Below are positions 1 through 28,304 of a DNA stretch of 28,304 nt, in pieces (positions within the stretch are counted from its first letter, which is position 1; each line of letters begins with the position of its first letter). The stretch covers positions 1-28,304 of the forward strand of contig CAZHPN010000066.1 of NCBI GenBank assembly GCA_964534375.1, in the 5' to 3' direction. This DNA comes from an uncultured bacterium (GTDB taxonomy: Bacteria; Lernaellota; Lernaellaia; Lernaellales; Lernaellaceae). The notes beneath the pieces are model-generated. The model saw only the letters and a list, made by a program, of their open reading frames with translations. It searched no databases and was not told where the DNA came from. The position numbers and the translations under genes are program-made.

Positions 1-148
1 TCGCCAGATCGAGTTCTTCGAGCTTGTCGACGTAGCCGAGAATCTCCGACATCTGGCGCGTCAGCCGGTCCAGGTCTTCTTCCTTGACTTGCAGGCGGGC
101 GAGCGCCGCGACGTGCAGCACGAGCCGCCGATCGATGACGAGCTTCAA
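1..148 (-). CDS. gatC: Asp-tRNA(Asn)/Glu-tRNA(Gln) amidotransferase subunit C (5' part; runs off the window)
   Basis: Not in the ORF track. Manual translation from TTG at 148 gives MKLVIDRRLVLHVAALARLQVKEEDLDRLTRQMSEILGYVDKLEELDLA, matching the GatC pattern V.HVA.LARL...L..IL.YV.KL.ELD. AAGGA lies upstream and the start is 1 nt after the upstream stop. Confidence 0.9.
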   Translation of the reverse strand, partial: MKLVIDRRLVLHVAALARLQVKEEDLDRLTRQMSEILGYVDKLEELDLA

Positions 149-149
149 C

Positions 150-2387
150 CTACTCTTCCTTTGTAATGCCGAGAATCGACCGCACTTCGGCCGCGTGCGA
201 GCCGTTGGGTCGGGAGTTCAGATACGCTTGGTAGCTGTCGTTCGCGGACGACTTGTTGCCCATCGCCTCGTACGCCGCCCCGAGGAAATAGTGCGCGTCC
301 GGGTTGACCGAGCGCGCCGCCCCGCACGATTCGACCGCCGCGGCGTATTGGTTCGAATTGAGCATGATCCGGCACTTGGCCAGCATCGCTTCGCCGTTCA
401 TCACGCCGAGCTTCAGCAATTCGTTGACCATGCCCAGCGCTTCGTTGCTGGAGCCCTTGCGCATGGCCTGTTCGATGCGCAACGCCAGTTCCTTGGCCTT
501 CGCCTTTTTATCCATGTCGGCGCCGACCTCGGCGGGCAAGCCCGTCACCGCGCCGGTCTGCGCCAGGTCGCCGCGCAGATTGCTCTGGTAGAGCTCGATG
601 CGGCGTTTCGCGTCGGCGTTGTCCTCGATCAGCTTGAGCGCCTTTTCTTCCGACTCCAGCGCCAGTTGCCATTTCTTTTGCGAGGCGTAGACGTCGGCCA
701 GCAGGTGGTGCGCGCGGAAATTCAACGGATTCTCAGCGATCGACGATTGCAGCGCAAATTCCGCCTTGTCGCGCGCGTTCTTTTTCAGGTAGACGTGCGC
801 GAGCAAATAGTTCGATTCGGCGTCTTCGAGTTCGTCGCCCTCTTTGACCACGATCGCGTCGTGCACCGTCTTTTCGGCTTCGCCCAGCTTGTCTTTCGCC
901 AGATCGCACGCGGCCATGGCCCGCAAGGCGTAGGGAACTTTTGGTTCGCGTTCGACCGCTTGCTGGGCCAACGTGCACGCGTTGTCGACGCCTTCGGTTT
1001 TGCCATATTCGATATCCAGCAGCGCCAGCAGCAGCGCCTTCTCCGCCGTCGCCTGATAGAAGTCGGGCTTGGCGGCCAGCGACTGATCGAGCGTTTCGAT
1101 GGCCTTTTGATACGCCGCGGGCGAACCGGGCTTCAGCTCATCCAGGGCCGTCTGGAACTTGAGCCGATAATCGAGTTTCTTGCGGTCTTCCTCTTGCTGA
1201 ATCTGCGACGCCTCGTTGCGTTTCGCCAGGTTGTTTTGGTAGTCGATGATCTGGTCGCGCACCATGTGCGTGACGACGACCGCCGCGGCGATGATGGCCA
1301 GCGCGGCAAAGACGAGGAAAATCTTCATCGTCGTGCCCATGCCGCTGGGCCGTTCGCCGATCGTCGGCGGCTTTTCCTTCGCCGCCTGTTTCCACGCGGC
1401 GCGGACGACCCCCTTGTACGGGAAATCGTCTTCGGCGTCGGTCGTCGCCGCCGTCTCGTCCGCCGCCGGCGCCGCTTCCGGCGATTCCGTTTCCGTCGGC
1501 TCGCCTTCGCCGGACACTTCGTCGGCGAATTCCTTCGTGCGACCGAACAACGGCTTGCGCTTGAACGGCGAGTCATCGGCGTATTTTTCGAAATCGGGCA
1601 TTTTCGGTTCGGGCATCACGAAGGCCGGCTCATCCAGCCCCGTCATGTCCGGTTCCGCGGCCGCGTCGTCGCCGAAGTCTTCCCGCGGCCGTTTTTTGCT
1701 GGCGGCCCAATCGAAATCCGGCTCCGCGGGCTCTTCGGCCCGCGCCGGCGTCTCCACGCGCGCGCCGGCCGCCGGCGCCGGAATGTCGACCGCGCCCGCC
1801 GCCCCCCGCTGCCGATGCCGGTTCTTCTTTTTCTTCTTTTTGCCGCCGGGCCGCTCGACCGGCGCCGTTGCCGGCGGACCGCAGACCGGCCCCTCGGGCA
1901 GACCCGTCTGCGGCTTGAATTCGAACGGCTTCGGGGTCGAGGTCGGCCGCGGCGGCGTCGGCGCCGGGACCGGGGCGGCCGGGGTCGCCTTGGGGGCTTG
2001 GGCGCTTCCCAGCTCGACCACCGTCGGCGCGGCTTGATTGATGAACGTCGAGCGGACGATAGGCCGTCGCGCGGTCGTTTCGCGGCCGGTCGGCTCCAAA
2101 TTGGCGGCGTCGACCTTGATCGGTTCCGGAGCGGACGGTTTCGGCGGCGGGGCCGCAGGCTTCGGCGTCGGCGCCGCTGGCGCGGGCGGCGGCACGGGCG
2201 CGGGCGGCGGGGTCGCCGCAGTCGGCTTGGGCGCCGGCCGATCTACCGTGGCCGGCCGACCGTCCGGATACACGCGGAACACCGTGGCGCATTGCCGGCA
2301 CCGCACGGGCAGACCCAGGACCTTGGCCTGGACCTTCTCATCCGGGATCGGATACTCCGACGCACAGACTGGGCAAATTCCCTTCAT
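150..2387 (-). CDS. N-terminal zinc-ribbon (MJ0042-type) protein with Pro/Ala-rich linker, one TM helix and C-terminal TPR repeats
   Basis: N-terminus CPVC...YPIPDEKV...VRCRQCATVFRV; long low-complexity P/A/E linker; hydrophobic IFLVFAALAIIAAAVVV; TPR-like helices (AHHLLADVY, AHYFLGAAYEAMG, YLNSRPNG). Confidence 0.8.
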   Translation of the reverse strand: MKGICPVCASEYPIPDEKVQAKVLGLPVRCRQCATVFRVYPDGRPATVDRPAPKPTAATPPPAPVPPPAPAAPTPKPAAPPPKPSAPEPIKVDAANLEPTGRETTARRPIVRSTFINQAAPTVVELGSAQAPKATPAAPVPAPTPPRPTSTPKPFEFKPQTGLPEGPVCGPPATAPVERPGGKKKKKKNRHRQRGAAGAVDIPAPAAGARVETPARAEEPAEPDFDWAASKKRPREDFGDDAAAEPDMTGLDEPAFVMPEPKMPDFEKYADDSPFKRKPLFGRTKEFADEVSGEGEPTETESPEAAPAADETAATTDAEDDFPYKGVVRAAWKQAAKEKPPTIGERPSGMGTTMKIFLVFAALAIIAAAVVVTHMVRDQIIDYQNNLAKRNEASQIQQEEDRKKLDYRLKFQTALDELKPGSPAAYQKAIETLDQSLAAKPDFYQATAEKALLLALLDIEYGKTEGVDNACTLAQQAVEREPKVPYALRAMAACDLAKDKLGEAEKTVHDAIVVKEGDELEDAESNYLLAHVYLKKNARDKAEFALQSSIAENPLNFRAHHLLADVYASQKKWQLALESEEKALKLIEDNADAKRRIELYQSNLRGDLAQTGAVTGLPAEVGADMDKKAKAKELALRIEQAMRKGSSNEALGMVNELLKLGVMNGEAMLAKCRIMLNSNQYAAAVESCGAARSVNPDAHYFLGAAYEAMGNKSSANDSYQAYLNSRPNGSHAAEVRSILGITKEE

Positions 2388-2586
2388 CGAACTTCTCCCG
2401 CCGCTGCAAGCCGCCCCACTGACCGACCGAAAAGTTAACTTTGCATCTTTTTGGGAGATGCCGTCAACCGTATGAAACCAATGAGAAACTTGGCTCCAAC
2501 TCCCGTCACTGACGGAACATAGACATCGTTTCTGCGCGCGGCGAGCGCCTTCTTTCCGGCCGCAGGCCGGCCGGGCGCGCGCCGGC

Positions 2587-3726
2587 TCAGCCGGCCAGAT
2601 GCCGCGCGATGATGATTTGCTGGATTTCGGTCGCGCCCTCGATGATCGTCATCGCCTTCGCGTCGCGGAAGTAGCGCTCGACCGGATATTCCTCCATGTA
2701 CCCGTAACCGCCGAAGATTTGCACGGCCTCGCCGGTCACGTAGACCGCTGTCTCCGTCGCCTTCAGCTTGGCGAGACTCGCCTCGAGCGCGCAGGGGCGG
2801 CGCTGATCGCGTAGCCACGCCGCCCGCTGGCAGAGCAGCCGCGAGGCCTCGATCTCCATCCGCATCCGCGCGAGCTTCGCCTGCGTCAGTTGGAACTGGA
2901 ACAGCGGTTTCCCGAACTGCTCGCGCTCCTGCGCATATTTCACGGACGCGTCGAGCGCGGCCTGGGCGATGCCCACCGCGCGCGCGCCGACGACCATGCG
3001 CCCGCCGTTCAGAGCTTCCATGAGAATGTGGAAGCCCGCGCCCTCGTCGCCGAGCCGTTGCGCGTCGGGAACAAAGCAATCTTCGAAAAACAGTTCGCCG
3101 CATTCGCTCGAATGATTGCCGAGCTTCGGGAATGGCGCGCCCTGGGTGAAGCCTTTCGCGCCCTTCTCGACCACGAACAGCGTAATGCCTTTGTACTTTT
3201 TCTCCGGCGCGGCCTGCGCGGCGACGGTGACAAAATCGGCGAACGGCCCGTTGGTGATAAACGTCTTCGAGCCGTTGAGCACGTAACCGCCGTCAACCTT
3301 CTTCGCGCGCGTCTTGATCGCCGCTGCATCCGACCCCGCGCCGGGCTCGGTGAGGCCGAACGCGCCGATTTTTTCGCCGCGGATCGCGGGCCGCAAATAG
3401 CGCTCTTTGAGCGCGTCGCTGCCCAGCAGGTAAATCGGCAGCGTAGCGATCGACATGTGGGCCATGATGCCGCCGGCGAAGCCGGAACTCACTTTGCCCA
3501 ATTCCTCGGCGAAGAGCGTCAAGGTCATATATCCCATTTCCATGCCGCCGTACGCCTCGGGATAAGCGATGCCCAAATATCCCATTTCCCCGAATTTCGG
3601 AAACAGTTCCGGCGGGAAGCGATGCTCGCGCTCGCACCGCTCGACCAGCGGCGCGACCTCGCCGGCGAGAAATTTGCGGAAGCTGTCGACGAAAAGAAGT
3701 TGCTCTTCAGTCAGCCAAAAATCCAT
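2587..3726 (-). CDS. acyl-CoA dehydrogenase (short-chain/butyryl-CoA type)
   Basis: GAFGLTEPGAGSDA, LNGSKTFITNG, REQFGKP, QIFGGYGY, and RDAKAMTIIEGATEIQ with the catalytic Glu; GGAG RBS lies in the end of the upstream gene. Confidence 0.95.
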   Translation of the reverse strand: MDFWLTEEQLLFVDSFRKFLAGEVAPLVERCEREHRFPPELFPKFGEMGYLGIAYPEAYGGMEMGYMTLTLFAEELGKVSSGFAGGIMAHMSIATLPIYLLGSDALKERYLRPAIRGEKIGAFGLTEPGAGSDAAAIKTRAKKVDGGYVLNGSKTFITNGPFADFVTVAAQAAPEKKYKGITLFVVEKGAKGFTQGAPFPKLGNHSSECGELFFEDCFVPDAQRLGDEGAGFHILMEALNGGRMVVGARAVGIAQAALDASVKYAQEREQFGKPLFQFQLTQAKLARMRMEIEASRLLCQRAAWLRDQRRPCALEASLAKLKATETAVYVTGEAVQIFGGYGYMEEYPVERYFRDAKAMTIIEGATEIQQIIIARHLAG

Positions 3727-3730
3727 TGAT

Positions 3731-6004
3731 TTACTCCAACGTAGGCTTGGGTTCTACACACGGCACCACCGCTCCTTTGCTCAGCACCTGCTCAAACCAC
3801 AGGATCGCAGCTTCGCCTTCTTTGCGAGTGTAATCTGCGAGCGGGCGAATGTGACGAATCGTGTTGCGGAGTTCCGCAATTTGATCGAAGTGTTTATCTA
3901 GTTGTTCCTTGTTCCTAAATCGTCCCGCAAAACGATCCCAAAGCTGTTTGCTCGTTATTGTTCCTTGAAGTTCTCGAAAATCGAAGAAGTCGAGCGTTCC
4001 TTCGAGGGTATCGTACCGTTCCGAATCCATTGCGGCATCTTTGTTGAGGGCCTTTTGTATCCGTTGGCTCACATTATTGGCGACGTGATCCGGTAATAAT
4101 GTCTTGTCACCGTTAAGCGTCACCGCGATCGTCGTCCGCAGCCGAATTTCCAAATCCGCCAACTTCTTATCAAGATCGCGGAGGGCCGGTGGAAGATCCA
4201 GCCGCCTTTTCACAAGTAAGTTTTCGATGGCCTCGACAATGGTGCGTTGGCGCTCGTTAATAAATTCTTCATAGTCGATGGGAGTGAAAGGATCGCGCAG
4301 GAGGATTTCAAGCGCCTTCGAAGAGATTGAGTGCGCCGCCAACATGCTGCTGACTTGTTCCTCCCCGTTGGCGGCAATTAATTCCCGCAAATATTCGTTC
4401 GGCAACCTATCTCGAATAATGTCTCTATTGGTTGTTGATGTCAGCGGCGTTCGATTCAAGATCGAGTTGATTAAGTTATTTGGAACATATTTTTGGCCCC
4501 ATGATGCCGGAACGATGTGGTGATCGTCGAGTTCATCCGGGTGCGGGACATTGCCGGTGACCCAATCGCGGGCGCCCTGCAAAATCAAAAGATTGAAGAT
4601 ACCGTTATAAATTGAAGAGCCCCGTTTAGTTTCATTTCGAAGAACAAGGTTTCGGAAGGTCAAGGCGAATTCCCTGAGCAGTGCGGGCTCGGTTTCGTTA
4701 CTGTCGATCCACGCTCGGACATCGAAAAAATCGCGAGCGGCTGTGGATTCAACGGAACCAGAATAACGGTTCGTGAACACCGACGCCCAATACCAATGAC
4801 GGACTTTCCTCTGCGCCTCCAATTGCGTTTGCGACGGCATTGTTTTTACGTACGATTGAAGCGCCGAGAAAATCGGCAAAATTGATTCGTAAGGTAAGTA
4901 ATTTGCGGACGTGACCCCGAACTCCTGGGGATGGCGCAGGAGCGCAATTGATTTGTCTAACGCGTCAACGGCTGTATGCCAACGTTTCTCAAAATCGTTT
5001 GCATCATTGATCAAAATCTCTTTGCGTCTGGAGCCGCTGGGATCGCGGACGGTCTTCTCCTGTCCGGGCATCAGATAGTACAGATATTTTGGCGAACAGT
5101 AGCCCTGCGTGAGAATCGACATCACTTGAAGAATGTAAACGTTCGTTTTGTCAGAGCCGAGAAAATCAAATTTCGGCTTGGCATCTCGCCACATTTTCTT
5201 GAGCTGAATGCTTTTTGGCCTCAGCAGGGCGTTGAGCAAATCAAAGATATCCAACTGAATCCCGCGGCTGTTGATCTGCGTGAAAATATCACATACTTTC
5301 GCGACCTCAATGTCCTCGTCGAGCGCAATATATGACACTTTATATTGTAGAACTAGTTCGCTGATGCAATCGGCAAACTGTTTGGCATTCGTTGCATGTT
5401 CGCGCGCAATTTGCGCGGGCACTTCGTCACCATGTCTTGCGCATTCTTCCGCACTTTCCGCCCAGTACTTTTCGTAGCCTTGTAACCAGTTGGGAACAGA
5501 AAATAGACTTTCGCCGACAACAGAAAGGGGGAAAATGTGGCGTTTGTACTGCTCCTCGCGGGAACTCTGAAGGACTTGATTCGCGCTCTTATTCCATTCA
5601 TAGGTGAACGCCTCGTCGTACTCCTCAGCGATGAATCTGTCGATTCGAATATAGAAATAGTACCGATTAGACCGCTGAGGCAACGGCATATCGGGGGCGG
5701 TAAAGGCATAAAAAATCGCTGTGAGCCTTTGTTGGCCATCTAAAACGATGAAGTTTGGATTTGGCTCGCCGACATATCCGAAAATCGACTCGCACGAGAG
5801 AGCTTCGTAGTTCTGTCGCTTGCCTTTCCAGAAGAGAAAGTTTCCGATGTAATAATCGGAGAAGATTGAGCGCATCAACTGCCGAATGTCCGATGGACGC
5901 CACTCGAACTCCCTTTGGAAATCAGGCACCAGATATTGGCCTTTTTTGAGGTTAATAATAAGGTTCATGAGAGTTTCGGTGCTTGGTTGTTGAGCGTTTT
6001 TCAT
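3731..6004 (-). CDS. GmrSD-like type IV restriction protein (DUF262 + DUF1524-like HNH) with C-terminal Swt1-like HEPN domain
   Basis: VPDFQREFEW, VLDGQQRLT (5726-5740) and IFTQINSRG (DUF262); DHHIVP...NSILNRTPL (4508-4525, HNH); FFDF.EL...W..F...F.....ELRNTIRH (3851-3868, HEPN Rx4H). Visibly AT-richer than its neighbours. Confidence 0.85.
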   Translation of the reverse strand: MKNAQQPSTETLMNLIINLKKGQYLVPDFQREFEWRPSDIRQLMRSIFSDYYIGNFLFWKGKRQNYEALSCESIFGYVGEPNPNFIVLDGQQRLTAIFYAFTAPDMPLPQRSNRYYFYIRIDRFIAEEYDEAFTYEWNKSANQVLQSSREEQYKRHIFPLSVVGESLFSVPNWLQGYEKYWAESAEECARHGDEVPAQIAREHATNAKQFADCISELVLQYKVSYIALDEDIEVAKVCDIFTQINSRGIQLDIFDLLNALLRPKSIQLKKMWRDAKPKFDFLGSDKTNVYILQVMSILTQGYCSPKYLYYLMPGQEKTVRDPSGSRRKEILINDANDFEKRWHTAVDALDKSIALLRHPQEFGVTSANYLPYESILPIFSALQSYVKTMPSQTQLEAQRKVRHWYWASVFTNRYSGSVESTAARDFFDVRAWIDSNETEPALLREFALTFRNLVLRNETKRGSSIYNGIFNLLILQGARDWVTGNVPHPDELDDHHIVPASWGQKYVPNNLINSILNRTPLTSTTNRDIIRDRLPNEYLRELIAANGEEQVSSMLAAHSISSKALEILLRDPFTPIDYEEFINERQRTIVEAIENLLVKRRLDLPPALRDLDKKLADLEIRLRTTIAVTLNGDKTLLPDHVANNVSQRIQKALNKDAAMDSERYDTLEGTLDFFDFRELQGTITSKQLWDRFAGRFRNKEQLDKHFDQIAELRNTIRHIRPLADYTRKEGEAAILWFEQVLSKGAVVPCVEPKPTLE

Positions 6005-6178
6005 TCGCGTTCGCCTTCACCCCGTGAACGGGCCGTTGAAAGGCCAAGACGGCTTTTTTCAACGCCTCGGTTTTCCGAGGACACGGTCAGCCGTGGCTTC
6101 TATATTGCGGTCATTTGGGCGGGACCGAAAGTAAAAGTGACGGTCGCGACGCCCTTGTCCCTGCCCACCTGTATCCCG

Positions 6179-7324
6179 TTAGGACTTCAGAATTTCGCGG
6201 CTGACGATCAACTTCTGCACTTCGTTGGTGCCTTGCGCGGCGATCCAGGTGTAGGCGTCGCGCAGGTAGCGCTCGACGGGGTAATCCACGTCGCTGCCGT
6301 AGCCGCCGTAGATGCGGTTCGCGAGATCGACCGCCGCGATCAACGTGTCGCCGGCGTAGTACTTGGCCATCGAGGTCTCTTTTTGGTGATTTTCGGTGTG
6401 ATGGCTCATCACGGCGGCGCGGTAGGCCAAGAGGCGCGCGGCGTCGATCCGCGTTGCGAGTTCCGCCAGCGTGAACTGGATGTTTTGTTTGTCAGCCAAT
6501 TTGCGGCCGGCGACTTCACGCTGCTTGACGAACGCCACCGAAGCGTCGAACGCCGCACGGGCGAGGCCGACGAAGCCGAACGCGAGGCTGATGCGGGTTT
6601 TGCTGAGAACTTTCAGTGCGAGCCGCAGCCCGTCGCCGGTTTTGCCGATGCGGTTTTCCGCGGGACACGGCATGTTTTCGAAGGCGAGGTTGAACGCGCG
6701 GTGGCCCTTGAGGCCCATCGCCGCGCAATGCTTCACGAGCTTCAGGCCGGGCGCGCTTTTCTCGACAATAAACGCGCTGATGGCCTTTGCGCCCTGGGCG
6801 GGGTCTTCGGTGGCGAACACCGCAAAGAGGTCGGACATGTCGGCAAACGTGATCAGCCGCTTGGCGCCGTTGATGACGAAGCCCTTGCCGTTGGCCGTGG
6901 CGCGGCACTTCATCGCCGCCGGGTCGGAGCCCGGCCCTTCGTCGGTCAGCGCGTACGCGCCGATCTCGCCGTGGGCGATGCGCGTCAGGAAACGCTTCTG
7001 CTGCTCCTCCGTGCCGCCGAGCAAAATAACGTGTACGTAAAGCTGGCCGATTTCGAGAAACGGAATCAGCGCCGGGCACTGGTAAGCGATTTCTTCGGTG
7101 ATGATGCCGATCGAAACCTTATCCATTTCCAGCCCGCCGAATTTCTTCGGCACGGAAAGGGCGGGCAGCGAAAACGGCGGCCGAACGAGTTTGTCGACCA
7201 ACGTCTGAGGAACAAAATCGGTATCGTCGATTTCTTTGACGACGGGCGCGATATGTTCGAGCGCCGCCTCACGATAGAACGCCTGTAGTTTCTTCTGCTC
7301 CGCGGTGTAAAATGCGTAGGCCAT
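6179..7324 (-). CDS. acyl-CoA dehydrogenase family protein (catalytic Glu replaced by Gln)
   Basis: GAYALTDEGPGSD, INGAKRLIT, IYGGYG, VERYLRDA; the C-terminal motif reads AAQGTNEVQ. GGGGAG RBS upstream. Confidence 0.92.
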   Translation of the reverse strand: MAYAFYTAEQKKLQAFYREAALEHIAPVVKEIDDTDFVPQTLVDKLVRPPFSLPALSVPKKFGGLEMDKVSIGIITEEIAYQCPALIPFLEIGQLYVHVILLGGTEEQQKRFLTRIAHGEIGAYALTDEGPGSDPAAMKCRATANGKGFVINGAKRLITFADMSDLFAVFATEDPAQGAKAISAFIVEKSAPGLKLVKHCAAMGLKGHRAFNLAFENMPCPAENRIGKTGDGLRLALKVLSKTRISLAFGFVGLARAAFDASVAFVKQREVAGRKLADKQNIQFTLAELATRIDAARLLAYRAAVMSHHTENHQKETSMAKYYAGDTLIAAVDLANRIYGGYGSDVDYPVERYLRDAYTWIAAQGTNEVQKLIVSREILKS

Positions 7325-7336
7325 GATCGTCTCCCC

Positions 7337-7894
7337 TTAGACGTTGAGAGGTTCGAAATAGATATCGGTCATCGCGCCGGATTTTTCTTGGCGATAGACG
7401 ACCTTCACCGGCATGCCGTGGTGCGCCTTGCCGACGTCGTCCATCTCGATGTTGGTCATCATCAAAAAGTCGGAGCCGTCGAGCCGCACGTACGCGACCA
7501 GGAACGGCACCTTCGTCACGAACGCCGAAGTCGAGTAATGCTGAATCGTGAACGCCTCGATCTTGCCCGTGCCCGGCAGTTCGACCCATTCCGTCGCCTC
7601 GTAGCAAAGCGGGCAGGCGCTGCGCGGCGGGCAATAAACCTTGCCGCACTTCGGGCATTTGCTGCCCATCAGCCGTTCGTTGTGCAGGATCTCGCGGAAA
7701 AAGCGCGACTGCCCGCCGTAGGAATACTTGAAAAACACGTCCATCTTGTCGGGAACCTCGAAGGGCTCGTTCGGCCCCTTTTTTCCGTCGAGTTCGTCGT
7801 CGTACAGCGGACGCAGTTTTTCTTCGGGCAGCCGCAGCCGCGCCGCGTGCGCGCGGTAGAAGGCGTCTTTTTTGGAAAGTTTTTTGTCAGCCAT
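7337..7894 (-). CDS. DUF35 family Zn-ribbon/OB-fold protein (thiolase partner), 185 aa
   Basis: Start reassigned to ATG 7894 (MADKK), which overlaps the thiolase stop (TAATG). Motifs: FFREILHNERLMGSKCPKCGKVYCPPRSACPLC, GTGKIEAFTI, PFLVAYVRLDG, GMPVKVVY. Confidence 0.9.
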   Translation of the reverse strand: MADKKLSKKDAFYRAHAARLRLPEEKLRPLYDDELDGKKGPNEPFEVPDKMDVFFKYSYGGQSRFFREILHNERLMGSKCPKCGKVYCPPRSACPLCYEATEWVELPGTGKIEAFTIQHYSTSAFVTKVPFLVAYVRLDGSDFLMMTNIEMDDVGKAHHGMPVKVVYRQEKSGAMTDIYFEPLNV

Positions 7895-9096
7895 TAGTCG
7901 ACCCTTTCCAGCACGACCGAAACGGTCCACGCGCAAAGCGTGCCGCCGATCGATTGCACCAAACCGCGCCGCGCGTTCGGGGCTTGCCGCGCGCCGGCCT
8001 CGTTTCGCAACTGCCACACAACCTCGGAGGTTTGCATCAGTCCTGTCGCGCCGACGGCGTGGCCGCAGCCGATCAGCCCGCCGGAAAGATTGACCGGGAG
8101 TTTGCCCCCGGGCCAGACCGTGCCGTCGTCGATGAGCCGGCCGCCGTCGCCTGGTTCGCAGAAGAGGCAATCTTCATACGACATGATTTCCGTGCCGGTG
8201 AAGGCGTCGTGCAGTTCGGCCACGTCGAACTGGGCCAGCGGATCGGTGATGCCGGCCATCTCGTACGATTTCTGGGTGGCGACGCGGCAGCCGTGGAACT
8301 CGGCGATCGACTCGCGGTTTCCCGGATGCGCCCAATCGAGCGCCGCGCCCAGGCCCGTGATCCAGATCGGCGGCTTTTTCGGATGCATGTCCGCCACTTT
8401 TCGCCGCGACGCGAGCACCACCGCCGCCGCGCCCTCGGTGTAAAGGCAGTTGTCGAGCCGCTTGAACGGGTCGACGATCTTCGGCGATTTGAGCACGTCT
8501 TCCACGGTAATTTTCATGCCCGATTGCGCGCGCGGGTTCTTCAGCGCGTTGCCGTGGTTCTTCACCGAAACCTTGGCCATTTGCTCCGCGGTCGGCGTGC
8601 CGAACTTTTCCATGTGCGCGATCACCGCCAGCGCGAAACCTGAAGCCGCGGTGCGGCCGATCGGATTGTCATAGGTCATATCCGATGTGTAAAGAATGGC
8701 CCGCAGCACCTCGGGCACCGGGTTTTTGGTGTTGTAATCGTAGCAATCGGCGCACTTTTCCACGCCCAGCACCAGCACGATATCGTACAGGCCCGAGGCG
8801 ACCTCGGCGTAGCCGATGCGCAGCGCCGAGCCGCCGGTCGCGCCGCCGGTGTTGACGCGCACGGCCGGGATCGGCGGCAAACCGAGGTAGTCGTGGACGA
8901 AAGCGTCGGGCTGATACTGCCGCTGGAAAAAATCGTTGTAGATGCCGTAGACGGCCGCCTCGACGTCCGCCTTATCGATGCCGGCGTCCGCGAACGCCGC
9001 CTTCGCCGCTTCGTAGGCCAATTCAAAATAGGTTTTGTCCGGATGCCGCCCGCGAAAATTCGTGCAGCCGACCCCAATGATCGCCACGTCGCGCAT
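7894..9096 (-). CDS. SCP2-type thiolase-fold protein (nucleophilic Cys absent)
   Basis: VAIIGVG, KNHGNALKNPRA, EGAAAVVL, AELHDAF, VNLSGGLIGCGHAVGATG; GAGGAG RBS. Confidence 0.92.
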   Translation of the reverse strand: MRDVAIIGVGCTNFRGRHPDKTYFELAYEAAKAAFADAGIDKADVEAAVYGIYNDFFQRQYQPDAFVHDYLGLPPIPAVRVNTGGATGGSALRIGYAEVASGLYDIVLVLGVEKCADCYDYNTKNPVPEVLRAILYTSDMTYDNPIGRTAASGFALAVIAHMEKFGTPTAEQMAKVSVKNHGNALKNPRAQSGMKITVEDVLKSPKIVDPFKRLDNCLYTEGAAAVVLASRRKVADMHPKKPPIWITGLGAALDWAHPGNRESIAEFHGCRVATQKSYEMAGITDPLAQFDVAELHDAFTGTEIMSYEDCLFCEPGDGGRLIDDGTVWPGGKLPVNLSGGLIGCGHAVGATGLMQTSEVVWQLRNEAGARQAPNARRGLVQSIGGTLCAWTVSVVLERVD

Positions 9097-9267
9097 TTTT
9101 GCTCCTCAGGCACGTGCCTTGTTCTTGTCGCATTGCCGCCGATTCACGCGTCTGCCCGCGCAGACCTCACCCCGTCACGCTCAACGCTTGACTGCCCGTC
9201 TCCGCCGCGGAGAGGGGCCTGCGCGTGTCGCACGCTTGTCTTCGTTCAAAGATCAGTTGCCGCGCTT

Positions 9268-10125
9268 TCACTTTTGCAGCGGCGCCAGCCCCAGAATCTC
9301 CCGCGCCTCCGCCGGCGTGGCCGGTTCGAGGCCGAGTTCGCGTAGAATCCGCACCGACCGGGCCACCAATTGCGCATTGGATTGCACCAACTCGCCCTTG
9401 CGGTAATAGATATTGTCTTCCATCCCCACGCGGACATTGCCGCCCAGCAGCGCGCCGAGCGAGGTCAGCGGCAGTTGCGCCGAGCCGACCGCGCACACGT
9501 TGAACATCGCCTGCGGCGGCAAAAACTGGATCATCGACAGCAGCGTTTTCGCCGTCGCCGCCTCCGCGCCCTGGTGCGCCATGCCGAGCACGAGGTTGAT
9601 GACGTAGGGCGGTTTCACCAGGCCCTTCTCGATCAGGTTTTCGACCTCGCGGAACATCGCGTGCGAATAAACTTCCATTTCCGGCTTGATGCCGCGGTCG
9701 AGCAGGGCCTTGGCGAAGGTTTCGATGTCGTCGGTGGTGTTGCGGAAAATCGTATTGCGATATTGGCCCTTGGCCTTCGTGCGCACGAGCGTGCCCATGT
9801 TCAGCGAGGCCATTTCCGGGCCGGCGTCGATCACCGCCTGAATGCGCTGCTCGACGGTGAGGTTCGCGCCGCCGCCGGTGGTGTCCTGCAAGACGATGTC
9901 GCAGCGCTCGCGGATCAGTTCGTGAATGCGCCGGTACAGCGCGCCGTCGCCCGACATGGCGCCTTCCGGGTCGCGCGCGTGAATGTGGGCGATCGCGGCG
10001 CCTTCGTTGAACGATTCTTGCGCGTGGCGGGCGATTTCGTCGGGCTGCTCGGGAAGGTTGGGGTTCGCGGCCTTGGTGTGCATGCCGCCCGTCATGGCGA
10101 CGGTGATGATGATTGGTCGGCTCAT
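9268..10125 (-). CDS. beta-keto acid cleavage enzyme (BKACE/DUF849, 3-keto-5-aminohexanoate cleavage family)
   Basis: IITVAMTG, NPNLP..PDEIA, GAAIAHIHARD (HxH metal site), TTGG, PEMASLNMG, KPEME, GGNVRVGMEDN, SNAQLV, ATPAEAREILGL. Confidence 0.95.
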   Translation of the reverse strand: MSRPIIITVAMTGGMHTKAANPNLPEQPDEIARHAQESFNEGAAIAHIHARDPEGAMSGDGALYRRIHELIRERCDIVLQDTTGGGANLTVEQRIQAVIDAGPEMASLNMGTLVRTKAKGQYRNTIFRNTTDDIETFAKALLDRGIKPEMEVYSHAMFREVENLIEKGLVKPPYVINLVLGMAHQGAEAATAKTLLSMIQFLPPQAMFNVCAVGSAQLPLTSLGALLGGNVRVGMEDNIYYRKGELVQSNAQLVARSVRILRELGLEPATPAEAREILGLAPLQK

Positions 10126-10178
10126 GCTTCGTCCCTCACGCAGCTATCGCCGCGTTTTTTGCGATTTTTTTAATTTGA

Positions 10179-10267
10179 ACCACAGAGACACAGAGAACAC
10201 AGAGGAACACAAAGAAATCATCATTTAAATCACCTGTGCTTCTCTGTGTCCTCTGTGCCTATGTGGT
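10179..10267. repeat. intergenic inverted repeat built of CACAGAG units (REP/MITE-like)
   Basis: Left arm ACCACAGAGACACAGAGAACACAGAG (10179-10204) versus reverse complement of right arm 10242-10267 (ACCACATAGGCACAGAGGACACAGAG): 23/26 identical, with an AT-rich spacer. Confidence 0.8.
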
Positions 10268-10286
10268 GAATACTCATCCATTTCCT

Positions 10287-11444
10287 CTATTTCCGCGAAT
10301 AGCCGAACTCCTTGTAAACCTCGCGCGCGATCACCAGCGTCTGGATTTCGCTGGTGCCGGCGCCGATTTCGAGCAGGCGCGCGTCGCGCAGATGGTGCTC
10401 GATCGGGTATTCCTTCATGTAACCGTAACCGCCGAAAATCTGCAGCGCCTCGTTGGTCGTTTTGGTCACCATGCGCGAGGCGAAAAGCTTCGCCATCGCC
10501 GCCTGCCGGGTCACGCTTTTGCCCTGTTTGATCAGCTCGAGCAGGCCGTAGCAGAACGCCCGGACGATTTCCAGGTTCATCGCCATTTCGGCGATTTTTT
10601 GCTGCACCAACTGATACGACGCGATCGGCTTGCCGAATTGCGCGCGCTCGTGGGCGTATTTCACCGAGGCTTCGAGGCAGGCCATCGAAACGCCGATGCT
10701 GGAAAACGGCGACAGGCTGCGCTCCACGTCAAGCGAACTCAGCGTCTGCCTGAGTCCCTTGCCGACCTCGCCGAGCACGTGCTCGCGGCCGACTTTGACG
10801 TCTTCGAGAAAGATTTCCCCCGTGGGCGACGACATGCAGCCCAGCTTTTTCATCGGCTCGCTGGTCGTCATCCCCTTCATGCCGCGTTCGAGCACGAAGC
10901 TCGTGCCGCCTTCCAGGCCCTTCGTCCCCGGCGCGCGCGCGATCACAATCAGATAATCGGCGATCGGCGCATTGGTGATAAACGTCTTTTGGCCGTTGAG
11001 CACGAAGCCGTCGCCGGCCGGCTCCCAGCGCGTGGTGATCGACAGCGCATCGGAACCGGAACCGGGCTCCGTCAGCGCCCAGCCGCCGATTTTCTCGCCC
11101 GCAATGATCGCCGGCAGAAAACGGGCCTTCTGTTCCTTGCTGCCGAATTTGGCGATGTTGTTGGCGAACAGCAGATCCGACGCGTTGACCGAAACGTTGT
11201 AGCCGAGGTTCACCCGGCAGTTCTCTTCGTAAATCACTGCTTTGGCGACCAAGTCGCCCGAGCCGCCGTATTCCTCCGGCAGGTGCGCGCCGACGTAGCC
11301 CAGCTTGGCCGCCTGGCGATACACATCGAGCGGAAACCGCCCCTGTTCGTCAAGCTGGGGGCCGAGCGGGCCGAGCACCTCTTCGTTGAATTTCCGGACG
11401 TTTCTGCGCAGTTCCTGGTATTCCGGACTTAGGTCGTCGAACAT
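10287..11444 (-). CDS. acyl-CoA dehydrogenase, isovaleryl-CoA dehydrogenase-like
   Basis: WALTEPGSGSDA, LNGQKTFITNAP, LDVER (Glu at the IVD/LCAD position), RDARLLEIGAGTSEIQ (IVD-like EIGAGTSE). Confidence 0.93.
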   Translation of the reverse strand: MFDDLSPEYQELRRNVRKFNEEVLGPLGPQLDEQGRFPLDVYRQAAKLGYVGAHLPEEYGGSGDLVAKAVIYEENCRVNLGYNVSVNASDLLFANNIAKFGSKEQKARFLPAIIAGEKIGGWALTEPGSGSDALSITTRWEPAGDGFVLNGQKTFITNAPIADYLIVIARAPGTKGLEGGTSFVLERGMKGMTTSEPMKKLGCMSSPTGEIFLEDVKVGREHVLGEVGKGLRQTLSSLDVERSLSPFSSIGVSMACLEASVKYAHERAQFGKPIASYQLVQQKIAEMAMNLEIVRAFCYGLLELIKQGKSVTRQAAMAKLFASRMVTKTTNEALQIFGGYGYMKEYPIEHHLRDARLLEIGAGTSEIQTLVIAREVYKEFGYSRK

Positions 11445-11834
11445 TCGCGATTCCCCTCTCCCGAAACAAGACGTTCCATCGGGACGGAAGTCGCCGAGTC
11501 CTCAAGAATCACAGCACAATTTGGTTCAGTTGCCAGATCGGCAGAAGCTTAACACTCTAGAAATAATCGGTCAAGGTTCGCGCCGGTGTTGAGGGGATTC
11601 ATGGCGCGCGGGGGTCGGCGGCAAGCGCCCACACGATTACGGGGCTTTCGCCTCGTGATTCGCCGTTCACGCCTCCGCTGGCGTGACGTCTCAAAGTTCG
11701 CCACGGTCGCATAGGACCTATGGGATCGTCGCCTATCTCACCAACACCCGCCGCTTGACGCGCCGCACGTCACGAAGGCCGCGCCCGACCAGCCTCGGGG
11801 TCTCAGCCCCGGGCCCTCGCCCGCCGCGATTGCC

Positions 11835-13583
11835 TCATTCGAGCGTCATCTTCTCGATGATAAACGCTTCGCACGCGGCCGGGCCGATCTCGAGTTCGAA
11901 CAAGCGGCCGGCGGCCGGCGTGGGCAAGGGCAAATCGATCACGCCGTTGGCGAAGCCCGCGGCGGTCGTTTCGCCGAGCAGCGCGCCCCGCTTGCCGGTG
12001 TTCTCGATGCGATAAAAGGCGACGCGCGTGTCGCCCGGGCGGGCGCAGAAAAAATCGAGCGCGAGCCGCTGGGGCCGCACCTCTTTCCAGTACGTGAATT
12101 TCAGCCCGACCGTCGGATTGCGGCATTCGGGCGGGTCCGCATCGGTGCAAATCCGCCGCCGGAATTTGTCTTTCTCGCCTTTGGCCGGATTGAAGAGCGC
12201 CAGATAATCAACGCCGATCATGCCCGGCGCACTCGCGACGGCCATCAGCGATTCCGCCATGCCGCCGGCGGTCTCCAGCGGCGCCGTGAGCAGCGCGCGT
12301 TCGCTCTCCCAATATTGCCGCAGGTCGCCGGCGCTCAGCCAGCAGAGGGCCGCCGCCGCCAGGCCGACCGCGACCGCGGCCGGCGCGGCGCCGCGGTCCC
12401 CCGCCCAGGCTTTTTTCACCAGCGCACCGCACGCGTAAACCGGCACGGCGAGCGAGAGCGCGACCCAGAGCGATAACTGCTGGATGAAGGTAATGGGGTC
12501 GTGGAGAAAGGCGTCTCTCATGACCAGGCACCACAGCAGCGAGCCGGCGAACAGAAAAACGCCGCGAATGAATGCGGCCCGATTCGCCACTTCCTGTTTT
12601 TGCGCGGCGGCCAGCGCCAGCAGGCCGATCGTCAGCGCGCTCGGCAGAAAAAACCACCCGCCGAAGCCGGCGTCGCGCGACAGCACGTGCGCCGCGCGCG
12701 CCAAATAGATCCCGTAGGTCGGGTAATGCACGAGTTCGACGGTGTCGCCCAACATGGCCGACCGCTCGATGAAAGATGAAGACAGGTCGTGAACGGCGGC
12801 GGCGAACGAACCGAGCGAGACCAGTTGCAGAAAGTGCGCGAGAAACGCGGCCGGCCCGCCGAGCGCCGCGAGAAAATATCCCCGCCATTTGTCGCGGTTG
12901 TCGGACAGCAGGAAGCCCAGGATGATGAACACGGTCGCGATCTGGTAAACAAAGGCGCACGTGCCCTGCCAGAACGCGCCGGCGAAAGCCGCGGCGACGC
13001 CCCACCGGCTGCGGTTCTTCGCGTACATCGCCAGCCCGAGCAGCAGCAGCGATTGGTGCGGCAATTGAAAGGCATATTCGTAGATGCCGTGCGCGCGCAT
13101 CCAGAAGTGCGGATTGGCCAGAATCGCCGCGACCATCAGCAGGCCGAAAACGCGGTTCTTCAGCAAGGCCATGGCCTGAAACAACACCGCCAGCGCCGCC
13201 ACGTTGAGCGCAATCGAAAACCATCGCAACCCATGCAGCGAACTAACGCCCAGCAGGTGCAGCGCGCCGAAAAAAACCTCGCTGAAGGGCGGGATGTGCG
13301 TGTACAAACACGGACCAGGTCGGTAGTCGCCCGGCGGACACACGTCGGGCAGGAAATGGGTCGCCGCCAGCCCATGGAAACAAAACGATGCGATGGCCGA
13401 GACGACGTGGTTTTCCCACGTGCAGTTCGGATACAAGAACGAACTGCGCGGCAGCGAATTTCGCCAGCCCAAGGCGAGAAACGCGGCCACGATCAGCGCG
13501 GCCGTCAACGCTCCGACGATGGCGTTCGACCGCGCCGGCGGAATTTCGGACGCGTCGTCGCGGCGGCCGTCGCCCGCGTTCAC
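11835..13583 (-). CDS. polytopic membrane protein, possibly GT-C/ArnT-like glycosyltransferase
   Basis: About ten hydrophobic segments, an early extracytoplasmic loop with YTHIPP (resembles the YxHxPP of ArnT/PMT-like proteins) and a soluble C-terminal domain. Start and function are uncertain. Confidence 0.6.
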   Translation of the reverse strand: MNAGDGRRDDASEIPPARSNAIVGALTAALIVAAFLALGWRNSLPRSSFLYPNCTWENHVVSAIASFCFHGLAATHFLPDVCPPGDYRPGPCLYTHIPPFSEVFFGALHLLGVSSLHGLRWFSIALNVAALAVLFQAMALLKNRVFGLLMVAAILANPHFWMRAHGIYEYAFQLPHQSLLLLGLAMYAKNRSRWGVAAAFAGAFWQGTCAFVYQIATVFIILGFLLSDNRDKWRGYFLAALGGPAAFLAHFLQLVSLGSFAAAVHDLSSSFIERSAMLGDTVELVHYPTYGIYLARAAHVLSRDAGFGGWFFLPSALTIGLLALAAAQKQEVANRAAFIRGVFLFAGSLLWCLVMRDAFLHDPITFIQQLSLWVALSLAVPVYACGALVKKAWAGDRGAAPAAVAVGLAAAALCWLSAGDLRQYWESERALLTAPLETAGGMAESLMAVASAPGMIGVDYLALFNPAKGEKDKFRRRICTDADPPECRNPTVGLKFTYWKEVRPQRLALDFFCARPGDTRVAFYRIENTGKRGALLGETTAAGFANGVIDLPLPTPAAGRLFELEIGPAACEAFIIEKMTLE

Positions 13584-13628
13584 CGTTCGCTTCCCCGCGC
13601 CGTTTGCCGCATTTTGCCGTCCCGAGGG

Positions 13629-15857
13629 CTAATCGTTCGACGTCTCGCGCCGTTGCTCTTTCAGGCGCGCGTTTTCTTCCTGCGCGCTCACAAGTTCGGT
13701 GACATCGTGGGCCGCGACGACCAGATACGGCGGCCGGCCGGCCGCGCCGGCAACCAACGAGGCGTCGATGCGGGCCCAGATCGTCACGCCGTCGCCCCGG
13801 ACGAACTTTTCAACGCGCGATCCGCGTCCGTGCGGGCTCGCCGCCATTTCGTTGAAGAAATTCCAAAACGCCGCAGCCTCCGCCGGGTGCCGCAGGCCCG
13901 GATAGCCGTGCCTGGCCAGCGCTTCGGGCGGGTAACCGCTCATTTTCATCAGCGCCGGATTCGCCTGCAAGACCGCGCCGTCCATGCCGATGATGCCGAT
14001 GCCGACCGCCGCGCCGTCGAACACCGCGCGGAACTTCTCCTCGCTTTGCCGCAAGGCCTCGGCGGCGGCTTTGCGGTCCGTGACGTCCAGCGCCGTGAAC
14101 GTCAGGTCGCCCGTAGGCGCAGCCGGATGCAACGGCGCCAGATTGAGCTGCACGTCGATGACCCGGCCGTCCTTGCGCCGGAAGCGCGTCTCGACGGCGG
14201 CGACCGCGCATTCGCGAAGCTGCGCCGTCACTTCCTGCCCGACGCGCTCGAATTCCGCCGGCGAAACGTAGAGCAACACGGCGCTTTGACCGACCAGTTC
14301 TTCGCGCGCATATCCCGACAATTCGCAGACGCGGTCGTTGACTTCCTTCAAGATGCGGTTGGCGACGACGCCGATGCCGACGGGCGCGGCGCGGAAAATG
14401 CTCTGCAGGCGGTCTTGCTGCGCGTTCAGCGCGAGTTCCATCTGTTTCGATTTGGTGATGTCGATCATCACGGCCTGGACCCGGGTCCAGTTGCCTTCGT
14501 CGTCGGCGAGCAAACGGACGTGCCCCTCCATCCAGTGATATTCGCCGGCGGCGTCGCGCAGCCGAAATTGCGCCGGGCGGGGCCGGAGCCCGAGGCGCAG
14601 ATTCTCTTCGATTTGCGCAAACATCCGGCTGCCGTCGTCGGGGTGGGCGATGTCCAGCCAGCGGACCCGGCCTGCGATCACGTCCTCGGCCAGATATCCC
14701 AATTGCGCCACGTTGTCGGAGATGAACTCGATCGGCCAATCCGCGCAAATGCGCGCCAAAATCACGATCGCCGGGCTTTGATTGACCATCGAACGGAACG
14801 ACTCCAGGCGCTGCACCGTGCGCCGCAACGCGTCTTCCGCGCGCAGGCGATCGGTGACGTCGACGCCCAGAATCGCCAACCGCGTGACGTAGCCGAGCAC
14901 ATCGAACACCGGGCAGACGATGTTGTCGTAGGTCCGGCCGGAACGTTGGTCGACAAAACGCTGCCGCTGGCCGGTGCGGACGGCCGCCTGAATGCGCTGC
15001 CGGCGGTGCGCCATCTCCGTCGGGAAAAAATCGTACAGGCAACTGCCCAGCAGCTCTTCCTGCGTCGTGCCGAAGCGCCGGGCGGCCTCCTCGTTGCACT
15101 GAATCACCTTCCCGGTCGGCGCCAGCAGGCACGCCGTCTCGGGGATCGCATCCACCAAGGCCATCAACGACTCGCGTTCTTCGCGAATCTGGCGCTCGAT
15201 CTTCTCGCGTTCGACGACCTCCGAAAGCAGGCGGTCCAACTCGCCGACGCCGCGGTTCGGCCCCAGCAACTCTTCCGGCGATAGATAGTTGAAGTTTCGC
15301 GCCACCGACCCGTCATACGCCAGCAACGGATAGGTGTTGAGCGCGCTGCGCACCGCCGCCGGCGAAAAAACCCCGCGGTCCCAGGCGAACAGGCCCAGCA
15401 CGTTCTCCGCCCGCGCGAACTGCGACATCCGCGCCTCGAATTCCAGAATTCGCTGTTCGCTCGAGTGCGCCCCGAGCAGCCAGGCCATGTCGCAGGCCAG
15501 GCGCAGTTCCTCGTGCGGGTTTTTCGCGGCCTCCCGCCGCCACTGCGCAAGGCGCTCGAAGAACAGTTCGGTCTGAAAACGGCCGGCGCGGCGGAAGGCG
15601 CGCCGCTCGGAAATCATGTGGAGCGCGCCGTCCGGCCGCGGCGCCGCGCCGCCGACCGCGGCGAGGATCGCCGCCGCGTCCGCCGGGGCCGCGAGCAGCA
15701 GGCACGGGTCTTTTTTCCGGAGCCCGAGTTTCAAGAATTGGCTCGCGGCGGCGCATTGTTCGCTTTTTTCTCGGTAGATCAGGCAGAGGCGCTGGTGCGG
15801 CCACGTTCGGCGCAAGGCGTCGACGGCTGCGAGATTTTCCCAGGATGTTGCGGCCAT
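13629..15857 (-). CDS. MEDS domain plus four PAS domains sensor protein, no output domain
   Basis: MEDS: CLIYR, RLACDMAWLL, LEFEA, DR..FSP, NFNY. PAS starts at LVDAIPE, MVNQSPA, IFRAAPVGI and VFDGAAVGI, each closing with D(I/V)T. GAGGGAGG-like RBS upstream. Confidence 0.88.
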   Translation of the reverse strand: MAATSWENLAAVDALRRTWPHQRLCLIYREKSEQCAAASQFLKLGLRKKDPCLLLAAPADAAAILAAVGGAAPRPDGALHMISERRAFRRAGRFQTELFFERLAQWRREAAKNPHEELRLACDMAWLLGAHSSEQRILEFEARMSQFARAENVLGLFAWDRGVFSPAAVRSALNTYPLLAYDGSVARNFNYLSPEELLGPNRGVGELDRLLSEVVEREKIERQIREERESLMALVDAIPETACLLAPTGKVIQCNEEAARRFGTTQEELLGSCLYDFFPTEMAHRRQRIQAAVRTGQRQRFVDQRSGRTYDNIVCPVFDVLGYVTRLAILGVDVTDRLRAEDALRRTVQRLESFRSMVNQSPAIVILARICADWPIEFISDNVAQLGYLAEDVIAGRVRWLDIAHPDDGSRMFAQIEENLRLGLRPRPAQFRLRDAAGEYHWMEGHVRLLADDEGNWTRVQAVMIDITKSKQMELALNAQQDRLQSIFRAAPVGIGVVANRILKEVNDRVCELSGYAREELVGQSAVLLYVSPAEFERVGQEVTAQLRECAVAAVETRFRRKDGRVIDVQLNLAPLHPAAPTGDLTFTALDVTDRKAAAEALRQSEEKFRAVFDGAAVGIGIIGMDGAVLQANPALMKMSGYPPEALARHGYPGLRHPAEAAAFWNFFNEMAASPHGRGSRVEKFVRGDGVTIWARIDASLVAGAAGRPPYLVVAAHDVTELVSAQEENARLKEQRRETSND

Positions 15858-16010
15858 TCTTCGCCCCTCCCTCGCCGCGCGCCCCGCTCCGGCGCCGAAC
15901 TCGGCGGCGATTTCATCCTACCCGCCGGCAGCGGACCGAACAAGCGCCGAATCTCGGGGACACAAGACATAATCGGTCTCGCCTCTTCCCCAAATTCCGA
16001 TAGTTCCAAA

Positions 16011-16499
16011 TTATGGCCGGGGCCGCAGCGGCTTGGGCAGCGCGTGGCGGCGCAAGGCGCCGGGGCCGGGAATCGGACGCACGGCCGACGGTCGAATCGC
16101 CTCGCCGCACTCCGAACAAATCAACCTGGGACGCAGGGTGTGTGGTGGTTGCCCGTGCAGCAGGTGCAGCACGGGCCCGTCCGGACTCTCCCAGGCGTCG
16201 GCCCACGCGACGAGGGCGATGATCACCGGGTAGAGGTCCTTCCCTTTCGCGGTGAGACGGTACCGGTAGCGAGGCGGGTGCTCCGAATAAAGCTCACGCT
16301 GCAAGACGTGTCGATCTTCGAGCTTTCGCAGACGATGCGTCAGCACCTTGCGCGAAATTCCGAGGTCATCTTGCAAGTCGTCGAAGGAATCGATTCCGTA
16401 GAAGAGGTCGCGCACGACCAACAGGCTCCACCACTCGCCCACCACGCCCAGCGCGCGGGCCAGGGGGCATTCCAGGTGACTGAAATCGTCCAACCGCAT
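16011..16499 (-). CDS. HxlR-family winged-helix transcriptional regulator
   Basis: CPLARALGVVGEWWSLLVVRDLF.G...FDDLQ..LGISR.VL..RL..L, YSEHPPRY.Y.LT.KG.DL, C-terminal H...CSEC. Confidence 0.93.
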   Translation of the reverse strand: MRLDDFSHLECPLARALGVVGEWWSLLVVRDLFYGIDSFDDLQDDLGISRKVLTHRLRKLEDRHVLQRELYSEHPPRYRYRLTAKGKDLYPVIIALVAWADAWESPDGPVLHLLHGQPPHTLRPRLICSECGEAIRPSAVRPIPGPGALRRHALPKPLRPRP

Positions 16500-16523
16500 C
16501 TTGACCCTCGATCGGTCCCGGTA

Positions 16524-16544
16524 TAAGTTCCTTTACGAAACTTA
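16524..16544. promoter_or_regulatory. palindromic operator candidate TAAGTT-N9-AACTTA between the divergent HxlR and PaaI genes
   Basis: Perfect 6-bp inverted repeat in the 61-bp AT-richer divergent spacer. Confidence 0.6.
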
Positions 16545-16560
16545 CACGAGGACGAGACCG

Positions 16561-25236: not shown

Positions 25237-25249
25237 AATCAAGCAGTTC
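25237..25249 (+). promoter_or_regulatory. IHF-like binding site
   Basis: AATCAAGCAGTTC versus WATCAANNNNTTR (last base differs), located between the -24 box and the candidate enhancer sites. Confidence 0.45.
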
Positions 25250-25363
25250 CGGAGACGCCCGATCGCTCACGCCGCGGCGTTATGAAATCTTTTCACAGGG
25301 TTGGAAACTTTGTTCACAGCGCGGCCCTGGGCCGCGACCGCGGGCCATGAAGCTTGCCGCGGC

Positions 25364-26488
25364 CTAATCGAGCGCCAGCGCTTTGATCTTGTCGATCCAG
25401 CTTTCTTTTTTCTTGGTCTTGGCTTTGGCGGGTTTGGCGGCCTCGTCGCACGCGGCGAATTGGCGCAAGAGGTCTTCCTGCTCTTTGGTCAACTGGCGGG
25501 GCACTTCGACGGTGGCGACGAACAGCAGATCGCCGCGGCCGTAGCCGCGCACGTGCGGCACGCCTTTGCCGGCCACGCGGATCGTCTGGCCGTGCTGCGT
25601 GCCGCGCGGAATCTTGACGTTGACCTGGCCGTCCAGCGTCGGGGCTTCGATGGTCGCGCCGAGCGTCGCCTGACAAAACGAAACCGGCAACTCGGCGACC
25701 AAGTCGTTGCCGCGCCGCTGGAAGAAATCGTGCTCGCGGACGCGCAGGAAGACGTACAAATCGCCGGTCGCGCCGTTGTTGCCGCCCGGCTCGCCGCGCC
25801 CGGAGATGCGCAACTGGTTCCCGTCTTCGACGCCGGCCGGAATGTTGACCTTCACTTCGGAGGTTTCCAGGACCTTGCCCTTGCCGCTGCAGGTGCGGCA
25901 CGGCTGCTGCACGATCCGCCCGGCGCCGCGGCAGTGGGGGCAGGTCGTGGTCAGCATGAAAAACCCCTGGCTGCGCCGCACTTCGCCGGCCCCGCCGCAC
26001 GACGGACACGTCACGGCCGAGGTGCCCGGCTCCATCGTCGAGCCCTGGCAGCGCGAGCACTGCACGTATTGCGAGATCTCGAACGACTTCGCCGCGCCGA
26101 ACACCGCTTCCTCGAAGTCGATCTCGAGGTCATATCGCAAATCGGCGCCGCGCCGCGGACCCTGCCGCCGCCGGCCGCCGCCAAAATTGAAAAATTCCTC
26201 AAAAATGCCGCCCATCGAGGCGAAGATGTCTTCGAAATTGCTGAAACCGGTGAAGCCCTGACCCTTCAGGCCGTCGTGGCCGTAGGTGTCGTAAATGCGC
26301 CGCTTTTCCGGGTCGGACAGAACCTGATACGCTTCGCTGGCTTCTTTAAAGCGTTTTTCCGCTTCGGGGCTTTCCGGATTGCGATCCGGGTGACATTCGA
26401 GGGCGATTTTCCGATACGCCTTTTTTATCTCGCCGTCGCCGGCGGCGCGGGCCACGCCAAGGATCTCATAGTAGTCCTTGCGAACCAT
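25364..26488 (-). CDS. dnaJ: chaperone DnaJ
   Basis: [21 protein letters not shown] region with DIF, four CxxCxGxG repeats, [14 protein letters not shown]. Confidence 0.97.
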
Positions 26489-26538
26489 CGCGTTTCCTCT
26501 AAGCGGCTCGCGGGTCGGACGGCCTGCGCCGATTGCGG

Positions 26539-26733
26539 CTATTTTTCGCCGGGCTTATTGAAGTTGGGCAAATCAAAGATGACGTCTTTCGGAATGACTT
26601 CCGAGTTTTCCGCCGCGTCCGCCAATTGCTTGAGGTATTGCTCGTGGTCCTTCCGCGCAATGCGGCCGGACGCGACATGCCGTTCGACCAGGCGCACGTC
26701 GAAAATCTGCTCGGGTTTGGAAATCGTGACCAT
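26539..26733 (-). CDS. small hypothetical protein (64 aa)
   Basis: Fits between rpoZ and dnaJ, co-oriented, AAGGAG upstream; FDVRLVERH...G.I...D...YL..L.D looks like a real helical protein. Confidence 0.65.
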
Positions 26734-26751
26734 CCTGCTGACTCCTTCTGC

Positions 26752-26982
26752 CTACTCGAGGTCTTTCGCGATCGTGACGACGCCGTCAATCGGTTTCTTC
26801 AAATTGACTTTCGCCGCGGCGATCTCGCGCAGGGCGTTCACGACGTGCTTGTTGTCGGTCGGTTCTTCGCCCAGGTAACGGCTGCCGCGCATCAACTGTT
26901 TGGTGCGCTTGGCCGTCGCCAAAACGAGCGCAAAGCGGTTCGGAATCCGCTCGATGCAATCTTCCACGGTCACACGCGCCAT
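26752..26982 (-). CDS. rpoZ: DNA-directed RNA polymerase subunit omega
   Basis: MARVTVEDC..RIPNRFALVLAT.KR.KQL..G, NK.VV.ALREIA; GGAGG RBS. Confidence 0.96.
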   Translation of the reverse strand: MARVTVEDCIERIPNRFALVLATAKRTKQLMRGSRYLGEEPTDNKHVVNALREIAAAKVNLKKPIDGVVTIAKDLE

Positions 26983-27060
26983 GACTTTTTCCTCCGTTGC
27001 CGAGGCCGCTTGCCGACCTACGGTAATTTAATCATCGTTTCGCCGTACGGGCGCCGCCAG

Positions 27061-28304
27061 TTATTTCCCCTCGGGGCTCGCGCCGGCGCCCGCCGGCTCT
27101 TCCGCCGCCGGGAGCTGCGCCTTCATTTCGTCGACGCTGGCGGGCAGATCGGCCAGCGTCTTCGGCGGCGTCAGGTACACTGTGTCGGGATAGCCGCCCT
27201 CGACCAGGACGACCAGCCGTTCCTTCTCGTTCGCCTTGCCCGGCGCCGGCGTTTCGGCCGGCGTCGCTTCGGCCGCCTTCGCCGCCGGCGCCGCCGCCTT
27301 CGTTGGCGGCGCGAGCGGAGCGAACTGCACCGGGTCGATCGGCGCCGAGAACCGCAACGTCGCGAGCGCTTTGCCCTCGGCGTCCAGCAGCGTCAGCGAC
27401 GTCGTCTCGCCGGTGCGCAGCGCCTCGGTCAGGCGTTTGGCCCGCGGCCCGCCGACCAGTTCATCGGCGCGCCAGTGCGCGGCCGCGCGCAGCAAGTCGT
27501 CGGCGCGATCCGCGCTCGCCGGCGCACCGTCGGCGAACGCCCAGCCTTTGGCCGAACGTGAGATTCTAAAGGAAGCCTTGGGGCCTTGCAAGTCGATGAT
27601 GCCGACCCGGGTCGGATTCAACACGCCGAGCAAGCGGCGGTCGCGCAGGCCTTCGCGTCCGACCTGAAACGGCATGAGCGTTTGCGCCTGCACGGTGACG
27701 ATGAACGGCCGGCCGCCGGCCTGCGCGTAGTAGATCGCCGAGTTCCCCTCGCGCGCGCCGACGGTCAGCGTCAGCGTCTTTTCCTTTTCGCCTTCGCCGT
27801 AGGTCGCGGCGACCTTCAACGTCGGCTTGTCGAAGGCGTACTTTGGATCATCCAAGGCGGCGTTCTCGGGAAACGTAATCGCCTTGAGGCCGGCAACCTT
27901 GTCCAGAATGGCCTTCATCGCCTCTTCGTCGGCGACCGGGCCATTCGGGCCGTCGAGGCGCCAGACCGGCTCCGCCGCGGCCGGCTCCGGCTCGGGCGTG
28001 CCTTCGGCCTTCGGCGGCTTTTCCTGCACCAGGGTCAACGGCGGCGCGTCCGCGGCGGCGATCTCGATGCGGGACACCTTCAAGCCGGGGTCGCGCAAGC
28101 CGAGCAGTTCGTGCAGCCGGAATTCGGCCACGGGTTTCTCGATGGCCGAAAGGGTGCTGTCGGTGATCAGGAAAACCAGATTTTGATCTTCGGGTTTGAC
28201 GTACGCCGAATTGTCGATCGGGTTTTTCATGCCGACCCGCACGCGTTTCACGACGCCGCCGGCGTCCAGCGTGATGATCGCGCGCGGCTTGTCGAGGCCG
28301 AAGC
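27061..28304 (-). CDS. DUF4340-like domain protein (5' end outside the window)
   Basis: The frame stays open to the window edge (FGLDKPRAIITL...VG.KNP....AYV), with a repeated unit YAFDKP.L.V....L.VG......YY and W.L segments typical of DUF4340. Confidence 0.7.
   Translation of the reverse strand, partial: FGLDKPRAIITLDAGGVVKRVRVGMKNPIDNSAYVKPEDQNLVFLITDSTLSAIEKPVAEFRLHELLGLRDPGLKVSRIEIAAADAPPLTLVQEKPPKAEGTPEPEPAAAEPVWRLDGPNGPVADEEAMKAILDKVAGLKAITFPENAALDDPKYAFDKPTLKVAATYGEGEKEKTLTLTVGAREGNSAIYYAQAGGRPFIVTVQAQTLMPFQVGREGLRDRRLLGVLNPTRVGIIDLQGPKASFRISRSAKGWAFADGAPASADRADDLLRAAAHWRADELVGGPRAKRLTEALRTGETTSLTLLDAEGKALATLRFSAPIDPVQFAPLAPPTKAAAPAAKAAEATPAETPAPGKANEKERLVVLVEGGYPDTVYLTPPKTLADLPASVDEMKAQLPAAEEPAGAGASPEGK

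What the first reader, a model, noticed from the sequence alone, without database searches (positions are those of the whole stretch)
3731..6004. Single-gene candidate defence system: GmrSD-type NTPase/HNH DNase fused to a HEPN RNase-like domain
Seen: one 757-aa ORF with DUF262 motifs (QR...W, DGQQR, F..IN..G), an HNH motif (DHHIVP...N..N) and a C-terminal domain of about 140 aa with an intact Rx4H (RNTIRH) in a Swt1-like context. Known: GmrSD enzymes cut modified phage DNA, and HEPN Rx4-6H domains are often RNase toxins in abortive infection. Inference: sensing of modified DNA may drive both DNA cleavage and a back-up RNase suicide response in one polypeptide. No methylase or partner gene is adjacent. 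I cannot tell whether this exact fusion has been characterised.
Basis: partly seen in the sequence, partly recalled or inferred. Interest (0 to 1): 0.78.

Follow-up and report, generated by a model that had tools for sequence, protein, structure and literature searches.

The report
GmrSD-type restriction enzyme with HEPN tail
This is a single, horizontally acquired defence-type gene for a GmrSD-family DNA-cutting enzyme that also carries a predicted RNA-cutting HEPN domain; the combination is real and widespread, was already catalogued by comparative genomics, and has not been tested at the bench as far as the searches here show.

Summary
Residues 18-261 are a GmrSD_N/DUF262 domain (Pfam 1.1e-30). 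The whole-protein model matches BrxU, DndI and SspE. Residues about 600-745 fold with high confidence (pLDDT 94) into a helical bundle whose best structural matches are mostly HEPN proteins (AbiF Z 9.8, AbiA, Cas13, Csm6, HEPN toxins, yeast Swt1). QRxxxW, DGQ.R, HHxxP..N..N and RNxxxH are invariant in 24 full-length homologs down to 26% identity. The tail is below Pfam's HEPN_Swt1 threshold, so I call it an Abi2/Swt1-clade HEPN domain and do not file it as a PF18731 member.

In this genome the gene is a lone low-GC insert (GC3 0.56 against 0.81-0.86) between two acyl-CoA dehydrogenase genes. Of 22 full-length homolog loci, 9 lie next to type I R-M genes and 6 next to other defence-type genes.

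The architecture was listed by Anantharaman et al. 2013, and this scan had already found it on other DNA (e1-1008568). My literature searches found no experimental study. The dual DNase plus RNase mechanism is plausible but inferred.

Verdict: a new member of a known, uncharacterised kind; moderate interest.

The parts
3731..6004 (-). Whole ORF, 757 aa plus stop: GmrSD-family enzyme with a C-terminal HEPN domain
   Evidence: single copy in the genome; GC 0.488 and GC3 0.563 against GC3 0.81-0.86 in 7 neighbouring genes
5222..5953 (-). DUF262 / GmrSD_N (ParB-like NTPase-type) domain, residues 18-261; contains QREFEW (5900-5917), DGQQR (5726-5740) and FTQINSRG (5261-5284)
   Evidence: Pfam PF03235 E 1.1e-30; sequence match to BrxU 7p9k E 2e-9; motifs invariant; coordinates verified
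4565..5221 (-). Helical middle region, residues 262-480, between DUF262 and the nuclease core
   Evidence: mostly helical in the full-length model; lies within the Foldseek alignment to BrxU/DndI/SspE. The boundaries are my estimate.
4211..4564 (-). His-Me finger (HNH, DUF1524-type) nuclease region, residues 481-598; core DDHHIVP...N517...N526 at 4427-4528
   Evidence: Pfam GmrSD_C E 0.28 and HNH E 0.33, both sub-threshold; homologs P0245 and P0265 pass the GmrSD_C cut-off; H495 H496 P499 N517 N526 invariant; strand-strand-helix at 492-530 in the model
3770..4207 (-). HEPN domain of the Abi2/Swt1 clade, residues 600-745; RNTIRH at 3851-3868
   Evidence: AF2 pLDDT 94.4; VIA-align: AbiF Z 9.8, then many other HEPN chains; R713 N714 H718 R720 W736 invariant in 38 sequences; sub-threshold HEPN_Swt1 in 7 of 38 homologs; ESM Atlas nearest clusters carry PF18731
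3731..3775 (-). C-terminal tail (residues 744-757 plus stop) absent from most homologs. The stop lies 4 nt from the ATG of the next gene, and a GGAG sits in the last codons.
   Evidence: alignment end; junction sequence; pLDDT below 50 for residues 745-757
6005..6178 (-). 174-nt upstream spacer between the acyl-CoA dehydrogenase stop and the ORF start; no convincing minus-strand promoter or terminator
   Evidence: site counts no higher than in shuffles; an RNA-library contig spans 5860-6379
2587..3726 (-). Downstream neighbour: acyl-CoA dehydrogenase (context, not part of the system)
   Evidence: Pfam Acyl-CoA_dh_1/N/M
6179..7324 (-). Upstream neighbour: acyl-CoA dehydrogenase (context, not part of the system)
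   Evidence: Pfam Acyl-CoA_dh_1/N/M

Best explanation
The gene encodes a stand-alone, horizontally acquired defence nuclease of the GmrSD/BrxU/SspE family with an added effector domain. It has an N-terminal ParB-like DUF262 NTPase-type domain, a helical middle region, a His-Me finger (DUF1524-type) DNase, and a C-terminal HEPN domain of the Abi2/Swt1 clade with an intact RNxxxH.

Shown here: the domains, their folds, the conservation of all catalytic-type motifs, the foreign base composition, and the defence-type neighbourhoods of relatives.

Inferred from what is published for BrxU, GmrSD and SspE: the DUF262 domain senses a feature of invading DNA (probably a base or backbone modification, since no methylase accompanies the gene). 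Nucleotide binding or hydrolysis then switches the enzyme so that the His-Me finger cuts that DNA.

Inferred further: the same switch brings two HEPN domains together to form an active RNase site, as in other HEPN enzymes. RNA (tRNA, rRNA or mRNA) is then cut, giving translation arrest as a second, abortive arm.
For: Identity of the protein body:
- Pfam GmrSD_N E 1.1e-30.
- PADLOC PDC-M55C 1.6e-25 and HEC-05 7.9e-23.
- Sequence match to BrxU 7p9k, E 2e-9.
- The full-length model (pLDDT 84.7) hits BrxU at E 2.6e-12 over 661 columns, DndI at 8.3e-6 and SspE at 1.4e-4.

Tail:
- Model pLDDT 94.4, pTM 0.85.
- The best of 48,161 chains is AbiF (Z 9.8, 142 aligned). Ranks 2-28 include AbiA, Roquin, Cas13, Csm6, SO_3166, HEPN-MNT toxins, sacsin HEPN and yeast Swt1 C-terminal domain (Z 6.5, 104 aligned).
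- Foldseek's only meaningful row is AbiF (prob 0.85, TMq 0.57).
- 7 of 38 homolog tails hit HEPN_Swt1 (best E 5.2e-5). Three each hit RiboL-PSP-HEPN, Abi_2 and SAV2148-HEPN.
- In the ESM Atlas, 21 of 30 named hits fall in the set whose clusters carry PF18731 (score 0.94).

Selection on all three sites: Q30 R31 W35, D89 G90 Q91 R93, H495 H496 P499 N517 N526, and R713 N714 H718 R720 are invariant in 24 full-length homologs at 26-63% identity.

Defence role by association, from 22 full-length loci:
- 9 have HsdM/HsdS genes within two genes.
- 6 have other defence-type neighbours (Gabija-like OLD+UvrD, DruA+HerA, MmeI-type methylase+helicase, Schlafen, PIN, IrrE/DUF4238).
- 7 have none.

The same tail is fused to BrxL, a reverse transcriptase, Mrr, Schlafen-kinase and others.

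Mobility:
- GC3 is 0.563 against 0.81-0.86 in neighbours.
- A full-length relative was found in only 1 of 40 other related genomes searched, and in 0 of 7 of the same family.
- Copies 56-61% identical occur in many bacterial phyla and in Methanoculleus.

Precedent: PD-T4-2 pairs DUF262 with a HEPN domain and protects against T4 (PMC10952713, passages; PMC9519451, passages).

Presence and possible expression:
- A DNA run of another sample bridges both junctions.
- RNA-library contigs of two studies match the gene without a mismatch.
Against: No activity, trigger or phenotype is shown for this protein or any member of its subfamily.

Pfam finds no HEPN family in this protein, even at E<=10. All HEPN_Swt1 hits in homologs are below the 27.5-bit cut-off.

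hhalign of the tail alignment against one true PF18731 member from a related genome aligned RNTIRH with RNKWAH but was not significant (prob 0.16, E 0.37).

The argument rests on how many of the top hits are HEPN chains, not on any single score.

Pfam support for the HNH part is sub-threshold here.

In this genome the gene is not in a defence island.

RNA-library contigs can come from contaminating DNA and carry no strand information.

The relative arrangement of the domains in the model is uncertain (pTM 0.61).
Confidence: 0.6

Rival explanations
1. The HEPN tail is not an RNase here. It serves as a dimerisation, nucleotide-binding or nucleic-acid-binding (sensor) module that regulates a purely DNA-directed type IV restriction enzyme.
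For: Some HEPN domains are non-catalytic binders: eukaryotic Swt1 HEPN is inferred inactive and proposed to sense RNA (PMC3710099, passages). BrxU is regulated through its dimer state (bioRxiv 10.1101/2024.01.29.577857, passages). Roquin's HEPN, an RNA-binding module by its entry titles, is among the top structural matches (Z 8.1).
Against: R713, N714 and H718 are invariant in 38 tails down to 29% identity and in 24 full-length homologs. That is the pattern of catalytically active HEPN domains. The 2013 catalogue lists this fusion as 'active'. The same tail is attached to many unrelated defence bodies, like an effector cassette.
Confidence: 0.15
2. The family is a PrrC-like guard of type I restriction-modification. 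The HEPN nuclease is kept latent by the R-M complex and is released when a phage anti-restriction factor disables it. The copy in this window is then an orphan, separated from its R-M partner, that works with a distant R-M system or not at all.
For: 9 of 22 homolog loci have HsdM/HsdS within two genes. In 6 of them (L016, L022, L023, L026, L032, L038) the gene is co-oriented and sandwiched between hsd genes, in several with 4-nt overlaps. Earlier scan notes e1-2401221 and e1-3060036 describe such passengers in two-methylase type I operons. That PrrC sits inside a type Ic R-M operon is my recollection and comes from no call.
Against: 7 of 22 loci, and this window, have no R-M neighbour, and 6 more sit beside unrelated defence-type genes. 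The protein carries its own complete sensor-plus-DNase body, like the autonomous enzymes BrxU and GmrSD. PrrC's N-terminal domain is an ABC-type ATPase (recalled), not DUF262. Being embedded in an R-M operon is common for unrelated defence genes (bioRxiv 10.1101/2024.01.29.577857, abstract).
Confidence: 0.15
3. The gene is a functionless or decaying passenger from a recent transfer, or a selfish element with no benefit to the host.
For: Foreign composition; lodged inside a catabolic operon with no defence neighbours; C-terminal tail altered relative to most homologs.
Against: The ORF is intact over 757 codons with every conserved motif present. It is present at the same junctions in an independent sample, and identical contigs occur in RNA libraries of two studies.
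Confidence: 0.05

Closest known systems
BrxU / GmrSD / SspE / DndI (GmrSD-family type IV restriction and modification-sensing nucleases; PDB 7P9K, 7DRS, 6JIV, 9JFL)
   Same: DUF262 domain with QRxxxW and DGQQR, helical middle region and His-Me finger nuclease in the same order. Best sequence match in the PDB and best fold matches. PADLOC HEC-05 (BrxU-like) E 7.9e-23. A single-gene enzyme with no cognate methylase.
   Different: About 150 extra C-terminal residues form a HEPN domain that none of the solved enzymes has; the matches cover the body only. Identity to BrxU is only 18% in the structural alignment. The Pfam GmrSD_C score is below threshold. Machnicka et al. 2015 list DUF4268, DUF4357 and DNA_binding_1 as extra domains, and the word HEPN occurs 0 times in the text (PMC4619093, term search).
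Swt1-like / Abi2-clade HEPN fusions catalogued by Anantharaman et al. 2013 ('ParB (DUF262) with HNH ... (VNG7073), active')
   Same: The same three-domain combination and the same HEPN clade. A Halobacterium pNRC100/pNRC200 ORF matches residues 334-743 at 21.6% identity and has a sub-threshold HEPN_Swt1 hit in its tail.
   Different: The entry is a catalogue listing, without experiment. The Halobacterium ORF annotated today is 465 aa and lacks the DUF262 part. I could not confirm that it is VNG7073, because old locus tags are not shown.
PD-T4-2 (E. coli anti-T4 system, Vassallo et al. 2022)
   Same: Pairs a DUF262 domain with a HEPN domain. It is experimentally protective against T4, also in its native strain.
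   Different: It has no DUF1524/HNH domain, and its HEPN is assigned to PF18735, RiboL-PSP type. No PD-T4-2 model appeared among the 23 PADLOC hits at E<=1.
AbiF/AbiD (Abi2 family) and AbiA C-terminal HEPN; HEPN-DUF499 ATPase of Hma / BREX-related systems
   Same: Closest solved folds to the tail are AbiF (Z 9.8) and AbiA (Z 8.2). The Swt1-clade HEPN fused to a DUF499 ATPase acts as a proposed back-up effector (PMC12839542, passages). A true PF18731 member (119 bits) opens a 1101-aa ORF in a related genome.
   Different: The partner domains differ (ncRNA-bound dimer, reverse transcriptase, STAND-type ATPase). Sequence similarity to these is not significant.
PrrC / RloC anticodon nucleases
   Same: An NTPase-type N-terminal part plus a C-terminal HEPN nuclease. 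Many homologs of the present gene sit inside type I R-M operons.
   Different: PrrC's N-domain is an ABC-type ATPase and it has no DNase domain (recalled, from no call). The present copy has no R-M neighbour.

Membership tests
GmrSD family (type IV restriction-type enzymes: GmrSD, BrxU, SspE) | N-terminal DUF262 (PF03235) with QRxxxW and DGQQR motifs | tested here: met
   PF03235 E 1.1e-30, 107.7 bits against cut-off 33.2; motifs present and invariant
GmrSD family (type IV restriction-type enzymes: GmrSD, BrxU, SspE) | C-terminal DUF1524 (PF07510) His-Me finger with (D/E)H..P...N...N | tested here: inconclusive
   PF07510 scores only 11.5 bits against cut-off 23 in this protein. Homologs P0245 (25.1 bits) and P0265 (23.4 bits) pass it. 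H495 H496 P499 N517 N526 are invariant. The Foldseek alignment to BrxU spans 661 columns, and Cas9 HNH domains appear as weak hits.
GmrSD family (type IV restriction-type enzymes: GmrSD, BrxU, SspE) | Overall fold like the solved members | tested here: met
   BrxU 7p9k_A E 2.6e-12, prob 1.00; DndI 9jfl_A 8.3e-6; SspE 7drs_A 1.4e-4. TM-scores are low (0.26-0.32), as expected if the domains are placed differently.
GmrSD family (type IV restriction-type enzymes: GmrSD, BrxU, SspE) | NTP-stimulated cleavage of modified DNA | not testable with these tools
   Needs biochemistry and phage assays
HEPN superfamily | All-alpha helical bundle of the HEPN fold | tested here: met
   Confident model (pLDDT 94.4). 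Most of the top 28 VIA-align matches are HEPN chains: AbiF 9.8, AbiA 8.2, Roquin 8.1, 1wwp 8.0, Cas13 7.6, 2hsb 7.5, SO_3166 7.1, HEPN-MNT 7.0, Csm6 6.9, Swt1 6.5. Single Z values are in the range where helical bundles can match by chance.
HEPN superfamily | Conserved Rx4-6H motif | tested here: met
   R713-N-T-I-R-H718. R, N and H are invariant in 38 tails and in 24 full-length homologs.
HEPN superfamily | Metal-independent endoribonuclease activity | not testable with these tools
   Needs an RNA cleavage assay
Pfam PF18731 HEPN_Swt1 | Score at or above the gathering cut-off (27.5 bits) | tested here: not met
   No hit for residues 600-757 or 540-757 at E<=10. Homologs hit only below the cut-off: 5 of 62 and 7 of 38, best E 5.2e-5. 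hhalign against one true member gave prob 0.16. The nearest ESM Atlas clusters carry PF18731 in 31% and 19% of members. I therefore place the tail in the Abi2/Swt1 clade by resemblance and do not file it as a PF18731 member.
PD-T4-2 | Match to the PADLOC PD-T4-2 models; DUF262 and RiboL-PSP-type HEPN without DUF1524 | tested here: not met
   No PD-T4-2 model among the 23 PADLOC hits at E<=1. This protein has a His-Me nuclease region, which PD-T4-2 lacks.
PrrC/RloC-type anticodon nuclease | ABC-type ATPase N-domain plus HEPN; embedded in a type I R-M operon | tested here: not met
   The N-domain is DUF262, not ABC-type. There are no R-M genes in the window. 9 of 22 homolog loci do have hsd neighbours.

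The most novel reading that the evidence does not exclude
One polypeptide couples a ParB-like NTPase sensor of foreign DNA to two different nucleases: a His-Me DNase for direct restriction and a HEPN RNase as a fail-safe that arrests translation. The RNase arm may be released when a phage anti-restriction factor blocks the DNase or, in operon-embedded copies, the surrounding type I R-M enzyme (PrrC-style guarding). The HEPN tail would then be a portable effector cassette, shared with BrxL, reverse transcriptases, Mrr-helicases, Schlafen-kinases and dynamin-like GTPases.
Probability: 0.35. Interest if true: 0.6.

Novelty: new member of a known kind. Interest (0 to 1): 0.38.

Why it matters
GmrSD-family enzymes are understood as DNA-directed type IV restriction enzymes. 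A large, strongly conserved subfamily adds a predicted RNase: at least 120 protein clusters at about 60% identity and 98% coverage, spread over many bacterial phyla and an archaeon.

If both nucleases are active and share one sensor, this would be a compact example of layered immunity in a single protein, combining direct restriction with abortive translation arrest. It would also be a simple model for asking how DUF262 NTPase switching licenses different effectors.

The subfamily is common, compact (2.3 kb) and autonomous in at least some genomes, so it is easy to test. This particular copy adds no new architecture. Its value is as a clean, solitary example.

Tried and rejected
- **HEPN homodimer prediction.** Complex prediction with two copies of the tail alignment A2 scored 0.28 and 0.24, below the mark of 0.42. 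The verdict was 'no answer', so it says nothing for or against dimerisation.
- **Foldseek of the tail against the PDB**. No match at E<=0.001; only AbiF stood out (prob 0.85).
- **hhalign of A2 against one true PF18731 sequence**. Not significant (prob 0.16). Only one true member was found among the 17 genomes of the phylum searched, so no profile of real members could be built.
- **NCBIfam.** 0 families.
- **Empty-site test.** I looked for the two flanking acyl-CoA dehydrogenases side by side in 5 same-family genomes. Tandem dehydrogenase pairs exist there, but they are only 32-50% identical to the window's genes. Orthology is unclear and the test is inconclusive.
- **Mobility signatures.** No flanking direct or inverted repeats that bracket the insert, no tRNA in the window, and promoter- and terminator-like sites no more frequent than in shuffles.
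- **Plasmids and phages.** 34 plasmid records and 2 phage records hold relatives of the body. The tail alone matched a single plasmid record, in Persicobacter. The full-length query also reached the tail region (to residue 743) in six Halobacterium plasmid records.
- **Papers naming PDC-M55 or PDC-M34.** 0 papers, so I cannot say what those PADLOC candidate systems are.
- **RNA runs.** Parts of the gene without cover in X5, X6 and X7 are not evidence of anything.
- **** failed because my coordinates were out of frame. I repeated it with correct coordinates.
Full report
**Observation**

The window holds one open frame of 757 codons from ATG at 6004 to TAA at 3731-3733 on the minus strand. The plus strand of the same span is full of stops.
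- QREFEW, 5900-5917
- DGQQR, 5726-5740
- FTQINSRG, 5261-5284
- DDHHIVP...N...N, 4427-4528
- RNTIRH, 3851-3868

Homologs begin with the same MK(D/N)AQ(K/Q)P, so the long start is the likely one. A public gene call starts 12 codons later (P0002, 745 aa).

**The body of the protein**

Pfam finds GmrSD_N (DUF262) on residues 18-261 at E 1.1e-30. GmrSD_C and HNH score only E 0.28 and 0.33 around residues 490-529.

PADLOC's best models are PDC-M55C (1.6e-25) and the BrxU-like HEC-05 (7.9e-23), and both cover the N-terminal part only. NCBIfam finds nothing. The only significant PDB sequence match is BrxU 7p9k (2e-9, residues 11-97).

I built a full-length AlphaFold2 model on 24 homologs (pLDDT 84.7, pTM 0.61). 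Its Foldseek matches are BrxU (E 2.6e-12, 661 columns), DndI (8.3e-6) and SspE (1.4e-4 and weaker), with 8 matches at E<=0.001 in all. Low TM-scores (0.26-0.32) fit different domain placement.

The model has a strand-strand-helix element at residues 492-530, where the HH..P...N...N residues lie. Two homologs pass Pfam's GmrSD_C cut-off (P0245 at 25.1 bits, P0265 at 23.4 bits).

I accept the body as GmrSD family. The nuclease domain is supported by motif and fold more than by Pfam.

**The tail**

Pfam gives no hit for residues 600-757 or 540-757, even at E<=10.

An exhaustive phmmer search of residues 600-757 against 1.84 billion representatives found 460 proteins at E<=0.001, of which 214 were at E<=1e-10.

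I aligned the tail with 37 short hits (A2). R713, N714, H718, R720 and W736 are invariant at 29-54% identity to the query. Of these 38 sequences:
- 7 hit HEPN_Swt1 (best E 5.2e-5)
- 3 hit RiboL-PSP-HEPN
- 3 hit Abi_2
- 3 hit SAV2148-HEPN
- 2 hit DUF3644

All of these hits are below the curated cut-offs.

The AlphaFold2 model of the tail is confident (pLDDT 94.4, pTM 0.85) and all-helical. Foldseek against the PDB found nothing at E<=0.001; the only telling row is AbiF 8vz6 (prob 0.85, TMq 0.57).

VIA-align against 48,161 representative chains put AbiF first (Z 9.8, 142 residues aligned). The next ranks include AbiA (8.2), Roquin HEPN (8.1), 1wwp (8.0), a Cas13-type complex (7.6), AF_0298 HEPN (7.5), SO_3166 (7.1), HEPN-MNT toxin (7.0), Csm6 (6.9), Cas13bt3 (6.9), yeast Swt1 C-terminal domain (6.5, 104 aligned) and sacsin HEPN (6.4). 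The tool warns that such Z values can arise by chance for helical bundles. What carries weight is that so many of the top hits are HEPN chains.

The ESM Atlas places the tail nearest to clusters in which 31% and 19% of members carry PF18731. That set accounts for 21 of 30 named hits, with a top score of 0.94 and 197 shared features.

A profile comparison with the single true PF18731 member I could find in the phylum (119 bits) aligned RNTIRH with RNKWAH but was not significant (prob 0.16).

Conclusion: the tail is a HEPN domain with an intact Rx4H, nearest to the Abi2/Swt1 clade, and formally below the Pfam PF18731 threshold.

**Conservation of the whole architecture**

The search for homologous proteins returned 2,921 proteins at E<=0.001 among 8,000 candidates scored. 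The best 120 listed are 740-838 aa and cover 98-100% of the query. Of these, 119 are 59-63% identical and one is the identical P0002.

In 24 full-length sequences, including six at 26-48% identity, the invariant columns include:
- Q30 R31 W35
- D89 G90 Q91 R93
- H495 H496 P499 N517 N526
- R713 N714 H718 R720

All three catalytic-type sites therefore appear to be under selection.

A scan of one genome per GTDB species found 558 relatives. Of the 68 distinct loci kept, 28 reach the tail (query residue 740 or beyond), 33 end near residue 565-612 and are untailed GmrSD-like enzymes, and 7 are cut by a contig end or otherwise reach no further than residue 683.

Tailed copies at 46-61% identity occur in Chloroflexota, Verrucomicrobiota, Alphaproteobacteria (for example Methylocapsa aurea), Thermoleophilia, Gemmatimonadota, Geobacteraceae, Planctomycetes, Bacteroidota, Acidobacteriota and the archaeon Methanoculleus marisnigri. 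Tailed copies with only 23-25% identity in the body also exist (L063, L071), so the fusion is older or more frequent than the tight clade alone suggests.

**The tail as a portable module**

I scanned 62 of the 150 listed tail hits with Pfam. The results:
- 12 carry GmrSD_N.
- 3 carry BrxL_ATPase, one of them with BrxL_N as well (P0152).
- 2 carry HARE-HTH.
- One each carries RVT_1, Guanylate_cyc, Helicase_C+Mrr_cat, Pkinase+SLFN_AlbA_2, Dynamin_N and Hypoth_Ymh.
- One of the 12 GmrSD_N proteins (P0192) also carries Mrr_N.
- Many of the rest have no Pfam hit.

Most of these bodies are defence-type proteins, which fits an effector cassette.

**Genomic context**

In this window the gene lies between two acyl-CoA dehydrogenase genes (2587-3726 and 6179-7324), all on the minus strand. 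They belong to a cluster with a ChsH2-like protein, a thiolase-like protein, a BKACE enzyme and a third dehydrogenase.

The other window ORFs scanned hit HxlR, a thioesterase, FGE-sulfatase, DnaJ, DUF4340, a PAS/MEDS sensor and a TPR protein. None hit a methylase or defence family.

The gene has GC 0.488 and GC3 0.563, against GC3 0.81-0.86 in seven neighbours. It is single-copy in the 6.3-Mb assembly.

Among 40 other related genomes searched, one (G015, same class, 61% identity) has a full-length relative, and none of the 7 same-family genomes does.

There are no bracketing repeats, no tRNA, and no excess of promoter or terminator patterns.

The last 14 residues have no counterpart in most homologs. 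The stop codon sits 4 nt from the next gene's ATG, with a GGAG inside the last codons. The insert's 3' end therefore seems to run into the host's ribosome-binding site.

I could not find a clear orthologous empty site in relatives.

**Context of homologs**

For 22 loci with a full-length match I called ORFs with a simple greedy script and scanned 76 neighbours, mostly the two on each side.

- 9 of 22 have HsdM and/or HsdS within two genes: L016, L018, L022, L023, L026, L032, L038, L041, L002.
  - In six of these (L016, L022, L023, L026, L032, L038) the gene is co-oriented and sandwiched between hsd genes.
  - L016 and L023 have two HsdM-type genes, as in the two-methylase type I operons described in earlier scan notes.
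- 6 of 22 have other defence-type neighbours:
  - L025: OLD-TOPRIM ATPase + UvrD
  - L031: DruA + HerA-like
  - L042: MmeI-type methylase + helicase + MZB
  - L019: Schlafen AlbA_2
  - L029: IrrE/HTH + DUF4238
  - L037: PIN
- 7 of 22 have only housekeeping or unassigned neighbours (L015, L017, L020, L021, L035, L043, L062), as here.

Several solitary copies are also GC-poor relative to their flanks.

**Presence and expression**

- A DNA run from another sample and study (X2) has contigs without a mismatch that span 3400-4775 and 5139-6145. The insert and both junctions are therefore not an assembly artefact.
- RNA-library contigs without a mismatch lie on the gene in two studies. X5 covers 5044-5246 and 5860-6379; the second contig spans the start codon and the stop of the upstream dehydrogenase. 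X6 covers 4018-4251 and 5440-5635.
- This is weak evidence of read-through transcription. Such libraries can contain DNA, and contigs carry no strand information.

**Literature**

- Anantharaman et al. 2013 (PMC3710099; passages found by term search). Table 1 lists, under Swt1-like HEPN, 'ParB (DUF262) with HNH (DUF2081) (VNG7073), active'. The text notes that HEPN domains in R-M contexts fuse to ParB-like and HNH DNases.
- Halobacterium pNRC100/pNRC200. These plasmids carry a 465-aa ORF that matches residues 334-743 at 21.6% identity and has a sub-threshold HEPN_Swt1 hit. I could not confirm that it is VNG7073.
- Machnicka et al. 2015 (PMC4619093, passages). They list other extra domains in GmrSD homologs, and the word HEPN does not occur in the text.
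- Payne et al. preprint (10.1101/2024.01.29.577857, passages). [quoted passage not shown] They did not test a fusion.
- Mariano and Blower 2023 (PMC10952713, passages) and Vassallo et al. 2022 (PMC9519451, passages). PD-T4-2 combines DUF262 with a HEPN domain, lacks DUF1524, and protects against T4.
- The 2026 BREX survey (PMC12839542, passages). It treats HEPN fused to DUF499 as a back-up effector.
- A RelE/ParE survey (PMC11980606, passages). It describes a DUF262 protein in an operon with a RelE-type RNase.
- Six full-text searches turned up no experimental study of the DUF262-HNH-HEPN fusion. Subscription journals and supplements were not searched.
- An earlier report of this scan on another genome (e1-1008568) reached the same reading, which I re-derived independently here.

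**Mechanism**

Shown: domain identities, folds, motif conservation, foreign origin, and defence-type association.

Inferred from published BrxU, GmrSD and SspE work: DUF262 senses a feature of foreign DNA and uses NTP binding or hydrolysis to license the His-Me nuclease.

Inferred from general HEPN knowledge: two tails must pair to form the RNase site, so a change of oligomer state driven by DUF262 could switch on RNA cleavage.

I put about 0.6 on the combined statement. The domain identity alone I rate near 0.9, and an active, co-regulated RNase arm at about one in two.

Rivals:
- a non-catalytic HEPN (0.15);
- a PrrC-like guard of type I R-M, orphaned here (0.15);
- a functionless passenger (0.05).

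**Verdict**

The architecture is already catalogued and widespread but uncharacterised. This copy is a clean, solitary, recently acquired member. Novelty: new member of a known kind. Interest: 0.38.

Noticed in passing
proteins P0138, P0141, P0152: The same HEPN tail is fused to BrxL_N + BrxL_ATPase, at the position where BrxL normally has its Lon-like domain. The BREX survey passages I read mention Lon and HKD C-termini; I saw no mention of a HEPN variant, but I did not read the whole paper.
   Followed up: partly
proteins P0151, P0164, P0169, P0236, P0248, P0143, P0173, P0192: The tail also ends proteins with a reverse transcriptase, an adenylate/guanylate cyclase, Helicase_C+Mrr_cat, a protein kinase+Schlafen AlbA_2, a dynamin-like GTPase, HARE-HTH, or Mrr_N+GmrSD_N. 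One member of alignment A2 carries a CAP12/Pycsar-type TIR domain.
   Followed up: no
window 3724-3775: The ORF's last 14 residues are absent from most homologs. The stop TAA (3731-3733) is 4 nt from the ATG (3724-3726) of the downstream acyl-CoA dehydrogenase, and a GGAG lies in the last codons. The foreign gene therefore seems to end inside the host gene's ribosome-binding site.
   Followed up: partly
window 2587-11444: Catabolic cluster, all on the minus strand: three acyl-CoA dehydrogenases (2587-3726, 6179-7324, 10287-11444), a ChsH2-like OB/zinc-ribbon protein (7337-8170), a thiolase-like protein (7894-9096) and a BKACE enzyme (9268-10125). The defence-type gene interrupts it.
   Followed up: no
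window 5860-6379: An RNA-library contig (run X5) without a mismatch spans the end of the upstream dehydrogenase, the 174-nt spacer and the first 145 nt of the ORF. This hints at read-through transcription; the strand is not known.
   Followed up: partly
L002 (G015:C2:741840-747068): The only full-length relative among the related genomes searched lies in the opposite orientation between an HsdS-like ORF and an N6_Mtase ORF, as if dropped into a type I R-M operon backwards.
   Followed up: no
L018:557-5971: Next to one homolog lies an 1804-aa protein with DUF4011, AAA_11/AAA_12 helicase, MTES_1575 restriction-endonuclease and GreA/GreB-C domains. This is a giant of the kind that the 2013 HEPN survey lists as sometimes carrying a Swt1-clade HEPN.
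   Followed up: no
L083 (G013:C23), ORF of 1101 aa: A true PF18731 HEPN_Swt1 domain (119 bits) opens a 1101-aa ORF in a related genome. It is probably a HEPN-DUF499 ATPase of an Hma/BREX-related system; the rest of the ORF was not scanned.
   Followed up: no
window 21967-25242 (-), 11835-13583 (-), 12208-13224 (-), 19424-20638 (-): Long ORFs with no Pfam hit at the thresholds used, including one of 1091 aa. AT skew is unusually high (0.21-0.33) around 12-13.5 kb.
   Followed up: no
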